Below, one piece after another: positions 1-64,000 of a stretch of DNA of 64,000 bases (positions within the stretch are counted from its first letter, which is position 1; each line of letters opens with the position of its first letter). The position numbers were made by a program, and so were the translations under genes. This stretch comes from Terriglobia bacterium (GTDB lineage: Bacteria > Acidobacteriota > Terriglobia > 20CM-2-55-15): the NCBI GenBank assembly GCA_965198225.1, contig CBDAOY010000005.1, positions 384,001-448,000 on the forward strand, written 5' to 3'. The notes below the pieces were generated by a model. It was given only the letters and a program-made list of their open reading frames with translations. It was not told where the DNA came from and did not search any database.

Positions 1-44
1 CTAAACTGGAGCTCGCCCTTTCCTTATCCCCCAGGACACAATCC

Positions 45-1523
45 ATGCTCTTCAAGACCCGTACCGGTGCGGTCTACGGTATCGAGGCTCGTCCCGTCGA
101 GGTAGAAGTCAATATCTCCCCAGGCGGAAACGGCGACTTCAAAATCGTCGGTCTCCCGGATTCCGCCATTCGAGAGTCCCGCCCGCGGATCCGGGCGGCG
201 GTCCGCAATTCCGGATTCGAGTTCCCTGTTCAATACATCACGATAAACCTGGCTCCCGCAAACCTCAGGAAGGAAGGTTCGGCGTTCGACCTCTCGATGG
301 CCGTCGGCATACTGGGCGGCACGAGGCTGATTCACAATGACGTGTCCAACTGCTTGTTCATCGGCGAGCTCTCATTGGACGGACGACTGCGCCCCGTCCG
401 GGGCGCGCTGTCGATGGCGATGCTCGCTCGAGACTCCGCTATCGAGCGGCTGATCCTGCCGGAAGCCAACGCGAAGGAAGCCGCCGTGGTCGAAGGTGTT
501 TCCGTCTACCCGGTGAGGACACTCGCCGAGGTCGTCGATCTCGTAAATGGGAACGGCCCCACCAAGCCCTTCCGAGTCTCGGTCACCGACCACTGCGACC
601 CCTCGCATTCGATCGAGGTCGCCGGCGCCGGCGGACACAACATCCTGATGATGGGTCCCCCCGGTTCCGGCAAGACGATGCTCGCCAGACGAATCCCGTC
701 GGTGATCCCCCCAATGACGTTTGAAGAGAGCCTGGAAACGACGCGGATCCATTCCAATGCCAGTCTGCTTCCCAACGGCAACGGCCTGGTGGAGGAACGG
801 CCGTTCCGGGCGCCGCATCACAGTGTTTCGGCCGCCGGCCTGATCGGAGGTGGATCGATTCCCCGCCCCGGCGAGGTCAGCCTGGCCCATAGCGGCGTCT
901 TGTTTCTGGACGAGCTGCCGGAGTTCCCGCGGCACGTCCTCGAAGTGTTGCGCCAGCCCCTCGAAGACCAGAGCATCACGATCGCACGCACCCAGATGAC
1001 GCTCTCGTTTCCCTCGTCTTTCGTCCTTGTCGCTGCGATGAACCCCTGTCCGTGCGGCTACGCGGGCGACCCGCAGCGCGAGTGTCTGTGCACCCCTGCC
1101 CAGATCCAGCGGTACATGTCCAGGATCTCCGGTCCGTTGCTGGACCGAATCGACATCCAGGTTGCGGTACCCCGCGTTCAGTATCGTGAACTGAGGGAGG
1201 AGACGCCGGTCGAAAGTTCGGCTTCCATTCGAGAGCGAATCGTTCGTGTTCGTGAACGTCAGCGATCCCGACTTGGTAACGACGGCGTACTGGTCAACGC
1301 GCGGATGTCCCCCCGCCAGGTGGAGCGACATTGCCGACTGGAACCGGAATGCAGCCGGCTTCTCGAGAGAGCGGTAAATCGATTGGGCCTGTCAGCGAGA
1401 GGATGGAATAGGGTGCTCAAAGTGTCGCGCACGATCGCCGACCTCGAAGGAATCGAAACGATCCAGACCAGACATGTTGCCGAGGCGATCCAGTACCGGA
1501 GTCTCGATCGCGATCAGAGATAA
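45..1523 (+). CDS. comM: YifB/ComM family Mg-chelatase-like AAA+ ATPase
   Basis: N-terminal ChlI-like region (IVGLPD..IRES; ITINLAPA), Walker A GPPGSGKT, PFRAPHH, GEVSLAH.GVLFLDE, NPCPCG, SGPLLDRID. Appears to lack the usual D..DV.GQ segment before EVA.AGGHN. Confidence 0.93.
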   Translation: MLFKTRTGAVYGIEARPVEVEVNISPGGNGDFKIVGLPDSAIRESRPRIRAAVRNSGFEFPVQYITINLAPANLRKEGSAFDLSMAVGILGGTRLIHNDVSNCLFIGELSLDGRLRPVRGALSMAMLARDSAIERLILPEANAKEAAVVEGVSVYPVRTLAEVVDLVNGNGPTKPFRVSVTDHCDPSHSIEVAGAGGHNILMMGPPGSGKTMLARRIPSVIPPMTFEESLETTRIHSNASLLPNGNGLVEERPFRAPHHSVSAAGLIGGGSIPRPGEVSLAHSGVLFLDELPEFPRHVLEVLRQPLEDQSITIARTQMTLSFPSSFVLVAAMNPCPCGYAGDPQRECLCTPAQIQRYMSRISGPLLDRIDIQVAVPRVQYRELREETPVESSASIRERIVRVRERQRSRLGNDGVLVNARMSPRQVERHCRLEPECSRLLERAVNRLGLSARGWNRVLKVSRTIADLEGIETIQTRHVAEAIQYRSLDRDQR

Positions 1524-1829
1524 CGTTGAACCGTCATCAAGGCCACCTGCCACCGCGTCGTGGGCGTCCATTCCCGGCATTGTGCAAGCGGCTGTTTTCT
1601 ACCGAATCAGGGAAAGCGTCACCTCTGCTCAACCCGCAGGACTGGTAACCGCCGACCGACGACGACAGTCTTCTATTAAGTGGGCCGCGCCACGGTGTTC
1701 GTTATTGGGACGCCTGGTCGTGGATGCGGACAACCCACCGGTTGATCGGTCGCCCTCGTACGCTACAACCGACTGAATGTAAACGTGTTGACGGGTGTTC
1801 AACTTTGGACGACGACGTGCCTTTGAAGG

Positions 1830-3070
1830 GTGACTGGGAATCGACGTGCGAATAGACGAATCAGGATCGGCCTTCATGCTATCGAAACAGAAATAGTCAG
1901 GCCCGGGCCGCAGGCCAAGGCACGCGATCGCCCGACGCGAGTCTTGCTCGCGGATGACCAGGCCGACGTGCTCACCGCCCTGCGACTGATGTTGAAAGCC
2001 GAGGGTTTCGAAGCGGAGGCGATCTCGGCGCCAGAGGAAATACTTCTGGCGGTGGAGAACGGAGACTTCGACTTGATCCTGATGGACATGAACTACACGC
2101 GAGACACCACGTCCGGCCTGGAAGGGCTGGAACTGCTGGCGCGGTTACAGACCCTCCCGCAGACGCCGCCGGTGGTCGTGATGACGGCATGGGGCAGCAT
2201 CGATCTGGCAGTCGAGGCGATGCGCCGCGGCGCCAGAGATTTTGTCCTCAAGCCCTGGGACAACCAGCGCCTTCTCGCCACGGTCCGGGAACATGCCCGG
2301 GGCGTAGAGCCGATTTCCAAGGACGCACGCGATCGGCAGCAGGGCGCCCGACTGGAGCGGGATCTCAAGATTGCCCGGAAGGTCCAGGGCCAATTGTTCC
2401 CCCGCAACGCACCGCCGCTGGACACTCTCGACTACAGCGCCGAATGCCGCCAGGCTGGAGCTGTCGGAGGCGACTACTACGACTTCCTGGATCTGGGGGA
2501 AGGACGGATGGCCCTGGTCCTGGCCGATGTGTCGGGCAAGGGCGTTGCCGGAGCATTGCTGATGGCCAACCTGCAGGCAACCCTGCGGAGCCAGTCGTCC
2601 AGGGGGCTCGAGGATCTCGGCGGGCTGTCGACGAAGTCAACCGCCTCTTTTACGACACGACCGCGCCCGAGCATTACGCCACGCTGGTCGTGGCGGCCTA
2701 CAACGACCGCACGCGCTCGGTTCGCTACGTCAACTGCGGTCACAATCCGCCCATGATTCTCCGCCGGAACGGTCAACTGGATCGCCTGCCCCCGACAACC
2801 ACGGTTCTTGGTCTGTTTCCGGACTTGGATGGTGACGTCGGCGAGATCACCCTCGATTCGGGAGACACCATGATCGCGTTTTCCGACGGCGTCACCGACG
2901 CGGAAAACGAGAGCGGTCAGCCCTTCGGCGAGGCGCGTTTGCTCGAACTGCTCGAAGAACACGCGCGGGAAGACATCTCTGTTCTGCCATCCCGAATCGC
3001 CGATGCGATTGAGGCCTCCGAGTTCCGCCAGGACGACGACTTGACGGTCGTCGCAGCGCGGGGCCGTTAG
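1830..3070 (+). pseudogene. Response regulator receiver + PP2C/SpoIIE (RsbU-like) phosphatase, frameshifted near 2628
   Basis: Receiver motifs (LLADD, DLILMD, VVMTAW, KPW) and VGGDYYD/ADVSGKG are in ORF 1830..2756. The PP2C C-terminal half (VNCGHNPP, FSDGVTDA, DDDLT) is in the frame ending at 3070. One extra base in gggctg^tcgac restores GLVDEVNRLF. Confidence 0.85.
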
Positions 3071-3173
3071 CGGTCTCCAAAGAGTTCCCTTTCAATCGAA
3101 TTGCCATCTCGCCCAGCACCCTTTTCCCATGGGAATTCAGGTTCTTGAATGGCTGCCGAAAATTCCTCCAAAT

Positions 3174-3315
3174 CTATTGCAAATTGGTCATCGGACGAAT
3201 CCACATTGGAAGTTGGAGATCGGAGGTTGCTCAATTTCCTATTGGTCGGATCTGAAATGAAGCAATTTCCAATGAGCAACCTGCAATGCGGACTATTCAA
3301 TATCGCGATTTGCAA
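3174..3315 (+). repeat. AT-richer ~140-150 bp palindromic intergenic element (family B), copy 1
   Basis: Aligns by eye with 43628..43777 and, inverted, with 14514..14581 (shared ccaatgagcaacctgcaatg.gga). Ends form imperfect inverted repeats. Confidence 0.85.
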
Positions 3316-3383
3316 ATTGGGCCCAGCAGGTTTCAAAGAAAGCCGTTTTTGTTTGTTCAGCGAGCCTGCGGAGCGGTAGAGTC

Positions 3384-4214
3384 GTGCCCATGCGCCGCTC
3401 CCGAACCCGGATCTGGTCGAGTGTATTCCTGACCGTTCTGTTAACTGCCCCCTGGGCCGCTGCCTTCGGACAAAGTGTCCGGTTCCAGGGGGAGCAGATC
3501 GAGCGTTTCCTGGCTGGAGCACTGATCACGGATATGGAGAGCTCCCTTCAAGGCGTGACCCGGCCACGTAAGGCGACATTGGAGCTCGACGGGACGACCC
3601 ACAACGCAGTCTTCAAGAACATCGACGTCTTCAGGCCGGGCGTGACGACTCTGGGGGGAGGGACGGTCGAGATCGACTTTCAGGACAGCTGGAAAACGGA
3701 AGTCGCCGCATATGAACTCGACAAGCTGATCGGGCTGGGCATGGTGCCGGCGACCGTTTCGAGGGTTTACTCTCGACAGCGCGGATCCATGCAATGGTGG
3801 GTCGACAGCATAATGACCGAGTACGATCGAGTGAGCCAGGGCGTGCCGGTTCCGAACGGCGAAGCCTGGAACCGGCAACTCTACAAAGTTCGGCTCTTCG
3901 ACAACCTGATCTACAACGTCGACCGGCACCTGGGCAACGTGCTGATCACAGAAGACTGGCGGGTCTGCCTGATCGATCACTCCAGGACGTTTCGCCGGCG
4001 GACCGAGTTGCGTGCGCCGGACGATCTCAAGCGGTTCTCGAGATCGTTGCTTAGGGCGATCGAGCTCCTGGACGAAGACATATTGAGGGAAACGCTCGGC
4101 GCCTACCTCACCGGCACACAGATCCGGGCGATGCTCGAAAGGCGCGACAAGATACTCGCTCTGGCAAAGGAGAGGGTGCAGGAACAGGGGCAGGAGAGAA
4201 CACTTTATCCGTAG
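3384..4214 (+). CDS. Exported atypical kinase-fold protein (PI3K/PI4K-like), paralog 1
   Basis: Sec-type signal peptide (..LLTAPWAAAFG|Q); beta3 Lys AVFK, alphaC Glu EVAAYELD, catalytic loop DRHLGN, metal-binding IDHS. Confidence 0.8.
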   Translation: MPMRRSRTRIWSSVFLTVLLTAPWAAAFGQSVRFQGEQIERFLAGALITDMESSLQGVTRPRKATLELDGTTHNAVFKNIDVFRPGVTTLGGGTVEIDFQDSWKTEVAAYELDKLIGLGMVPATVSRVYSRQRGSMQWWVDSIMTEYDRVSQGVPVPNGEAWNRQLYKVRLFDNLIYNVDRHLGNVLITEDWRVCLIDHSRTFRRRTELRAPDDLKRFSRSLLRAIELLDEDILRETLGAYLTGTQIRAMLERRDKILALAKERVQEQGQERTLYP

Positions 4215-4331
4215 GCCGTTGTCCGTAGGCCGTTGTCGTGGTCAGTGGTCAGCCTAAAGAAGTGCACCTCTTGCTTGCTACTCGTTAGTCGTCACTTGTC
4301 ACTCGTCACTTGTCCCTCGCCACTGACCACT
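4208..4331. repeat. 14-bp tandem duplication plus degenerate 7-nt tandem repeats
   Basis: tccgtaggccgttg x2 at 4208-4235; gtcactt gtcactc gtcactt gtccctc gccactg further on; lies between convergent genes. Confidence 0.7.
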
Positions 4332-4355
4332 TCTTCGATCTTGTCAGCCGCCACT

Positions 4356-4901
4356 CTAGCTCTTTCTCCACAAACTCGCTTCCCACCGGTCCAGGGGGGT
4401 AAACAGTACGTTTCAGGTGGCCTCGGCGGCCTGGCGGTTCAGCGCGGACCCCATCACGTGGGGTATCGAACGCATCTCTCACCCCGGGGTGGCAAACGCC
4501 GCGGCCACGATGAAGGAAACACCGAGGTGGCCCAGAATGTAGACCATCAGCGATAGAACGAGCGCCCCGAAAGGCGGTCCCCACCAATCCCAGTAGGCGA
4601 TCAGATCGAATCCCACCGCCAGGAGGGCGAGAACCAGAAGAATGATCTGGCCGCGCTGGGCCGATTCCAGTCCGAAACCCCTCCGGAAGACCGCTCCGAA
4701 GAAGAAGAAGGAAAGGACCATGCCGACCAGAAGGCTGACGGGCAGTTCCGAACCTTTCCGTAATGCGAAGAATCCTTCCCAATTCCCGAGCGTGTTCAGG
4801 AGCAGGCTCAGCACGGCCAGGCCCATCGCGAGCCGGACTCCGCGCCCGATCGGTCCGGGCCGCGGCAGCGTCCCCGCCTCGACGGTTTCGGTGACGGCCA
4901 T
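4356..4901 (-). CDS. Small multi-pass membrane protein (DUF6410-like); candidate selenoprotein with two in-frame UGA codons
   Basis: The ORF track stops at TGA 4479-4481, but the frame continues ATPG-U-EMRSIPHVMGSALNRQAAEAT-U-NVLFTPLDRWEASLWRKS-TAG (second TGA 4413-4415, TAG 4356-4358). A hairpin follows each UGA. The start is coupled to the upstream stop (TGATG). Confidence 0.72.
4382..4397 (-). promoter_or_regulatory. Putative bacterial SECIS element after UGA 2
   Basis: CCC-CUG-[GAC]-CGG-(bulged U)-GGG; loop G is the 22nd nt after the UGA, the same offset as in the first element. Confidence 0.45.
4448..4464 (-). promoter_or_regulatory. Putative bacterial SECIS element after UGA 1
   Basis: Stem ACCCCA/UGGGGU with loop CGUGA; loop starts 20 nt after the UGA, with G at loop position 2 followed by U. 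Confidence 0.6.
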
Positions 4902-5122
4902 CACTGTCTCGCCAGGTCGGTTTGTGTGCCCGAGGTCCTCTTCTCTCCGTCATCGGCGCCGGGCAATACACACCAGAACCCAGGCCGACCTCGCGCGATG
5001 CCGATCCCCCAAATGATAAGAAGCAATGGCCAGATGTAATCCCAGGCTTCGTAGGGCAACATCCCCAGATTACTCAACAGGAACACGACGCCGATGAACG
5101 CGATCAAGTAGCCGCACCACAT
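4901..5122 (-). CDS. Small two-TM membrane protein (DUF5668/LiaF-like)
   Basis: G..LI..GV.FLL.NLG.......WPLLLI..GI pattern; RBS GAGGAGG upstream. Confidence 0.8.
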   Translation of the reverse strand: MWCGYLIAFIGVVFLLSNLGMLPYEAWDYIWPLLLIIWGIGIARGRPGFWCVLPGADDGEKRTSGTQTDLARQ

Positions 5123-5161
5123 TTAAAACCTCCTCGAGAGCCGTTCGTGACCCTCGAGAAC

Positions 5162-5251
5162 ATCATAGATGGACTATTCGGGTGCGGGCAAAGCGCGTCG
5201 AGTGAGCGGTCGGGAAAACGATCCGAATGGAGAAAATCCGGCCCTCAACGG
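5162..5251 (-). promoter_or_regulatory. Putative LytTR-activated promoter: three boxes at 21-bp period plus -10 TATGAT
   Basis: Plus-strand GAGCGG (5204), GAATGG (5225), CAACGG (5246); -10 at 5162-5167. Confidence 0.65.
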
Positions 5252-5269
5252 ATCGGTGATTGGTGTCAG

Positions 5270-6025
5270 TCAGGCCCCTTCCAGCTTCTGCAGCAGTTCC
5301 TTGAGTCGTCGCCGACTCACTTCAAGCTTTGTGCCGTCCTTCAGGGTGACCTGCCCGTAGCCGCCGACGAGCGGCACGACCTCGTGCACGGCATCCAGAT
5401 TCACGATGGCCGAACGAGAGATTCTGAAAAAACTGGACGGGTCCAGCCGCCGTTCCAGGTCGAGGAGAGTCGGCTGCATCCAGAACTCGTCCTTGGAGGT
5501 ACACAGTTTCGTGAGACCTTCGTCGGAGCTGAAGTAAAAGACGTCGACGGCGGCAACCACTCGATACTTTGTGGCCCGCCTGGCCAGGAACCGCACGGCT
5601 CGCCCGGCCGGTTCGCGCGTCAGGTCTTCGACAATACGATCCGCTTCCTCCGGTGCAGCATCGCGGACCCGCTCGACGGCGCGTACGAGACGCGCCTTCG
5701 TCACGGGCTTGAGCAGGTAGTCGACAGCATGAAGATCAAACGCATCGATCGCGTACTGGTCGTAGGCCGTACAGAAGATGATCTTGGGCGCGGGCGAGGT
5801 CAGGGAGGCGGCAACCTCCAGGCCGCTCGAAACCGGCATCTGGATGTCGAGCAGGACGAGATCCGGCGTCAATTCATAGATCTTTTCCAGGGCCTCCTGC
5901 CCGTCTTCGGCCTCTCCGACGATGTCGATTCCTTCGATCGATTCCAGGAGCTGGCGCAGGCGTGCGCGGGCCGGTTGCTCGTCGTCGACGATGAGCGTGC
6001 GTGTGGCTGTCTTTGTTGACGACAC
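5270..6025 (-). CDS. LytTR-family DNA-binding response regulator
   Basis: LIVDDE, LLDIQMP, FCTAYDQYA, DYLLKP, FFRISRSAIVN, VSRRR. GTG at 6025 lies just after the kinase stop; the ORF track extends to 6064. Confidence 0.93.
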   Translation of the reverse strand: MSSTKTATRTLIVDDEQPARARLRQLLESIEGIDIVGEAEDGQEALEKIYELTPDLVLLDIQMPVSSGLEVAASLTSPAPKIIFCTAYDQYAIDAFDLHAVDYLLKPVTKARLVRAVERVRDAAPEEADRIVEDLTREPAGRAVRFLARRATKYRVVAAVDVFYFSSDEGLTKLCTSKDEFWMQPTLLDLERRLDPSSFFRISRSAIVNLDAVHEVVPLVGGYGQVTLKDGTKLEVSRRRLKELLQKLEGA

Positions 6026-6026
6026 G

Positions 6027-7910
6027 TCAGGCTGTCCGAACCACCCGCTTGACGGGCATCTCAACCGAAACCACTGTCAGACCGGTGGTGGTATCGGAAC
6101 GTGCGCGAAGCAGGGCGGTGTCACCAAAGTACCCACTGAGTCGTTTCCGGATGTTGAGGAGACCATAGCCGGGGGCTGAGGACTCATCTCGTTCGGAGGG
6201 TATTTCGAAACCGGGACCATTGTCCCGAACATCGATCTGCAAACGGTCTTCCCTGAGACGCGCAGCGACCTCGATCCTGCCCGGGCCCCGGACGGCCGCA
6301 ACCCCGTGTTTGATAGCGTTCTCGACGAGCGTCTGGACGATCATCGTCGGCACCCGCGCATCCCGCACGTCGTCATCCATCTCGATCGTGAACTCGAGCC
6401 GCGGTCCGAACCGGGCCTGCTCCACTTCCAGGTAGGCTCGAAGAAACTCCATCTCGTCTTCGAGCCGGGCCCATTCCTTGTCGGAACGGCTCAAGGTGTA
6501 CCTGAAGATATCGGCGAGTCCTTCGACCGTCTCTTCAGCGCGAGCGGGATCTTTGGGAATCAACCCGGCAATCGCGTTCAGCGCGTTGAACAGGAAGTGG
6601 GGATTGATCTGGGCGCGCAGCGCCTTCAACTCGGAGCGACTGGCCTGGAGGCTCAGCTCCCGCCCGCGTCGATCTTGCTCCTGTCTGGCTTCCTGCAGGT
6701 GGACATTGTCCAGCATGGACGAAAAGACGTTGGCAAGCGAACCGAGCAGCGTCATGTCCCGCTCGAAGTACGGAATGTCGTTTCGACGCGATCCCATTCG
6801 AATCCGGCCGGCGATGCCGCCCTCCGACTCGAAGGAAACTTCTTCGACCGCTTCAAAGCTGTCCGCGGAGCGGGATTCCATCTCGACCCGGGCAGGCGCC
6901 TCGAAGACGACACCAAGCCTCTGCTGGGCCCGTTCAATGAGATCCCTCTCCGTCGTCGCTTCCTGCAGCCCTGCCAGAAAGAACTGAACGGCCTCCACGG
7001 GCTGATATCGCCGCCCCAGCCAGGCATGGTCGAGCCATTCGCCCAGCCGTTTGTGGATCCATGGCGCCGCCAGAGCCACCGGCAGGAGCGTGAGCGCATA
7101 CACCCAGACCGCGGCCCAACCCAGTTGGAGCCTTTCCACGCTCGGGAACACAAGGGCGAAATAAGAGACCAGCAGCCCGAGCACGATGAAGAGAAAGCCG
7201 CCGCGTTTGACGAAGACATCGAAGAACCCGAACCGCGAATGGTAGTACTGGCTGGCAAACAGAAAGTAGAGAGGGCAGGAACGGAGGAACACGTCCCCCT
7301 GAGAACCAAAGACATTCCAGCCGAGCACCTCGGCGACGATCAGGAGAAAGATCACCGACATCAAACCTGTAAACCACTTTCGGCTCATGCCCTCCCGACC
7401 ACCCTCTCGACCTCTGCGCGAACGACGGCTGAGATAGATCAGGAACCCGATCGCGATCATGAACTGCAGGTTCAGGATGAGTATGAGCGGCTGCATCAGC
7501 CCGCCGAGCGGGGCGCCGAAGAGCTGGAGCGAAATACCGAAGGCGAGGACGATCGCAACCAGGCTGACGACGTACACCGCACTGATGCCGTGTTTCCAGA
7601 AACCGGCGACCGTGGCTTCGTTTCCGACGTAGAGGTTGTGCATCATCGTCGGTGGGAAGAGAAAAGCGACGATCAGCAGCATCAGGTCGACCACCGGCGC
7701 GGGGCGTCCCCCCTGCTCGGCGAGGATCTCCAGAAAATTCAGACCGAACCACGCGGCACAGACCAGCAGGAAGACTCCGCCGACAAGATGTTCTGAACCG
7801 GAACAATAGGAGTGCGTATGTCGTTTCTGATGACGTTCGCTCAGCCAGAAGACAAAGAACGACAGGAAAGCCAGCGCACCGAATGTGTAGAGCAAGGTCC
7901 CGACCAGCAA
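6027..7910 (-). CDS. LytS/YehU-type membrane sensor histidine kinase
   Basis: Multi-TM N-terminus, LRAQINPHFLFNALN H-box, ENAIKHG, DNGPG, GYGLLNI. Confidence 0.93.
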   Translation of the reverse strand: MLVGTLLYTFGALAFLSFFVFWLSERHQKRHTHSYCSGSEHLVGGVFLLVCAAWFGLNFLEILAEQGGRPAPVVDLMLLIVAFLFPPTMMHNLYVGNEATVAGFWKHGISAVYVVSLVAIVLAFGISLQLFGAPLGGLMQPLILILNLQFMIAIGFLIYLSRRSRRGREGGREGMSRKWFTGLMSVIFLLIVAEVLGWNVFGSQGDVFLRSCPLYFLFASQYYHSRFGFFDVFVKRGGFLFIVLGLLVSYFALVFPSVERLQLGWAAVWVYALTLLPVALAAPWIHKRLGEWLDHAWLGRRYQPVEAVQFFLAGLQEATTERDLIERAQQRLGVVFEAPARVEMESRSADSFEAVEEVSFESEGGIAGRIRMGSRRNDIPYFERDMTLLGSLANVFSSMLDNVHLQEARQEQDRRGRELSLQASRSELKALRAQINPHFLFNALNAIAGLIPKDPARAEETVEGLADIFRYTLSRSDKEWARLEDEMEFLRAYLEVEQARFGPRLEFTIEMDDDVRDARVPTMIVQTLVENAIKHGVAAVRGPGRIEVAARLREDRLQIDVRDNGPGFEIPSERDESSAPGYGLLNIRKRLSGYFGDTALLRARSDTTTGLTVVSVEMPVKRVVRTA

Positions 7911-7931
7911 GTGGCACCTCTCGATGGGGAA

Positions 7932-8022
7932 AGTCTAGCCCAGCCGCGGGGTAGCGACCCTCCGAGTTTCGGGCGAGCGGCGCAATCGAGGGTTTGAGCG
8001 GCGGGATCGAACGGCCGAGCGG
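7932..8022 (-). promoter_or_regulatory. Putative autoregulatory LytTR promoter: three GAGCGG boxes at 21-bp period plus -10 TAGACT
   Basis: Exact GAGCGG at 7975, 7996 and 8017 (CCGCTC on the coding strand); -10 at 7932-7937. Confidence 0.7.
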
Positions 8023-8055
8023 GGGATGTCCGTCAGGACACCCCACCAGGGTTCC

Positions 8056-9342
8056 TCACGCCCGGATTTCCGAAGCAAGGATATCGATCGCCTTGTCCAG
8101 TTGACGCGGCATGATGTAGTAGGGACACGAAAAACGGATCGAAGCCTGCTCTCCGTCTCTGCCGTCGGAAATATTGAACCAGACTCGGTGCTCCTTCCAT
8201 ATTGCCTCGCCGCGAGCTCTGAGCTTCTCGATCGGTATCCGCACCTTGACCATCGCGGCCGCCAGGTCCGGCGGTGGACCGCTCATGAATGAAACGTCAC
8301 CCACTTCGTGGATCTTTCGACGGACGTAATTGGCCAGGTATTGATGCCTCTGGTGGATCGTTTCCGGACCGAGCTGTTCGGCAAACTCGATCGCGGTTTC
8401 AAGACCGGCCAGGACGGTCGTGTTCGAGGTTCCGATCGTGCTCAATCGTTCGACGCCGAGTTCGGGCCTGTCCCAATTGCTGGAGACGGTGTGTCCCCAG
8501 AGTCGGTCGGCCATTCCCTGGCGGCAATACAGAAACCCGGTACCTTTGGGAGCGAACAACCATTTGTGCGGGCTGCTGGCGTAGAAATCACAGCCGAGTG
8601 AGTGCATGTCCAGCGGCAACTGTCCCATGGCATGGGCGCCATCGATCACACTGATGATGCCGCGGTCGCGGGCCAGGCGGGATATCTCACGAACCGGCAG
8701 CATCCCCCCCGTCGACGTCGTGATGTGGCTGATGCTGATCACTTTCGTGCGGGGGGTGATCGCGTCCTCGACGGCCTGCAGGATCTCGGCGGGACTCTCA
8801 GGAGGTACAGGTATCTTGAAATAGCGCACCGCGATACCGTAGCGCTTCTCGCGCTGCAGCCACGGACTGCGCCCCCCGGGATGTTCCTGGTCGCTGAGGA
8901 GCACTTCGTCTCCGGCTTCGAGTTCCAAACCAGTCCCGACCGTGTTCATCCCCTCCGTGGCGTTCCGCGTCAGAGCGATTTCGTCGGGATCCGCACCCAC
9001 GAACGCTGCAATCTTGGTGCGCGTATTCAGCGTCGTGTTGGCATACCCCCACCACGGGTAGGTATTGAATTCGCGATCCTCGAAGCTCTCCGTGTCGTGC
9101 AGATGGCGAATCATACGATCGACGACCGGACGCGGCGATATTCCCAGGCTTCCGTTGTTGAGGTAGATCACGTCTTCGGGGTGTGAGAACTGCCCTCGCA
9201 CGACCTCCCAGAATCGCTCGTCCTGCGGCAGCGCACCGGGACGAGGCGTCGCTCCGAGCGGCTCTCCCAGTGCGCCGAGCGCTGTCGTCGCTGGGAGCGC
9301 AGTCGTCGCTCCCACCAGAGACAAAAAGTGTCGACGGTCCAT
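8056..9342 (-). CDS. Tat-exported class V PLP-dependent enzyme (isopenicillin N epimerase/cysteine desulfhydrase-like)
   Basis: MDRRHFL twin-arginine signal; YLNNGS, EHP, DGAH, SPHKWL PLP lysine. Confidence 0.88.
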   Translation of the reverse strand: MDRRHFLSLVGATTALPATTALGALGEPLGATPRPGALPQDERFWEVVRGQFSHPEDVIYLNNGSLGISPRPVVDRMIRHLHDTESFEDREFNTYPWWGYANTTLNTRTKIAAFVGADPDEIALTRNATEGMNTVGTGLELEAGDEVLLSDQEHPGGRSPWLQREKRYGIAVRYFKIPVPPESPAEILQAVEDAITPRTKVISISHITTSTGGMLPVREISRLARDRGIISVIDGAHAMGQLPLDMHSLGCDFYASSPHKWLFAPKGTGFLYCRQGMADRLWGHTVSSNWDRPELGVERLSTIGTSNTTVLAGLETAIEFAEQLGPETIHQRHQYLANYVRRKIHEVGDVSFMSGPPPDLAAAMVKVRIPIEKLRARGEAIWKEHRVWFNISDGRDGEQASIRFSCPYYIMPRQLDKAIDILASEIRA

Positions 9343-9527
9343 ATTCCACCTCCGTTTTTTTTGGGAAAGCGCTGGGCGCTAGTGACCTGTTACAGGCCAC
9401 TCGTTTGCGAGCGATTCTACCACCGAATCGATGCCGACTCTCCGCGCGGACAGGTCGAACGGAATCGACAAAATGGTACTGTTCCCCGGGTAAACTTCGC
9501 CCCTGTTGACATCCCACCATCTATCGC

Positions 9528-9556
9528 TTGACACCCTACCCCGCCCTCCCTACCAT
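9528..9556 (+). promoter_or_regulatory. Sigma70-type promoter of the kinase-phosphatase-translocase operon
   Basis: TTGACA-17 nt-TACCAT; RBS AAGGAG precedes ATG 9627. Confidence 0.65.
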
Positions 9557-9626
9557 GCAGGCAACCGTATCTCAGTGACAGAAAAGGATGTACGGGTCGA
9601 TGTCGGCTCGCAAGGAGATCCCCTCC

Positions 9627-10448
9627 ATGAATAGTACGAACTGCCGCATGAGAACCCTACTGGCGCTTCTGGCGTTGGGCCCGATCGCCTCCTGGACCAG
9701 CGCCCAGGAGGGCGTGAAGTTCCAGGGGCCGGAGATCGAGCAGTTCATGGCCGAAGCCTCGATCACGGGGATGGTCGACATCGGAGAGGGCGTCACGCGA
9801 CCGCAGAAGGCGACGCTGGAACTTGACGGGGAAACGCAACACGGCGTTTTCAAAACCGTCGACATCTTCCGCGAAGGTATGACGAGGGTCGGCGACACCA
9901 TGGAGATGAACTTCCAGGATAGCTACAAGACCGAGATCGCGGCTTATGAAATCGATCGCCTGATCGGGCTCGGTATGGTGCCGACAACGCTGGAGAGGTC
10001 GTACCGCGGGGATATGGGATCTCTGCAATGGTGGGTCGAGAGCGAAATGTCGGAGGCCGACAGGGCACAGGGCCGCATCCTGCCGCCGGACCGCCAGAGC
10101 TGGGGTCGGATGATGTCGAAGGTCCGGCTCTTCGACAGCCTGATCTACAACACGGACCGCCATCAACGGAACATCCGGATCACGAAGGACTGGATCATCG
10201 TCCTGATCGATCATTCACGTGCCTTCCGTACCGAAAAGGAGTTGCGAGAGCCTGAGCGGATCACGCTATTCTCCAGGTCGTTGCTGGAGAATATTGCTAG
10301 ACTGGACGAAGATACGTTGAAGGACCGTGTCGGAAGGCACCTGACGATCTTTCAGATCCGAGCCGTGCTGGCCCGACGTGATCTTCTACTCGAACGAGCC
10401 AAAGAACTGGTCGCCGAACGGGGAGAGGAAAGGGTCCTTTTCCCCTGA
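9627..10448 (+). CDS. Exported atypical kinase-fold protein (PI3K/PI4K-like), paralog 2
   Basis: Signal peptide (MRTLLALLALGPIASWTSA|QE); GVFK, EIAAYEID, DRHQRN, IDHSRAF; collinear with 3384..4214. Confidence 0.82.
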   Translation: MNSTNCRMRTLLALLALGPIASWTSAQEGVKFQGPEIEQFMAEASITGMVDIGEGVTRPQKATLELDGETQHGVFKTVDIFREGMTRVGDTMEMNFQDSYKTEIAAYEIDRLIGLGMVPTTLERSYRGDMGSLQWWVESEMSEADRAQGRILPPDRQSWGRMMSKVRLFDSLIYNTDRHQRNIRITKDWIIVLIDHSRAFRTEKELREPERITLFSRSLLENIARLDEDTLKDRVGRHLTIFQIRAVLARRDLLLERAKELVAERGEERVLFP

Positions 10449-10465
10449 CGGAAGTCAAAGATTGA

Positions 10466-11725
10466 ATGGTTCTTAGATCCCTAACGAAACGCGATCTCGG
10501 CCGAACCCCGCTGGCGGTCCTGCTGCTTCTGGCACTGGCGTCGGTCGTCTTTTCCGGTGTCCTTGCCGGCGAACGCATCGTGTCGATGGCCGACATCCAC
10601 GGCAATTACGCTTCGGCAACCGCGCTTCTGCGAAAGACCGGCCTGATCGACGACGAAGCGCGGTGGGTCGGCGGCAAGACCACGTTTGTCCAGACCGGAG
10701 ACTATACCGACCGGGGTCCCGAGGTACGACGGGTGATGGACCTCCTGATGGATCTCGAAGAACAGGCGCAGAAGGCTGGTGGGCGAGCTGTCGTCCTGAT
10801 CGGCAACCACGAGATCATGAATATCATCGGCGAGTTGGTGGACGTCACAGAGGCCGACTACGCCAGCTTCGTCGACTCGCGATCCGAAGACCGACGGCAA
10901 GACGCTTATGAAGACTTCCTGAAGTTCGAGAAGCGCCGCGCGGAAAAGCTCGACCTGCCCTCACCAGCGCCCACGCCCGAAACCGAAGCCGCCTGGATGG
11001 CGGCGCATCCGCCGGGGTTCGTCGAACACCGCGAAGCATTCTCCTCGAAAGGCCGGTACGGGAAATGGTTGCGCGAACTTCCGGTCATTGCGAAAGAAGA
11101 AGACGTCATCTTCATGCATGCCGGCATCAACCCGCTTCTGTCCGAGATTTCGATCAAAGACCTCAACGCGCGAGTTCAGGAAGAACTCCGGGCTTTCGAC
11201 CAGTACAAGCAATACCTGGTCGATCGAGAACTGGCCCTCCCTTTCTTCACGCTGGGGGAACTGATCCGAGCGACGCAGGATGATCTCGAGAAGAGGCGAG
11301 CGCGCATCGCACGAGAGACGGCGGCGGAGGAGGAGGACGGGAAGACCTACTCTCCGCCCCGCGACGAGCAAAACCATATGAACGTGCTCGAAACCATCCT
11401 CGGGATGGGCAGCTGGCTGATCATCCATGAAGACGGCGTGCTCTGGTACCGGGGGTTTGCGCAGTGGAACGAAGTCGAGGGCGCCGCCGGTATCGAAAAA
11501 CTTCTCGACGCGTACGACGCCGATCATTTTGTCGTCGGACATACGCCGCAGGTTGGCGGACGCATACAGTCCCGCTTCGACGGCAAAATATTCCTGGCGG
11601 ATACCGGTATGCTGTCGAGCGTGTACCGCGGCGGCCAAGCCTCGGCGCTGGAATTCCAGGATGGCGCAATTCGGGCGATCTACCTGGATCGGGACCCCGT
11701 ACAGCTATATCCTTCCGCCCACTAG
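10466..11725 (+). CDS. Exported calcineurin-like metallophosphoesterase, Shewanella-like PPP phosphatase type
   Basis: Signal peptide (..VVFSGVLA|GE); DIHG, GDYTDRG, GNHE, HAG, GHT, DTG motifs. Confidence 0.88.
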   Translation: MVLRSLTKRDLGRTPLAVLLLLALASVVFSGVLAGERIVSMADIHGNYASATALLRKTGLIDDEARWVGGKTTFVQTGDYTDRGPEVRRVMDLLMDLEEQAQKAGGRAVVLIGNHEIMNIIGELVDVTEADYASFVDSRSEDRRQDAYEDFLKFEKRRAEKLDLPSPAPTPETEAAWMAAHPPGFVEHREAFSSKGRYGKWLRELPVIAKEEDVIFMHAGINPLLSEISIKDLNARVQEELRAFDQYKQYLVDRELALPFFTLGELIRATQDDLEKRRARIARETAAEEEDGKTYSPPRDEQNHMNVLETILGMGSWLIIHEDGVLWYRGFAQWNEVEGAAGIEKLLDAYDADHFVVGHTPQVGGRIQSRFDGKIFLADTGMLSSVYRGGQASALEFQDGAIRAIYLDRDPVQLYPSAH

Positions 11726-11740
11726 CGTCCCCGATCATTC

Positions 11741-14503
11741 ATGTCGCACTGGGTTGAACGACTGTTGAACTTGCGCCGTGGCGACCTGGCCCGCGGCATC
11801 CTCTTCTTTGCCTATTACTTCCTGATCGTCGCGAGCTACGTGGTCGGCAAGATCGGCCGAGATGCTCTTTTTCTGGACCGGTTCGCGCCGGATCAGCTTC
11901 CCTACGTCGACATATCCATCGCCGTGTTGGTGGGCTTCGTCATCGCAGCCTACATCCGTGCCGGCCACCGGGTCGGAATGCACAAACTGTTGACCGGAAG
12001 CTTGATCTCCTTCGCAGGCATCGCGGTCTTCTTCTGGTGGGCGTTCATCAGCTTCCGATGGGACTGGCTCTTCCCGGCGCTCTATATCTGGGTCGGTATC
12101 TTCGGTGTACTTGCCATCACGCAGGTGTGGACTCTGGCCAACTTCATGTTGACCACACGCGAGGCCAAGCGCCTGTTCGGCCTGGTCGGCAGCGGGGGGA
12201 TCCTCGGCGGTATTTTCGGGGGCTTCATATCGAACTCCACGGCGCGTAACCTCGGGACTGAGAGCCTGCTGCTGGTCCTGGCGCTGTTCCTCGGCATCTG
12301 CGTCGTCCTGGTGCTGCTGATCTGGCGACAACACCAGGCCGAGGTCCCGGAAGACGAGCCTCTGGTGCCGATCGCCGAAGGTCCGCGAAACTTGTTCGAG
12401 AGCTTTCGGTTGATGCTGTCCTCGCGGCACCTCACCTCGATCGCCGCTCTGATATGCGTGACGTCGATCGTCACGACCGCGGCCGGGTGGCAGTTCAAGG
12501 CCATAGCGAAGGAAACGATTGTCGAAACGGATGCGCTCGCCGCATTCTTCGGTTCGTTTCAGGGGTACGCCGGCGCTCTCTCGCTTGCAGCTCAGCTGTT
12601 GCTGACCTCGCGTATTCTCCAACGGTTCGGCGTGGGACTCGCACTGTTCATCCTGCCCGTGACGCTGACGCTGGGTTCAGCAGGTGTCCTCGTTTTTGGC
12701 GGCATCTGGGCGGCCACGTTCCTCAAGGGAAGCGACAATGTCCTGCGGTATTCGATCGACACTTCCGCCCTCCAACTGCTCTACCTGCCGGTTCCGTCGT
12801 CCGTCAAGATGCAGGTCAAATCGTTGATCGATACCGTCATCTGGAGGTTCGGGGACGGGTTCGCAGGTCTTACTCTGCTGGTGTTCGCGACCTTCCTGAA
12901 CTTCACGCCGAGTCAGATCAGCTGGGTCAACCTGGTTTTCCTCGGCCTCTGGTTTGTCCTCGCCGACATCGCACGCCGGCAATATGTCGCGACTCTTGGA
13001 GAACGGATCCAGGAGCATCGCATCGACGCCGAGAGCGCCGCCGCACCCGTCCTCGACAGATCGACTACGTCGATCATGGCTTCCAAGCTGGATTCGGCAG
13101 ACACCGAGGAGATCCTCTACGGATTGAGCCTGTTCGAAGTGGGGTACCACCAGACGTCCCATCCATCGATGCGAGGGCTCATCAAACACCCCTCGCCCGA
13201 AGTCCGTGCGAAGGCCCTGGCGATCTTGAACGCTGGGGGGGACCGATCGGTGGCTGACGACGTGGAAGAACTGCTGAGGGACGACGACCTCCAGGTCCGT
13301 ACCGAGGCCTTACTCTACCTCGCCCATCACTCGCACATCGACCCCGTCGCGCGCATTCAGGAGATCGTCGACTTTCCGGAGCACACGGTTCGTTCATCGA
13401 TCGCCGCGTTTCTGGCTCGCCCGGGAAATGCCCAGAACCTCGAAGTATCTCGGATGATGCTGGACATGATGATCGACGAAGCGGGACCCGACGGAAAACA
13501 GGTACGGCTGGAGGCGGCGCGGCTGATCGGGACGATGCCTGAGGATTTCGAAGAACAGCTGGCACGCTCGCTGCGCGACAAAGACCCGGAAATCGCCCGC
13601 GAAGCGATCCAGGCAGCCGGCCGACTCGGGAAACGTCGGTTCGTGCCGGACCTGCTCGAGCATTTGTCGGTTCCCGACTGTCGGGAATCGGCCACGGAAT
13701 CTCTGGCTGGGTTCGGCAATCGGATTCTCGGAACACTCCGGGACTACATGGCCGATGAAGAGATCCCGATAGAGGTCCGGCGCCAGATCCCAATGGTTAT
13801 GGTCGTCCTCGGCAGCGAAGAGGCCCAGGCTCTGCTGGTCGAAAACCTGTTCCAGGGTAACTCCGAGTTGCGATTCCGGATCATCTCCGCACTCAACAAG
13901 TTTCGAAACGGCCACCCCGAGATCAGGCTCGACACTCAGATGGTCGAGACGGTACTGGCGGCAGAGATCCTCGGACACTACCGGTCCTACCAGGGCCTGG
14001 GCGCGCTGGCCGGAAAACTCGATCGCGAAGACCCTGCCATGCGGGCGCTCGCGGAGTCGATCGACCAGGAGGTGGAACGAATCTTCCGGCTGCTCGGAAT
14101 ACTGTTCCCCAAACACGACCTCCACGCGGCGCATATCGGGCTTCGTGCCGGTGACTCCGTCGTTCACGACAACGTGCTGGAGTTCCTCGACAACACGCTG
14201 CGGCCCGAGTTGAGAGAGCTGTTGGTTCCGTTGGTCGACAGCGGAATTCGGCTCGAGGAACGTGTCCGTCGCGCCGACGCCCTGCTTGGCACCAGGGTGG
14301 AAACGTCCGAAGAGGCCGTCTCGATGCTGATCCACAGCGGCGATCCGTGGTTGCGTTCTTGCGCTGCATACGCGATTGGCGCCCTCGGACTCCGATCGAT
14401 GGAAGCGGAGTTGGAGGCCTGGGAAAATGACCCGGACCCGTTGCTGGTCGAAACGGTGCGGCAGGCCAGGGAAAAGCTGTCTACGGGCGCAGCGGGGGAC
14501 TAG
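11741..14503 (+). CDS. NTT/TLC (ATP:ADP antiporter family) transporter fused to HEAT repeats
   Basis: About 12 TM N-terminal domain with K..RDALFL, Q.WT.AN, REAKRLFG, RYSID...LYLP, K..IDT...RFGD; C-terminal HEAT-like repeats (P.PEVR..AL, D.D..VR.EA). Confidence 0.85.
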   Translation: MSHWVERLLNLRRGDLARGILFFAYYFLIVASYVVGKIGRDALFLDRFAPDQLPYVDISIAVLVGFVIAAYIRAGHRVGMHKLLTGSLISFAGIAVFFWWAFISFRWDWLFPALYIWVGIFGVLAITQVWTLANFMLTTREAKRLFGLVGSGGILGGIFGGFISNSTARNLGTESLLLVLALFLGICVVLVLLIWRQHQAEVPEDEPLVPIAEGPRNLFESFRLMLSSRHLTSIAALICVTSIVTTAAGWQFKAIAKETIVETDALAAFFGSFQGYAGALSLAAQLLLTSRILQRFGVGLALFILPVTLTLGSAGVLVFGGIWAATFLKGSDNVLRYSIDTSALQLLYLPVPSSVKMQVKSLIDTVIWRFGDGFAGLTLLVFATFLNFTPSQISWVNLVFLGLWFVLADIARRQYVATLGERIQEHRIDAESAAAPVLDRSTTSIMASKLDSADTEEILYGLSLFEVGYHQTSHPSMRGLIKHPSPEVRAKALAILNAGGDRSVADDVEELLRDDDLQVRTEALLYLAHHSHIDPVARIQEIVDFPEHTVRSSIAAFLARPGNAQNLEVSRMMLDMMIDEAGPDGKQVRLEAARLIGTMPEDFEEQLARSLRDKDPEIAREAIQAAGRLGKRRFVPDLLEHLSVPDCRESATESLAGFGNRILGTLRDYMADEEIPIEVRRQIPMVMVVLGSEEAQALLVENLFQGNSELRFRIISALNKFRNGHPEIRLDTQMVETVLAAEILGHYRSYQGLGALAGKLDREDPAMRALAESIDQEVERIFRLLGILFPKHDLHAAHIGLRAGDSVVHDNVLEFLDNTLRPELRELLVPLVDSGIRLEERVRRADALLGTRVETSEEAVSMLIHSGDPWLRSCAAYAIGALGLRSMEAELEAWENDPDPLLVETVRQAREKLSTGAAGD

Positions 14504-14513
14504 GTAAGTCCGA

Positions 14514-14581
14514 TTGCAAATCGCGATATTTGAGTAATCCGCATTGCAGGTTGCTCATTGGAGATTGCTTCATTTCAAATC
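14514..14581 (-). repeat. Family B element, partial inverted copy 2
   Basis: Reverse complement matches the 3' half of 3174..3315. Confidence 0.85.
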
Positions 14582-14622
14582 TTTGAGAACCAGTTTCGCC
14601 CAGATGGCGTAAGGAGGAACTC

Positions 14623-15591
14623 ATGCGATGCCGATTGTTTCTGATCACGCTGACCGTGCTGGTCGCCCTCAGCCTCGTGATCACCCCCGCGTCGAGAGGC
14701 CAGATGGGCCACATGAACAAGGTGGTCGACCTGCTCGAAAGCGGTCAGTCGATTTTTGGATCCTTCTCGGGATCACACGACGCGGCGGGCGCGGCGCAGA
14801 CGATCCAGAACCGGGATCTGGACTTCGTCTTCTACTCGATGGAAGCTCTCGGGCAGTACAACATCCCCAACCTCCGGGCGTTCATCCAGTTCATGAACGT
14901 GGCGGGCGTGATGGAGAACCGGTACGACATCCGCACGGAGTATCCGCTGCTGGTTCGGATTCCGCCGCTCGAGGACGACCGCGCGGCAGGTCCGCGGCGG
15001 GTGGGAGAGGTTCTCAACGCGGGGGCGCACGGCGTCGTCTTCCCACAGCTCAACTCCCCGGAAGATGCGAAGCTGGCGATCGATTCGATGAGGTACTCGG
15101 AGCTGCGCCAGACGCCGCAGGCTCGAGGACGCGGGGGTCGAGGCCGCGGAGGTCGAGGCGGACGTGGCGGGCGGGGAGCGGTCGCGCCGACGCCGATTCC
15201 AGCGGCTTCCTACTGGGGAATGTCCCAGGAAGAATACAGGGAACGCGCCGACGTCTGGCCCATCAACCCCAACGGTGAGTTGGTAAACATGTTTCTCATC
15301 GAAAACCAGGAGGGCATCGGGCACGCGAGGGAGATCGTTCGGACGCCGGGTGTCAGCATCGCTGTTCCCGGTCCAGGCGACCTCCGCCAGGCATACGAGG
15401 GCGACATGGAAGCGGTCGAGAATGCCATCCAGACGGTACTGGCAGCCTGCAAGGAGTTCGACGTCGCGTGCGGCATCACGGCGAATACGAATGACATCGA
15501 ACGGCGCCTATCTGAAGGTTTCCGGGTGATCATCGCCAACGCGGAAGCGAACCGCCTCGGGATGCGGGCGGCGGGACGACGAGACGACTAG
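14623..15591 (+). CDS. HpcH/HpaI aldolase/citrate lyase-family protein with signal peptide and RGG insert
   Basis: LLVRIP, GAHGVVFP, FLIEN.EG, GPGDL; hydrophobic N-terminus; RBS AAGGAGG. Confidence 0.82.
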   Translation: MRCRLFLITLTVLVALSLVITPASRGQMGHMNKVVDLLESGQSIFGSFSGSHDAAGAAQTIQNRDLDFVFYSMEALGQYNIPNLRAFIQFMNVAGVMENRYDIRTEYPLLVRIPPLEDDRAAGPRRVGEVLNAGAHGVVFPQLNSPEDAKLAIDSMRYSELRQTPQARGRGGRGRGGRGGRGGRGAVAPTPIPAASYWGMSQEEYRERADVWPINPNGELVNMFLIENQEGIGHAREIVRTPGVSIAVPGPGDLRQAYEGDMEAVENAIQTVLAACKEFDVACGITANTNDIERRLSEGFRVIIANAEANRLGMRAAGRRDD

Positions 15592-15607
15592 CGTCGTCCC
15601 TTCGTCG

Positions 15608-15677
15608 GTGTAGGGGCGCTCTATGAGCGCACATGGTTTCGGCTCCACCAATGTGCGGTCACAGACCGCACCTACAC
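15608..15677. repeat. GTAG-type REP doublet (REPIN-like, family A)
   Basis: gtgtaggggcgctctatgagcgcac ... gtgcggtcacagaccgcacctacac. Confidence 0.9.
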
Positions 15678-15683
15678 TCTTAG

Positions 15684-15733
15684 CTCCCCTCCTTGGTCAT
15701 CAAGGAGGGGTGGCGCGAAGCGCCGGGGTGGTT
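15684..15733. repeat. Double-hairpin repeat (family C)
   Basis: ctcccctcc..ggaggggtggcgcgaagcgccggggtggt; recurs at 57862-57908. Confidence 0.85.
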
Positions 15734-15765
15734 CGACCAACGGACAACCAACAACGGCCTACGTC

Positions 15766-18635
15766 CTAACGCTCCCTCGCCAGATCCGCCTCCGCCGCGA
15801 TGAAGCCGAACGCGGCCCATTGTGAACCCTTAACGATCGTCTCCAGGACTTCCTGCGCGCGTTCGGGCTGCCCGTTGGCCCGGTACCAGCTCGCGACGGC
15901 GTAGCCGTAGGTTGCACTCGCCAGACCGCCGGCAGTCGTGGCGAGCAGGTCCGATGCTTCCTTCTCGCCCTTGTAGACCAGCAGTCGATCCAGGTATGCG
16001 GTATTTTCGATGACCTGGATGTCGGCGTGGATCGGACGCAGGATCTGCTCCGCGTCCTCGCTGCGGCCGAGCGCGTCAGTGCCAGGTAGAGCCAGTCCGT
16101 CGACGCGACCAGCCTGTCGTTGCTCCCGAGTCCGGAGAACTTCAGACACTCGCGAAAGCTCCGTTCAGCTTCCTGGAAGTCACCTTGGAAGTAGTAGGCC
16201 AAACCCAGGTGATACCAGATGTTGAAATGAGACGTGCTCACCGGTGTGTTCTCGGCGTTCGGCAACCCATCGGGCTCGACCTCGTCGGGCACGCCGGCGA
16301 TCAGCGTGGTCGCGAGTTCCAGGTCCGCAGCGGCTTTGTCGAACTGACGTGTCGTCAGGTAGCGGTGCCCGCGATGCCGCAGCAGTTTGTAACTGTCGGG
16401 ATGCTTATCGATCCCGCGCGAATAGACAGCGATGGCATCCCGATAACGGCCCAGGTAGGCCATGCGCCGTCCGACCCAGATGATCCTCTCTTCGTCCTCC
16501 GGATCCAGCGCAAACTCCGCGGTCGCGGCATTGAGGTTGTCTTCGAATCTCTTTCGGGTATCGACGTCCAGGACGACCGGAAAGAGAGGTACGCCGAGCA
16601 ACGATGTGGCCTCTGGGGTTCTTCCCTTCTCCTCGTTCGAGGTCACCTTCTCCGGCCGCAAAAACCGGTCGTACCACGCGATGTACCGGTTGTAGCGGTC
16701 CACCTGGTAGCTGGGCTTCCGGATACCGTGATTCTGACCGGGATAGATCACCAACTCGGTTTCCCGGCCGAGTCTCCGCAACGCCTGGTACATCTGCTCG
16801 GAGTTCAGAGTCGGCACGTTCATGTCTTCCGCACCGCCCATCAACAGGGTCGGCGTCACGATCTCGTCGACCCGGAACCATGGCGAGATCTTCATCCAGA
16901 GATCGGTGTTCCGCCACGGAAGACCGAGTTCGGCTTCCCACTGGCGCTGGTAGTGGTCGGTCCCGTAGTTCGACAGGTAGTTCACCTCGCTTGCACCCGA
17001 GATCGCGGCCTTGAAACGAGCGGTTTGCGTGATGACATAGTTGGTGAGGATGCCGCCGTAACTCCACCCCCCGACACCCAGGCGATCCGGATCCCCAACG
17101 CCCATTTCGATCGCTCGGTCGAGGGCCGACATCACATCCTGGAAGTCCTTGTTGCCCCAATCGGCCCAGATGGCGTAGCTGAAGTCGCGGCCGTAGCCGG
17201 AGGATCCCCGCGGGTTGGCGGCCACCACGGCATACCCCTGGGCGGCGAGGATCTGCCATTCCACATTGAACGCCGGGGTGAACTGCGAAACCGGACCGCC
17301 GTGAATGCGCAGAAGCAGCGGAAGCCTCTCTCCCTCGGGCGCGTCCGCCGGCCGCGTCAGGAAGGCATCGATCATGGTTCCGTCGGCGCTTCTGGCACGA
17401 ATCCGTTCAACGTCACCGAGTTGGATACCTTCCAGGAACTGGTCGTTCGCACGAGAGATCCGCTCGAGCAAACCGTCTTCGACGCGAGAAACTTCATAGG
17501 GCTGGTGGGGCTGGCTCTGGAGGACAATCGTTTCCCCTCCTGCGGCCATGTCGAACTGACGGATGCTCAACTCGCCGTCGATGACTCGTTCGACATCGCC
17601 GCCTGCGACCGGGACTCGTGCGAGATGGTTGTTCCCGCCGTCCTCCAGCAGAAAGTAGATCCATTCGCCCGATGGATCGAACCGAGGGCGGCGCCCGTTT
17701 CGATCCAGTTCCAGCGTCAACGCCCTGCTGGACGAGCCGTCCAAAGAGACGACGGCCAGGTGGCTGACCGCGTACCAGATGTCTTCCGGGGCCCCTCCGG
17801 CAACGTAGACAATGGATTGACCGTCGGGGCTGAACGCGGGTGACGAATCGGTGCCCGGCGATGTGGTCAGCGCGCGGGGGGGCTGGCCGGGGACGGCACG
17901 CACGATGAAGATGTCGTTGTTGGCGTTGGAATCCGGCTCCTCTGTGCGGTTGCTGACAAAGGCCACCCATTCTCCGTCGGGCGACCAGACGGGACTGGAG
18001 TCGTCATAGGGTCCGTCGGTAATCTGCGTGGGTTCCTTTTCTTCGATGTCGAAGACGTAGATGTGGCGACGACGCTCGTCAAGATACCCCTGTCCATCCC
18101 GCTTGAACTGCAACCGGCGGACGACGATGGGGTCCTCGGCTTTGTCCTCCTCCTCCTCCTCCTCGTCGGCGGCATCCGGATCCTCGTCGCGGATGATCAG
18201 CGCCAGACGGCCGCCGTCGGGCGACCAGGTGAAGCCGGAAACACCGGGCTTGATGTCGGTGAGCTTCTTCGCCTCCCCTCCACGTCGGTCCAGCAGCCAT
18301 ACCTGATTGGTGTCGCCTTCCCGACCGGACAGAAACGCCAGGTATCGGCCGTCGGGGCTCCATCGCGGAGAATTCTCGCTCTTCGGGCTCGATGTCACCT
18401 GAAGCGTGTCCTCGCCGTCGAGCGACACCATGTAGATGTCGGTGTCCGAGTTGTCTTCCTGGGAATTCATCTGTGAGACCGTGTAGGCGACCCACCGGGC
18501 GTCGGGGCTGATACGCGGGTCGCCGACCGTCTTCAGCTCGAAGATGTCGTCGACCGACATCAGTCGTCTCTCCTGAGCCCCAAGAGCGGTCGCCAGCAGC
18601 AGCGCGAAGGTCACGGACAGGGCACTTCGTTTCAT
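15766..18635 (-). CDS. Exported S9 family peptidase (beta-propeller + hydrolase) fused to a TPR domain; 1-bp frameshift near 16071
   Basis: Signal peptide MKRSAL..; repeated WSPDG; IHGGP, GWSYGG, D.NVP, HG. The TPR C-terminus continues in the 15766..16149 frame (LGRSEDAEQIL..FIAAEADL). Confidence 0.88.
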
Positions 18636-18803
18636 GCTCACCTCTGGTAGAAAAAGCGGTTCAGCCCTGAAACCTAGCGTGTTTCCAGCCAGGAAGCCAA
18701 CGTTTTCCGACCGTTTCAGAGTTGTGATAATCTCCCGTTTGAGCACCACGATGCCGGCGGAGATCGACGCAACAGGCAGGACACACCGAGGGGGTACATC
18801 GTA

Positions 18804-20438
18804 ATGAACGCACGGGCAAACTTTCGAATTCTGACGAGCGAAATGGTCGTTCTGTGTCTGATGGCCGTGACGGCTTCATCGGCTTCGGCACAGGATTCCG
18901 GTCTCCGTTTCGAAATATCCGTGCCGGCCGACGTGCGACCGGAACCGACGACGGGTCGGGTCTACCTGATGATCTCGCGCACAGACGAGCCCGCGCCGTA
19001 CTTGCAGATCGGACGCACGGGCACACCCTTTTTCGGCCGCGACATCGAGGCGCTGCCCGCGGGCGAAGCAGGCATCATCGACGCCACCGACCTGGGAACG
19101 CCCGTGCCCAGCCTGAGCGAGATCCCGCCCGGCGAGTATTTCGTCCAGGGGTTCGTGAACATCTACTCGGAGTTCAAACGGGCTGACGGCCACGTGGTGT
19201 GGATGCACGACGACCAGTGGGAGGGCCAGCACTGGAACCGATCGCCGGGGAACCTCTACAGCGACGCCCAACGAGTCCGCATCGCCCCAGCTTCCGACGA
19301 CGTCATCCGGCTGGAAGCGAAGAACGTCATCCCGCCCGTGGTGATACCACCCGATACCCAGTGGGTCCGGCGGTTCCGTTTCCAGAGCGACATGCTTTCG
19401 GAATTCTGGGGACGCCCTGTCTACCTGGGGGCAACGGTTCTGCTCCCGAGGGATTACGATCGCACCACGTTCGATTACCCGGTCATCTACGAGCAGGGCC
19501 ACTTCTCGCTCCGGGCCCCGATGCGCTTCACCGTGGGCGGCGACCTCTACGACGACTGGGTGCAGGACAACTTCCCGAGGATGATCGTCGTCACGTTCCA
19601 GCACCCGAACCCCTACTTCGACGACTCCTACGCCGTCAACTCGGTCAACGTCGGACCGTACGGCGACGCGATCCTGCAGGAGTTGATACCCGAGATCGAG
19701 GCCCGCTATCGGGTCATCGATCAACCGTGGGCCCGCGCGCTCACGGGGGGATCAACCGGAGGATGGGAGGCTCTCGCCCTGCAGGTATTCCACCCCGATT
19801 TCTTCGGCGGCACGTGGTCGTACTGCCCCGACCCGGTTACCTTCTACGACGTCGAAGGCATCAACGTCTACGAAGACGGGAACGCCTTCTACAAGCAGCA
19901 CGAATGGCGAAGGGTTCCCACGCCCAACACCCGCGAAACCAACGGCGAGATCCGACTGACCTCACAGCAGCGGAACCACTTCGAGCTGGTGAACGGAACG
20001 AAAGGCCGTTCGGGTCAGCAACTCGACATCTGGTCGGCCGTAAACGGTCCTCTGGGAGATGACGGTTACTTCAAGCCGCTATTCGACAAGTTCACCGGCG
20101 AGATCGATCCCGAGGTCGCCCGGTACTGGAAGGACAACTTCGACCTGATGCATTACCTCGAAAGGAACTGGTCCCAGATCGGGTACAAGCTCATCGACAA
20201 GATTCACGTCTACACGGGAACAATGGACAACTTCTACCTGAACAACTCGACGAAGATGCTCGAGGAATGGATGAAGACGACGAGCGACCCGCACTACGAG
20301 GGGTTCTTCCTGTACGGAGACGGCGAGGGACACTGCTGGAGCGGACCGGTGACCCAGGGAGAGCGGCTGAAGGAAATCGGCCAGCACATGCTGAACAAGA
20401 TGCCGGACGGCACGACAACGTCGTGGTGGAGGTACTGA
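18804..20438 (+). CDS. Exported alpha/beta-hydrolase (putative esterase family)
   Basis: Signal peptide ..ASA|Q; LLP.DY, ELIP.IE, nucleophile GGSTGG, C-terminal H. Confidence 0.8.
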   Translation: MNARANFRILTSEMVVLCLMAVTASSASAQDSGLRFEISVPADVRPEPTTGRVYLMISRTDEPAPYLQIGRTGTPFFGRDIEALPAGEAGIIDATDLGTPVPSLSEIPPGEYFVQGFVNIYSEFKRADGHVVWMHDDQWEGQHWNRSPGNLYSDAQRVRIAPASDDVIRLEAKNVIPPVVIPPDTQWVRRFRFQSDMLSEFWGRPVYLGATVLLPRDYDRTTFDYPVIYEQGHFSLRAPMRFTVGGDLYDDWVQDNFPRMIVVTFQHPNPYFDDSYAVNSVNVGPYGDAILQELIPEIEARYRVIDQPWARALTGGSTGGWEALALQVFHPDFFGGTWSYCPDPVTFYDVEGINVYEDGNAFYKQHEWRRVPTPNTRETNGEIRLTSQQRNHFELVNGTKGRSGQQLDIWSAVNGPLGDDGYFKPLFDKFTGEIDPEVARYWKDNFDLMHYLERNWSQIGYKLIDKIHVYTGTMDNFYLNNSTKMLEEWMKTTSDPHYEGFFLYGDGEGHCWSGPVTQGERLKEIGQHMLNKMPDGTTTSWWRY

Positions 20439-20456
20439 GGGGACGTAGGCCGTTTT

Positions 20457-20526
20457 GTGTAGGTGCGGTCTATGACCGCACATCCTTCGAACCGGGACGC
20501 TTTGCGCTCATAGAGCGCCCCTACAC
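20457..20526. repeat. GTAG-type REP doublet (family A), overlapping the TerC stop codon
   Basis: gtgtaggtgcggtctatgaccgcac ... gcgctcatagagcgcccctacac. Confidence 0.9.
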
Positions 20527-21540
20527 TTCTTCGGACCCGACCTTGGGCCAAATCAGGGAAACGACGACCGAGACGGCCAGGACTGTCAGGATAAATCCGA
20601 GCGAAACACCGATCGGAAAGTGTCCGTCGTAGAGGTCGTTGAGCCACACCATCTTCAAGCCGACAAAAATGAGGACGATCGCAAGCCCGTACTTGAGCAG
20701 GTGGAACTTGTCCATCGCCCCTGCCAACAGGAAGTAGATGGACCGGAGGCCCAGTATCGCCGCCAGGTTGGACGTGAACACGATGAGCGGCTCGGAAGTG
20801 ATCGCGAACACGGCCGGGACGGAGTCGACGGCAAAAACGATGTCGGTCGCTTCCAGGAACAAAAGCGCAACAACCAGCGGCGTGCCGTACATCACGCCGT
20901 CGAGTCGCACGAAGAAGCGCTGGCCGTGCAGCGAGGTGGTGACTGGGACGAACCTCCGGAACAGCTTGATGAGCGGGTTTTTCTCCGGTTCGACTTTGTC
21001 TTCCGGCGCGTACATCAGCCGGACGCCGGTGAAGATGAGAAAGGCGCCGAACAGGAGGACCACGAAGTGGTACTGGATCAGCACGGCTCCCACGACTATG
21101 AAGATGGTCCGGAACACGAAGGCGCCGAGGATGCCGTAGAACAGAACACGGTGCTGGTAGCGGGAAGGGATGCCGAAGTAGGTAAAGACAACCACGAAAA
21201 CGAAGATGTTGTCGACGGACAACGATTCCTCGACAACGTAGCCGGTGAAGAACTCCAGTGCCACTCGCCATGCCTCGGTCGCGGCATCGAAGCCCGGAAT
21301 CGCCTGCAGGCGCGGGTCGTGTGCGAACTTCCACAGTGAGTAGCGCCAGAGACCGAAGTTGAACAGCAGGGCCAGCGACACCCAGATCGAAACCCAGACA
21401 CCGGCCTCCTTGATCGAGACTTCGTGGGCCTCGCGATGGAACACACCCAGGTCGATCGCGAGCAGCAGCGCGACGCCGCCGACGAACGAAACGTACAGCC
21501 ACCAGTACTCGGCAAACGGAAATAACTGGACGTCTTCCAT
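20521..21540 (-). CDS. TerC/Alx family membrane protein (Mn homeostasis)
   Basis: E.SLSVDNIFVF, QHRVLFYG, E.TDIVFAVDSVPA, FTSN..AILGLRS; ATG at 21540 lies downstream of the riboswitch terminator. Confidence 0.93.
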   Translation of the reverse strand: MEDVQLFPFAEYWWLYVSFVGGVALLLAIDLGVFHREAHEVSIKEAGVWVSIWVSLALLFNFGLWRYSLWKFAHDPRLQAIPGFDAATEAWRVALEFFTGYVVEESLSVDNIFVFVVVFTYFGIPSRYQHRVLFYGILGAFVFRTIFIVVGAVLIQYHFVVLLFGAFLIFTGVRLMYAPEDKVEPEKNPLIKLFRRFVPVTTSLHGQRFFVRLDGVMYGTPLVVALLFLEATDIVFAVDSVPAVFAITSEPLIVFTSNLAAILGLRSIYFLLAGAMDKFHLLKYGLAIVLIFVGLKMVWLNDLYDGHFPIGVSLGFILTVLAVSVVVSLIWPKVGSEEV

Positions 21541-21561
21541 ATCGATTCTCAGCCCTGGGCC

Positions 21562-21598
21562 AAAAAAAAGACCCTCTGCGGCACCTCCGCAAAAGGTC
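21562..21598 (-). terminator. Intrinsic terminator (riboswitch expression platform)
   Basis: GACCUUUUGCGG-AGGUG-CCGCAGAGGGUC followed by U8. Confidence 0.85.
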
Positions 21599-21703
21599 TG
21601 GATCCGCGGCGGATACCTCGCACGCCGCGCCAGCAAGCCGGATCGTCGGTTGCTCCGATGACCGTATTGACGACCTGCCGGATCTTGATCTACTCCCCTC
21701 CAG
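21594..21703 (-). ncRNA. yybP-ykoY (Mn2+) riboswitch
   Basis: AGGGGAGUAG start, CGUCAAUACG core, CUGGA/UCCAG closing stem abutting the terminator; sits upstream of a TerC gene, the family's typical context. Confidence 0.85.
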
Positions 21704-21785
21704 CTAAGACAAACGCTACACGAGTCCAGGGTCTAGATCAATCCGGAAAGTGACAAGTGACAAGCAGGAATGTGACAGGTCGGTT

Positions 21786-21967
21786 GTAGGTGCGCTCTAT
21801 GAGCGGACACTGTTCCGGCTTGAGGGAGGCGTGGGGGGACCGGACCAGCTGTCTTTCTCCACACACCCGCGCACTGCGATGCATACTCGAACGCTCAAGT
21901 TTTCGTATGGGGGGGGACGGTGGGCCCGCCGCTAATGAGTGGTTCCGGTCATAGACCGCACCTACAC
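21786..21967. repeat. Family A REP pair with an unusually long (~135 bp) spacer
   Basis: gtaggtgcgctctatgagcg at 21786 and cggtcatagaccgcacctacac ending at 21967. Confidence 0.8.
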
Positions 21968-21974
21968 CAACTGG

Positions 21975-24458
21975 CTACTGGCTGATGTCGAACTTGATTC
22001 CGGCCGTCATCGTGCGGGGCAGGCCGGGGCGAACACCCGCGGGACGGCGAGCCGCGACATAGGTGGCATCCGTCAGGTTCTGGATACCGACGAACAGCCG
22101 GGCGGACTCGGCGACCCGGTAATCCCCCGTCAGGTTTACCAGGAATCGCGAATCGGTCGCATCCTCGGGCGCGATCGGGCCGCTCCCGGCTTCCACCCGC
22201 ATCCGGCTCATGTAGCCGGCCGACACGCCGAGGCTCCAGCGCGGTTTCTCCAGCGTCACACCGGCATGGAGGTTATGGGCGGGCAGGTAGGGCACCTTGT
22301 CTCCACGACGAACATCACCCCAGGGTCCGAAGTCGCTGTCGAAGTCGCTCTGGAACCGGGCATCCGTGAAGGTATAGGCCATACGCACCGGCAGGCTGAA
22401 GTCGGTGCCGATGGCCGCCGCCGGGTTGAATCCAGCTGAAGCCTCCAGGCCGATCACCCGTGCTCCGCCGCCATTGAACAGTTCTCCTGTACCCTCTCCG
22501 CCGGTCGAGAGCGTGTCTCTCCCCAACAGGTTGCTGTAGTCGTTGTAGAATCCCACGAGCTCAACCCGTGCGGCGCGGCGCGTCCAGCGAAAGCCGCCTT
22601 CATAGTTGATACTCTCCTCGGCCTCGGTGTCTTCGGACGATCCCGGGCCCGGCGGACCGAAACCTTTGTTCAGCCCTGCAAACACCCCTATTGCCCCATT
22701 CAGATCAAACGTGATTCCGACTCCCGGCACGAACACGTCGAGGGCATTCCGACGCACTCGAGTGGGCGCGGAACGATTCGGGTCGGCCTTGGAATAGTCG
22801 GTCCGGATCAGCTCGATGTGCTCGTAGCGGAAACCCGGCCGCAGCGTCCACGGACCCCACTTAAGCTCATCCTCCGCGAAAAAGGCCCAGCTGCGCCCCT
22901 TGCTGATCCGGTTGGACTGACTACCGGGGGCACCGGCGCTCGTCAGAGTCATCCGGCCCTCAGCCATCTGGAAGCCATCCTCGTGCTGAAAGCGGTCCTC
23001 CTCGTCACGGTGATAACGAAAGCCAAACTCAAAACTCTGGTCGATGCGTTTCGAATTCGTGCGTACACCCACCACCGATTGCACTCCGGAGGAAACGTAG
23101 GCGCGATTGTTCGCACGCAGACGTAGAGTGTCGACGCCGCTGTCTGCGCCTTTCGCGATACGCAGTTCCTCGGCGTAGGACACGGGGTCTCCCAGGACAT
23201 TGGCGATGCTCACTCCGGAAATGCTCTGAAGCTTGTACCAGTTCCGGGCAAAGTTGTTCCGGTAGGCCGTTACGGTCAGATCGATATTGGGGGCCAGACC
23301 CGCGAAGTATCGCGCCTGGTACTGTTCGTGGTCACCATAGAAGACGTCCTTTTGTGAGGCGGCATATCGTCTGGTCGGGTGTCGGGCGAAGTCGTCGTCA
23401 GTCACACCGAGATAGGTTTCGTTAGAGGTCTGGTTCGTCTTTCCCAGCTTGATCTCGATGGCCTGGTAGAGGTCGGCTCCGGGTCCGGAGTTAAAGCGGA
23501 ACTTACCGACGTAATCGTTTATCTTGAATCCCGTGTCGCCGCCATCGTCGAGCTGCTTGAAACCCTTCGTGTCGATCTGGTACGTCTCGAAAAGCCAGCC
23601 GAATCGATCGCGGGAGTCTCCGAACCGGACGTATCCCTTCGCGGTCCCGTGCGCCCCACCGCTGATCGTCCCGGCTGCTCTAAGGGAATCGGGTATCGAA
23701 GAGGAAATCAGGTTCAGCGCTCCACCGTTGGTCTGTGGACCGAACTTGATCTGGCTCGACCCCTTTCGGACCTCGATGGCTTCCATGCGTCCAGGAACCG
23801 GGAAGTAATAAGCCGACGGAGCGGCATAGGGCGCCGGTGCGATCAGGACGCCGTCCTCCATGACCGTGATCTTCGCGCTCCGTTCGACACCCGTCCCACG
23901 CATACCGATGTTTGGCCTCAGGCCGAAGCCTTCTTCCTCCTGGATGTTGACGCCGGGGACCGGGGCGAGCAACTTGTGGATGTCATCGAAGGAGATCTTC
24001 TGTTTCTCCAGCTGTTCGCCGGCGACGTAGTGCGCGGAACCTGGAATCATGGTGGCCTCAGACGGGCTGGCAACCACCATCATGCGCTCCTGAATGATCA
24101 GGCCGGGGTCCAGTTCGAGACTCCGGTTAACAATGCGGTGCTCTCCTCTACCGACTATGACGGTTTCCAGATCGGTGCGAAAATCAGACGCTTCGACGCG
24201 CAGCTCGTATGCCGCGGCTGCAAGTCCCTCGAACCGGAAGGCGCCGACATCGTCGCTGGTCATCACGCGAGTTGAACCGTCCGGTGAAATCAGGAGCACC
24301 GAAGCTCCCGGAATCACCGCCCCCGATGGATCGAGTACTCTTCCCGACAACGAAGCGCCAGCGTCTTGCGCCCGACCGTGCACAGGCGATTGACAAAGGA
24401 GCAGTAGGGGTATGAAGACAGCGAATGAGCGAAAACAGGCGCGCGAACCGAAAATCAT
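21975..24458 (-). CDS. TonB-dependent receptor, FecA-like, with N-terminal carboxypeptidase-regulatory-like domain
   Basis: [17 protein letters not shown]; plug [31 protein letters not shown]; C-terminal NLTD..Y...PGLPRT; RBS GGAGG before ATG 24458. Confidence 0.92.
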
Positions 24459-24704
24459 GGTCCTCCGTAAGCCCAGCTTGCGAAGCTGTAGCGACGAGCA
24501 GCGGATGAGCGGAGTTGATTGCCGTTCGAAGGATGGGCGCGGCCAAACTGGTATAATGGCCCCGCGCGTTTTTACCTGTTTGACAACCGCGCTACCGAAG
24601 GGATGTGCTGCCACCAACAGTGCATCCCTTTTCCCCTTGTTGGGTGTTTCTCAACCCGCCAACCGGTACCATTATCGAGCAGGAGCCACGGACGGTCAAC
24701 GTGA

Positions 24705-24725
24705 AAATGAAAACCATTCTCATTT
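24705..24725. promoter_or_regulatory. Fur-box-like palindrome
   Basis: AAATGAAAAC-C-ATTCTCATTT, an AT-rich inverted repeat between the divergent TonB receptor and bioB. Confidence 0.7.
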
Positions 24726-24807
24726 AGAGGCGGGCTCCCCACCACGGCTCTTCGCAAATTCCGGTATAATTCGCTTCTTCTTTGAACCCTGTGATGTGAG
24801 AGAGGGA

Positions 24808-25791
24808 ATGAGTTCGACGCTAGAAACGACGTTGACCGGACCGCTGCGCTACGACTGGAGCCGCGACGAGGTGCGGGGGATCTTCAACCAGCCGCTATTG
24901 ACCCTGATCGCTCACGCGCAGCGACTTCACCTGCAGCACCACAAGGCACGGGAGGTGCAACTCTGCCAGCTGATATCGATCAAGACCGGCGGCTGCCCCG
25001 AAGACTGTGCCTACTGTCCGCAGAGCGCCCACTACGAAACCAATGTGGATAACGAAGGATTACTCGACGTCCTCCACGTCCTCGAGGTTGCGTCAAAGGC
25101 TCGAGAGCAAGGTGTGAGCCGGTTCTGTATGGGTGCCGCATGGCGCGAGATCAAAGATGGTCCGGAGTTCGACAAGGTGCTGGAGATGGTCCGCGGTGTC
25201 TCATCGATGGGTATGGAGGTCTGCTGCACGCTCGGTATGCTGACCGACTCGCAAGCTCGGCGACTGGCGGATGCTGGTCTTCACGCCTACAACCACAACC
25301 TGGACACGTCACCGGAATACTACGAGAAGATCATCACGACGCGCAGCTACCAGGATCGGCTGCAGACTCTGAAATCGGTTCGAAGAGCCGGCATCACCGT
25401 ATGCTGCGGCGGAATCATCGGCATGGGCGAATCCGACGAAGACCGAACCGGACTCCTCCACCAGCTTTCAATCCAGGAACCGCACCCTGAGAGCGTTCCC
25501 ATCAACGTTCTCGTGCAAGTCGAAGGAACCCCTGTGACCCCGACCGAGCCGGTGGACCCGTTCGTTCTCGTGCGCATGATCGCAACCGCACGCATCCTCA
25601 TGCCGGTATCCCGGGTCCGCCTCAGCGCCGGGCGGCGCTCACTCAGCAGGGAATGCGTGACGCTTTGCTTCATAGCCGGTGCCAACTCGATCTTCGTCGG
25701 GGACAAGCTGCTCACCACACCGAACCCACAACGATCCGAAGACGACCAGCTGCTGGAAGACCTCGACCTCATCCCCCTCAGCAATGATTGA
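24808..25791 (+). CDS. bioB: Biotin synthase
   Basis: [16 protein letters not shown] radical-SAM motif, [22 protein letters not shown]. Confidence 0.97.
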
Positions 25792-26926
25792 TCGGGCGTC
25801 TGAACGCCTCGCCGCCGAGCTTGATTTGCTCCGGTCCCGTTCCGAGTTCCGCCGCCTGGAATCGATGGGAGCGGCGAACTTCTGCTCGAACGACTACCTG
25901 GGACTGGCCAGGCATCCCGAATTGGGCCGCGCCGTCTCGGAAGCGATCGCCCAGTGCGGGCGCGTGGCGTCCACCGGTTCTCGTCTGTTGTCGGGACACG
26001 TCCCCGCATGGGAAGCGCTCGAGGCGGAGTTCGCGTCCTGGATCGGCTCCGATGCTGCCCTTTTCTTCAGTTCGGGCTACGCCGCAAACACGGGTCTGCT
26101 CGGCTCGATCCTGCGAGACAGTGATGTCGTCTTCTCCGACAGCGCCAACCACGCGAGCCTCATCGACGGCCTGCGTCTTTCGAAAGCACGCCGCGTGATT
26201 GTGCCTCACCTGGATCTGAATGCCCTGGAGGAAGCTCTGAAGAACGAGAACGACCTCCTGGGTGAGCGGTTCATCGTCGTCGAGAGCATATTCAGCATGG
26301 ACGGGGACCGCTCTTCGATCGCGGATCTCTCCATGCTTGCCGACCGGTACGACGCCCACCTGATCGTCGACGAGGCCCATGCCACCGGAGTGTCGGGTCC
26401 CGAGGGTCGCGGAGAAGTCGCCGCCGCCCGGCGGCCCGGAAATGTGTTTGCGACCATCCACACCTGTGGAAAGGCCCTGGCGTCGGCCGGGGCTTTCGTC
26501 GCGGGTTCCGAAACCCTGAAGGACTTCCTGATCAACCGCGCCCGCACCTTCATATTCAGCACGGCTCTCCCCCCTTACATGGCGTCCCAGATCCACACGG
26601 CGATGCGGCTGGCCCGAGGGGCCGGTGACAAACGAACCTTGTTGTCGAGGATGGCCGACGGACTCCGGACTCGGCTCCGTGACGGGGGCCTGGACTGCGG
26701 CAGGAGCGATTCACAGATCATACCCGTGCTGCTCGGAACCAACCAGGAAGCTCTAAGGGTATCCGACATACTGCAGCGCAGGGGCCTCCTCGTGCGGGCG
26801 ATCCGGCCTCCGACTGTGCCGGAGGGCACTTCCCGGCTGCGACTCTCGCTCAACACGACGATTCCACCACAGGTGATCGACGAGCTCGTCGACGTTCTTC
26901 GTGCGATTCCGGCTGAGGCGAAATGA
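25784..26926 (+). CDS. bioF: 8-amino-7-oxononanoate synthase
   Basis: [41 protein letters not shown]. Confidence 0.95.
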
Positions 26927-27558
26927 AGGACCTGTTCGTAACCGGGACGGATACGGAGGTTGGTAAGACGGTCCTCGCTGCCACGCTGACAGCGGCACTG
27001 GACGCCATCTACTGGAAACCCATCCAGACAGGAGTGCAGGGAGGCGCGACGCCGAGCGATCGGGATGCGGTGGCCCGGTTCGCCGAGCTTCCCGATGACC
27101 GACTGCTGCCGGAGGCTTACGTCTTCGATCCTCCCGTGTCGCCGCACCTGGCGGCCGAACGATGCGGAAAGACAATCGACCTCGCAGAGATACGCAAGCC
27201 GTCCCCGGATGGACGGCGCCTCGTGATCGAGGGGGCCGGCGGTGTCATGGTTCCGATCAACGCCGAAGACCTGATGTTGGATCTTGCCCGTCATCTGGAT
27301 ACTTCCCTGATCGTCGCCGCCCGAACGACGCTCGGTACGATCAACCACACCTTGCTGACGGTGAAGGCGATCCGCGAGAGCGGGCTGCACTTGCTGGGAG
27401 TCGTGTTGATCGGCGAAAAGAACACCGACAATCGAAGCGCGATCGAACGCTATGGAAAGGTACCGGTCGTGGGCTGGATACCGTTGTTGGAAACCCTCAA
27501 CCGCGCCAGCCTGCTGGAAGTGTTTGGTGCGCATTTCGACCGGGGTTGCTTCGATTGA
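26923..27558 (+). CDS. bioD: Dethiobiotin synthase
   Basis: FVTGTDTEVGKT, KPIQTG, EGAGG, LGTINHT. Confidence 0.96.
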   Translation: MKDLFVTGTDTEVGKTVLAATLTAALDAIYWKPIQTGVQGGATPSDRDAVARFAELPDDRLLPEAYVFDPPVSPHLAAERCGKTIDLAEIRKPSPDGRRLVIEGAGGVMVPINAEDLMLDLARHLDTSLIVAARTTLGTINHTLLTVKAIRESGLHLLGVVLIGEKNTDNRSAIERYGKVPVVGWIPLLETLNRASLLEVFGAHFDRGCFD

Positions 27559-28874
27559 TGGCCCAGGATCTTCACATCTGGAAGCCCTACACGCAACAGG
27601 CGCTCGATCCTCCGCCGATTCCCATCGAGCGGGCCGAAGGAGTCTACCTGCACACGAAAGACGGTCGGCGTCTGATCGACGGTATCTCCTCGTGGTGGGT
27701 CAACATCCACGGGCACGCACATCCCCGCATCGCGGCTGCTATCGCCCGGCAGGCCGAACAGCTCGAGCACGTCATCTTCGCGGGGTTCACGCACGAGCCG
27801 GCCGAACGACTCGCCTGCAAGCTGAAACAGGTGGTTCCGCGCGCCATGTCTCACGTTTTCTTTTCCGACAACGGTTCCACGGCTGTCGAGGTGGCCTTGA
27901 AGATGGCTGTCCAGTACTGGCAGAACACCGGGCACCCGGAACGGCGCAAGGTCATCGCGCTGGAGCACGCCTACCACGGCGACACGGTGGGAGCGATGTC
28001 CCTCAGCGAAGCGTCGGCGTTCACCGACGCCTTCAAGGACATGCTCTTTCCGGTCCTGCGCTCACACTCTGCTTACTGCTACCGATGTCCGGTGGGCATG
28101 GAGCGAAGCACATGCCACATCGAGTGTCTGGACAAGCTCCAAGGACTTCTCGAGGAACAGGGTGGTGAAGTCGCGGCCATGATCGTCGAACCGCTGATCC
28201 AGGGGGCGGGTGGAATGATCATGCACCCCCCGGATTTCCTGAAACGGACGCGCGAACTGTGTAGCCGCCACGGCGTCCTGCTGATCGCCGACGAGGTTTT
28301 TACCGGGTTCGGACGAACCGGCACCATGTTTGCCTGCGATGGGGTCGACGTGATTCCCGACATCATGTGCGTTTCGAAGGGCCTCACCGGTGGATTCCTT
28401 CCGTTCGCGGCCACACTGTGCTCGGATGAGATCTATTACCCGTTCCACGTACGAGACCGGCTGAAGACGCTTTTCCATGGCCACTCCTACGCCGGAAACC
28501 CTCTCGGCTGCGCCGCCGCGATCGCCAGCCTGGAGGTGTTCGAGACCGAACCGGTGTTCGATCGGATCCGAACCGTCGAACGCATCCACGCCGAGCGGCT
28601 CCCGCTGCTGGAGGAGAACTCGCTGGTGGGCGACGCACGCATGGTCGGCACAGTGGCCGCGATAGAACTGATAGCCGACGATGCGGGCTACCTTTCCGAC
28701 TTGAAACCGAAGCTGTACGATTTCTTCCTGAGCAAGGGCGTGCTGCTTCGCCCACTCGGCAACGTCGTCTACATCCTGCCGCCCTACGTCATTCAGCCCG
28801 ACGAGTTGCACCATATCTATGATGTCGTAACCGAAGCGATCGGATCCCTTTCCGAGAGCCATCCCGGCTCTTGA
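27558..28874 (+). CDS. bioA: Adenosylmethionine-8-amino-7-oxononanoate aminotransferase
   Basis: W.PYTQ, SSWWVNIHGH, AYHGDT, DEVFTGFGRTG, SKGLTGG, LRPLGN. Confidence 0.96.
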   Translation: MAQDLHIWKPYTQQALDPPPIPIERAEGVYLHTKDGRRLIDGISSWWVNIHGHAHPRIAAAIARQAEQLEHVIFAGFTHEPAERLACKLKQVVPRAMSHVFFSDNGSTAVEVALKMAVQYWQNTGHPERRKVIALEHAYHGDTVGAMSLSEASAFTDAFKDMLFPVLRSHSAYCYRCPVGMERSTCHIECLDKLQGLLEEQGGEVAAMIVEPLIQGAGGMIMHPPDFLKRTRELCSRHGVLLIADEVFTGFGRTGTMFACDGVDVIPDIMCVSKGLTGGFLPFAATLCSDEIYYPFHVRDRLKTLFHGHSYAGNPLGCAAAIASLEVFETEPVFDRIRTVERIHAERLPLLEENSLVGDARMVGTVAAIELIADDAGYLSDLKPKLYDFFLSKGVLLRPLGNVVYILPPYVIQPDELHHIYDVVTEAIGSLSESHPGS

Positions 28875-28899
28875 CATCCCCCCTGCGACCACGTACTTT
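28871..28899 (+). promoter_or_regulatory. Sigma70-type promoter overlapping the bioA stop
   Basis: TTGACA-17 nt-TACTTT. Confidence 0.55.
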
Positions 28900-28911
28900 G
28901 ACGCAACATTT

Positions 28912-29016
28912 GTGTAGGCGCGCTCTATGACTGCACAAGTGTGATTGTGTAGGTGCGCTCTATGAGCGCACGTTGTTGCGGCTCGAAGAATGTGCGGTCA
29001 TAGACCGCACCTACAC
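28912..29016. repeat. Family A REP triplet (one degenerate arm plus a doublet)
   Basis: gtgtaggcgcgctctatgactgcac, gtgtaggtgcgctctatgagcgcac, gtgcggtcatagaccgcacctacac. Confidence 0.9.
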
Positions 29017-29026
29017 CTCGTTGGCC

Positions 29027-29290
29027 ATGAAATACGATCTGCACACCCACTACTACCCGGGCTCGTTCTTTGAAATGATTCGCGACCTGTCGTCAGAGTT
29101 CTCTTTCGACAAAGATCCGACGGGCCGGACGATCATCAAGTTTCGAGGAGCCCGATTCTTCGGGATTACCCCGCCGATGTCGGACCCGGCAAAGCGACTG
29201 GAAGACATGGATCGGGTCGGCATCGAGGTGGAAGTCCTGTCTCTGTCGACGCCCAAACCGACAAGCAACGTATCCTCAAAATGGGGATGA
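29027..29290 (+). pseudogene. N-terminal fragment of an amidohydrolase_2 (ACMSD-like decarboxylase)
   Basis: DLHTH metal motif and RLEDMDRVGI..VLSLSTP; similarity ends at about 29255. Confidence 0.8.
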
Positions 29291-29865
29291 TCGATCTCGG
29301 GGTCGGCTACGGGCTCTCGATGGCGCTGGCCGTCATGTTTATCTCGCTCGGAGCCAACCTGCTGCAGCCACGCGGCCTCACGCCGGATGGAATCGAAGTG
29401 GCGCTGACGCTTTCAACCATCTATACCGAGTTGCTGGGATCGTGGATCTACCCTCTATTCATGCTGGCGTTTTTCGCGGCGATATTCTCCACGACCTACG
29501 CCGTCATGGATGGGTTCCCGCGGGCGTTCTCGACGATCCTTCGCAGGCTGTTTCCCGGCAGTGAGTTCGTCTCACGAGACAGCAACCCGACCTACTGGAT
29601 CTTCATCGCGGTGATATTCGCGTTCGCAGTCGTCGCGAATACTTTGCTACCAAACCCCGTACTGATGGTCAGCCTGGTCGGCGTGCTCAGTCTCCTGCTG
29701 GCTCCGGTACTCTTCAGCCTGAACTATTTCTGCGTGACCCGCCTGATCGACGACCCATTGTTCCGGTCGGGCTCTTTGATGCGCGTGTGGGCGTTGCTGG
29801 GGATCGTGTGCATGGCGCTCGCCGGTGCGTTCTACGTCTACACCGAATTGAAATACATACGATGA
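29257..29865 (+). pseudogene. C-terminal half of an NRAMP-like/APC-fold transporter
   Basis: D...GY....AVMF..LGA and F.AIFSTT.AV.DGFPR; only about 5 TM present; no N-terminal half upstream. Confidence 0.7.
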
Positions 29866-30377
29866 AGGTCGAGGTAACGACATATCACCTCGAAATGAAC
29901 CGGCCCGCGGATCTACAGCCCAAAGTGGCGGACATCGATGGGCTTAGAATCGAACGGGTCGGCATCCCCTCCCCTGAACTGAACCGATTCCTCTACGTCA
30001 CAGTCGGACACCGATGGCATTGGATCGATCGGCTGGTCTGGACGGAAAAGGAGTGGACCGATTGGGTGGAACGGGATGAACTCCAGACCTGGGTCGCTTA
30101 TGTCAAAGGGGCTCCCGCGGGTTATTTCGAGCTGGAGTTCCAGAACGGCAACGTCGAGATCGCCTTCTTCGGCCTCCTTCCCCGTTTCATCGGAGCGGGC
30201 CTGGGCGGCCATCTCCTGACCGAAGCCACTCGCCGGGCCTGGGACATGGACGCGACCCGCGTATGGGTCCACACCTGCACGCTAGACCATCCCAACGCGC
30301 TGGGGAATTACAAAGCCCGTGGGTTCCGGATCTTTCGGGAAGAGACGCATATGCAGGAGGTGGCCGACGGAGCTTAA
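29862..30377 (+). CDS. GNAT family N-acetyltransferase
   Basis: PAGYFEL, FIGAGLGG.LL acetyl-CoA motif, VHTCTLDHP.A..NY..RGF. Confidence 0.9.
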   Translation: MKVEVTTYHLEMNRPADLQPKVADIDGLRIERVGIPSPELNRFLYVTVGHRWHWIDRLVWTEKEWTDWVERDELQTWVAYVKGAPAGYFELEFQNGNVEIAFFGLLPRFIGAGLGGHLLTEATRRAWDMDATRVWVHTCTLDHPNALGNYKARGFRIFREETHMQEVADGA

Positions 30378-30388
30378 CGTGATGAAAG

Positions 30389-30458
30389 GTGTAGGTGCGC
30401 TCTATGAGCGCACATGGCCGCTTAGAGAAAAATGTGCGGTCATAGACCGCACCTACAC
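30389..30458. repeat. Family A REP doublet
   Basis: gtgtaggtgcgctctatgagcgcac ... gtgcggtcatagaccgcacctacac. Confidence 0.92.
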
Positions 30459-30466
30459 TTAAACCC

Positions 30467-31228
30467 ATGCGTGTTACTACATGGAACGTTAACTCGATTC
30501 GGAGAAGATTCGACGGCGTCCTCCGATGGCTCGAGCGGGAGCGTACGGACGTCCTCTGTCTCCAGGAAACCAAGTGTAGGGACGACGTATTCCCTTGGAT
30601 CGGCTTCAAAGGCCTGGGCTACGAGCTCTCCTACACGGGCCAGCGAAACTACAACGGTGTTGCGATCGTATCCCGATCCGAGCAGACCGATATCGACTTA
30701 CACCCCGTATGGTCAGAGGATCCAGAGAGACGCTCCATCGCAGCGACGATCGACGGGATCCGGATCGTCAACGTCTACGTGCCCTACGGCGAAAAGGTCG
30801 GGACGGAGAAGTTCGCCCGAAAACTTCGATGGTTGGACCGGCTCGGGAAAGTGCTGGGCGAGGTAGGAGACGAACCGACCCTCGTCAGCGGGGACTTCAA
30901 CGTCGCACCCGACGACCGGGATGTCTACGACCCCCGAATGCGGCGGGAGAAACTGATCTGCAGCACCCCGGAACGCGAACTCTTCCACGCTCTACTGGAA
31001 ACGGGATTCGTGGATGCGCTACGCCAATGCACCGATCAATCGGGCCTGTACACCTGGTGGAGCCATCGCGTCGGCGCCGTCGAACGCAATCGCGGACTGC
31101 GGGTCGACCACCACCTGGTGCACCCATCCCTCCGGGCACGCATCCAATCGGTCGACATCGACGTCGAGGAACGGAAACGCCCCAACGCCTCCGACCACAC
31201 CCCCGTCACCCTGACCCTGAAGCCTTGA
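30467..31228 (+). CDS. xth: Exodeoxyribonuclease III
   Basis: TWNVNSI, LQETK, YNGVAI, GDFNVA, YTWW, SDHTPV. Confidence 0.95.
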   Translation: MRVTTWNVNSIRRRFDGVLRWLERERTDVLCLQETKCRDDVFPWIGFKGLGYELSYTGQRNYNGVAIVSRSEQTDIDLHPVWSEDPERRSIAATIDGIRIVNVYVPYGEKVGTEKFARKLRWLDRLGKVLGEVGDEPTLVSGDFNVAPDDRDVYDPRMRREKLICSTPERELFHALLETGFVDALRQCTDQSGLYTWWSHRVGAVERNRGLRVDHHLVHPSLRARIQSVDIDVEERKRPNASDHTPVTLTLKP

Positions 31229-31268
31229 ACCTGCTGGACCTGGAACATCCTCCGGCTGACACATGCTT

Positions 31269-31386
31269 TTAACCACGGAGGCACAGAGGGCGCGGAGGTT
31301 TATTGGTCATGCTGTACGGGTCAAGCGGACGCGCCCTGGTACGCAAAGAACGAAAGGCCTCAGTGCCTCCGAGCCTCCGTGGTTAA
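31269..31386. repeat. Long inverted repeat (family D) between convergent genes
   Basis: ttaaccacggaggcacagagggcgcggagg ... cctcagtgcctccgagcctccgtggttaa; the left arm recurs at 60564-60583. Confidence 0.8.
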
Positions 31387-31422
31387 TCCACCAGTCCTTA
31401 TGCGGCCAGTTTCAGGGCTAGG

Positions 31423-34400
31423 CTAGTCTGCGGAAACCGGGGGTTCCAGGGCTGGTTCAACGGCCGCAGCGTAGCCACGGAAACCCAGGGCTTGCTTGAT
31501 GTCGTCCAGGATCAGGTACAGCGACGGGACCAGAGCCAGCGTGATGAGAGTCGCGAACAGGACACCGAACGCCAGGGAGACCGCCATCGGGATGAGAAAC
31601 TGGGCCTGTATGCTGGATTCGAGCATCAGCGGCGTAACGCCCGCCGCAGTGGTCAATGAAGTCAGGAGGATCGGCCGGAAGCGGGCGGCGCCTGCGTCAC
31701 GCACGGCGTCCTTCAGCGACTCGCTTTCTTTGCGGTTCCGGTTTATGAAATGCACGAGTACCAGGCTGTCGTTGACGACCACGCCGGCAACCGCGACCAT
31801 GCCCATCATCGACATGAAGTTCATCGTCATTCCCAGGATCGCGTGCCCGGCGACGGCCCCGACCAGTCCGAACGGGACGGCGGACATGACGATCAAGGGC
31901 TGGGAATACGACTTGAACGGGATCGCCATCAAGGCGAAAACCACGAACAACGCAATGAAGAAACCCCGGAACAAACCCTCCATGAACTCTCCCTGCATCC
32001 GTTGTTCGCCTTCCAGGCTGTAGGTCACGCCGGGGTGGTCGGCGAGAACCTCGGGCATGTGGCGCGTCTGGAAATCAAGCAGAACCGCGTTCGCATTGGC
32101 GACTTCCTCATCGACTCCGGCCATCACGTTGATCGCACGCTGCCGGTCGACGCGGGTGATGCTGGAAAAGCCCCGGCCGAACTCGGCGTCGGCCACCGTT
32201 TGGAAAGGAACCTGACCTCCGTCGGGCGTGCGGATTCGCATGTTTTCCAGGTAGCCGAGCGACTGTCGTTCTTCCGCCGGGTACCGAACCATCACGCGAA
32301 CATCGTCTCGTCCCCTCTGAATGCGCTGGGCCTCCTCTCCGAAAAACCCCTGCCGCACCTGGCGGCCGAGATCCTGCAGTGACAGACCGAGAGACTCCGC
32401 GCTCGGTCGGATCTCCAGTTCGATCTCAGGCTTTCCGCCGCGGAAGGAATCCGTTATGTCGGTGACCCCGGGATACTCCGCCAGCCGGGCGCGGATGTCG
32501 GCAGCTACGACACGCAACTCCTCGATGTCAGGTCCCACCATCTGGAAGTCGATCGGCTTGCCGGCTCCCCCCATCAGGCTGCTGACGATCTCCAGCTCGA
32601 CTGCGCCCGGAATCGGATCGAGGCGTTCTCGCAGCATGCTGGCGATCTGCGCGCTCGCATAAGGCCGGCCTTCACCGGAAACGAGCTCGATGCCGACTTC
32701 ACCCAGGTAGGATCGCGCGGGCGCGATTCCCGGGTTGCCGGGACCCCTGTTGGACGAAGGCTGCTCTCCTACACTGGACAGGACGTGGGTAAACAGCGGG
32801 AAACCGTGTTGGGCCTCCAGATCCGCCCCCAGCTCGATCGCGGTGCGTTCGATGCCTTCGATCGCGGTCGCCGTGACCTCCGACGGGGTCTCCTGCGGCA
32901 TCGTCAACTTGACCATCACGATGTCCGAGTCCATTTCCGGGAAGAAGACAAACTCGACGACGCCTCCCTGGATCAAGCCGACGGTCAGGAGCAGCGACGC
33001 AATGCCGCCGGCAGCCGTCAGGTAACGCCAGTCCAGTGCGAAACCGAGCGAAGGCTTGTAGATGATCCGGATGAACCCGTCAACCATGTGGCCGAAGCCG
33101 ACGAAAAAACCGTCCCACGCGCGCTGCAGGACGTTCTTCTTGTGCGCCTGCGGCCGTTGCCGGTGGTGGGACAGGTGGTAGGGAAGAACGAGCTGCGACT
33201 CGATCACGGAAAAGGCCAGAACCGGGATGACGATCAGCGGGATGGCCCGCGTGAAGTTACCGATCAGACCGGGGACCATCATGAATGGTGAAAACGCGAC
33301 CATCGTGGTCAGGACCCCGAATATGACGGGAATGGCAACCTCCTGGGTACCGAGAATGGCTCCCTGCAAACCCTCGCTGCACTCGTCCTGCCGGTAATGG
33401 ATCCGCTCAGCAACGATGATGGCATCATCCACCACGATTCCGAGGACAAGGATGAACGCAAACAGCGTCATCATGTTGATCGTGATGCCGGTATAAGGCA
33501 TGGTCGCAAACGCGCCGAGAAAAGCCACCGGGATCCCGATTGCCACCCACATGGCCAGCCTCATCCGCAGGAACAAGGTCAATATGATGAACACCAGGAT
33601 CAATCCGTTCCTACCGTTGCGCACCAGCAGGTCTGTCCGTTCACCGAGCATCACCGAACTGTCCTGCCAGGTAGCGATGGAGATGCCCGGAGGAAGGTTG
33701 GGTCGCGCCTGCTCGACGTAGCGATGAACAGCGGCTGCGACCTCGGGTGTGTCTTCGTCCCCGACCCTGTAAACCTGAACCATCACGGTCGGCTGACCGT
33801 CGAAAAGGGACCATTGATCAGTCTCTTCGAAACCGTCCACGACCCTGGCGACGTCGGCCAGTCGGAGCCGACTGCCATCGGTCCGCGTCAGCAGGGTCAG
33901 GTCCTCGTATTCTTCGCCGCGGTAAGCCTGCCCCTTCGTCCGGAGCAGTATCTCGCCGGATGCGGCCTTGACGGACCCGCCCGGCATGTCCAGCGAAGAG
34001 CGGCGGATCGCCCGGGCAACATCATCGAAGGTCAGGCCGTGACGCCGGAGAGCATCCTCAGAGACTTCGATGGCGATCTCGTAGGGCCTGACGCTTTTTA
34101 GATCCGCCTGACTGATCTCGGACAGCGCGGTGATCTCGTCCCGCACCTGCTCTCCCAGGCGCTTCAGCGTCAACTCATCCGTGTCGCCGTACAGAGACAC
34201 GTTGATGACCTGCAGACGCGGCAGCAACTCCTGTACGACGGGCTTCTCGGTCTCGACCGGGAAGGTCGAAATGGCGTCCACGCGCGCCTTGATGTCGTCG
34301 AGCAATTCGCGAACGTCATAACCCGTCTCGACCTCGATCAGGACCGAGCCGGCTCCTTCGGCCGCCGTCGAGGTCATTCGCTTCACGCCTTCCAGGCCCT

Positions 34401-34617
34401 GGATGGCCTCTTCGATGCGAACGCAGACAGCTTCTTCGACTTCCTCGGGCGCGGCGCCGCGGTAGGGAACAGCGACCGAAATGAGCTCGGCTTCAAACTC
34501 GGGAAAGACTTCCTGGTTGACGCTCGTTACGGCCATCAGTCCGAGCGCGATGATGACGATCATCAGGAGATTGGCAACCACACCGTTGTTGGCAAACCAC
34601 TCGATCAACGACTTCAT
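31423..34617 (-). CDS. RND efflux permease (AcrB/AcrD/AcrF family)
   Basis: 1064 aa, GIVVDDAI, RFRPILLTS, two TM blocks. Confidence 0.95.
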   Translation of the reverse strand: MKSLIEWFANNGVVANLLMIVIIALGLMAVTSVNQEVFPEFEAELISVAVPYRGAAPEEVEEAVCVRIEEAIQGLEGVKRMTSTAAEGAGSVLIEVETGYDVRELLDDIKARVDAISTFPVETEKPVVQELLPRLQVINVSLYGDTDELTLKRLGEQVRDEITALSEISQADLKSVRPYEIAIEVSEDALRRHGLTFDDVARAIRRSSLDMPGGSVKAASGEILLRTKGQAYRGEEYEDLTLLTRTDGSRLRLADVARVVDGFEETDQWSLFDGQPTVMVQVYRVGDEDTPEVAAAVHRYVEQARPNLPPGISIATWQDSSVMLGERTDLLVRNGRNGLILVFIILTLFLRMRLAMWVAIGIPVAFLGAFATMPYTGITINMMTLFAFILVLGIVVDDAIIVAERIHYRQDECSEGLQGAILGTQEVAIPVIFGVLTTMVAFSPFMMVPGLIGNFTRAIPLIVIPVLAFSVIESQLVLPYHLSHHRQRPQAHKKNVLQRAWDGFFVGFGHMVDGFIRIIYKPSLGFALDWRYLTAAGGIASLLLTVGLIQGGVVEFVFFPEMDSDIVMVKLTMPQETPSEVTATAIEGIERTAIELGADLEAQHGFPLFTHVLSSVGEQPSSNRGPGNPGIAPARSYLGEVGIELVSGEGRPYASAQIASMLRERLDPIPGAVELEIVSSLMGGAGKPIDFQMVGPDIEELRVVAADIRARLAEYPGVTDITDSFRGGKPEIELEIRPSAESLGLSLQDLGRQVRQGFFGEEAQRIQRGRDDVRVMVRYPAEERQSLGYLENMRIRTPDGGQVPFQTVADAEFGRGFSSITRVDRQRAINVMAGVDEEVANANAVLLDFQTRHMPEVLADHPGVTYSLEGEQRMQGEFMEGLFRGFFIALFVVFALMAIPFKSYSQPLIVMSAVPFGLVGAVAGHAILGMTMNFMSMMGMVAVAGVVVNDSLVLVHFINRNRKESESLKDAVRDAGAARFRPILLTSLTTAAGVTPLMLESSIQAQFLIPMAVSLAFGVLFATLITLALVPSLYLILDDIKQALGFRGYAAAVEPALEPPVSAD

Positions 34618-34620
34618 CGG

Positions 34621-35823
34621 TTACTCCTGCACCGGAGCGACGACTCCGGCCGTTTCGGCCACCTCGACCTGCATCCCATCGACCGCGTTTTCCAAAGGGG
34701 AAACGATTATGCGGTCACCCTCTTCGATACCGGACTGTACCAGGATGCGGTCGCGTTCTTGACGGAAGAGCTCGACCTGTCGAAAGCGGACATGGTCGGT
34801 GTCGTCCACGATCAGAACCCGGTCCGCACCGCGAAGAACCGTTCGCGGCAGGACCATCACCCGTCCGGAAGAGCGGCCGATGATTTCGGCCTCGACAAAC
34901 ATACCGACCGCCAGGGGCGGACGGTTCGGGCTGTCACCACGGGCGTACGGATCTTCGACGCGGGCGATGGCATGAACCATCCGAGTGCGGGGATCGATCT
35001 CGCCCTCGGTTCGCACAACCCTCCCTCTCCACTCGTGCCGGCGGCCGGCGAATTCGGACCGGAGAATGACTCTGGGGCCTCGGACCGATCCGATCGCCAC
35101 CCCGTCGCCACGGTAGGCCAATGGGAGATTCAGGAAAGCCAGCTCCGAATCCGGTATCGGCAACCGGACCTCCGCGGCATCGACGGCATACAACGTCGCG
35201 ACGGAGTTTCCGCGGGCGACGAACTGACCGACATCGACCCGTTCCTGCCGGACCCTCCCCGCAAAAGGCGCGCCAACGACCGTCCGTTCGAGGTCGTATT
35301 CGGCCTGCTGCAATGTGGCCTCCGCAGACGCGAGCGCGGCCTGCGCCTCTGCAATCTGTGGCTCTCGAATGGCCAGCGGCGTCGGACGTCCAGTGCCCAG
35401 CAGCTCCCATTCCTCCATGGCCACGGCGGCCTCCTGGCGCTCGGTCTCCAGACGCAACTTCGACTGGGCGATCGCCGCCTGAGCCCTAATCACGGCCAAT
35501 TCGTATTCACGGGAATCGAGCCGAAGCAGCACCTCACCCTCTTCGAAGAAACCGCCGACAACAAGGGATTCCGCAACTTCGATCACGCGACCCGATACCT
35601 CGGGCGTTAACTCGCTCACCGTTCGTGGTGCGACAGTCCCTTCCGCAAACACGCTGAGGGTGACGTTGGAGAATTCAGCCTCGATCGTTTCCACGAGTGG
35701 GAGCGGTATGTCGGCCGCGCGGGTTTCCGGAGCCGGCCGATTGCGGATCATCGTGACTGTCGCGTATCCGGCACCTGCCAGGACGAGGATCGGAAGAATA
35801 ATCCTGAGAATCAGCTTGATCAC
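34621..35823 (-). CDS. RND membrane fusion (periplasmic adaptor) protein
   Basis: N-terminal anchor, PEVSGRV, coiled hairpin, APFAG, VGQFV, GMFVEA. Confidence 0.93.
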   Translation of the reverse strand: MIKLILRIILPILVLAGAGYATVTMIRNRPAPETRAADIPLPLVETIEAEFSNVTLSVFAEGTVAPRTVSELTPEVSGRVIEVAESLVVGGFFEEGEVLLRLDSREYELAVIRAQAAIAQSKLRLETERQEAAVAMEEWELLGTGRPTPLAIREPQIAEAQAALASAEATLQQAEYDLERTVVGAPFAGRVRQERVDVGQFVARGNSVATLYAVDAAEVRLPIPDSELAFLNLPLAYRGDGVAIGSVRGPRVILRSEFAGRRHEWRGRVVRTEGEIDPRTRMVHAIARVEDPYARGDSPNRPPLAVGMFVEAEIIGRSSGRVMVLPRTVLRGADRVLIVDDTDHVRFRQVELFRQERDRILVQSGIEEGDRIIVSPLENAVDGMQVEVAETAGVVAPVQE

Positions 35824-37286
35824 TTGTTCCCACCTTCACTCAAAGTTGTACGGCGCGCTTCGGTCTCGGAGGGAACGTCATCCATGTCGAATCCCCCTCC
35901 CAGCGCCAGATGCAGGTCGACCCGGTTGTCCAGCCGAGTCCGCCGAATGCCGAGCAGCTGGCTTTCAGAGTTGTACGCGGTCCTTTGCGCGGCCAGAACC
36001 GTGATAATGCCGGTCAGACCCGCCTGGTATCGTTGCTCGGCCAGAGTGCGCGCGGCGCTCGACTGCAGGACAGCTTCTTCAAGTGCACGTTCGCGCCGTG
36101 CGAGCACATCTTCGGACGCAAGGGCCGACTCGACTTCCCTGTACGACTGGAGGAGCCGACTCTCATAGTTCGCCACGGCTTCTTCGGCCTGGCTCTCGTT
36201 CCGGGCGACGGTCGCCTTCAGCCTGCCGTTGTTGAACAGCGGCTGAACGAGGTTACCGACAAAGTTCCAGACGAACAGGTCGTTGTCGATCAGATCGATC
36301 AGGCTGCCGCTCGACGTTCCGGTGCCCGACGTCAGGCTGAAGCGTGGGCGCAAGTCGGCCTGCGCAGCAGCAATGCGCGTGTCGGCCGCCAACAATTGCA
36401 ATTCCGCTGCGACAAGGTCCGGACGGCGATGCACGAGTTCGGCCGGAAGACCGCCCGGCACCACTTCGGGAAGCACCGGCAGGTCCGCGCCGAGGGCATA
36501 GTCCCCGCCGGGATACCGGCCCATCAACGACTCGAGCTGGCGGACTGCACGATCTCGCTGTTCGCGGCGTTGTTCCAGTGATGCTTCAGCCCTGGCAACC
36601 TCGGCCAGGGCCAGCCGCAGGTCGAGTGCCGGCCGGAGTCCGCCCTGAAATCGAGCACGCACCCGCTCTGACGAAAAACGAAAACTCTCCAGAGTCGCCT
36701 CCGCCAGGTCTACCTGCCGCTGCGCCTCGACGGCCACAAACCAGGTCTTGGCAACCAGCCCGCTCAGCGAGAGCCGGGCCGCTGCCAGGTCGGCGAAGCG
36801 AATCCTCGTGTTCGTTACGGCGGACCGCTCTCCGGATCGAATGCGCCCCCACAGGTCCGGTTCCCAGCCGGCATTCACGCGCAGGCCATAGTTGGTGGAA
36901 GTCGTGCTCAAGACCGTGTCTTCCCTGCCCGGTATCGGAAACCCGATGAAGTTCTGTCGTTGCTGGCTGCGGCTCAACGTGACATTCGCGTCGGGCAGCA
37001 ACGCCGCTCCTGCGATGACCGCGTCCTGGCGCGCGGTCTCGATCCGTGCCGCCGCGGCACGCAGATCGTGGTTCCCTTCCAGAGCCTCGGCGACGATCCG
37101 CTCGAGCTCCGCGTTTCCGAAATAAGTCCACCAGTCCGTGCCGGCCGGCACGGGCGCCAGCTCGCCGCCGCTCCATTGATCCGGCGCGATCACACGAAAG
37201 GTGTGCTCCGGCGGGGGCAGCTGACGCGTACAGCCCGCCACCGCAAGGGTGCTCAACAGGACGAGGGTTCCAGCACGATGCTTCAC
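35820..37286 (-). CDS. Outer-membrane efflux lipoprotein (NodT/OprM family)
   Basis: Lipobox VAGC, WEPDLWG, RRPDL, L..ALGGG. Confidence 0.93.
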   Translation of the reverse strand: MKHRAGTLVLLSTLAVAGCTRQLPPPEHTFRVIAPDQWSGGELAPVPAGTDWWTYFGNAELERIVAEALEGNHDLRAAAARIETARQDAVIAGAALLPDANVTLSRSQQRQNFIGFPIPGREDTVLSTTSTNYGLRVNAGWEPDLWGRIRSGERSAVTNTRIRFADLAAARLSLSGLVAKTWFVAVEAQRQVDLAEATLESFRFSSERVRARFQGGLRPALDLRLALAEVARAEASLEQRREQRDRAVRQLESLMGRYPGGDYALGADLPVLPEVVPGGLPAELVHRRPDLVAAELQLLAADTRIAAAQADLRPRFSLTSGTGTSSGSLIDLIDNDLFVWNFVGNLVQPLFNNGRLKATVARNESQAEEAVANYESRLLQSYREVESALASEDVLARRERALEEAVLQSSAARTLAEQRYQAGLTGIITVLAAQRTAYNSESQLLGIRRTRLDNRVDLHLALGGGFDMDDVPSETEARRTTLSEGGNK

Positions 37287-37954
37287 GCTTCTTTCCTTTC
37301 TGCCGTCACGAGTACTTCATCTCCACCTTCCGTTTCCAGAGCCGGAGCTTTCATACCGGCTGCCATGAAATGAACGATCTGTTGGATCGATCCTTCGACA
37401 TCGGAGGTGTCGCACACGCCATCGGTGGCCCGACAAATCCATTCGTGCTCGCGCAGGGTGTGCAACATCGCGCCGACCGCCATATGACCACGCCAGGCCC
37501 GCTCCTTTTCTGAGAGATGCGGCAGTGCCTTCCGACATGCGGCGGTAATCCGCCGGTAGAGGGTCTGGAAGAACTCATTGAAGAGCACCTCCATGTAACC
37601 CGTTTCCGAAGAAATGCGGCCGATCAGGCGCATGAAGCGAAAACCCTCCTCGCTGCCTCGGAGGCGCCACGCGGGTGCCACCAGGGCGTACATGATCTCT
37701 TCGATCGGCACCGGACCGTCGACGGCACGGCCCTCGGACTCGTCCAGAAGGGTCAGCCGTTCCCGGTTCAGCGGCTCGATCCGGCGGGCAAAGACAGCCC
37801 GGACGAGTTCCTCTTTCGACCCGAAATGATAGTGAATGGCCGCCGAGTTCACTCCCGCTTCGGCGATTATCTGCCGGAGCGCGACGGCTTTGATTCCGTG
37901 CTCCGCGAAGAGAGACTCGGCTGCGTCGAGAATCTGTTCTTTGGTATCTGCCAT
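37283..37954 (-). CDS. TetR/AcrR family regulator
   Basis: TKEQILDAAE.LFAEHG, AGVN.AAIHYHFGSKEEL. Confidence 0.93.
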   Translation of the reverse strand: MADTKEQILDAAESLFAEHGIKAVALRQIIAEAGVNSAAIHYHFGSKEELVRAVFARRIEPLNRERLTLLDESEGRAVDGPVPIEEIMYALVAPAWRLRGSEEGFRFMRLIGRISSETGYMEVLFNEFFQTLYRRITAACRKALPHLSEKERAWRGHMAVGAMLHTLREHEWICRATDGVCDTSDVEGSIQQIVHFMAAGMKAPALETEGGDEVLVTAERKEA

Positions 37955-37971
37955 AGGAAGATCGTAGCGAA

Positions 37972-38028
37972 TTAAAACAAACGATTCAATCATTTGATTC
38001 AACTAATCGCTTAAATCATTCGATTCGC
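37972..38028. promoter_or_regulatory. Putative TetR operator array
   Basis: Three imperfect palindromes: TTAAAACAAACGATTCAA (37972), TTCAATCATTTGATTCAA (37985), TTAAATCATTCGATTCGC (38011). Confidence 0.6.
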
Positions 38029-38231
38029 TTGGTTTGAGGAATTGAGAGGCCGTAAACGGCGCAGAGGTCTTTTCTTCTTGCGTACCTGAACCCGCGAGTT
38101 TTGATCGCCAAAGTTCGGCTTGGCCGATATTGTTTTTTTGACAGGCGGAGGGAGGTCAACGAGGAGCCCTTCGTCTCTTCTTCTGCAAATAAGACTCTGC
38201 GTCTCTGCGCCTAGAGAATCCTTCGTCAGCC

Positions 38232-39872
38232 CTACTGGTTGGAGCGGATCGGTCCCTTGATCAGTTCGGGGCGGGGGTCCTGCTGTGCCAGATCCCAGCT
38301 CATCTGATGCACGAGCCGGACAATCTTCTCCATCTTGGAATAGTTGATCCTCTCGGGACGGTCATTGGGGGTGTGGTAGTCGGGATGCAAACCGGTATGG
38401 AAGAAGAGCGCCGGGACGCCATTCTGGAGGAATGGCCACTGGTCGCTCCGCCGCATCAGGTTCGAGGTGTTGTTGTCGTAGCGCATCTTCAGTTCCAGCC
38501 CGATATTCTCGTTCGCGCTCTGGACCAGCTGCTTCATGTCGTCGCTGAAGGTCGTTCCGAGAATGTTGATGGCATTCGCGTTCGATTCGGCTGTCTGAAC
38601 CTCGAGGCCTCGGAAACGGCCGCCTCCTCCGATGGGAACCTCCTCGTTGCGGCCGATCATGTCCATGTTGAGGACAGCAACGGTGTCGTCGAGCGGAAGG
38701 ACCGGGCGCATGGTATACGCCCAGGCACCGAGCAGACCTCGCTCCTCGGAGTTCCAGGCCGCAAACATCACAGTGCGCCTGGGTCCCCGACCCGACCGTG
38801 CCGCGGCGGCATAGGCTTCGGCAACTTCGATCAGGCCAACCGTCCCCGAACCATCGTCGTCAGCGCCCGCAAAGATGCGATTCCCGTCCGCGCCGTTGTG
38901 ATCGTAGTGGGCGCAGACGATGACGACCTCATCCTTCATCTCAGGGTCGGAACCTTCGATCATCCCGATAACGTTCCGGTCCGGAATCGCGATCCGGTTG
39001 ATCGAAGTCGTCAGCTCGACCTCCGGGCCGGTGATCGGCACCGGAGTCACCCCGCCGGCTGTTTCCGACGACGCGGACAACTCCGCGAGCGTTCGGCTCC
39101 CGCGGCCCAGTAGCTGCCCGGCCAGAGCAGGTGAAATCTGGGCTGCTGGAATCCGGACCTTCTCCATCCAGTCCGCCAGCGTGTAACGGGGGAATCGCCG
39201 TTCCTGCCAGTAGTTCGCCGCGGCTCCCGCGAAGTTGCCGTCTTCGTGGTTGTGTACGTCGGCAACGAAGAGGATCGCCAGTGCTCCACGTTGCTGGGCC
39301 GAGAGGGCTTTGCGCAGGGAGTTCGACGCCTCAGCGCGGACCACACCATCAAACGGGCTGTCCGGATCACGCTCACCGGGCTCGTGGTCCACGACCAGGA
39401 CGATCTTCCCGGCGACGTCGTCCCCTCGCAGGTCGTCGTAGGAATGCTCGGGTGCAACGATCCCGAAACCCGCAAACACCATCGATCCGCGCACTCGACC
39501 GCTTCCGCTGAAGTTCAACGGGTAGTAGTCCTGCCCCGGCCGCAGCCGCTGAATCGCGTTGTCGCCGTCGAGAACCTGTAACAGGTTGTCCTCCCCCAGC
39601 GTCGAGGTCATCAAGTTGTAGGTGTGGAAGAAGGACTCTTCCGAGGCGGGCTTCAAGCCCATCCTGCGGAACCGGGACGCGATGTATTCGGCGGCCAGCC
39701 GGTTCTCGGGCGTATCGGTGCGACGCCCGTTCATGGCATCCGACGCGAGGAAGAACAAATCCGCGCGCAGGTCGTCCTCGGTGATCGAATCATTGAACGG
39801 CGCCGTGTCTGTCCCCTGAAAACCCACCAGAAACACGAGCGACAGCACCACGATGCTTAATCGTGCCTTCAT
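38232..39872 (-). CDS. Exported M28 family metallopeptidase with PA domain
   Basis: AHYDH, GADDDGSG, EERGLLG, NMDMIGR, RSD, HPDYH. Confidence 0.92.
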   Translation of the reverse strand: MKARLSIVVLSLVFLVGFQGTDTAPFNDSITEDDLRADLFFLASDAMNGRRTDTPENRLAAEYIASRFRRMGLKPASEESFFHTYNLMTSTLGEDNLLQVLDGDNAIQRLRPGQDYYPLNFSGSGRVRGSMVFAGFGIVAPEHSYDDLRGDDVAGKIVLVVDHEPGERDPDSPFDGVVRAEASNSLRKALSAQQRGALAILFVADVHNHEDGNFAGAAANYWQERRFPRYTLADWMEKVRIPAAQISPALAGQLLGRGSRTLAELSASSETAGGVTPVPITGPEVELTTSINRIAIPDRNVIGMIEGSDPEMKDEVVIVCAHYDHNGADGNRIFAGADDDGSGTVGLIEVAEAYAAAARSGRGPRRTVMFAAWNSEERGLLGAWAYTMRPVLPLDDTVAVLNMDMIGRNEEVPIGGGGRFRGLEVQTAESNANAINILGTTFSDDMKQLVQSANENIGLELKMRYDNNTSNLMRRSDQWPFLQNGVPALFFHTGLHPDYHTPNDRPERINYSKMEKIVRLVHQMSWDLAQQDPRPELIKGPIRSNQ

Positions 39873-39917
39873 GAGACCTCCTACCAGCGTCAGCACTCGC
39901 CCGTCAGGCTTCCTCCA

Positions 39918-39948
39918 ACTGACTACTGGCTACTGACTACCGACTACT
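39918..39948. repeat. 7-nt tandem repeat
   Basis: actgact actggct actgact accgact act. Confidence 0.75.
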
Positions 39949-39954
39949 ATTCCC

Positions 39955-41148
39955 TTACTGAAGCAGCGATTGTATCTTCTCTTCGATGGATTTTCGAGCG
40001 AATGGATTCGCGGTCCATCGGACCGCTTCGCGGTAGACCGCCAGGGCGATCTCTTTCTCACCCTCGGTCTCGTAGAACGGACCGATCAGGTAAGTGAGCG
40101 AGAAGGACGAGACCCGTGGCGTGGCGGCCGATAGCACGATCGAGGTGGTCAATCGAAGGTTCTCGCGGGAAGGGCCCCGAGCGAGCCGCTTGCGCAGGTC
40201 CTCGAAGAGCAGCGAGTAGGCGGGCGACAGGTCAGGGTGCACGGCCGCGAAGGCGTCCATGAAGGCAGTCAATCGTTCCGGTTCACCGTCCGGGTATACA
40301 GGTTCTTCCAGGTACGTTGCAGCGGTATCCAGAGTCGCGATGTCCAGGGCGACCCTTCGGATCGTCTCGGCATCGACAGCAAGCCGGTCGTAGCGAATCT
40401 GGTCCGGAGCGTCGCCAGCGCCGTGGTAGTCCTCGTGCGTCCCGTTCGTGAAGAAGAGGTACGGGATCTGCTGGGCCGCAAACGGGGCAAAATCACTTCT
40501 CGGACCGAGCAAATCCGTGCCTAGCAGAAGCATCTCCGGCGTCTGTCGGCCCTGGATGACCGATCGGAGTTCCGGCGAAAACTCCGTCCCGAAAACGACA
40601 AGGGTCCATTCCTCCAGGTCCCCAAAACTGCGACCCAACGTATCCAGGACCACGACTGCCGTCGCATTCTCGAGGGGATAGACCGGTTCCCGGGCGTAAT
40701 GCCGAGACCCGTTCAAGCCTCGCTCCTCATCGTCAAAGGCGATGAAAACGAAAGACCGGGAAGTGTTCGCTTCCTTCAACTCCCGGGCCAGTTCCAGCAG
40801 GACAGCCACACCGGCCGCGTTGTCGCTGGCTGAAGGGCGCCCCATACCCTGACCGTCATAGTGGGCTGCGATGATGACGTGCTCAAGCGCGCTGCCGGAG
40901 CGCGCCACGACGTTTCGCCGGCCGGGTCCGATATCCTGCATTTGTGCATCGAGACCCAGTTCTTCGAATCGATCCAGAAGATAGTCGGCGCTCTCGATCG
41001 CTCCGGGACTCTGTGACAGACGCCCGTCTCGAACCGGGTCCGCCAACCACTCCACCGTCATCTGGAGGCGATCGACGGAGATAGCCGAGACTGACAGGAG
41101 CGCGATGAGCAGCACGGAAAGGTTGGCGAATCTGCGAGATCTCATCAT
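39955..41148 (-). CDS. Exported M28 family metallopeptidase
   Basis: AHYD, ASDNAAG, EERGLNGS, RSDF, HEDYH. Confidence 0.9.
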   Translation of the reverse strand: MMRSRRFANLSVLLIALLSVSAISVDRLQMTVEWLADPVRDGRLSQSPGAIESADYLLDRFEELGLDAQMQDIGPGRRNVVARSGSALEHVIIAAHYDGQGMGRPSASDNAAGVAVLLELARELKEANTSRSFVFIAFDDEERGLNGSRHYAREPVYPLENATAVVVLDTLGRSFGDLEEWTLVVFGTEFSPELRSVIQGRQTPEMLLLGTDLLGPRSDFAPFAAQQIPYLFFTNGTHEDYHGAGDAPDQIRYDRLAVDAETIRRVALDIATLDTAATYLEEPVYPDGEPERLTAFMDAFAAVHPDLSPAYSLLFEDLRKRLARGPSRENLRLTTSIVLSAATPRVSSFSLTYLIGPFYETEGEKEIALAVYREAVRWTANPFARKSIEEKIQSLLQ

Positions 41149-41183
41149 CGTGATGTTTTAGACGGCGTGGAAGCCAGAAGGCA

Positions 41184-41726
41184 CTAGAACCCGAAAACGA
41201 TTCCGACGCTGGCTTCCACCAGATTCAGGCTCTGATCCTGGATACCTCTCACAGAATATCCACGAAGGTCGAAACGTGCCTCGATCGGACCAATCAAACC
41301 GACCTTCAATCCTCCGCCGTAGTTGAACGCGAACTTGTTTCCGAAAGCTCCCGGGCCATCGCCGCCGGCGCGGATACCGCCGAGACCCGCCGTCACGTAA
41401 GGCGTCACAGGGCCTGGCAGCAGGCTCGCGCGCAAGTTGACGTTGTAGATAAATGCGTTGGCCTGGCTGTCGATAAAGCTTGGGCTGTAGGCCACCGTGT
41501 ACTCCGCACCGACCGGCAGGTTCGAGCGGTAGAGACGCGCCCCGAAAACCCCGAAGTCTTTCGGGTCGGTCAGCAGTTGACCGGCGACGGAACCGATGGC
41601 TCCGGCCGACGGCTGAAGCGTAATCTTGCCTGGATGGTGGAAGCCGCCGAACAGGGTCAGGTCGCTCGCCTGTAAGGCGACGGGCATCAGGAACAGCAGC
41701 GCAAGAAAACGGCAGAAGTATTTCAT
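41184..41726 (-). CDS. Small outer-membrane beta-barrel protein
   Basis: Signal peptide, PYVTAGLG, FNYGGGLK, terminal Phe. Confidence 0.82.
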   Translation of the reverse strand: MKYFCRFLALLFLMPVALQASDLTLFGGFHHPGKITLQPSAGAIGSVAGQLLTDPKDFGVFGARLYRSNLPVGAEYTVAYSPSFIDSQANAFIYNVNLRASLLPGPVTPYVTAGLGGIRAGGDGPGAFGNKFAFNYGGGLKVGLIGPIEARFDLRGYSVRGIQDQSLNLVEASVGIVFGF

Positions 41727-41747
41727 CAAGAAATTATAATCAATCGA

Positions 41748-43523
41748 ATGGTTGATAACAGCGATCATGTTCCAGCGTCAGAGACCTCGAGCAAACGCAT
41801 GCTCAACTCAGGCACACCTGTCGTTCCGGCCGCGCAGCCTCGGAGTCGACCGCTCAGGCAAGCCCTCTTCATGCTAGCGCTACTCCTCCTGGCCCACCCT
41901 TCGTCGGCACAGGTCGGGGAAGCACGACAGGCGATGGCTGAAGGCGATTCTCTCCGCGCGGTCGAAATTCTGACGACGGCCCTCGAGGACGCTCCTACCC
42001 CGGACGTGTACCTTTACCTCGGGCTCGCACATGCGAACCTCGAGCAATACGACCAAGCTCTGGAAGTGTTCTCCGAGGCATCTCGCCGATATCCCGACGA
42101 CCCGCGCTTCCACAGCGAGACCGCGGGCGTCCACCTCGCCAACCGGGATGTGGCGCTGGCGCGAGAGGCGCTGACACGGGCGTTGGCCCTCGCACCGGAT
42201 GACGATTACGCGTCGGACCTGCTGGCCTCGATCAACCTGTCGGAAGGGGATGTGGAAGAAGCGCTCGACACCTGGAACCAAGCTGGCCGGCCTCGAATCG
42301 ACGAAGTCTTCCAGAATTTTTCTCCGGGCTTCCTCAACTGGGTCGTGCCGCGCTCACTCTCCTTCGCCGAGGGCGATGTCCTCGATTACGACCGGTGGCG
42401 GACAACCCAGGAGCGCCTGTACGCGACGAAGTTGTTCTCGAATGTCGGTCTGGAAATGGAACCCTCCTCCGTCCCCCAACTCTACAACGCGATCGTCCGC
42501 ACAACCCCCCGGGCCAACACGCGCGGAGACATCCTCCTCGATCTGGTTCGCGGGCTTCTTGTCGAGACAACGTACTTCGAGTTATGGGACGTGGGCCTGT
42601 CCGGGGTCAGCTGGAGGTCGAGCTATCGCTGGGACGAGGATCGGCGGCGGGCTCGCGGTCAACTGGTGGTGCCGCTCCCACTTCCCGGTGTTCCTGTACT
42701 GGACTTCACGAACACATGGAGGTCCGAACGCTGGGACATGTCGCAATCCGTACGAGAGGAGTTTCTTCCCGAGGCACGTTTCGATTACAAGGTAAATAGC
42801 GTGCGTCTTGGAATCCACGCGGTCCCCCACTACCGTGTCGAAGTGGGCGCCGGGCTGGAGTACCGGAATCGAGCGGCAGCCGGCACAATCGAACCGCTCG
42901 CGATGGACGCGCGCAATTCGGGCACACTTCAATTCGATGTCCGCGTTCGTCCGGTTGAGGGACGCTACAGCAGCCAACTGCGTTTTGAAGCCTTCCTCGC
43001 AAGGGAAGGCCTCCTCGGAGACTTCGACTTCGGCGGCGGCACGGCGCAAATAGCCAATCGATACGTGATTGATGAAGTATCCGACACCACCTTCGACTGG
43101 TCCGTGTCGGGAGGCACGTCGCGCGGTGAACTGCCCGTCGACAGCTACTTCATGATGGGCATCGGCCGCGGGAGCGCGCACCCGCTCCGCGGCCACGTCG
43201 TCTCCGACAGCGGGCGCTACGGTCGGGCTCCGATGGGAACGGACTTCGTCCTGATCAACACCGATATCGAACGAAGGCTGGTGACGGTTCCCCTCTTCAA
43301 TACCTTGAGCATCCCTTACTTGATGGTCAAGGCGATGGGCTTCTTCGATTCGGCCAAGGTGTTCGACCGCAACCGGATCTTCCGTCAGGGAGAGTGGATG
43401 AACGACGTCGGTGTCGGGATGCGGTTCGAAACGCCGACAGGGTCGTTCACGGTGTTGTACGGGCGGGACATCACCGACGGCGTCAACAACTTCTACGGCT
43501 ACGTCGAGCGACGCTTCTGGTAA
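41748..43523 (+). CDS. TPR repeats + POTRA-like region + Omp85/TamA-like beta-barrel
   Basis: TPR helices after a signal peptide (true start may be slightly downstream); RLYATKLFSNV; LRG loop; DVGVGMRFETPTG; terminal FW. Confidence 0.68.
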   Translation: MVDNSDHVPASETSSKRMLNSGTPVVPAAQPRSRPLRQALFMLALLLLAHPSSAQVGEARQAMAEGDSLRAVEILTTALEDAPTPDVYLYLGLAHANLEQYDQALEVFSEASRRYPDDPRFHSETAGVHLANRDVALAREALTRALALAPDDDYASDLLASINLSEGDVEEALDTWNQAGRPRIDEVFQNFSPGFLNWVVPRSLSFAEGDVLDYDRWRTTQERLYATKLFSNVGLEMEPSSVPQLYNAIVRTTPRANTRGDILLDLVRGLLVETTYFELWDVGLSGVSWRSSYRWDEDRRRARGQLVVPLPLPGVPVLDFTNTWRSERWDMSQSVREEFLPEARFDYKVNSVRLGIHAVPHYRVEVGAGLEYRNRAAAGTIEPLAMDARNSGTLQFDVRVRPVEGRYSSQLRFEAFLAREGLLGDFDFGGGTAQIANRYVIDEVSDTTFDWSVSGGTSRGELPVDSYFMMGIGRGSAHPLRGHVVSDSGRYGRAPMGTDFVLINTDIERRLVTVPLFNTLSIPYLMVKAMGFFDSAKVFDRNRIFRQGEWMNDVGVGMRFETPTGSFTVLYGRDITDGVNNFYGYVERRFW

Positions 43524-43559
43524 ACGTGTGGGACCGTTGCGAGATCTTGTCCAAAGGAG

Positions 43560-43585
43560 GTGTAGGTGCGGTCTTTGACCGCACA
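43560..43585 (+). repeat. Family A REP single arm
   Basis: gtgtaggtgcggtctttgaccgcac. Confidence 0.88.
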
Positions 43586-43627
43586 TTCTACTCGATCGAG
43601 GGAGGTGGCTGGGACCTCGTCCGACAG

Positions 43628-43777
43628 CTATTGCAGATTGGTCATTGGACGATTCCGCATTGGAAATTTGGAGATTGCGAATTGCTCGATTTCTTATTGG
43701 TCGGAAATCTAGAATGAAACAATCTCCAATGAGCAACCTGCAATGTGGATTCTTTCAAATATCGCAATTTGCGATAG
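43628..43777 (+). repeat. Family B element, full copy 3
   Basis: ctattgcagattg ... caatttgcgatag terminal inverted repeats; matches 3174..3315. Confidence 0.85.
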
Positions 43778-43848
43778 GTGTAGGTGCGGTCTTTGACCGC
43801 ACGTTCCTCGAGCCGAAACGATGTGCGCTCATAAGAGCGCACCTACAC
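43778..43848. repeat. Family A REP doublet
   Basis: gtgtaggtgcggtctttgaccgcac ... gtgcgctcataagagcgcacctacac. Confidence 0.9.
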
Positions 43849-43854
43849 CGGAAA

Positions 43855-44907
43855 CTACGGGTCCGGATCCCTCTGCTCCGCAAACCGCTCCCACGACGGC
43901 TCGGTTCCCAGAGCCAGGGTGACGATCCGCGCATAGCTTCGGATTCCACCTTCTACTCGATTGGCCTTGAGAAACAGGTCGAACGTTCGTGCCTGGATGT
44001 CGTTGACCCACTCGACGCGGTTGTCTCGCCTCCGCATGAACATCGCCTCCAGATCCTGTCTCGGCCCTTCGTCGAGCCACTCGTCCGTTTCTGCGGAGCG
44101 CAGGTAAAGCCAGAGGGTCAGCCAACCGCTGTACTGGAACGAGGGATCGTTCGAGTTGACGCAGGCCATCAGGGCGATGAAATTTGCATCCCCTTCGTTA
44201 GGGTAGCCGCGGACATGGGCAATCTCGTGCGCGACGGTCATCGGGCGCTCGAACCTCAGCAGGCCAGACGTCACCAGGGCCTCGTGTCCGAAGGGGTTGA
44301 ACATGCCGTCCACTCCGGCAGCTTTGAAGAACGGGTTCAGGAGCGCAGACGACTTCGGCAATCCGCTCGCCGTCCAGGAGACGCCGTCCAACTCCTCGAC
44401 GACCTGCGCGACTCGGGCGCCCGCAAGCGCACCGAGCTCCAGTTCGTCGAAGGCCTGTGCTTCCTTTGCCGGATAGAGCTGGTTCAGGTGGGACGCAGTT
44501 TTTGCGGTGAATCGGGCGACGTTCTCTTCAGTGACAAGTTCGTTGTTGAAATCGAGTTTCGAAACGAGAGGTGTGCGGTGGTAGTTCAAGCCCCAGGTCC
44601 AGAAGAAAATGAGGTAGCCAACCGCTGCCACCCCAAACAGTGTCCGTAACTTTCGATGGTAAAGAAGGTAGAGAACCAACGGGATGGCGAAGAGGATTAG
44701 CACGTCCAGCCACGACGCGGGCATTGAATTCGCAGCCAGGGCCATGGCTCTCGAGAGCAGCGGGTACAGACCGGTCGCGTACCAGCTCTCGACCAAACGT
44801 GCGGGAAACAAGCCGGCCCACGACGCGAGGAACGAGGTTAGGGCCAACAGGATCGACCAGATGGAGATCGGTTGCTGCAGTTTTATCTTGACCCGCTTGG
44901 ACAGCAT
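43855..44907 (-). CDS. DUF3810-like membrane zincin
   Basis: WGLNY.R, G.FNPF..EA, HEIAH..G...E..ANF. Confidence 0.82.
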   Translation of the reverse strand: MLSKRVKIKLQQPISIWSILLALTSFLASWAGLFPARLVESWYATGLYPLLSRAMALAANSMPASWLDVLILFAIPLVLYLLYHRKLRTLFGVAAVGYLIFFWTWGLNYHRTPLVSKLDFNNELVTEENVARFTAKTASHLNQLYPAKEAQAFDELELGALAGARVAQVVEELDGVSWTASGLPKSSALLNPFFKAAGVDGMFNPFGHEALVTSGLLRFERPMTVAHEIAHVRGYPNEGDANFIALMACVNSNDPSFQYSGWLTLWLYLRSAETDEWLDEGPRQDLEAMFMRRRDNRVEWVNDIQARTFDLFLKANRVEGGIRSYARIVTLALGTEPSWERFAEQRDPDP

Positions 44908-45014
44908 TTGCTACGATTCCGCTTTCTTGTTAGATAAGTCCTTACAAATCAATTGAATAAGGACGGCGCCTCGGGATTTACGCGCTGTTTGAGTTGAGTC
45001 GGTCATAAAAACCG

Positions 45015-45932
45015 ATGGCAAAGAATTTTTATACTCTCATTATCGTACCGAACGCGAGTTCCGGACTCCACAAGGTACGTATCCCGCTTTCCGTTCTCTA
45101 CGCCGTTTGCCTGCTTGCCCTGATCGGTGTCTTCACGGTTGTGGGGCTCGGTTTCAGCTATGCACGCATGGCGTTGAAGACCGCCGATCACGGCCAGCTT
45201 CAAACCTGGAACCATGACCTGAAGGTCGAGAACAAGAACCTGGAAGTCTCGACGCGGCAGCTCAACTCCAAGATCGAATCCCTGGAAGAAATCTCAGACC
45301 GGATACACGATCTGATGCGGAGCGATACCTGGAACGAGCGATTCGGGTTGCTCGACACGGGTGGCGTCGGAGGGGCGATCGAAGACTATCCGACGGCGGC
45401 GATGATCGCGAGCGTCAACGTGAGGGACAACATCGATCTGGTCCGTGATCGCACCTCGGAACTCGAGATCCAGTTGCGACTCGTCGAACAGGTAGCAGAA
45501 CGGCGCCTCGGAAAACTGACGCTCACGCCTTCGGCGTGGCCCGTCAGTGGCCCGATCCGGAGTTCCTACGGCCGGCGGCGGGATCCTTTTACGGGACAGG
45601 CGGAGATACATCAGGGGATGGATATCGGGGGCCTTTACGGCTCCGTCGTCCGGGCCCCGGCAAACGGACGAGTGGTCTATGCCCGTCGCAAATCGAGCTA
45701 CGGCAACTTGATCATGCTGGACCACGGTGGTGGTATAACGACCCGCTACGGACACCTTTCCCGGTTTGCTGTATCGGTCGGGGACCAGGTACAAAAGGGC
45801 GACCTCATCGGCTACGTCGGAAACACGGGCCGCAGCACCGGCCCCCATCTGCACTACGAGGTGCGGCTCAACGACAGAACAGTCAACCCACGGAATTATC
45901 TTCCTACAAAATCGGTACGGATTGCAGACTGA
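45015..45932 (+). CDS. M23 family peptidase with coiled coil
   Basis: H.GMD, YGHL, STGPHLHYEV. Confidence 0.93.
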   Translation: MAKNFYTLIIVPNASSGLHKVRIPLSVLYAVCLLALIGVFTVVGLGFSYARMALKTADHGQLQTWNHDLKVENKNLEVSTRQLNSKIESLEEISDRIHDLMRSDTWNERFGLLDTGGVGGAIEDYPTAAMIASVNVRDNIDLVRDRTSELEIQLRLVEQVAERRLGKLTLTPSAWPVSGPIRSSYGRRRDPFTGQAEIHQGMDIGGLYGSVVRAPANGRVVYARRKSSYGNLIMLDHGGGITTRYGHLSRFAVSVGDQVQKGDLIGYVGNTGRSTGPHLHYEVRLNDRTVNPRNYLPTKSVRIAD

Positions 45933-46178
45933 ACACCTCTACAGACCAACCTTATCTTCGCCTGAATTTCGCCCCGCTTTTCGCCAGACTCCTCTACCCA
46001 GTCAACAACCCGTCATCGAGCCACGTCGTTTCCGACGGATGGGCTCAAACGCCTGCCCCGGAAGGGTTTGAGCAAGATCGGAACCGCCGCCCAAACCCAT
46101 CCACGGGCTATTTCGACGCCGGTTGGAGTCGCTTGTATTCAGGTTTCCTTTACCCTAAACTTCAGACTCAGGCACTTT

Positions 46179-48845
46179 ATGTTCGCCAGCATCGTTAAGA
46201 AATTCGTCGGATCCAGAAACGACCGTGAGTTGAAGAAGATCCGCCCGGTCGTCGAAGCAGTCAACGCGCTGGAACCGACCGTGTCGAGCCTCACCGACGA
46301 GCAGCTCCGAGCCAAAACCGCCGAATTCCGGCAACGAATCGATCAGGGTGCATCCCTCGACGACCTGTTGCCCGAAGCTTTTGCCGTGGGACGGGAAGCG
46401 GGCAAGCGGGTCCTGAACATGCGGCACTTCGACGTTCAGCTCATCGGGGGCTACGCGCTGCACACCAGCCGAATCGCCGAGATGAAGACCGGCGAAGGCA
46501 AGACCCTGGTTGCCACTCTCCCGGCCTACCTGAATGCCCTGGGCGGCAAGGGTGTCCACGTCGTGACGGTCAACGATTACCTTGCGCGACGGGACTCGGA
46601 ATGGATGGGCAACATCTACCGCTTCTTGGGACTTGACGTTGGTGTCGTTCAGCACGGGCTGGACGAGGCGCAGCGACACGAATCATACGGCGCGGACATC
46701 ACCTACGGGACCAACAACGAGTTCGGATTCGACTATCTACGCGACAACATGAAGTTCCAGCTGGCGCATTGCGTCCAGCGCGGTCACAACTTCGGCATCG
46801 TCGATGAAGTGGACTCGATCCTGATCGACGAAGCCCGAACGCCCCTTATCATCTCGGGACCCAGCGACGAGGCAACGGACAAGTATTATCGCATCGACAA
46901 GGTCGTCCCCCGACTCCGTCGCGATATCGACTACCAGGTCGAGGAGAAGCACCGGACCGCGACGTTGACGGAGGAAGGGGTGACAAGCGCCGAAGGTCTG
47001 CTTTCGGTCGAGAACCTCTACGATCCGTCCAACATGGAGATCCTCCATCACATCAACCAGAGCCTGAAGGCACACACGCTGTTCAAGAGGGACGTCGACT
47101 ACGTGGTGAAGGACGGAGAGGTCCAGATCGTCGACGAGTTTACCGGTCGCTTGATGCCGGGGCGCCGCTGGAGCGACGGCCTACATCAGGCGGTGGAAGC
47201 CAAGGAAGGCCTGAAGATTCAGCAGGAGAACCAGACGCTGGCGTCGATCACGTTCCAGAACTATTTTCGGATGTACGACAAGCTTGCCGGGATGACGGGA
47301 ACCGCCGAGACCGAGGCTGAGGAGTTCCTGAAGATCTACAACCTCGATGTGCTGGTCATTCCCACCAACGTCCCGCTGGGCCGGATCGAAAACCCTGACG
47401 TCATCTACCGCACGGAACGGGAAAAATACAACGCCGTCGTCGACGAGATTCGTGAGCTGAACGACAGGGGCCAACCGGTCCTGGTCGGCACGATTTCCAT
47501 CGATAAGTCGGAAAAACTGAGTTCGATGATCAAGCGGAAGGGCATCAAGCACGTCGTCCTGAACGCCAAGTACCATGCGAAGGAGGCGGAAATCGTGGCG
47601 CAGGCCGGTCGGAAGGGAGCGGTCACGATCGCAACCAACATGGCGGGACGCGGTACCGATATCCTTCTGGGCGGGAACCCCGAGTTTCTCGCACGCGACC
47701 GACTGCGGAAGCAGAAGGTCGATCCCGGCGAAGCCACCCCTGAACAGATGGAAGCGGCGCTCGAAGAAGTGCGGCCGGAGGTCGAAGCCGAACACGAACA
47801 GGTGGTCGGCCTCGGGGGACTCCACATCATCGGGACAGAGCGTCACGAAGCCCGACGCATCGACAACCAGCTCCGGGGGCGTTCCGGGCGTCAGGGAGAC
47901 CCGGGTTCCTCCAGGTTCTTCGTGTCGCTGGAAGACGACCTCATGCGGATTTTCGCCGCAGAGCGCATTTCGGGAATCATGCAGCGGTTGGGGATGGAAG
48001 AAGGCGTGCCGATCGAGTCCAAGATGGTTTCCAAGCAGATCGAGAGCGCCCAGAAGCGCGTTGAAGGCCAGAACTTCTCTTCGCGGAAACACGTTCTGGA
48101 ATACGACGATGTGATGAACAAGCAGCGCCAGGCGATATACGGGCTCCGCAAGCAACTGCTGGAACAGGATGATCAGCGGGAGTACGTGATGTCGGTCGCC
48201 GAGGACATCGCGGCGTCGCTGGTGGCGCAACACGCCAACGAAGAGACGCATCCGAGCGAGTGGGATCTCGAAGGGCTCCAGACCTCTGTGTTGCGACAGT
48301 ACGGCCTGGATCACATAAAGGAGGGCATTCGCCCCGACGAGGATCAGCTGAGCTCGAAAGAGCTCGAAGAACGCCTGACTGATCTTATTCAGCGGAAGTA
48401 CGAAGAGAAAGAAGAGCTGATCGGCCCCCAGTCGATGCGCTTACACGAACGGATGCTGATGCTTCAGATAGTCGATGCGCAGTGGAAGGACCACCTGCTC
48501 GGCATGGACCACCTCAAGGAGGGTATCGGGCTCCGCGGATACGGCCAGCGCAACCCGCTCATCGAGTACAAGAAGGAATCGTTTGATCTCTTCGAAGACC
48601 TGATGAACCGTATCGAGGACGGCTCGATCCGGTTCCTGTTCCTGCTCCAGCCCGTGGACCAGGCAAAGCAGGCCGAACAGATCGAGCGCCGTCAGAAGAG
48701 GCAGCAGTTCATCGCGTCCAACCAGGGGGGAGGCGACAGCCCCCGCAAGCCCGTGAAACGCGGCTCCCCGAAGGTGGGACGAAACGATCCTTGCCCTTGC
48801 GGTAGCGGCAAGAAATTCAAAAAATGTTGCGGAGTGACAGCTTGA
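46179..48845 (+). CDS. secA: Preprotein translocase ATPase SecA
   Basis: [41 protein letters not shown] motif [13 protein letters not shown]. Confidence 0.98.
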
Positions 48846-50302
48846 GGGAAAAGACATTCCAGGAAGCCTACACCTTTGACGACGTCCTTCTGGCACCGAG
48901 GAAATCGGACATCCTGCCCACCGAAGTCCAGACGAGCACGAGACTGACGAATCGCATCTCACTGAACATCCCCGTCGCGAGCGCGGCGATGGACACCGTA
49001 ACCGAATCACGCCTTGCGATCGCCTTGGCCCAGCAGGGTGGAATCGGCATCGTGCACCGCAACATGTCCATCGAGAGCCAGGCGGCGGAAGTGGACAAAG
49101 TCAAACGTTCGGAAAGCGGCATGATCGTCGATCCGATCACGATGTCTCCAGATCGTAAGATTCAGGACGCGGTCGAGCTGATGGCCCATTTCAAGATTTC
49201 GGGCGTTCCGATCACGGAGAACGGCCGCCTCGTCGGAATCCTGACGAACAGAGACCTGCGCTTCGAGGATCGCTTCCATCTTCCGATAAAGGACGTGATG
49301 ACCAAGGACAAACTCGTCACGGTGCCGGTCGGCACGACTCTGGACGAGGCGCAGCGAATCCTGCACAAGCACCGGATCGAGAAGCTGCTGGTGGTCGACG
49401 ATGATCGGAACTTGAAGGGCCTGATCACGGTCAAAGACATCACCAAGAAGATCAAGTACCCCTTGTCGGCCAAGGACGAACACGGACGCCTGCGAGTCGG
49501 GGCGGCCATCGGAGCGACCGGAGACTATGCCGAGCGCGCCTCCGCGCTGATCGAAGCGAAGGTGGACGTGATCGTCGTCGATACCGCTCACGGACATTCG
49601 TCGCGGGTCCTCGAGGCGGTCAAGACCGTGAAGAGCCGATTTCCCGACATGGACGTCGTTGCCGGCAACATCGCGGCTTCCGAAGCTGCCGCCGACCTGA
49701 TCGATGCCGGCGTGGACGCGATCAAGGTTGGTATAGGTCCCGGCTCGATCTGTACGACCCGGGTTGTCAGCGGCGTGGGCGTACCTCAGATCAGCGCGAT
49801 CATGGAGTGTGCTCCTGTCTGCCGTGAACGCAAGATTCCACTCATCGCGGATGGGGGCGTTAAGTTTTCCGGGGACGTCACGAAAGCCATCGCTGCAGGC
49901 GCCGACGCGATCATGATCGGATCGCTGTTCGCCGGAACCGACGAGAGCCCGGGCGAGATCATTCTCTACCAGGGCCGAACGTACAAATCCTACCGTGGTA
50001 TGGGTTCACTCGGCGCGATGCAAACCGGAAGTAGCGACCGCTACGCGCAGGATCGGGCTCAGCCGAACAAACTGGTTCCGGAAGGAGTCGAAGGGCGGGT
50101 GCCCCACAAAGGCTCCCTTGCTTCCCTCGTCACTCAGTTGGTGGGCGGACTGAAGTCCGGGATGGGCTACTGCGGTTGCAGTTCGATCGAGGAGTTGCAG
50201 ACGCAAACGCAGTTCTTGAAGATCACGGACGCGTCGCTGAAGGAGAGCCACGTCCATGACGTGTTCATTACGAAAGAGGCGCCGAATTATCAGTTGGAGT
50301 AG
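48842..50302 (+). CDS. guaB: IMP dehydrogenase
   Basis: [19 protein letters not shown] pair, [17 protein letters not shown]; TTG start overlaps the secA stop. Confidence 0.97.
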
Positions 50303-50342
50303 GAGGCCGGCGGTTGTCCTTCACCAACTTTTCTGCTCAATA

Positions 50343-50382
50343 AACACCCGGGGACAGGGCTATACCCCTGTCCCCCTCACAT
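50343..50382 (-). repeat. Hairpin repeat (family E), copy 1
   Basis: Reverse complement atgtgagggggacaggggtatagccctgtccccgggtgtt matches 60640..60677. Confidence 0.8.
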
Positions 50383-50439
50383 TGGCTCCCCCACGGAACG
50401 TTTCGCGGAACCGTTTTCTGAGCAATAACGTTCGCGAAC

Positions 50440-50471
50440 GAGAAACGGCGGCCAATCGGCCGCCGTTTCTC
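50440..50471. terminator. Perfect hairpin between convergent guaB and M1-like genes
   Basis: gagaaacggcggcc-aatc-ggccgccgtttctc. Confidence 0.7.
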
Positions 50472-50497
50472 AGCTTCTTCCCTTCCCTGTTTTGTTC

Positions 50498-52483
50498 CTA
50501 CCCGATCGTCCGTCCCGACCTCCTGAACGGGGCGTTGATGTACTGCTCCGCCTCGTCCTGTGCGCCGTAGGCGTCGTCGTCGGTGTTGAGCGCCTTCTGG
50601 TACTCGCCCAGCGCGCGGTCCCGGTCGCCGCGGATATCAAAGATCTTGCCGAGGTTCACGTAGGACCACACTTCGACCCAGATGGGTTCCAGGTCGCCGT
50701 TCAGGGCTTCCCGAAACACGTTGGCCGACGCCTGGAGGTTCCCGAGTTCGAACAGTGCTTCGCCCATCCGGAAAAAGGCCAGCGAACTCAGGCGATCCTC
50801 GTCGATGGCCGCCTGGTACTGGTCGATCGCCTCGTTGTAGCGTCCCGCGTCGGCGTAATCCTCACCCCGAGAGATATTCACCGCCACACGCATGTCCGGC
50901 GACAGGCGCAACAACCTCTTGTTCGGATCGATGGAGATCGATCGGGGCTTCCTCTCCGTGATCAGGTCGAAATCGCTCGACGGTCCCGAGACCCAGATCG
51001 TGTGGTATTCGGGCTCGGCGTCGGTCGCCACTTCGACCTCCACGGGCATCCGGAACAGGTCCAGATCCTGGTTGATCTGCCCCATGATCTTGTAACCGTC
51101 CGGGAGCCGGAACACGGTGTATTCCCGGGTAAACTCAGGTATCCCCGCAGAGTTCAGCCATTGGTCGAAGAAGTACGTGAGGTCTTCACCGGCCAGCTCG
51201 GTAGAAACGTCGAAGAACGCGGCGGTCGAAAGGGGCCGGTCCGCAAACCGCGTGGGGAATTCCTCCAGCATGGCGGCGAACTTTTCGTCTCCCATGACGT
51301 CGCGAAGCATCCGGACGATGAAACCACCCTTGAACGCTACCAGCGCACGGTATTCCGCCGAATCCATCCCAAAACCGCTTGCCTGGCTGATGGGGGTGTC
51401 GCCTTCATAGCTGAGCGCCTTGACGATCGTTCGCTGGACGTATTCGTCAGCCTCGAAGGGCGAAAGCGTTTCCTCGAAGTACATCATGCCGGCGAAGACA
51501 GCCAAGCCTTCGGCCAGCCATGCATCCGATTCCGGATTATCGACGGGATACTTCAACGGGAACCACTGCGCGGCGACATATCGAGTGAGCACCCAGGGAT
51601 CGAAACCGGGCCCAACCTCGTTGGAGGGCAGCAGCAGCATGCCCGGAGCCGAACGCGCGTCCCAGTTCGCGCCATCGATCTCGATCATGCGGAACGAATC
51701 CGCGACCGGTTCGCCGAAGGTATCCGTGTAGATGGCGATCATCTCCGCCGCCGCCTCGCCCATTTCCCGGGCTGAATCGACGTCGTCGAAGACCATCACT
51801 TCAACCCCCGGCCCATCGTCGATCGAAGCAGTGACGGTTTCGTAGCTTCCCGCAACGATGGTTCCGGACGCGGTAGGCGTGGGGCTGCTGAACACCAGCA
51901 GCTTCTCGACATCCGTGATCCCCGGTTCGACTTCAGGGAAACTGGTGATCACCTGCCAGTCGGAAGGAACCGTCAACCGAACGTCCATTGTCGCTGGATC
52001 GCTGTGGAGACCGTTGGTCGGGAACCACTTCGCTTCATAGAGCAGGAAAGCACTCTCGGCGGAAATGCGTCCCAGGATTGGTTCACGTCGTCCGAGTTCA
52101 GGATTCAACACCCCGTCGTACTCGACTCGGATTACCGGCTGGTCGAACTGGCCGAGGTCGCTCAGATCCACCTCGAGGGTGGAATCCAGGTCGAACTGAC
52201 GAAACCGAACCGGCAACGGTTCTTCTTCTCCCAGGTAAACGTCGCGAACCCGCAGCCGACGATCCAGGTCGAACACGGCGTAGTTCTGCCGATCGAGCTG
52301 TACAAAGCGAATCTCGGTGCTCGCGAGCACTTCGCCTTCGAAGGCATCGATCCGGGCCTCGATGGAATAGGATTCAACGTCGATCTGAGGCCGGTCCGTG
52401 TCCCCGGCTTGCGGAATGAGCGTCTGCGCCGATGCTGAAACCGCAAACAGCGCGCAAATCATAAAGGTTGAAAGTTTTCTCAT
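50498..52483 (-). CDS. Exported M1 aminopeptidase-fold protein lacking HEXXH, with C-terminal TPRs
   Basis: M1-like blocks (W.P, QWF, WL.EG.A, KG....RMLR..MGD, DL.YFFDQW), but TRYVAAQWF occupies the HExxHQWF position. Confidence 0.8.
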   Translation of the reverse strand: MRKLSTFMICALFAVSASAQTLIPQAGDTDRPQIDVESYSIEARIDAFEGEVLASTEIRFVQLDRQNYAVFDLDRRLRVRDVYLGEEEPLPVRFRQFDLDSTLEVDLSDLGQFDQPVIRVEYDGVLNPELGRREPILGRISAESAFLLYEAKWFPTNGLHSDPATMDVRLTVPSDWQVITSFPEVEPGITDVEKLLVFSSPTPTASGTIVAGSYETVTASIDDGPGVEVMVFDDVDSAREMGEAAAEMIAIYTDTFGEPVADSFRMIEIDGANWDARSAPGMLLLPSNEVGPGFDPWVLTRYVAAQWFPLKYPVDNPESDAWLAEGLAVFAGMMYFEETLSPFEADEYVQRTIVKALSYEGDTPISQASGFGMDSAEYRALVAFKGGFIVRMLRDVMGDEKFAAMLEEFPTRFADRPLSTAAFFDVSTELAGEDLTYFFDQWLNSAGIPEFTREYTVFRLPDGYKIMGQINQDLDLFRMPVEVEVATDAEPEYHTIWVSGPSSDFDLITERKPRSISIDPNKRLLRLSPDMRVAVNISRGEDYADAGRYNEAIDQYQAAIDEDRLSSLAFFRMGEALFELGNLQASANVFREALNGDLEPIWVEVWSYVNLGKIFDIRGDRDRALGEYQKALNTDDDAYGAQDEAEQYINAPFRRSGRTIG

Positions 52484-52544
52484 GGCTATGGTTGGTGTGG
52501 ACAATTCTGGTGGCCACCGGCCCATGGGTTCTTAGACGGTCCGT

Positions 52545-54725
52545 TTACGGAATTCTCACAATTGTTTTTCCCATACCGACGTTTTCGTTCTGATCGTAGA
52601 TCCGGAACGCGACCGTATGCTCGCCCGGGGTGAGTTCGATCGACGAGAACTCGAAGACCTCCGAGAGAGAATCGACAATCCCGTCCACGGGGAAGATGGG
52701 GCGCCAATTCCCGGCATCGACCGATACTTCGGCCTGTTTCAACGTAGATGTCTGATCTTCGACCTCGACGTGGAGCCGTACGCGTCGGTTCTCGATCCCT
52801 TCTTCGCGCATCGTCACGCTCGGCGGAGAATTGTCGATGGCGAACGGAGCAGTCTCTCTCTCCCCCGCCAGGGCGATTTCGGCCGGGTTGGATCCCCCGT
52901 CACTTGCGACGACCCGGAAAACGTAGGTTCCGTCGGGCAACATGTCGGATCGAACCGTGTAGAACGCGTCCTCGAGACCATCCTGCAACACCTTCCAGGC
53001 CGCCTCGTTCTCCGCCTTGTAGTGCAGGGAATAGGTCAGCGTGTCGTTGTTGCGGTCGGTCGCAGTCCACTGGAGCGAGCGTGCGCCCTTCTGGTTCAGC
53101 CGGCGCGGCGGAATCCGGGGCGCGGCATTTCCGCTACCGTTGCCGGCCTGGGCGGCGGCGTTGTTGGTGGTCTGGACTTTCTGGAGGGAGACCCCGGGGG
53201 GCAGGACGACAAGCGAAGTGACGTCCGGCCGGAAATTCTGCTGCAAGTAAGGAACCCGGACCGACGACAGAAGGGGAGCGTCCTCGTCCACGCCGTCCAA
53301 CACGGCTTTCCACTGGATAAAGCGGGCGTTGGGGCTGAACACCTCACCGGAGTCGCCGATAGGCGCCCAGTCCGACCACGTGGAGTCCGGACTGCCCGTG
53401 TTCCCAGTCCGCGTGAGGATCTCCACACCTCCGGTCCCGCCTCTCCAGCTGACTTTTCCCCAACTGGAGGTCGCCCCGGTGTTCCTCACCTTCGATTCGT
53501 AGAAGCCGGTGCCGGCTACCTGGTTGCTGAGTTCGAAAAGCTTGCCGGCGTTGGAAGACGAGGCATACACGCGAGTGCCGTGGACCAGCAACTGCGTGGT
53601 TTGCTCCTCGGATGATTCGACGACGAGTGTCGTCCGGCGCGGACCTTCATAATTGTAGATGCGCCCTTTCGTGCCTGTGGAGAAGAACAACCCCTCGTCG
53701 TGCGGCAGCAGGGCGAAGATCATCTCACTCGAGGACTGCCACACAGTCGTTACGACACCGTCGGTCCGGACCTCGAGTAGGGCACCCTGCGGCGCGGCCG
53801 CTCGGCGCCCAGCCCCCCCTGCGCCACCACGTCCAGGCCCGGATCCCTGCTGGGCGGGCCGGGCCTGAGGCTGCTGCGCGGCTGCGGCTGGACCGACAGT
53901 AACGCTGACGGTCGTTCCATCCGTAGTCGGAGCAGCCGTCGCGGGCGCCTGTGGCGGGACTGCGGCTCCCGAGGAGTTTACGACCGCCGCATAAATCGTC
54001 CCATCCGCCGCCAGAGCCAGAGAATGGACTTCCTGCATTCCCGAGTCATAAAGAACGAACGGCCTCCCGTCGTCTGAAATCCGGTAGACATAGCCCTTCG
54101 GATTGCCGCCGGCGATCAGGTTTCCAGTGGCATCGAAAGCCATCGTGATGATGTGGGTCTCCTCGCTATCGTAGAAGACTTCTGACGTGCCGTCGGGCGC
54201 GACACGATAGATCACACCCTCGTCCCCGGTTGCTACGAACAGGCTGCCCATCTCGTCGAAGAGCAACGACCAGACGTATTTGTCTTCGGGGTCGAAGAAC
54301 ACCTGCTCGCTTCCGTCCGGCCCGATCCGGTAAACCTTCCCGTCGGGAGACGTTGCCGCAAAAAGGCCATCCTCGGTGTCGAGGGCCAGGGCCAGAACAT
54401 CCAATTCGGGCAGATCTGCGAGCAAGGTACCGTTTCCGTCCGCGCCGACCCGGTAGACCTTACCGTCATGACCCGTCCCCAGGTAGACGGCGCCTGCCGA
54501 GTCGGCGACGGCGCTGAAGATCAGCGTCTCGTCGGTGTCAAAGAGAATGTCGAAGCGGGGGGCGAGCACGAGCTCCCCATCGCTCGTGATCGACAGTCCG
54601 TTCAACTCGCCCTCTCGGAATTCGTCGTACGAACGTACTTCCCAGAACTGGGGGATGACCCCAAGCGCGGGTAGCGCGACAAGAAGCGGAATCATCCAGA
54701 ATGGTTTTTTCATCAGTTCTTCCAA
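52545..54725 (-). CDS. Exported beta-propeller protein with C-terminal Ig/FN3-like domains
   Basis: Repeated G.(V/L)(Y/F).(G/A)T...G.(V/I)YR blades; DGTY.FRV.ASD; IDNSPP. Confidence 0.75.
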   Translation of the reverse strand: MEELMKKPFWMIPLLVALPALGVIPQFWEVRSYDEFREGELNGLSITSDGELVLAPRFDILFDTDETLIFSAVADSAGAVYLGTGHDGKVYRVGADGNGTLLADLPELDVLALALDTEDGLFAATSPDGKVYRIGPDGSEQVFFDPEDKYVWSLLFDEMGSLFVATGDEGVIYRVAPDGTSEVFYDSEETHIITMAFDATGNLIAGGNPKGYVYRISDDGRPFVLYDSGMQEVHSLALAADGTIYAAVVNSSGAAVPPQAPATAAPTTDGTTVSVTVGPAAAAQQPQARPAQQGSGPGRGGAGGAGRRAAAPQGALLEVRTDGVVTTVWQSSSEMIFALLPHDEGLFFSTGTKGRIYNYEGPRRTTLVVESSEEQTTQLLVHGTRVYASSSNAGKLFELSNQVAGTGFYESKVRNTGATSSWGKVSWRGGTGGVEILTRTGNTGSPDSTWSDWAPIGDSGEVFSPNARFIQWKAVLDGVDEDAPLLSSVRVPYLQQNFRPDVTSLVVLPPGVSLQKVQTTNNAAAQAGNGSGNAAPRIPPRRLNQKGARSLQWTATDRNNDTLTYSLHYKAENEAAWKVLQDGLEDAFYTVRSDMLPDGTYVFRVVASDGGSNPAEIALAGERETAPFAIDNSPPSVTMREEGIENRRVRLHVEVEDQTSTLKQAEVSVDAGNWRPIFPVDGIVDSLSEVFEFSSIELTPGEHTVAFRIYDQNENVGMGKTIVRIP

Positions 54726-54778
54726 ACAAGCCTAAGACGCCCCGCCGACGCGTTTTCCTCGAACGTCTTCGCTCGCCG

Positions 54779-56623
54779 TCAGGGGACGATCGTCAGGTTC
54801 AACGACCGCTGCCCTTGAATGACGTAGTCGGACGGTGGAAGCTCAAACTCGCCGACCGCCGAGTTGCGCGTACCTGACGTGTTGCCATCTGAAGACCGCC
54901 CCGTCCGGATCATGGCAATCATCGAAGGCGGCAGCGACGGAAGCTCCTCACCGGCGATCACGACACCAGGGACCGCGCTCAAGACCCGGACATACAGACG
55001 GTCTGTCTTGCGCAGCTTGTTCAACTCTCTCAAGATCTGCTGGATGTCCCGCGGTGCGCCCGGGGGCGCGCGGCGCAGGTCCGAACCGGTCATCGTAACG
55101 CCGTCACCCACCAGCAACTGGACTCGTCCCGGGGCCAGCCCGTCAGGCACCTCGAATGAATATTCTTCGACAAGTTCGTCCCCGTTCCCGGCGCGAAGGC
55201 CGGCTGACAGCGTCACCATGTCGCCGGCGCGCACTTCGGTGCGGTCGATCCTCAGTGACTCCAGGCGGGCGCTGCGCTTTCGGTCGGTCGAGACGATGTC
55301 CAGTTCGACCGACTCGATGACCAGTTCCTCAAACCCAGCGGACAACAGGTAGGTGATCGGCGCGACCGTCGCGATGGTCGCCTGGGCCGGTCCGTTCATG
55401 TCACCAGCGAAAGCGTTGCCGATTTCGACGCGTTCCCCACTGGTGAGATGAATCGTCCCGGTGATTTCGAGTGTCGACTCTCCAAGGCCGCGTTCGCTCG
55501 CCAGAATCGCGTTGAAGACCGTGAAGTTCATCATGAACGGCGTCAGGAATCGGTCATTGACGACCTCGAACTCATAACGTTCGGTAGTGTCGCGCGAGGT
55601 GCTCAGATCCACCCGAACCGGAATCATCCGCGGAGACTCGCCCAGTGTTCCGAAGATCCCGGTGGACCGATCCTGCTGGAATACCCCGACCACCTCCAGC
55701 GGCACGGCAATCTTGAACGACGTCGATACGCTGGGAATGTGCGAGATCACATAGCCCTTCGACATGGGCACGTCGGTTGGGCCGGTCGACATGAAGGGAT
55801 GGCCGAAGGCGAAGACCTTGTCGCCGTCGACGTGAGTCACGGTTCCGTTCGCGCTGACGCTGATGTCTCCACGGACGAGTTCGGCATTGATGGAGGCACC
55901 CGGCTCGATCGGGCCGTCCGGGGCGGCCAGGTTCGCCCCGCTCCCGGATCCGCCGCCCTGGACCGGGGTAAAGCCGAAGTCTTCGAAGAGTTCTGAAAAC
56001 TGGCGGACGGCCACAGGCAAGACACCGGATATGAACAGGGGCGTCCGGATCTGTGTCAGTCCGGCCGTCGCGAAGGATGCACGAACCGGGTTCGACCTCA
56101 TCCAGGCCCGCGGAAGAAAGTACTCTTCGATACCGTCCCCGGCGGCCGCGCCGACCATGAGCCTGTTGACATAAGCATGCGGGCCTTCGGCGGGAAACGA
56201 GCCCTGGACGACTCTCTCTTCGCTTGCCTGCTCGAGCACGCTCACCATCTGGGTGATGGGCTGAATCCCCGCGATGGGGTCCTTCGAGAACTCGAACGCG
56301 AAGGCCAGCGCGCCGAGCAACTTGCCGTCGATGTAGATCGGGCTGCCGCTCATGCCCTGGAGGACTCCGGTGTGCTCGAGCGGGCCCCCTGAGATTCGGG
56401 CCAGGACCATGTCCCGCCTGGGCGACGAGTTCTTCAGCACTCCCAGGATCACAACGTCGAACTCTTCGATCGTCGTGCCCTGGAATACCGTGCGGCCGAT
56501 GCCTTTCATCCCTTCGCGCAGATCGTCGACCTGGAAGAATTCCGGGCTCTGGGCGTAGGAAGGCAACGCGAGGCTCACGGCCACCCCACCCAGTAGTAAA
56601 GCGAACAGGACTTTCTTCAGCAT
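54779..56623 (-). CDS. SpoIVB-like peptidase S55 domain protein
   Basis: GMKG.G.TV..G, GMSGSP, AFGHPF; signal peptide. Confidence 0.85.
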   Translation of the reverse strand: MLKKVLFALLLGGVAVSLALPSYAQSPEFFQVDDLREGMKGIGRTVFQGTTIEEFDVVILGVLKNSSPRRDMVLARISGGPLEHTGVLQGMSGSPIYIDGKLLGALAFAFEFSKDPIAGIQPITQMVSVLEQASEERVVQGSFPAEGPHAYVNRLMVGAAAGDGIEEYFLPRAWMRSNPVRASFATAGLTQIRTPLFISGVLPVAVRQFSELFEDFGFTPVQGGGSGSGANLAAPDGPIEPGASINAELVRGDISVSANGTVTHVDGDKVFAFGHPFMSTGPTDVPMSKGYVISHIPSVSTSFKIAVPLEVVGVFQQDRSTGIFGTLGESPRMIPVRVDLSTSRDTTERYEFEVVNDRFLTPFMMNFTVFNAILASERGLGESTLEITGTIHLTSGERVEIGNAFAGDMNGPAQATIATVAPITYLLSAGFEELVIESVELDIVSTDRKRSARLESLRIDRTEVRAGDMVTLSAGLRAGNGDELVEEYSFEVPDGLAPGRVQLLVGDGVTMTGSDLRRAPPGAPRDIQQILRELNKLRKTDRLYVRVLSAVPGVVIAGEELPSLPPSMIAMIRTGRSSDGNTSGTRNSAVGEFELPPSDYVIQGQRSLNLTIVP

Positions 56624-57022
56624 TACTCCGACACGGTCCGGTTTTCGCGACTGCGCACAGGTTACTGCCCCCCGGGCTGCCGATCGTGGCGTCTCGCTGC
56701 CCGAGCCGCCGAGCTTGGCGTGTAAACCTAATGTTTTCAGTCGAAAACGGAAATTTCATATTAATGGAAGCCTCGACGCCCTGTCAACAAGACCCCGCCT
56801 GCGCCGCGTGGGGTGCCGCCTGTGACGGGCGAGCGAAAAACGGGATGCTCCACGCTCTACCCGCGAGGGACGCGAGCACAGACCGCGATCGGTTCAAACA
56901 CCCGTGTCGAGCCGGTAACTCCAACGGTCCATTTGACTTTACCGCGTCCTTTCCGTTAATGTGCGAAGACTCGGTCGAGTTTTCTGCGCCCTTCGAAAAC
57001 CAGCACATTGAGGGTTTCAAGA

Positions 57023-57733
57023 ATGCGAAGGTTCACTATCAGTGTCCTTTTGGCGGCGATGTTCGTGTTGACCCCAGGCCAGGCGTTCGCCCAGGGCGCG
57101 GGCGACCTGGAGTTGAATCTGTTCTTCGGCGGGTCCTGGCACTCCACGAACAAGTACGAGATCGGGTTTCCTCAGGCGGTCACGCCGATCCAGCAGGAAT
57201 TCAAGTTCAACCAGGGCTTCCGGGGCGGCGCCCGGTTCAACGTTTTCAACTCCGGTCACTGGGGAGAGGAATTCGTCTACAGCTTCGAAACGAACGATGC
57301 TCGATTCATCACGATCAACCCGGCTGGATCGGAACTCGAGCTCGGGACACAGATCCATCAGTTCGCCGTCAACACCCTGTATTACTTCGACGCCAACGAG
57401 GACCTGACGGTTCGGCCGTTCCTGAGCTTCGGCATCGGAGGCACGCTGTACCGACCGACGGACGAGGCCAAGTCCATCGCAAGCGATCCATTGAGAGGAA
57501 ACCTCCCGGGCTTCGGCGAATCGACTTCGTTCGCGTTCAACTACGGCTTCGGCCTCAAGGCACGGATGGCGGGCCGAATGGGACTCCGTTTCGACTTCAA
57601 GGGTTTCCTGGCGAGAACACCCGCGTTCGGGCTGGCCCGTCAATCTGACGATCCGAACGCAACGGTGTTCCCGGCTGGGGGAGCGTTCCACAACGTCTCC
57701 GCCACCGCGGGAGTGGTATTTTTTCTTAATTAG
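57023..57733 (+). CDS. Outer-membrane beta-barrel protein
   Basis: Signal peptide AFA|Q, RPFLSFGIG, FNYGFGLK, LRFDF. Confidence 0.8.
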   Translation: MRRFTISVLLAAMFVLTPGQAFAQGAGDLELNLFFGGSWHSTNKYEIGFPQAVTPIQQEFKFNQGFRGGARFNVFNSGHWGEEFVYSFETNDARFITINPAGSELELGTQIHQFAVNTLYYFDANEDLTVRPFLSFGIGGTLYRPTDEAKSIASDPLRGNLPGFGESTSFAFNYGFGLKARMAGRMGLRFDFKGFLARTPAFGLARQSDDPNATVFPAGGAFHNVSATAGVVFFLN

Positions 57734-57759
57734 CTGTTAGCTATTGGCGTTGGCTGGCG

Positions 57760-58012
57760 CAGGGGTGGTGCTGACCAGAAAAACTCCGAACTATCCTAAA
57801 CATCCGTACAATGCTGCACCAGACAACCACCCCGTCTGCACCTGCGGTGCATCCACCCAAACTCCCCTCCTCAGATGAGGAGGGGTGGCGCGAAGCGCCG
57901 GGGTGGTGTTGATCAAGAAATCCATCCCACCAACTGCCCGCTCCGTCAGACGAAGAACCACCCCGTCTGCGCCTGTTCGCCGCAGCCACCCCTCCTCAGT
58001 CAAGGAGGGGAG
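57760..58012. repeat. Cluster of family C elements in alternating orientation
   Basis: aaccaccccgtctgc x2, cccctcctcag..aggagggg x2, ggggtggtg.tga.ca x2. Confidence 0.82.
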
Positions 58013-58027
58013 ATCTGTTCGGAAGCT

Positions 58028-59599
58028 TCATGGTTTCCAGGCCCAGAAAGCGACTTGATTTCCGATCGAGTGAACCACCTCGATCGCCACGTCGTTGCTG
58101 GTACTGAGTTCGTCGAGCATCCGGCTTTCGGCGATACAGAGAAGCCGGCTACCCGACTGCGTGAGCTCGGCCAGCTCCTCGCCAGACAGAGCGGTCACCG
58201 CGTTGTTGTCCCGGTAATACCGCAGTCCGTAATCCATCCACCGGTCCGGCCTGTACAGAATGACTGGTTGCTGGTCCGAGACGAACCGCTCCAGTTCCTC
58301 CGTCCACGGCTCCATCGTTTCCGCCCTCGGTCCACGGGGAAAGACCACGCTCGTGATCACGAGTACGACGATCGCCATCATCGCTGTATTGAATGCGCCG
58401 AGAGCCGGGGCGGGCATCCAGATCGCGAGGACCACGAGCGCGCCGGCCGCAAGGAAGGACGCTACGGCCAGCGGAACCCCGTATGTTTGTACATCGATGT
58501 TGATGGCATCGCCGAAAAAGCCGACCGTGACACCTATGGCGATCGAGAAAGCCGCCTGGCACAAGACCGCAACCCGAAAGCCGCCCGTCTTTTCGGAACC
58601 GATTTCACGGGCACACAACAGCGCTATAGGCGGCGCCATCGGCAGGATGTAGGCGGGTAGTTTTGAACCGGAAAGTGAGAAGAACACGAGAGGCGCCACG
58701 GCCCACACCAGGATCAGTTGTTCGCTCCTGGAGAAACGCCGGCGCAGGGCGGGTATGAGCAGAAAGGTCCAGGGAAACATCATCAGCAACAGAACCGGGA
58801 TGAAGAAATAGAACGGCTCCTGGTGTCCGTGTATTTCCGAAGTGAAGCGCTGCAGGTTCTGGTTGATTATGAAGACGTCGATGAATTCCCGACCGTTCAC
58901 CCAGGTGACCGCGACATACCAGGGCGCCGCGACAAGCAGCGTGATCAGAATACCCCCCGGGTGCCACCGCTTCCACTCGCTGTAACCTCCGCGCCACAAC
59001 AGGAAGAGCACCAGTGCGAGAGCCGGAAGTAGCACGGCAACCGGCCCCTTCGCCAGCACACCGAGACCCAGAGCGGCGTAAAAGCCGTAGAGATACCACC
59101 GCCGCGCCGCCTCCTCGGCATCCATCCCGAGAACGAAGAAGACCAATGCTCCGGTCAACGCGGCGGTCAGGGGCATGTCCGTTGAAGAGGCACGGGCCAG
59201 GGCGAAAAACCCGGCCGATGAGGCAAGAATCAGGGCCGCTCCGAACCCGATGCCGCGGGAAAACAGACGGTGACCGCACCAGTAGATGAAGAAGACCGAG
59301 AGCGTTGCGCACATCGCCGCAGGAAACCGAGCTCCCGTCTCGCCGACGCCGAACAAGGCAAAGCCCAGGGCGGCCAACCAGTACAGCAACGGCGGCTTCT
59401 CAAACCAGTTTTCTCCGTGGAGTCGCGGAGTGACGTAGTCCCCCGTCTCATACATGCCGCGGGCGACTGCGGCGTAGCGGGGTTCATCGGGCCCAAGAAA
59501 ACCGATGCCGCCCAACTGGTGGAAAAACATCAGGTAACAGACGGCGGCGAGGGCGATAACGATGAAGTAGTCGAGGTGCTGGTCCAGCTTCGGTCGCAT
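58028..59599 (-). CDS. ArnT/PMT-like GT-C glycosyltransferase
   Basis: DEPRYA..AR.M, FEKPPL.YW, LAKGP, PWY, SKLP.YILP. Confidence 0.9.
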   Translation of the reverse strand: MRPKLDQHLDYFIVIALAAVCYLMFFHQLGGIGFLGPDEPRYAAVARGMYETGDYVTPRLHGENWFEKPPLLYWLAALGFALFGVGETGARFPAAMCATLSVFFIYWCGHRLFSRGIGFGAALILASSAGFFALARASSTDMPLTAALTGALVFFVLGMDAEEAARRWYLYGFYAALGLGVLAKGPVAVLLPALALVLFLLWRGGYSEWKRWHPGGILITLLVAAPWYVAVTWVNGREFIDVFIINQNLQRFTSEIHGHQEPFYFFIPVLLLMMFPWTFLLIPALRRRFSRSEQLILVWAVAPLVFFSLSGSKLPAYILPMAPPIALLCAREIGSEKTGGFRVAVLCQAAFSIAIGVTVGFFGDAINIDVQTYGVPLAVASFLAAGALVVLAIWMPAPALGAFNTAMMAIVVLVITSVVFPRGPRAETMEPWTEELERFVSDQQPVILYRPDRWMDYGLRYYRDNNAVTALSGEELAELTQSGSRLLCIAESRMLDELSTSNDVAIEVVHSIGNQVAFWAWKP

Positions 59600-59611
59600 C
59601 TTTAAAAGTAT

Positions 59612-60538
59612 GTGAAAATAACACGGATGCGAGTGGGTGCAAAAGCGTTCATGCAGTATGCGTTAGCGAGGGCCGTGCTCTGGGCGTTCGGTGCCCTGCC
59701 CCACCCCATTGCCTACCGCGCAGGAGATGCGGCGGCATGGATCGGCTACGGGCTCTCACGACGGCAACGCGCATCCGGGATGCGGAACCTCCGGATGGCA
59801 CTGCCCGACCTGTCGGAGGAGGAGAGGCGAAGAATCGTCCGGGCCGTGTTCCGCAACCTGGGCCGCCTGCTCGTCGAATTCAGCCGTTTCCCCAGGCTGA
59901 CGAAGGAAAACATACCCCAACTGGTCGATTACGAGGGCTTCGACAACTATCTGGAGGGACACCGGCGCGGTAAAGGCATCCTCTACCTGACTGCGCACAT
60001 GGGCGCATGGGAACTTTGTTCTTTTGCACATTCCGTCTACGGCTACCCTTTGAAGTTCCTCGTTCGACCGATCGACAACCCGATGATCGACACACTGATT
60101 ACCCGCTTCCGAACCTGCTCGGGCAACGATGTAATCGACAGGACCGACGCAGCCCGTGACGTCCTGAGAGCGCTGCGCGACAACGAAGCGGTCGGCCTTC
60201 TCGTCGACCAGAACACAACTCGGGACGAGGGAGTGTTCGCGGATTTCTTCGGGATTCCGGCGGCAACGACGCCGGGGCTGGCAACGTTCGCGGTCCGGAC
60301 CGAGGCCGCGGTGATACCGGTCTACCTGCGCTGGGACGAGGCGCGGGGACGCCACATCCTTCACTTCGACCCTCCGCTGGACCTGATCCGTACCGGAGAC
60401 CGGCGGGTCGACATTGTGGAAAACACGAAGATGTTCAACAAGGTCCTGGAAGGTTTCGTACGCCAGTTCCCCGATCAATGGCTCTGGATCCACCGCCGGT
60501 GGAAAACCCGCCCCGAAGGCGAACCCTCCCTGTACTGA
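59612..60538 (+). CDS. Lipid A biosynthesis acyltransferase (LpxL/HtrB family)
   Basis: HMGAWE, LVDQ, FFG.PA, PDQWLWIHRRWK. Confidence 0.9.
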   Translation: MKITRMRVGAKAFMQYALARAVLWAFGALPHPIAYRAGDAAAWIGYGLSRRQRASGMRNLRMALPDLSEEERRRIVRAVFRNLGRLLVEFSRFPRLTKENIPQLVDYEGFDNYLEGHRRGKGILYLTAHMGAWELCSFAHSVYGYPLKFLVRPIDNPMIDTLITRFRTCSGNDVIDRTDAARDVLRALRDNEAVGLLVDQNTTRDEGVFADFFGIPAATTPGLATFAVRTEAAVIPVYLRWDEARGRHILHFDPPLDLIRTGDRRVDIVENTKMFNKVLEGFVRQFPDQWLWIHRRWKTRPEGEPSLY

Positions 60539-60639
60539 AACCGCCAGCAGAAGAAAAGAAGACTAACCACGGAGACGCGGAGGAAAGAAGATTAATACCT
60601 GCTCTTCTTCACGGAGCGTAGAGTCCCGCGAGAGAACCG

Positions 60640-60677
60640 ATGTGAGGGGGACAGGGCTTGCCCTGTCCCCGGGTGTT
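60640..60677 (+). repeat. Hairpin repeat (family E), copy 2
   Basis: atgtgagggggacagggcttgccctgtccccgggtgtt. Confidence 0.8.
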
Positions 60678-60723
60678 CGGTACGCAGAAACGTCGGTCGA
60701 CGAAGCGTCTCCGTCGTTAACTC

Positions 60724-61578
60724 TTATTCGATGGCTCCGTAGGCCATGCTCTCCAGGCGGGCGACTCGGTCGTCCATCGGGGGATGGGTGGTGAACAGCT
60801 TCGCTACGCCGCCGCCGCGGAGCGGGTTGACGATGAACATGTGGGCCGTGGCGGGACTGGCGTTCATGGGTATGCGCTTGGACGCGGCTTCCAGCTTGCG
60901 GAGCGCGGAGGCCAGCCACATCGGGTTTCCGCACAAACGGGCGCCGGTCGCGTCGGCTTGGTACTCGCGGGAACGCGAGATCGCCATCTGGATCAACATC
61001 GCGGCGATCGGGGCGATGATCATCATCGCGATCAACCCCACGATGCCGCCCCCGTCGTCGTCGTCGCTTCGACCGCCGCCGAAGATCATCGCCCACTGGG
61101 CCATGTGCGCCAGCAGGCTGATCGCACCCGCAATCGTGGCCGCTATCGTGCCGATCAGGATGTCGCGGTTGCGCACGTGCGCGAGTTCGTGGGCCATGAC
61201 CCCGGTCAACTCTTCACGGCTGAGAAAACGCAGGATCCCTGTCGTCGCGGCGACGGCCGCGTGGTTCGGATTTCTTCCTGTGGCGAACGCGTTCGGGGCG
61301 TCGTCGGGAATGACATAAACCTTCGGCATGGGCATGTTCGCCCGCATCGCCAGGTCTCGAACGACGTCATAGAGTTGGGGGGCCTCCTGCTCGGTGGCTT
61401 CCTTCGCGCGGTACATCTTCAGGACGATCTTGTCGCTGAACCAGTACGAAAACGCGTTCATCGCCAGCGCGAACACGAATGCGAAAATCATGCCTCCCTG
61501 GCCGCCGAGTGCCCCGCCCGCGAACACGAGCAGGACGGTGAGTCCGACCATCAGAGCAGCGGTCTTTGCGGTGTTCAT
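60724..61578 (-). CDS. htpX: Zinc metalloprotease HtpX
   Basis: [28 protein letters not shown]. Confidence 0.96.
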
Positions 61579-61629
61579 TTTTCTCCCCTGGATTCGCGCC
61601 CGGTGTCGGGCTGGCGCGATACATATGAA

Positions 61630-61657
61630 AGTTTATGACCTGCACCTCTTTTGTCAA
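61630..61657 (-). promoter_or_regulatory. Sigma70-type promoter for htpX
   Basis: TTGACA-16 nt-TAAACT. Confidence 0.5.
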
Positions 61658-62916
61658 ACGATACCGGCAGCAGGTCGGAGCGCTCGGGCTAGAAATTCAG
61701 CAATATGAACGATTTCGAGGGTCAATCCATGGCGTCTCGCGCCGTACTGGAGCTGAAACAGGCATCCCGGGTTGCCCGTGACCAGAACGTCCAGTTCGGC
61801 CCGGCGTACCCGCTCCATCTTGCGATCGAGGATCTCCATCGACAGCTCGCGTTGTGTCAAGTTGTAGACGCCGGCGCTGCCGCAGCACTCATCGGCCCCT
61901 TCCACTTCGACGAGTTCGACTCCCGGAACGGCCTCGATCAGTGCACGTGGAGGCTGTCGGACGCCCTGGGCGTGGAGGAGGTGGCACGGGTCATCGTATC
62001 CCACACGCTGTTCCATCCTAAGAGTTAGACGTTCTGCAATCGAAGTGGACACCAGAAAGGAGGACAGGTCCTGCACGCGGGACGACAGCTCCGCCGCCCC
62101 TTCGACCAGCAGCGGGTATTCGGCGAGCATGGCGCCACATCCCGAAGCATTCACGATGACCGCGTCGAGGCCGTCGAGCGGAAAAGCCGCAACGTTGGTG
62201 CGCGCCATTTCGGATGCAGTCGACTGAAGACCGGAGTGGTTGGCCAGGGCGCCGCAGCAGATCTGTTCCGCGGGAACGGCGACGTCGTAGCCGGCCGCAT
62301 TCAGCAGGCCGACGGTCGATCGGTTCACGCCTCCTAGAAGAGAGTTCATGACGCAACCCGCAAACAGAGCGACTCTCCCCCTGGCTCCTCCAACGGCTGA
62401 ATACACGTTGCCGGGCTCCAAGCCCGTGGCCGGCTCCAGCTCGGGCATCAGCTCTTCGGCTGCCGCGTACTCCGGAGCGATTCGCTTCAGCAGACCCGTC
62501 GATCTCAGGAACGAAGACAGGCCGGACTTGCTGTAGAGCTGCAGCAGGCGCGCCAGCAGATGAAAGCGGCCCGGATGCGGGAATACATGCTGGAGCATCA
62601 GACGAGAGATCCAATCCGTCGAGCGTTTCTCGACGATCGTCGCCCTCATCTCCTCCATCATGTGCCCGAACTGCACTCCTGAAGGGCACACGGTCTCGCA
62701 GGCCCGACAGTCGAGGCACCGGAACATGTGTTCGGCGAACGAGTCCGTGATGGACGTACGGCCCTCGTCGAAGGCTCGCATGAGATAGATGCGCCCCCTT
62801 GGGGAGTCCATCTCGCTGCCGAGAACCCGGTAAGTCGGACAGGAGGGCAGACACAGCCCGCAATGGACGCAGTCCAGGTACAGCTCTTCGTGGCGGGCTT
62901 CGACTTCCGCCCTCAT
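61654..62916 (-). CDS. glcF: Glycolate oxidase iron-sulfur subunit-like (GlcF family)
   Basis: CVHCGLCLPSCP, SPRGRI, CLDCRACETVCP, two CCG domains. Confidence 0.85.
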   Translation of the reverse strand: MRAEVEARHEELYLDCVHCGLCLPSCPTYRVLGSEMDSPRGRIYLMRAFDEGRTSITDSFAEHMFRCLDCRACETVCPSGVQFGHMMEEMRATIVEKRSTDWISRLMLQHVFPHPGRFHLLARLLQLYSKSGLSSFLRSTGLLKRIAPEYAAAEELMPELEPATGLEPGNVYSAVGGARGRVALFAGCVMNSLLGGVNRSTVGLLNAAGYDVAVPAEQICCGALANHSGLQSTASEMARTNVAAFPLDGLDAVIVNASGCGAMLAEYPLLVEGAAELSSRVQDLSSFLVSTSIAERLTLRMEQRVGYDDPCHLLHAQGVRQPPRALIEAVPGVELVEVEGADECCGSAGVYNLTQRELSMEILDRKMERVRRAELDVLVTGNPGCLFQLQYGARRHGLTLEIVHIAEFLARALRPAAGIV

Positions 62917-63995
62917 CGTTCCCCGTCAACGTGTCGGCCGGGGTTCAGACGGCGCTCGGGATCGAACGAATGCTTGATCTGCTTCATCAGTTCGTACTCC
63001 CGTCCGCCGACACCGAAGGTCGACACACGACGGCGCACGTCGATCGGGGCGCGCTCGATCACCGTCGGAAGCTGTTCGCGGATCTTCGGGATTTCTTCCG
63101 GATCCCGAAGCCCGAGCAACAAGACGCCCGTCGCAGCATGGGCCATCCAGGACGCGGGTTTGAAGCGCTCGACGACGTCACCGATCCTGGAGGGCAACGC
63201 GACAACCCGGACCACGATGTCGCCGAGTTCACGATAGCACTGGCCGACCTCCCGCCAGAGATCGGGCTCGGCGTCTGGACCGAAGCGCTCCCAATCTCCA
63301 GCGGGCAGGTTTTCGAACTGCCATTCCACCGCGTCAGGATGTTCACCGAAGCGGATGAAGACGGTGTCGGCCGGCCCGAGCCAGATCAGTGATATGGGAT
63401 CGCAGGGTCCGGTACGAATGGCCGCAAGCACCTGGAGAGCGTGGGCCCGACCCCCGACTCGCAGACGGGCCGTGAGGGTCGTCTCGTATCGGGCTCTGAG
63501 CTTGAAGCTGATTTCCGATATCAGGGCCAGCGACCCCAGCGAACCCGTGTAGAGCTTGGCCAGGTCGTAGCCGGATACATTCTTGACGACACGACCTCCG
63601 GTCCGGGAACGTCGGCCTTCAACATCCACCACCTGCATGCCGATGATCCAGTCGCGGATGCTGCCGACGGTCCTCAAGGATCCTTGAGCGTTGGTCGCCG
63701 CGATGCCGCCGATCGTCGCGTCCGGGCCGTTCCACGGATCGAGCGGCAGAATCTGGCCGTGCTCTTCGAGGGCGGCATGCAGCTGCCCCAGGGTGACGCC
63801 GGATTCCACGTGAACGGTCAGGTCCTCCGGTACGTACTCGGTGACCCGCGACAGGCAACGGGTATCGATCGCACAATCGATGGGCTGGAGCGGGTTACCG
63901 AAGTTCAGTTGCGTGCCCGCACCGACTGGTGCGATCGTGCCGGTCTCCCCACGCATGATCTCGGCAAGGTCGTCGACGTTTTCGGGTCGCTCCAC
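62913..63995 (-). CDS. glcE: FAD-binding oxidase subunit (GlcE family); start may lie at or beyond the window edge
   Basis: ATIGG..A, GGRVVKNVSGYDL.KL..GS.G, FDP...LNPG. Confidence 0.82.
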   Translation of the reverse strand: MERPENVDDLAEIMRGETGTIAPVGAGTQLNFGNPLQPIDCAIDTRCLSRVTEYVPEDLTVHVESGVTLGQLHAALEEHGQILPLDPWNGPDATIGGIAATNAQGSLRTVGSIRDWIIGMQVVDVEGRRSRTGGRVVKNVSGYDLAKLYTGSLGSLALISEISFKLRARYETTLTARLRVGGRAHALQVLAAIRTGPCDPISLIWLGPADTVFIRFGEHPDAVEWQFENLPAGDWERFGPDAEPDLWREVGQCYRELGDIVVRVVALPSRIGDVVERFKPASWMAHAATGVLLLGLRDPEEIPKIREQLPTVIERAPIDVRRRVSTFGVGGREYELMKQIKHSFDPERRLNPGRHVDGER

Positions 63996-64000
63996 ACGTC

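Follow-up and report, generated by a model that had tools for sequence, protein, structure and literature searches.

The window analysed in this study, a stretch of 64,000 nucleotides from a Terriglobia bacterium (contig CBDAOY010000005.1, positions 384,001 to 448,000), carries on its minus strand a series of genes running in the same operon direction: a LytS-type membrane histidine kinase (6027..7910, minus strand; His_kinase PF06580 with E 4.7e-27 and HATPase_c with E 1.3e-8), a LytTR-type response regulator (5270..6064, minus strand; Response_reg with E 1.5e-26 and LytTR with E 1.9e-21) and a LiaI/LiaF-like transmembrane protein of 73 aa (4901..5122, minus strand; PF18917 with E 2.8e-9). 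The TGA stop codon of this LiaF-like gene shares one base with the ATG of the gene that follows and with which this report is concerned. In the genus from which the window derives, that gene is the last of the LytS-kinase / LytTR-regulator / LiaF-like operon, and the LiaF-like gene is also kept upstream at loci L022-L025.

In full, the last gene occupies 4356..4901 (minus strand), from the ATG at 4901-4899 to a TAG at 4358-4356, and would encode 181 aa. A GTG at 4904, from which the numbering of P0001 begins, is an alternative start, while alignment shows that relatives begin at a Met matching the ATG at 4901. With either start, the called ORF terminates at the TGA at 4481-4479, within ...ATPG-*-EMRSIP, and the annotated product, truncated at this codon, comprises 140 residues. 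The frame nevertheless stays open past this first in-frame UGA (4479..4481, minus strand; codon 141, motif TPG-U-EMR), reaching a second one after 21 codons (4413..4415, minus strand; codon 163), beyond which it reads NVLFTPLDRWEASLWRKS up to the TAG; the two putative selenocysteine (Sec) positions correspond to U142 and U164 when counted from the GTG. An open frame of such length past a stop codon is unremarkable in G+C-rich DNA, and it is the comparative evidence, not the frame or the hairpins of a single sequence, that raises the observation above chance.

This evidence begins with homologues bearing Cys. Full-length Cys forms were hand-picked from 120 listed homologues, and in all 27 that were aligned both UGA columns are occupied by an invariant Cys (TPG-C-EMR and EHxC), with invariant charged residues around the pair (E143, R145, E161, D172 and E175). 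A search of 40 related genomes yielded a match to the window protein in nine, the five strongest of which (G000, G002, G003, G012 and G026; 38-66% identity, query coverage from 1-182 down to 12-176) each contain exactly two internal TGA codons. The other four matches are partial, with no internal stop in G020, one TGA in G028, three TGA in G001 and three TGA plus one TAA in G019. A further genome with two TGA codons, G063, was found in a sample of 401 genomes of the phylum, and the same two codons are thus TGA in five other genomes (G002, G003, G012, G026 and G063). Scanning of metagenomes with the pattern PG-TGA-[ED]-M-R-x-I-P returned 35 loci, of which 23 belong to the family and 12 are chance matches. 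The first TGA, which forms part of this pattern, is present in 23/23 family loci, and the second site is also TGA in 22 of these 23, the sole exception, L149, having TGT. Across the TGA-form relatives the frame is conserved beyond both TGA codons and the ...LDRWE tail is kept. Since the TGA forms group as one clade in a quick tree, they should not be regarded as independent samples.

The possibility that the two TGA codons are sequencing or assembly errors in the database record can be all but excluded. Nothing speaks for it beyond the prior expectation that errors occur, whereas independent assemblies, with contigs from four runs of four studies spanning the gene, show no differences at either TGA, even when the variant strain in X6 is included, and both codons recur in the five other genomes and, for the first and second site respectively, in the 23 and 22 metagenome loci mentioned above.

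Each UGA is followed by a SECIS-like hairpin on the minus strand. The first (4442..4473) has a core stem of 4464-4459 with 4453-4448, folding as ACCCCA/UGGGGU, a CGUGA loop at 4458-4454 and a lower stem of 4473-4470 with 4445-4442; the second (4370..4411) has a core stem of 4399-4394 with 4387-4382, of the form CCC.CC/GG.GGG with an internal C-U mismatch in the copy of the window, a UGGACC loop at 4393-4388 and extended lower stems. In both, the loop G is the 22nd nucleotide past the UGA and the tip lies 23-28 nt after the U of that codon, and the two elements are 66 nt apart within one short gene. The SECIS of E. coli fdhF is a SelB-binding hairpin located directly 3' of the UGA, and the elements described here resemble it in lying within the coding sequence just past the UGA and in having G/U in the apical loop; they differ from it in that one gene has two of them and in their family-specific stems (CCCC/GGGG and CCCRCC/GGUGGG).

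When a single sequence is folded, neither hairpin is more stable than expected by chance in comparison with shuffled sequences (z of +1.28 and -0.24 for 60 nt, +0.11 and -0.77 for 50 nt), and an Rfam search gave no matching model, only chance-level matches with E of 3 or more. The 5-bp core of hairpin 1 is paired in 22/22 distinct TGA-form sequences, and 84.9% of cells are paired for hairpin 2 (24 sequences). Pairs changed on both sides number zero in hairpin 1 and one in hairpin 2, neither of which exceeds the shuffle controls, as the stems hardly vary. With almost no compensatory covariation available, the RNA argument rests on the conservation of synonymous sites. Third-base entropy was compared over 14 conserved four-fold-degenerate codon columns in a set of 23 distinct TGA-form genes, which share 31-97% identity in pairwise comparison (median 43%). 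It amounts to 1.23-1.79 bits in the ten columns upstream of the first UGA versus 0-0.26 bits in the four inside the hairpins, the metagenome search pattern having left all compared third bases free. Within hairpin 1 the TGA forms use CCC in 26/26 and GGG in 26/26 cases, whereas the Cys forms encode the same Pro with CCG (29), CCA (18), CCC (16) or CCT (9); the codon bias in hairpin 2 (ACC, CTG, CGG/AGG) is likewise found in TGA forms only. Hairpin 2 is lost in L149, the single form with TGT at the second site.

A second explanation holds that translation really ends at the first UGA, that the four-helix protein of 140 aa is functional as such and that the 40 downstream codons are the decaying remnant of a Cys form. 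In its favour, the closest relatives in databases all terminate at ...ATPG, with lengths of 139-141 aa, both NCBI and ENA store them as truncated, unnamed proteins, and the hairpins fold with unremarkable energies. However, the DNA of these relatives runs on in frame, which is why we attribute the ...ATPG ends to truncation by gene callers. Counting in favour of the selenoprotein reading, 22 of 150 listed 50%-identity representatives are cut off exactly before the first site, and all 21 of those fetched finish in ...PG. A remnant would not be expected to keep the frame, the ...LDRWE tail and a second TGA exactly where the Cys codon stands, in lineages that are only 31-66% identical, nor to freeze synonymous sites in two hairpins, and a genuine truncation would delete both invariant Cys positions along with five other invariant residues. 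We therefore consider this explanation very unlikely.

The genome of the window encodes the complete selenocysteine machinery. Its selA, selB and selD score 537, 387 and 373 bits, all above curated cut-offs, as does tRNA-Sec (72.9 bits), which ARAGORN also calls as tRNA-SeC with anticodon tca. SelD of this genome is itself Sec-containing (SAG-U-AGK), and the tip of its own hairpin lies 21-23 nt from its UGA, a distance similar to that of both hairpins of the window. The selA gene was found in 5/5 other TGA-form genomes. These observations bear on a third explanation, that the UGAs are read through without Sec, either by a near-cognate tRNA (Trp or Cys) or through lineage-wide reassignment of UGA. 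This would also account for conservation past the UGAs, but TGA is an ordinary stop codon nearby, as the LiaF-like ORF ends with it and so do the orthologues in G003 and G026. Moreover, both sites align to Cys, which is the signature of Sec/Cys exchange, a conserved hairpin is located at SECIS distance after each UGA, and the genome encodes the whole Sec machinery, including a SelD that itself contains Sec. Read-through of this kind is thus also very improbable.

Taken together, it is very likely (with a probability of roughly 0.9) that the gene is genuine, that its product is an integral membrane selenoprotein of 181 aa containing two Sec residues, and that gene callers cut it short at the first UGA. 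Sec insertion is inferred, since neither the incorporation of selenium nor the full-length protein has been observed directly. Under this reading, each UGA would have a SelB-type SECIS hairpin to itself, located within the coding sequence, and the selA/selB/selC/selD system of the organism would be expected to insert Sec at both. An earlier note, made from sequence alone, had proposed just such a two-Sec membrane protein truncated by gene callers, and the proposal is supported: its coordinates, frame, 21 open codons, second TGA and length of 181 aa were confirmed by sequence and translation, as were its two hairpins with the loop G at the 22nd nucleotide, though without stability above shuffles for the single sequence. 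It had also anticipated Cys at both UGA positions of homologues, conservation past both UGAs and the presence of all four sel genes, and each of these held (in the 27/27 Cys forms, in the genome and metagenome relatives, and in the genome of the window, respectively). Of the other outcomes by which it would have been refuted, TGC/TGT was not seen, the four independent assemblies all showing TGA, and homologues ending at ATPG do exist among the closest database proteins, but by gene-caller truncation.

The AlphaFold model of the protein (pLDDT 90.1) shows four long helices, and K+R counts, averaged over 28 sequences, favour an N-in/C-in orientation, with about 13.8 for the proposed inner side against about 1.0 for the outer. 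Four transmembrane (TM) helices with both termini in the cytoplasm are therefore predicted from the model and inferred from the distribution of charge. On the same basis, Sec141 is placed at the cytoplasmic end of TM4 and Sec163 22 residues further on, between two short helices; it has not been shown that the two are close in space.

None of the families searched accommodates this protein. Pfam and NCBIfam scans gave no match at E<=1, MerT, MerC, MerE and MerF included, and several homologues are likewise without a usable family. Foldseek against the PDB reached at best E 0.2 with TM below 0.3, a PDB sequence profile search E 0.11, and the ESM Atlas a best score of 0.88, to unnamed clusters only. 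None of the 119 prokaryotic selenoprotein families in Table 1 of a 2026 review (PMC13188914) fits in architecture or motif, although the supplementary family tables of BSepDB/deep-Sep were not covered by this comparison. With that reservation, and as part of the selenoprotein reading, the family is very likely missing from current lists. A paralogous 160-aa family has the same architecture and both Cys (G-C-E-V ... C..F.P.D..E), is homologous to the family of the window protein according to hhalign (probability 97%, E 8.6e-11) and itself resembles DUF6410 (PF19948) with E 2.5e-4, at scores of 21.4 and 19.8 bits that remain below the cut-off of 25. The earlier note's suggestion of DUF6410-like relatives therefore held only in part, since the link exists below threshold through the paralogous family alone, while the window protein and three Cys forms have no match at E<=1; the function of DUF6410 is in any case not known.

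Bacterial proteins with two Sec residues form a small subset of selenoproteins (PMC13188914), examples being MbdU (NF045648), UXX-star family 1 and TsoB. All of those families are covered by NCBIfam models, and they are characterised by CU, UxxU or UxxxxU motifs or by a repeated domain; the window protein, in contrast, matches no such model, is a membrane protein and has its putative Sec residues 22 positions apart.

With regard to function, what evidence there is comes from the genes that surround the Cys forms. One or more mer-like neighbours (MerR, MerT, MerA, MerB, MerC or GDCCVxC genes being counted) are present at 53 of 80 Cys-form loci, two or more at 43 and three or more at 34. By type, these 80 loci include MerR-type genes in 44 cases, MerT-like/HMA genes in 29, GDCCVxC in 25, the DF family in 15, MerB in eight, MerA-like genes in six and MerC-like genes in five, with typical gene orders of MerR< GDCC> FAM> and MerR< MerT> MerA> FAM>, FAM being the family considered here. 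GDCCVxC (NF041374) and the DF family (NF049942), the commonest of these neighbours that also alternate Sec and Cys, are unrelated small soluble proteins. Fusions of the family to a DF-family (seleno)protein domain were found in P0200 and P0204.

Placement in mer operons is seen for the Cys forms but not for the window gene and the other TGA forms, which constitute a separate subfamily found outside such operons. None of six TGA-form genome loci has a mer-like neighbour (within flanks of only 1.5 kb), and no gene cluster near the metagenome TGA-form loci was labelled mer-like. Clustering of the ORFs around TGA-form loci revealed no common partner save the LiaF-like gene in the window's own family, and a Pfam scan of ten TGA-form neighbours gave unrelated functions and one ArsR-type regulator (L139). 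In the genome of the window the best MerA match, at 406 bits, falls short of the cut-off of 454, and no DF family gene was found. Neither GDCCVxC nor DUF6410 was detected in it, but these are weak blanks given that control genomes were also without signal. In the literature searched, no title or abstract on novel mer transporters describes the family, and no papers were found for 'DUF6410' or 'GDCCVxC'.

As the Cys relatives are components of MerR-controlled, mercury-resistance-like operons, the Sec pair may be a site on the cytoplasmic side of the membrane at which soft metals of the Hg(II) type are bound or passed on. The argument is one of association and draws on the Cys forms alone, without binding or transport data, and we give the proposal no better than an even chance. 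The earlier note had left the function as redox or metal-binding, which is still inference, supported indirectly by the occurrence of the Cys forms in mer operons. Sec-form metal transporters do have precedents, Table 1 of PMC13188914 listing a MerT-type (PF02411, with C/SxxU), a MerT/CopZ fusion-like (NF045683) and an SO_0444 Cu/Zn efflux type (NF033936). These belong to soft-metal systems and are likewise small integral membrane proteins, with Sec in the place of a metal-binding Cys, and Cys forms of the family considered here share operons with MerT-like genes. However, the listed transporters show no sequence similarity to the window protein (Pfam/NCBIfam, E<=1), and the family differs from them in having four helices, no CC/CxxC in a TM helix and a pair of Sec residues, separated by 22 positions, that is predicted to face the cytoplasm. 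A comparable situation applies to the accessory mer membrane proteins MerC, MerE and MerF (for MerE and MerF the features compared are general background): Cys forms of the family hold mer-operon positions downstream of MerR, MerT and MerA and have a conserved Cys pair, but they are not homologous to these proteins by HMM and often co-occur with MerT-/MerC-like genes instead of replacing them, with no transport data to hand.

The main alternative to a soft-metal site accepts a true two-Sec protein but takes the pair to be a redox-active centre (selenol/diselenide), the protein being a membrane oxidoreductase or a redox sensor serving LytS/LytTR. Most selenoproteins act in redox chemistry (PMC13188914), the invariant charged residues flanking the pair are numerous, the TGA subfamily lies outside mer operons and, in the genus of the window, within a two-component sensor operon, and there are the fusions and neighbourhoods with the DF-family domain, which we take to be thioredoxin-like, judging by eye only. 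Against this, the spacing is C-x21-C and not of the CxxC/UxxC type, no similarity to a thioredoxin fold or a known oxidoreductase was found (Pfam, NCBIfam, Foldseek/PDB and PDB profile), and the location of the Cys forms in operons under MerR control, alongside MerA, MerB and MerT, points to metal handling. On balance we are inclined to doubt the redox reading, without dismissing it.

Returning to the soft-metal reading, a bolder version of it is possible, in which the TGA forms would represent an unrecognised family of double-Sec membrane proteins, split from a membrane component of mer operons, the Cys-bearing relatives, that would be likewise undescribed. The pair might then constitute a bis-selenolate site that binds Hg(II) or other soft metals far more tightly than any thiol pair, acting as a trap or sensor coupled to LytS/LytTR and not to the classical mer pathway.

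At least 22 of the 150 listed 50%-identity clusters are currently stored in truncated form, without the two key residues, and recognition of the family would make it possible to correct these entries. For selenium biology, it would add a membrane protein in which two Sec residues are encoded separately and each is served by an in-frame SECIS of its own, the two elements lying 66 nt apart, whereas the current inventory consists mostly of soluble redox proteins with a single Sec (PMC13188914). For mercury biology, it draws attention to an uncharacterised four-helix membrane protein which frequently occurs in MerR-controlled operons of sediment bacteria, and whose Cys forms often adjoin GDCCVxC and DF, two further families that alternate Cys with Sec. 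This adjacency suggests that the use of selenium in handling mercury-like metals may be wider than the characterised mer proteins show.

Called on the minus strand as an open reading frame (ORF) of 141 aa, the gene starts at GTG 4904 or ATG 4901 and ends at TGA 4481-4479 (site 1). When TGA is read as U, its frame continues as ...AFATPG-U-EMRSIPHVMGSALNRQAAEAT-U-NVLFTPLDRWEASLWRKS, passing a second TGA at 4415-4413 (site 2; spacing 21 codons) and terminating at TAG 4358-4356. Because the start Met of relatives aligns with ATG 4901, which overlaps the TGA stop of the upstream ORF by one base, the product is taken to be 181 aa long with Sec at residues 141 and 163. Genes for a LytS-type kinase, a LytTR regulator and a LiaI/LiaF-like membrane protein precede the gene, both in the window and in its family.

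Immediately 3' of the gene, at 4265-4345 (core ~4289-4318), lies a short dispersed repeat, likely a REP-like intergenic element: at E<=1e-3 this 81-nt query had 39 other matches in the window's genome (40 of 85 candidates scored), and 30-45 nt of it are common to many unrelated contigs in four sequencing runs. The ORFs on either side of the operon, at 3384-4214 (+; 276 aa) and 9588-10445 (+; 286 aa), each have a signal-like start, followed by an N-terminal stretch that is similar in the two (...FQGxxIExF...A.IT), and may be paralogous secreted proteins; the former has only a weak Fam20C-kinase-like match (E 0.0035).

Of 40 related genomes searched in six frames, nine had a match, and the five strongest (query residues 1-182 down to 12-176) contained exactly two TGA each: the window's own genome, two at 66% identity (G002 and G003), one at 55% (G012) and one from another family at 38% (G026). 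The remaining four matches were partial, with no stop (G020), one TGA (G028), three TGA (G001) or three TGA and one TAA (G019). A 401-genome sample of the phylum added one genome with two TGA (G063) and four with Cys codons at those sites (Cys forms). In translated homologues with in-frame TGA (TGA forms) the TGAs fall at the same two codons, after which come ...LDRWE and a stop. Scanning metagenome contigs for PG-TGA-[ED]-M-R-x-I-P, a pattern too strict for divergent TGA forms like the one in G063, gave 35 loci, comprising 23 family members and 12 chance matches; site 2 was also TGA in 22 of the 23 and TGT in one. The latter, metagenome locus L149, is a naturally occurring hybrid, combining TGA at site 1 with Cys at site 2. 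A quick tree contains a branch (SH-aLRT 94) with the 23 TGA forms all on the same side, suggesting a separate subfamily, with the reservation that the careful search was incomplete and sampling was biased by two search patterns.

Two aberrant copies were also observed. In G001, a member of the window's genus with a fragmented assembly (~230 contigs), the copy with three TGA (L029) is degenerate and apparently frameshifted, only the tail ...TT-U-NVLFTPLDRWE being recognisable. G105 carries two nearly identical Cys-form copies (L119 on contig C4 and L113 on C3), in one of which TGA replaces a Trp codon inside TM2; this represents a pseudogene, an assembly duplicate or an error, and not a Sec site.

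The earlier note had proposed that relatives carry Cys at both UGA positions, and this held. With the read-through protein as query, a word-indexed search returned 217 proteins at E<=0.01; nine of the 11 best hits are 139-141 aa and cover just 77% of the query, therefore ending at the position of the first TGA, and more distant hits are ~180 aa long with 92-98% coverage. When the window protein was aligned with 27 full-length hits picked from the 120 listed, both UGA positions were invariant Cys columns in the homologues (TPG-C-EMR; EHxC). Another 19 columns were invariant, those past the first UGA including E143, M144, R145, E161, D172, W174 and E175. With a threshold of E<=0.001, an exhaustive HMMER search found 208 representatives, and 22 of the 150 listed have their C-terminus exactly before site 1 (all 21 fetched end ...PG). 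Another four (P0220, P0208, P0212 and P0197) have Cys at site 1 and terminate at or just before site 2; judged from protein entries without their DNA, they are possibly Cys/Sec hybrids.

Sequence error as the origin of the TGAs was not borne out, since gene-covering contigs from four runs of four studies, one of them possibly the window's own source, showed no difference at either TGA. The Sec machinery check was passed, with selA, selB, selD and tRNA-Sec all found in the window's genome above curated cut-offs, and its SelD is itself a selenoprotein (SAG-U-AGK; G000:C9:419380-420303) with a hairpin 13-31 nt after the UGA. selA was present in all five other TGA-form genomes and also in four Cys-form genomes, so that its presence is necessary but does not discriminate.

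Both hairpins proposed from the sequence alone exist, and the loop of each has a G 22 nt after the UGA, as claimed. Their single-sequence folding energies were not better than those of shuffled controls (z +1.28 to -0.77), and covariation statistics were uninformative because the stems hardly vary; the informative signal lies in synonymous sites. Hairpin 1 has an invariant CCCCA/UGGGG at positions 19-23 / 29-33 from the U of UGA1, around a CGUGN loop (25 TGA-form sequences, 22 distinct); hairpin 2 has a CCCRCC/GGUGGG stem and a UGGAYC loop, with 84.9% of cells paired and a shifted yet paired variant (GCUC.../...GAGU) in three sequences. Within hairpin 1, all 26 distinct TGA forms encode Pro as CCC and Gly as GGG, with variable flanking codons; among 82 distinct Cys forms this Pro is encoded by CCG (29), CCA (18), CCC (16) or CCT (9), and there is no conservation of the Gly position. 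At site 2, TGA forms use ACC, CTG and CGG/AGG, which Cys forms do not. Across 14 conserved four-fold-degenerate codon columns in 23 distinct TGA-form genes (31-97% identical, median 43%), third-base entropy was 1.23-1.79 bits in the 10 columns upstream of UGA1 and 0-0.26 bits in the four inside the hairpins; the search pattern fixed none of the constrained bases, whether in hairpin 1 or in the site 2 codons. L149, with Cys at site 2, has an intact hairpin 1 and no hairpin 2. Measured from the U of each UGA, the tips of the hairpins are at 23-28 nt, close to the tip of the genome's own selD hairpin (21-23 nt). Decoding of the UGAs as Sec is considered very likely.

The AlphaFold model (pLDDT 90.1, pTM 0.83) has helices at 18-40, 56-77, 82-104 and 110-137, then 143-154 and 168-181. 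Lys and Arg are concentrated in the N-terminus, the TM2-TM3 turn and the C-terminal tail, so that by the positive-inside rule both termini, and hence both Sec residues, are predicted to be cytoplasmic; the spacing of the two sites in space is not established. A paralogous ~160-aa family shares the architecture and the two Cys residues (G-C-E-V ... H-L-x-C ... P-I-D) and is homologous to that of the window protein (hhalign 97%, E 8.6e-11); the link to Pfam DUF6410 runs solely through it and is sub-threshold. This paralogue often adjoins the Cys-form gene (L112-L114, L088, L051, L061, L080 and L098). Some Cys forms are fusions, either to a C-terminal DF-family (seleno)protein-like domain (P0200, P0204; E ~1e-9, below cut-off) or to another four-helix domain, which carries a conserved HCYFxGPWC motif and has no family match (P0083, P0076, P0078, P0109, P0113 and P0195).

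Public database entries are unnamed, no PDB relative was found by sequence or fold, and an Atlas search matched no named cluster. A 2026 review lists 119 prokaryotic selenoprotein families, the vast majority with one Sec (PMC13188914); none of those listed (section 7) fits the window protein, and almost all have Pfam or NCBIfam models, whereas the window protein matches none. DUF6410 and GDCCVxC were not mentioned in the literature searched. The protein is judged a genuine two-Sec membrane selenoprotein, apparently unlisted as far as can be judged without the supplementary tables of deep-Sep and BSepDB.

No cluster labelled mer-like was seen near TGA forms, and the window's genome lacks GDCCVxC and DF genes as well as any MerA above cut-off. 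For Cys forms, ORFs were called in 80 loci (~+/-3 kb each) and clustered, and representatives were named with NCBIfam, the labels resting on one or two representatives each. Neighbours included a MerR-type regulator (44/80 loci), MerT-like/HMA proteins (29/80; a mixed cluster), GDCCVxC (25/80) and DF-family (15/80) (seleno)proteins, MerB and Trx-HMA (8/80 each), MerA or related flavoprotein reductases (6/80; with 797 bits, one MerA representative exceeded its cut-off) and MerC-like proteins (5/80). At least one of these was found in 53 of the 80 loci, at least two in 43 and at least three in 34. Cys-form gene orders are of the mer-operon type, with the family gene usually distal, and the biochemical role of the protein is inferred to be one in soft-metal handling or redox.

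Follow-up and report, generated by a model that had tools for sequence, protein, structure and literature searches.

Three adjacent genes in the 64,000-nucleotide stretch of Terriglobia DNA that was analyzed (the window) encode a small kinase-fold protein (K, gene g1), a PPP-family metallophosphatase (P, g2) and a transporter related to ATP/ADP translocators (T, g3), and the linkage of K, P and T is far above chance. Each of the three falls into a known superfamily; what would be new is the system, and its novelty hinges on a confirmed direction of transport. The combination suggests that ATP is fed into the space outside the inner membrane, in which case this module would represent one copy of a conserved Acidobacteriota set for phosphorylation outside the cytoplasm. 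Our literature search found no published account of a K-P-T system.

The three genes and their products

The locus comprises three co-directional open reading frames on the + strand (9588-10448, 10466-11725 and 11741-14503) with intergenic gaps of 17 and 15 nt, as tightly spaced as the initial annotation had described them. Its further claim that one promoter precedes them is weakly founded, because a scan for sigma-70-like sequences returned 2 matches in the region when 1.1 were expected. The features are as follows.

9528-9556, + strand: weak sigma-70-like promoter match, TTGACA-17-TACCAT, 10 of 12 consensus positions
9588-10448, + strand: K (g1), small kinase-fold protein, predicted exported; longest ORF 286 aa, likely start ATG 9627 (273 aa)
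9627-9704, + strand: predicted Sec signal peptide of K, MNSTNCRMR / TLLALLALGPIASW / TSA-QE, read off the sequence
10466-11725, + strand: P (g2), Shewanella-like (Shelph) PPP-family metallophosphatase, predicted exported, 419 aa; from the Metallophos profile, solved relatives and motif positions
10466-10567, + strand: predicted signal peptide of P, K/R n-region, PLAVLLLLALASVVF, VLA-GE, read off the sequence
11741-13042, + strand: transporter domain of T (g3, 920 aa), 12-helix NTT/TLC-family; from the TLC profile, phmmer, AF2 and Foldseek
13058-14503, + strand: C-terminal HEAT-repeat domain of T, probably cytoplasmic; HEAT_2 E=7.2e-24
3384-4214, + strand: second, stand-alone K paralogue, 276 aa, 55% identity to g1

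RNA-library contigs identical to parts of g1 and g2 also exist, with DNA carry-over a possible source.

The longest g1 frame, from 9588, has 286 residues. As a correction to the initial annotation, the start has been moved to the likely ATG at 9627, because AAGGAG lies 9 nt upstream of it and the resulting 273 residues equal the length of homologues. The kinase motifs that had been called intact were all located by script (VFK at 87-89, EIAAYE at 116-121, DRHQRN at 190-195 and IDHSR at 207-211); all 25 aligned K sequences share K89, D190, R191, N195, D208 and H209, but the histidine of DRHxxN (H192) is no constant of the family, in which DRQSRN, DRNATN and DRTARN also occur. The complete Lys/Glu/Asp/Asn/Asp set is present in all 25 stand-alone K proteins. 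With Pfam, g1 stays below the cut-off of every kinase family, including PI3_PI4_kinase (17.8 bits, cut-off 27.1), Fam20C (PF06702; 16.4 bits, cut-off 26.8) and HipA_2 (15.4 bits, cut-off 27), and against the SCO1664 family TIGR03843 it scores 39.1 bits, below the cut-off of 172.4. Membership in the PI3K/PI4K catalytic-domain family (PF00454) was rejected on its score and on the variability of H192, and membership in Fam20 by sequence was likewise rejected, though the fold matches.

Judged by its AF2 model (pLDDT 84.7), K is a protein of Fam20C/PI4K-II-like kinase fold whose catalysis is putative. The best Foldseek matches are Fam20C, a hydra Fam20 and PI4K-II alpha (E ~2e-7, TM by query 0.53-0.61), so that the kinase fold expected from the motifs is recovered; model and alignment together contain the fold, Lys/Glu pair, catalytic Asp, Asn and metal-binding Asp of Fam20-type kinases. 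The animal secretory-pathway kinases Fam20C and Fam20B (5yh0, 5xoo, 4kqb; TM by query 0.57-0.61 at the same E) also resemble K in having a signal sequence, and they act outside the cytosol in a compartment that needs an ATP supply. K differs from them in that its mature form, at ~230 residues, is roughly half their size, cysteine-free, bacterial and below the Pfam Fam20C threshold. The second structural group, the type II phosphatidylinositol 4-kinases (4hnd, 4pla), has a DRxxxN-type loop and a D-H metal-binding motif like those of K, but these are cytosolic lipid kinases, and K departs from them in its Pfam score and in the variable histidine.

P matches Pfam Metallophos at E=4.2e-12, and each of the PPP/Shewanella-like phosphatase motifs attributed to it was found by script: ADIHG at 42-46, GDYTDRG at 78-84, GNHE at 113-116, HAG at 218-220 and GHT at 358-360, that is, the PPP set GDxHG, GDxxDRG, GNHE, H(A/G)G and GH with the first glycine replaced by alanine. 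Among solved structures, the closest to P are protein-tyrosine phosphatases from Shewanella (2z72, 1v73 and 2zbm; E ~1e-26), while Rhilph 5vjv reaches just E 2e-4. P shares with Shelph (1v73, 2z72) the PPP metal-binding motifs and an insert between GNHE and HAG, of ~100 residues in P, which is given as a Shelph trait in the available portion of Andreeva and Kutuzov 2004 (PMC535813). Unlike Shelph, P has extra inserts (419 versus 342 aa) and ADIHG in place of GDxHG and, unlike Shelph as described in that portion (PMC535813), it has a kinase-fold domain as genetic neighbor or fusion partner.

The description of g3 as an NTT/TLC-family transporter with HEAT repeats is borne out. It scores 54.7 bits against Pfam TLC (PF03219; cut-off 21, E=1e-14, profile positions 137-372 of 491), and its 53.3 bits against NCBIfam superfamily TIGR00769, below the cut-off of 387.2, mark it as a distant NTT; phmmer aligns residues 107-441 with AtNTT1 9j3j (E=4.5e-14). 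The AF2 model (pLDDT 78.5) has 6+6 helices, and Foldseek ranks 1-4 are NTT1 structures, from AtNTT1 and C. pneumoniae NTT1 (E 7e-10 to 1e-7, TM by target 0.60-0.73), with MFS transporters next at E of at least 5.6e-6. The residues of the NTT signature show no variation across the 13 sequences compared. Like plastid and chlamydial NTT1 (9j3j, 9j3l, 9j3m, 9j3n, 9j3o), its closest solved structures, T has 12 helices and the signatures W..AN and EAKR, but identity is just 16-17% and T carries in addition a HEAT domain of 480 residues. NTT1 proteins, moreover, bring ATP into the plastid or the parasite; T, in the role proposed here, would have to export it. The HEAT domain is probably cytoplasmic, because an even number of helices precedes it and the N-terminus holds 4 K/R.

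An NTT domain followed by PF13646/PF02985 HEAT repeats is exactly the architecture of the NTT-HEAT fusions which, together with NTT-HEAT-cNBD fusions, were treated by Major, Embley and Williams in 2017 (PMC5381601); some K-linked relatives of T likewise bear an extra cyclic-nucleotide-binding (cNMP_binding) domain. In the accessible sections of that paper, NTT-HEAT fusions are reported as monophyletic, uncharacterized and widespread in free-living bacteria, including phyla such as cyanobacteria, and those sections discuss ATP uptake or exchange between cells rather than the supply of periplasmic enzymes and mention no kinase or phosphatase neighbors.

The N-termini of g1 and g2 each consist of a charged stretch, a hydrophobic stretch of 14-15 residues and a small-x-small site (TSA-QE and VLA-GE), and the signal peptides noted initially recur as signal-peptide-like N-termini throughout both families: a hydrophobic N-terminal segment is found in 40/40 K ORFs and 24/25 P ORFs versus 196/631 control ORFs, as judged by eye and by a rough hydrophobicity criterion, which 31% of the control ORFs satisfy too. 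If this segment were instead an uncleaved anchor, K and P would work on the cytoplasmic face, and the HEAT domain of T could scaffold the PPP phosphatase as the A subunit of PP2A scaffolds its catalytic subunit. The pairing of a PPP enzyme with HEAT repeats is indeed the logic of PP2A, Foldseek matches the HEAT domain of T with PP2A A subunits at low score (E ~1.5e-5, TM 0.19-0.29), and mature K and mature P have zero cysteines and hence no disulfides pointing to an oxidizing compartment. We nevertheless hold this arrangement to be very improbable. Any HEAT repeat protein resembles PP2A-A; fused P-K proteins retain one such N-terminus; and most homologues combine a positive n-region and a 14-15 residue h-region with a small-x-small site (AQ, GAQ, SAQ, A-GE), a pattern that speaks for a cleaved Sec signal peptide with the domain outside. 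On these sequence features, K and P are predicted to be exported from the cytoplasm.

Linkage, fusion and co-occurrence of K, P and T

The kinase-phosphatase-NTT linkage that the initial annotation had marked for survey is found phylum-wide, both as K-P-NTT clusters and as P-K fusions. With this result, all the refuting conditions set by the initial annotation that a computation can address have turned out in its favor. With 6 kb as the limit of distance, 35 of 80 K loci have P nearby, 36 have T and 28 have the two together; 53 of the loci are flanked by 5 kb or more on each side, and for these the corresponding numbers are 26, 24 and 21. Since the source genome (6.4 Mb) has 1 P and 5 TLC-like genes, 4 of the latter away from K, adjacency by chance would be on the order of 1%. 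K-linked loci display at least 3 gene orders and three T architectures, namely NTT-HEAT, NTT-HEAT-cNBD and NTT alone. The last is found in P>K>T>K>K loci, where the T that sits between K genes measures 465-483 aa and consists of the NTT part without HEAT repeats, which identifies the transport domain as the conserved partner of K.

Ten or more loci encode P and K as a fusion protein with one signal peptide in front, and in most cases an NTT-HEAT gene is next to it. Nine of these come from a selected sample of 14 regions chosen for long frames, each of the nine having a single ORF with signal peptide, P and K, and locus L080 has another such ORF. Of 11 regions with a full or partial P-K fusion, 9 also contain a g3-like ORF within that stretch, and PF00149 is detected in 4/5 longer K homologues. 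The phosphatase motifs DxHG, GDxxDRG and GNHE are kept in 10/10 full fusions (the 9 long-frame regions and L080). The putative ATP-binding (beta3) lysine, by contrast with the stand-alone proteins, is R or H in 7/12 fused proteins; in 3 of these 7 the partner glutamate is altered too, such that E116 covaries with K89 in fusions. The catalytic loop is missing from one fused copy, so there may be pseudokinases among the K domains.

At the level of whole genomes, K occurs in 75, TLC in 114 and P in 70 of 301 members of the phylum. TLC is present in 75/75 K-bearing genomes versus 39/226 genomes without K; 69/301 genomes have both K and P, and 69/301 have K, P and T, although these counts overstate independence because genomes of one phylum are related. 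The 39 genomes with TLC and no K, and the wide distribution of NTT-HEAT proteins in other phyla, imply that T has roles independent of K. One could argue that the adjacency is chance or a lineage artefact with no functional meaning, given that a single phylum was sampled and that the families concerned have T more often than K. We find this scarcely credible, because the linkage persists through several rearrangements and three T architectures, P-K fusions are present, and in family f3, where K, TLC and P each occur in 1/22 genomes, all three coincide in one genome (G075) with the genes adjacent.

A candidate ATP-driven cycle and its alternatives

We infer that T carries adenine nucleotides, with ATP moving outward, and that K acts as a kinase, in a closed cycle whose chances we would place a little short of even. 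T, as an inner-membrane relative of the plastid and chlamydial ATP/ADP translocators, would send cytoplasmic ATP out and take periplasmic ADP and phosphate in; K would then move the gamma-phosphate onto an envelope or extracellular substrate, releasing ADP; P would strip the phosphate off again, releasing Pi; and ADP and Pi would return through T. K and P would reach their site of action via Sec signal peptides, in many genomes as one exported P-K polypeptide, and the cytoplasmic HEAT domain, in some relatives together with the cyclic-nucleotide-binding domain, would probably gate T. A joint return of ADP and Pi would agree with an NTT1 entry titled 'ADP/Pi bound'. ATP is, however, small enough to leak through typical outer-membrane porins, which counts against such a cycle.

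A broader proposition, conceivable if rather doubtful, is that the NTT-HEAT proteins of free-living bacteria are regulated ATP exporters that energize the periplasm. In Acidobacteriota they would feed Fam20-like exported kinases and, with the Shelph phosphatase, sustain an ATP-driven cycle on envelope or extracellular substrates, in which ADP and Pi would be regained stoichiometrically through the same transporter and the flux would be set by cytoplasmic signals (HEAT partners, cyclic nucleotides).

Alternatively, K, P and T could form one unit with K and P exported, while T exports no ATP. Its role might be to take up something that K and P produce (a salvaged nucleotide or phosphorylated metabolite), or to carry another anionic cofactor (NAD, S-adenosylmethionine or a nucleotide sugar) for non-phosphorylation chemistry by the kinase-fold protein; kinase and metallophosphatase might also process extracellular nucleic-acid ends, as does polynucleotide kinase-phosphatase. 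Periplasmic Metallophos nucleotidases are well known, P weakly matches TIGR04075, the phosphatase part of bacterial Pnkp (E=5.4e-4), and the beta3 lysine is often replaced in fused K domains. Furthermore, as far as the available text of PMC5381601 goes, characterized NTTs are nucleotide importers, and some members of the family carry NAD or S-adenosylmethionine. We still consider this alternative unlikely, since an exported kinase-fold enzyme needs a nucleotide donor, the source of which import leaves unexplained; stand-alone K proteins keep the full catalytic set; the nearest structures of T are ATP/ADP exchangers; and the cell makes its own purines (PurH).

Because the genome encodes PurH and the ATP synthase gamma subunit, energy parasitism is not needed. 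The initial annotation's 'apparently free-living' is uncertain, in that sequencing runs whose labels name host organisms contain near-identical DNA, as does a metatranscriptome with the label 'sponge metagenome'.

Finally, T might serve as a sensor or 'transceptor' which, through its HEAT domain and sometimes a cNBD, informs the cytoplasm about periplasmic nucleotides or the condition of the envelope, with K and P obtaining their phosphoryl donor from elsewhere. This would accord with a non-transport part that makes up more than half of T, with the cNBD variants at K-linked loci and with the STAS and HATPase_c_2 partner-switching genes that adjoin the cluster in Aminicenantes-type loci. The HEAT-less NTT embedded in P>K>T>K>K loci and the invariance of the NTT signature residues speak against it, and we regard regulatory coupling of this kind as improbable.

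Relation to known phosphorylation outside the cytoplasm

In the textbook view the periplasm is without ATP, and known periplasmic phosphorylation uses other donors; LpxT, for example, employs undecaprenyl pyrophosphate instead of ATP, which is the accepted way round the absence of periplasmic ATP. Like the proposed ATP-exporting module, LpxT works at the periplasmic face of the inner membrane, where it attaches phosphate to lipid A in a reaction tied to undecaprenyl phosphate synthesis, according to the part of PMC2229476 that was available.

If the ATP-export reading is true, a dedicated and regulated ATP/ADP exchanger serving exported kinases would overturn the view of an ATP-free periplasm. 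It would also assign a function to the NTT-HEAT proteins, uncharacterized since 2017, and to at least 3,250 kinase-fold proteins, and would provide a bacterial counterpart to the non-cytosolic phosphorylation known from the animal Golgi. Even without ATP export, the conserved triad and the P-K fusions would make up an envelope module not described before, in a phylum that is prominent in soils and sediments.

The K family, with at least 3,250 proteins that lack annotation, reaches up to 8 or more copies per Acidobacteriota genome. The paralogue at 3384-4214 of the window has a signal-peptide-like N-terminus and the motifs FK, DRHLGN and IDHSR.

Products and layout of the three-gene cluster

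The initial annotation placed three closely packed genes on one strand, and its observations were confirmed overall, the ORF listing giving gaps of 17 nt (g1-g2) and 15 nt (g2-g3):

9588-10448, + strand: g1, ORF for the predicted exported kinase-fold protein (K)
10466-11725, + strand: g2, ORF for the predicted exported Shewanella-like PPP phosphatase (P)
11741-14503, + strand: g3, ORF for the NTT/TLC-family transporter with HEAT repeats (T)

The likely start of g1 is the ATG at 9627, which has an AAGGAG 9 nt upstream and yields a 273-aa product, the length of its homologues. Upstream lie 245 nt of intergenic DNA and then a gene on the opposite strand. A sigma-70-like match does occur at 9528-9556 (+), where a single promoter had been proposed, but the region contains 2 such matches against 1.1 expected, which argues only weakly for a single promoter. 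A terminator scan 3' of g3 gave no convincing candidate. All the protein motifs listed by the annotation were located by script.

K has Pfam and NCBIfam matches only below cut-off, the weak ones being PI3_PI4_kinase, Fam20C, HipA_2 and TIGR03843. In an AlphaFold2 model with 25 homologues as input (mean pLDDT 84.7) the kinase fold is recovered, the best PDB matches being zebrafish Fam20C, hydra Fam20 and human PI4K-II alpha (E about 2e-7 to 5e-7; TM by query 0.53-0.61). K89, D190, R191, N195, D208 and H209 are invariant in the alignment of 25 sequences; the DRHxxN loop noted earlier is present in g1, but its H192 varies across the same set. Of 7,028 candidates, 3,250 proteins fall within the family at E<=0.001, hardly any of them named. 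An atlas search labels the family mostly Acidobacteriota, with one hit suggesting a related cluster from Myxococcota. A search of a Fam20 review (PMC7948968) turned up nothing on relatives in bacteria or on how the lumen is supplied with ATP.

P is a Metallophos protein by Pfam, and its assignment as a Shewanella-like phosphatase holds: the cold-active protein-tyrosine phosphatases of Shewanella are the nearest proteins of solved structure (E about 1e-26), and the stretch from GNHE to HAG contains the Shelph-type insert. The N-termini of both K and P, composed of a charged stretch, 14-15 hydrophobic residues and a small-x-small site, look like Sec signal peptides. Among ORFs whose conserved motif was found after the N-terminus, a 10-residue window of strong hydrophobicity directly preceded that motif in 40/40 for K and 24/25 for P, by a crude rule that 196 of 631 other ORFs also pass.

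T scores above the TLC cut-off and also matches HEAT_2 (Pfam), as annotated, and is a distant relative of the NTTs; residues 107-441 align with Arabidopsis NTT1 at E=4.5e-14. Its model (pLDDT 78.5) has 6+6 membrane helices followed by the HEAT repeats, and its top four PDB matches are the Arabidopsis and Chlamydia pneumoniae ATP/ADP translocators (E 7e-10 to 1e-7) in ATP-bound, ADP/Pi-bound and apo states, the next transporters being SPNS2, G6PT1 and PiPT, from 5.6e-6. Since the helix count is even and the N-terminus is K/R-rich, we infer a cytoplasmic HEAT domain, which fits the presence of a cyclic-nucleotide-binding domain on K-linked relatives of T. NTT-HEAT and NTT-HEAT-cNBD fusions were described as uncharacterised in 2017, and the available part of that paper does not mention kinase or phosphatase neighbours (Major et al., PMC5381601).

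Linkage, fusion and co-occurrence in other genomes

With one genome scanned for each species, 513 relatives of K came up, the best 80 loci of which were analysed by tblastn because greedy ORF calling had merged or lost some genes in GC-rich loci. P lies within 6 kb of K in 35 of these 80 loci, T in 36 and both in 28; for the 53 loci with at least 5 kb on each side the corresponding counts are 26, 24 and 21. The linkage is thus conserved in other genomes, the named taxa being Terriglobia, Vicinamibacterales, Solibacteraceae, Thermoanaerobaculia and Aminicenantes. The present genome has 1 P and 5 TLC-like genes in 6.4 Mb, and chance adjacency would be around 1%. At least three gene orders occur: that of the window, K>P>T; T>K><P, where T is an NTT-HEAT-cNBD protein of about 1,210-1,270 aa; and <T ... 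P>K>T>K>K, whose inner T is an NTT domain alone (465-483 aa). No further gene was consistently linked to the three at the K loci analysed.

Fusions also exist. At one locus (L080), a single 621-aa ORF encodes a signal peptide together with P and a domain resembling K. Fourteen regions picked for a long frame around the K match, and hence a biased sample, contain 9 full P-K fusions (617-899 aa) and 2 partial ones, with a g3-like ORF in the same stretch in 9 of these 11. P always comes first, and there is one N-terminal hydrophobic segment. Among proteins of the collection searched, five K homologues longer than K itself were found (E<=1e-10); four of them carry PF00149, and none of the five is a K-T fusion, which is weak evidence of absence.

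A dependence of K on T predicts TLC genes in the genomes that carry K, and the same 301 genomes of the phylum were searched for each gene. K was found in 75 (E<=1e-10), TLC in 114 (E<=0.001; 110 over the cut-off) and P in 70 (E<=1e-25). TLC is present in 75/75 genomes with K versus 39/226 without K, a count that includes the unpublished G049; these genomes are related rather than independent, and the same families have T more often than K. In 69 genomes K is accompanied by P, and all three genes likewise coincide in 69; a single genome has P without K, and six have K without P, three of them 91%, 83% and 68% complete. The cleanest case is one family of 22 genomes (f3), in which K, TLC and P each occur once, all in the same genome, where a P-K fusion adjoins an NTT-HEAT gene. 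Taken together, the data show that the predicted exported kinase-fold protein, the predicted exported phosphatase and the NTT-type transporter form one functional unit.

A possible ATP-export cycle

The interpretation offered initially, a periplasmic kinase and phosphatase pair supplied with exported ATP, is partly supported: linkage, folds and N-termini speak for it, whereas ATP export itself is something we infer. In the proposed cycle, T would move cytoplasmic ATP out in exchange for periplasmic ADP plus Pi; K would use the ATP and generate ADP, P would release Pi, and both products would be the return cargo of T, thus closing the books. ADP and Pi as return cargo fit the title, 'ADP/Pi bound', of one NTT1 entry among the structural matches of T. 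NTTs exchange ATP for ADP plus Pi, and the bacterial cytoplasm would here take the role that the matrix has for the mitochondrial ADP/ATP carrier. The genome encodes its own purine synthesis and an ATP synthase, which argues against energy parasitism. We give this cycle slightly less than an even chance.

Several points count against ATP export. T is a distant NTT whose cargo and direction are only predicted, and in fused K domains the beta3 lysine is changed to R or H in 7/12, with E116 also changed in 3 of those 7 and the catalytic loop lost in one copy; T and K may instead have a different cargo or chemistry, a reading to be set against the ATP/ADP translocators that head the structural matches of T. 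NTT-HEAT proteins are also widespread without K. The role of T could, alternatively, be purely regulatory. ATP could, moreover, leak out via porins. Finally, with the HEAT domain on the cytoplasmic side, a PP2A-like arrangement in the cytoplasm is conceivable, against which stand the signal-peptide-like N-termini of K and P.

Metatranscriptomic library contigs that match g1 and g2 without mismatch over 189, 249 and 212 nt hint at expression, although DNA carry-over is possible; the RNA-library run X14 has no contig on g3, which says nothing about its silence.

We regard the arrangement of K, P and T as new at the level of the system; each part belongs or is related to a known superfamily. The literature searched, mostly outside subscription journals, contained no paper that couples an exported kinase to an NTT. 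The phosphate donor of LpxT is a lipid. LpxT is known from the literature on periplasmic phosphorylation (PMC2229476, available in part), and the periplasmic-ATP question is live because of a preprint, likewise available in part, on a periplasm-targeted ATP-dependent ligase (10.64898/2026.03.22.713542).

Paralogues, neighbouring genes and repeats

The genome has six copies of K, only one beside P and T; a second, stand-alone paralogue lies at 3384-4214. Judged by eye, the neighbourhoods of the genome's four remaining TLC-like genes contain no exported kinase-like gene. One Acidobacteriota genome has a near-canonical TLC gene (G212:C54:24385-25833; Pfam model E=4.6e-173), whereas the K-linked transporters are distant.

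Recurrent neighbours at K loci (Pfam) are ABC transporter parts, a Sortilin/BNR protein, PilZ, STAS, HATPase_c_2 and deoxyhypusine synthase, none of them a candidate substrate. STAS and HATPase_c_2 (partner-switching) genes adjoin K genes in Aminicenantes-type clusters (L054, L071, L074, L076, L077, L080). A single K gene forms part of a long co-directional operon at L052, L058, L061 and loci like them, along with genes for a Sortilin/BNR protein, PilZ, an ABC ATPase, an ABC-2 permease, an ABC_transp_aux protein, DUF4340 and deoxyhypusine synthase. The L055 contig, titled Hydrothermarchaeota archaeon, has the same tandem K genes and scores as the Aminicenantia contig L054, probably through mis-binning.

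Divergent from g1, a class-V aminotransferase gene at 8056-9342 (-) (Pfam E=2e-50) has a twin-arginine-like N-terminus (MDRRHFLSL...), which suggests a Tat-exported PLP enzyme; its pairing with g1 is not among the recurrent neighbours of K loci. Two overlapping ORFs within 1830-3070 (1830-2756 and 2189-3070, +) look by eye like the receiver domain of a response regulator and, after it, a PP2C/SpoIIE-type phosphatase, split across frames, and may reflect a frameshift or sequencing error.

A repeat of about 65 nt just downstream of g3 (14511-14581) has 64 further blastn matches, which are spread over 8 of the genome's contigs and include the copy at 3253-3315, shortly before the second K paralogue. 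It shows modest folding only (z = -1.98), and DNA-run contigs break at it, depth changing from 18 to 279. An HpcH/HpaI aldolase-like gene follows at 14623-15591 (+); its product is hydrophobic at the N-terminus and contains an arginine-glycine repeat insert (RGRGGRGRGGRGG...). The S9 peptidase gene at 15759-18749 (-), with PD40 and TPR repeats, ends in about 130 R/S-rich residues, apparently out of frame, and may be frameshifted; an overlapping ORF (15766-16149) reads like its true C-terminus. S9-like ORFs occur in 26/81 loci, which may merely mirror the commonness of the family.
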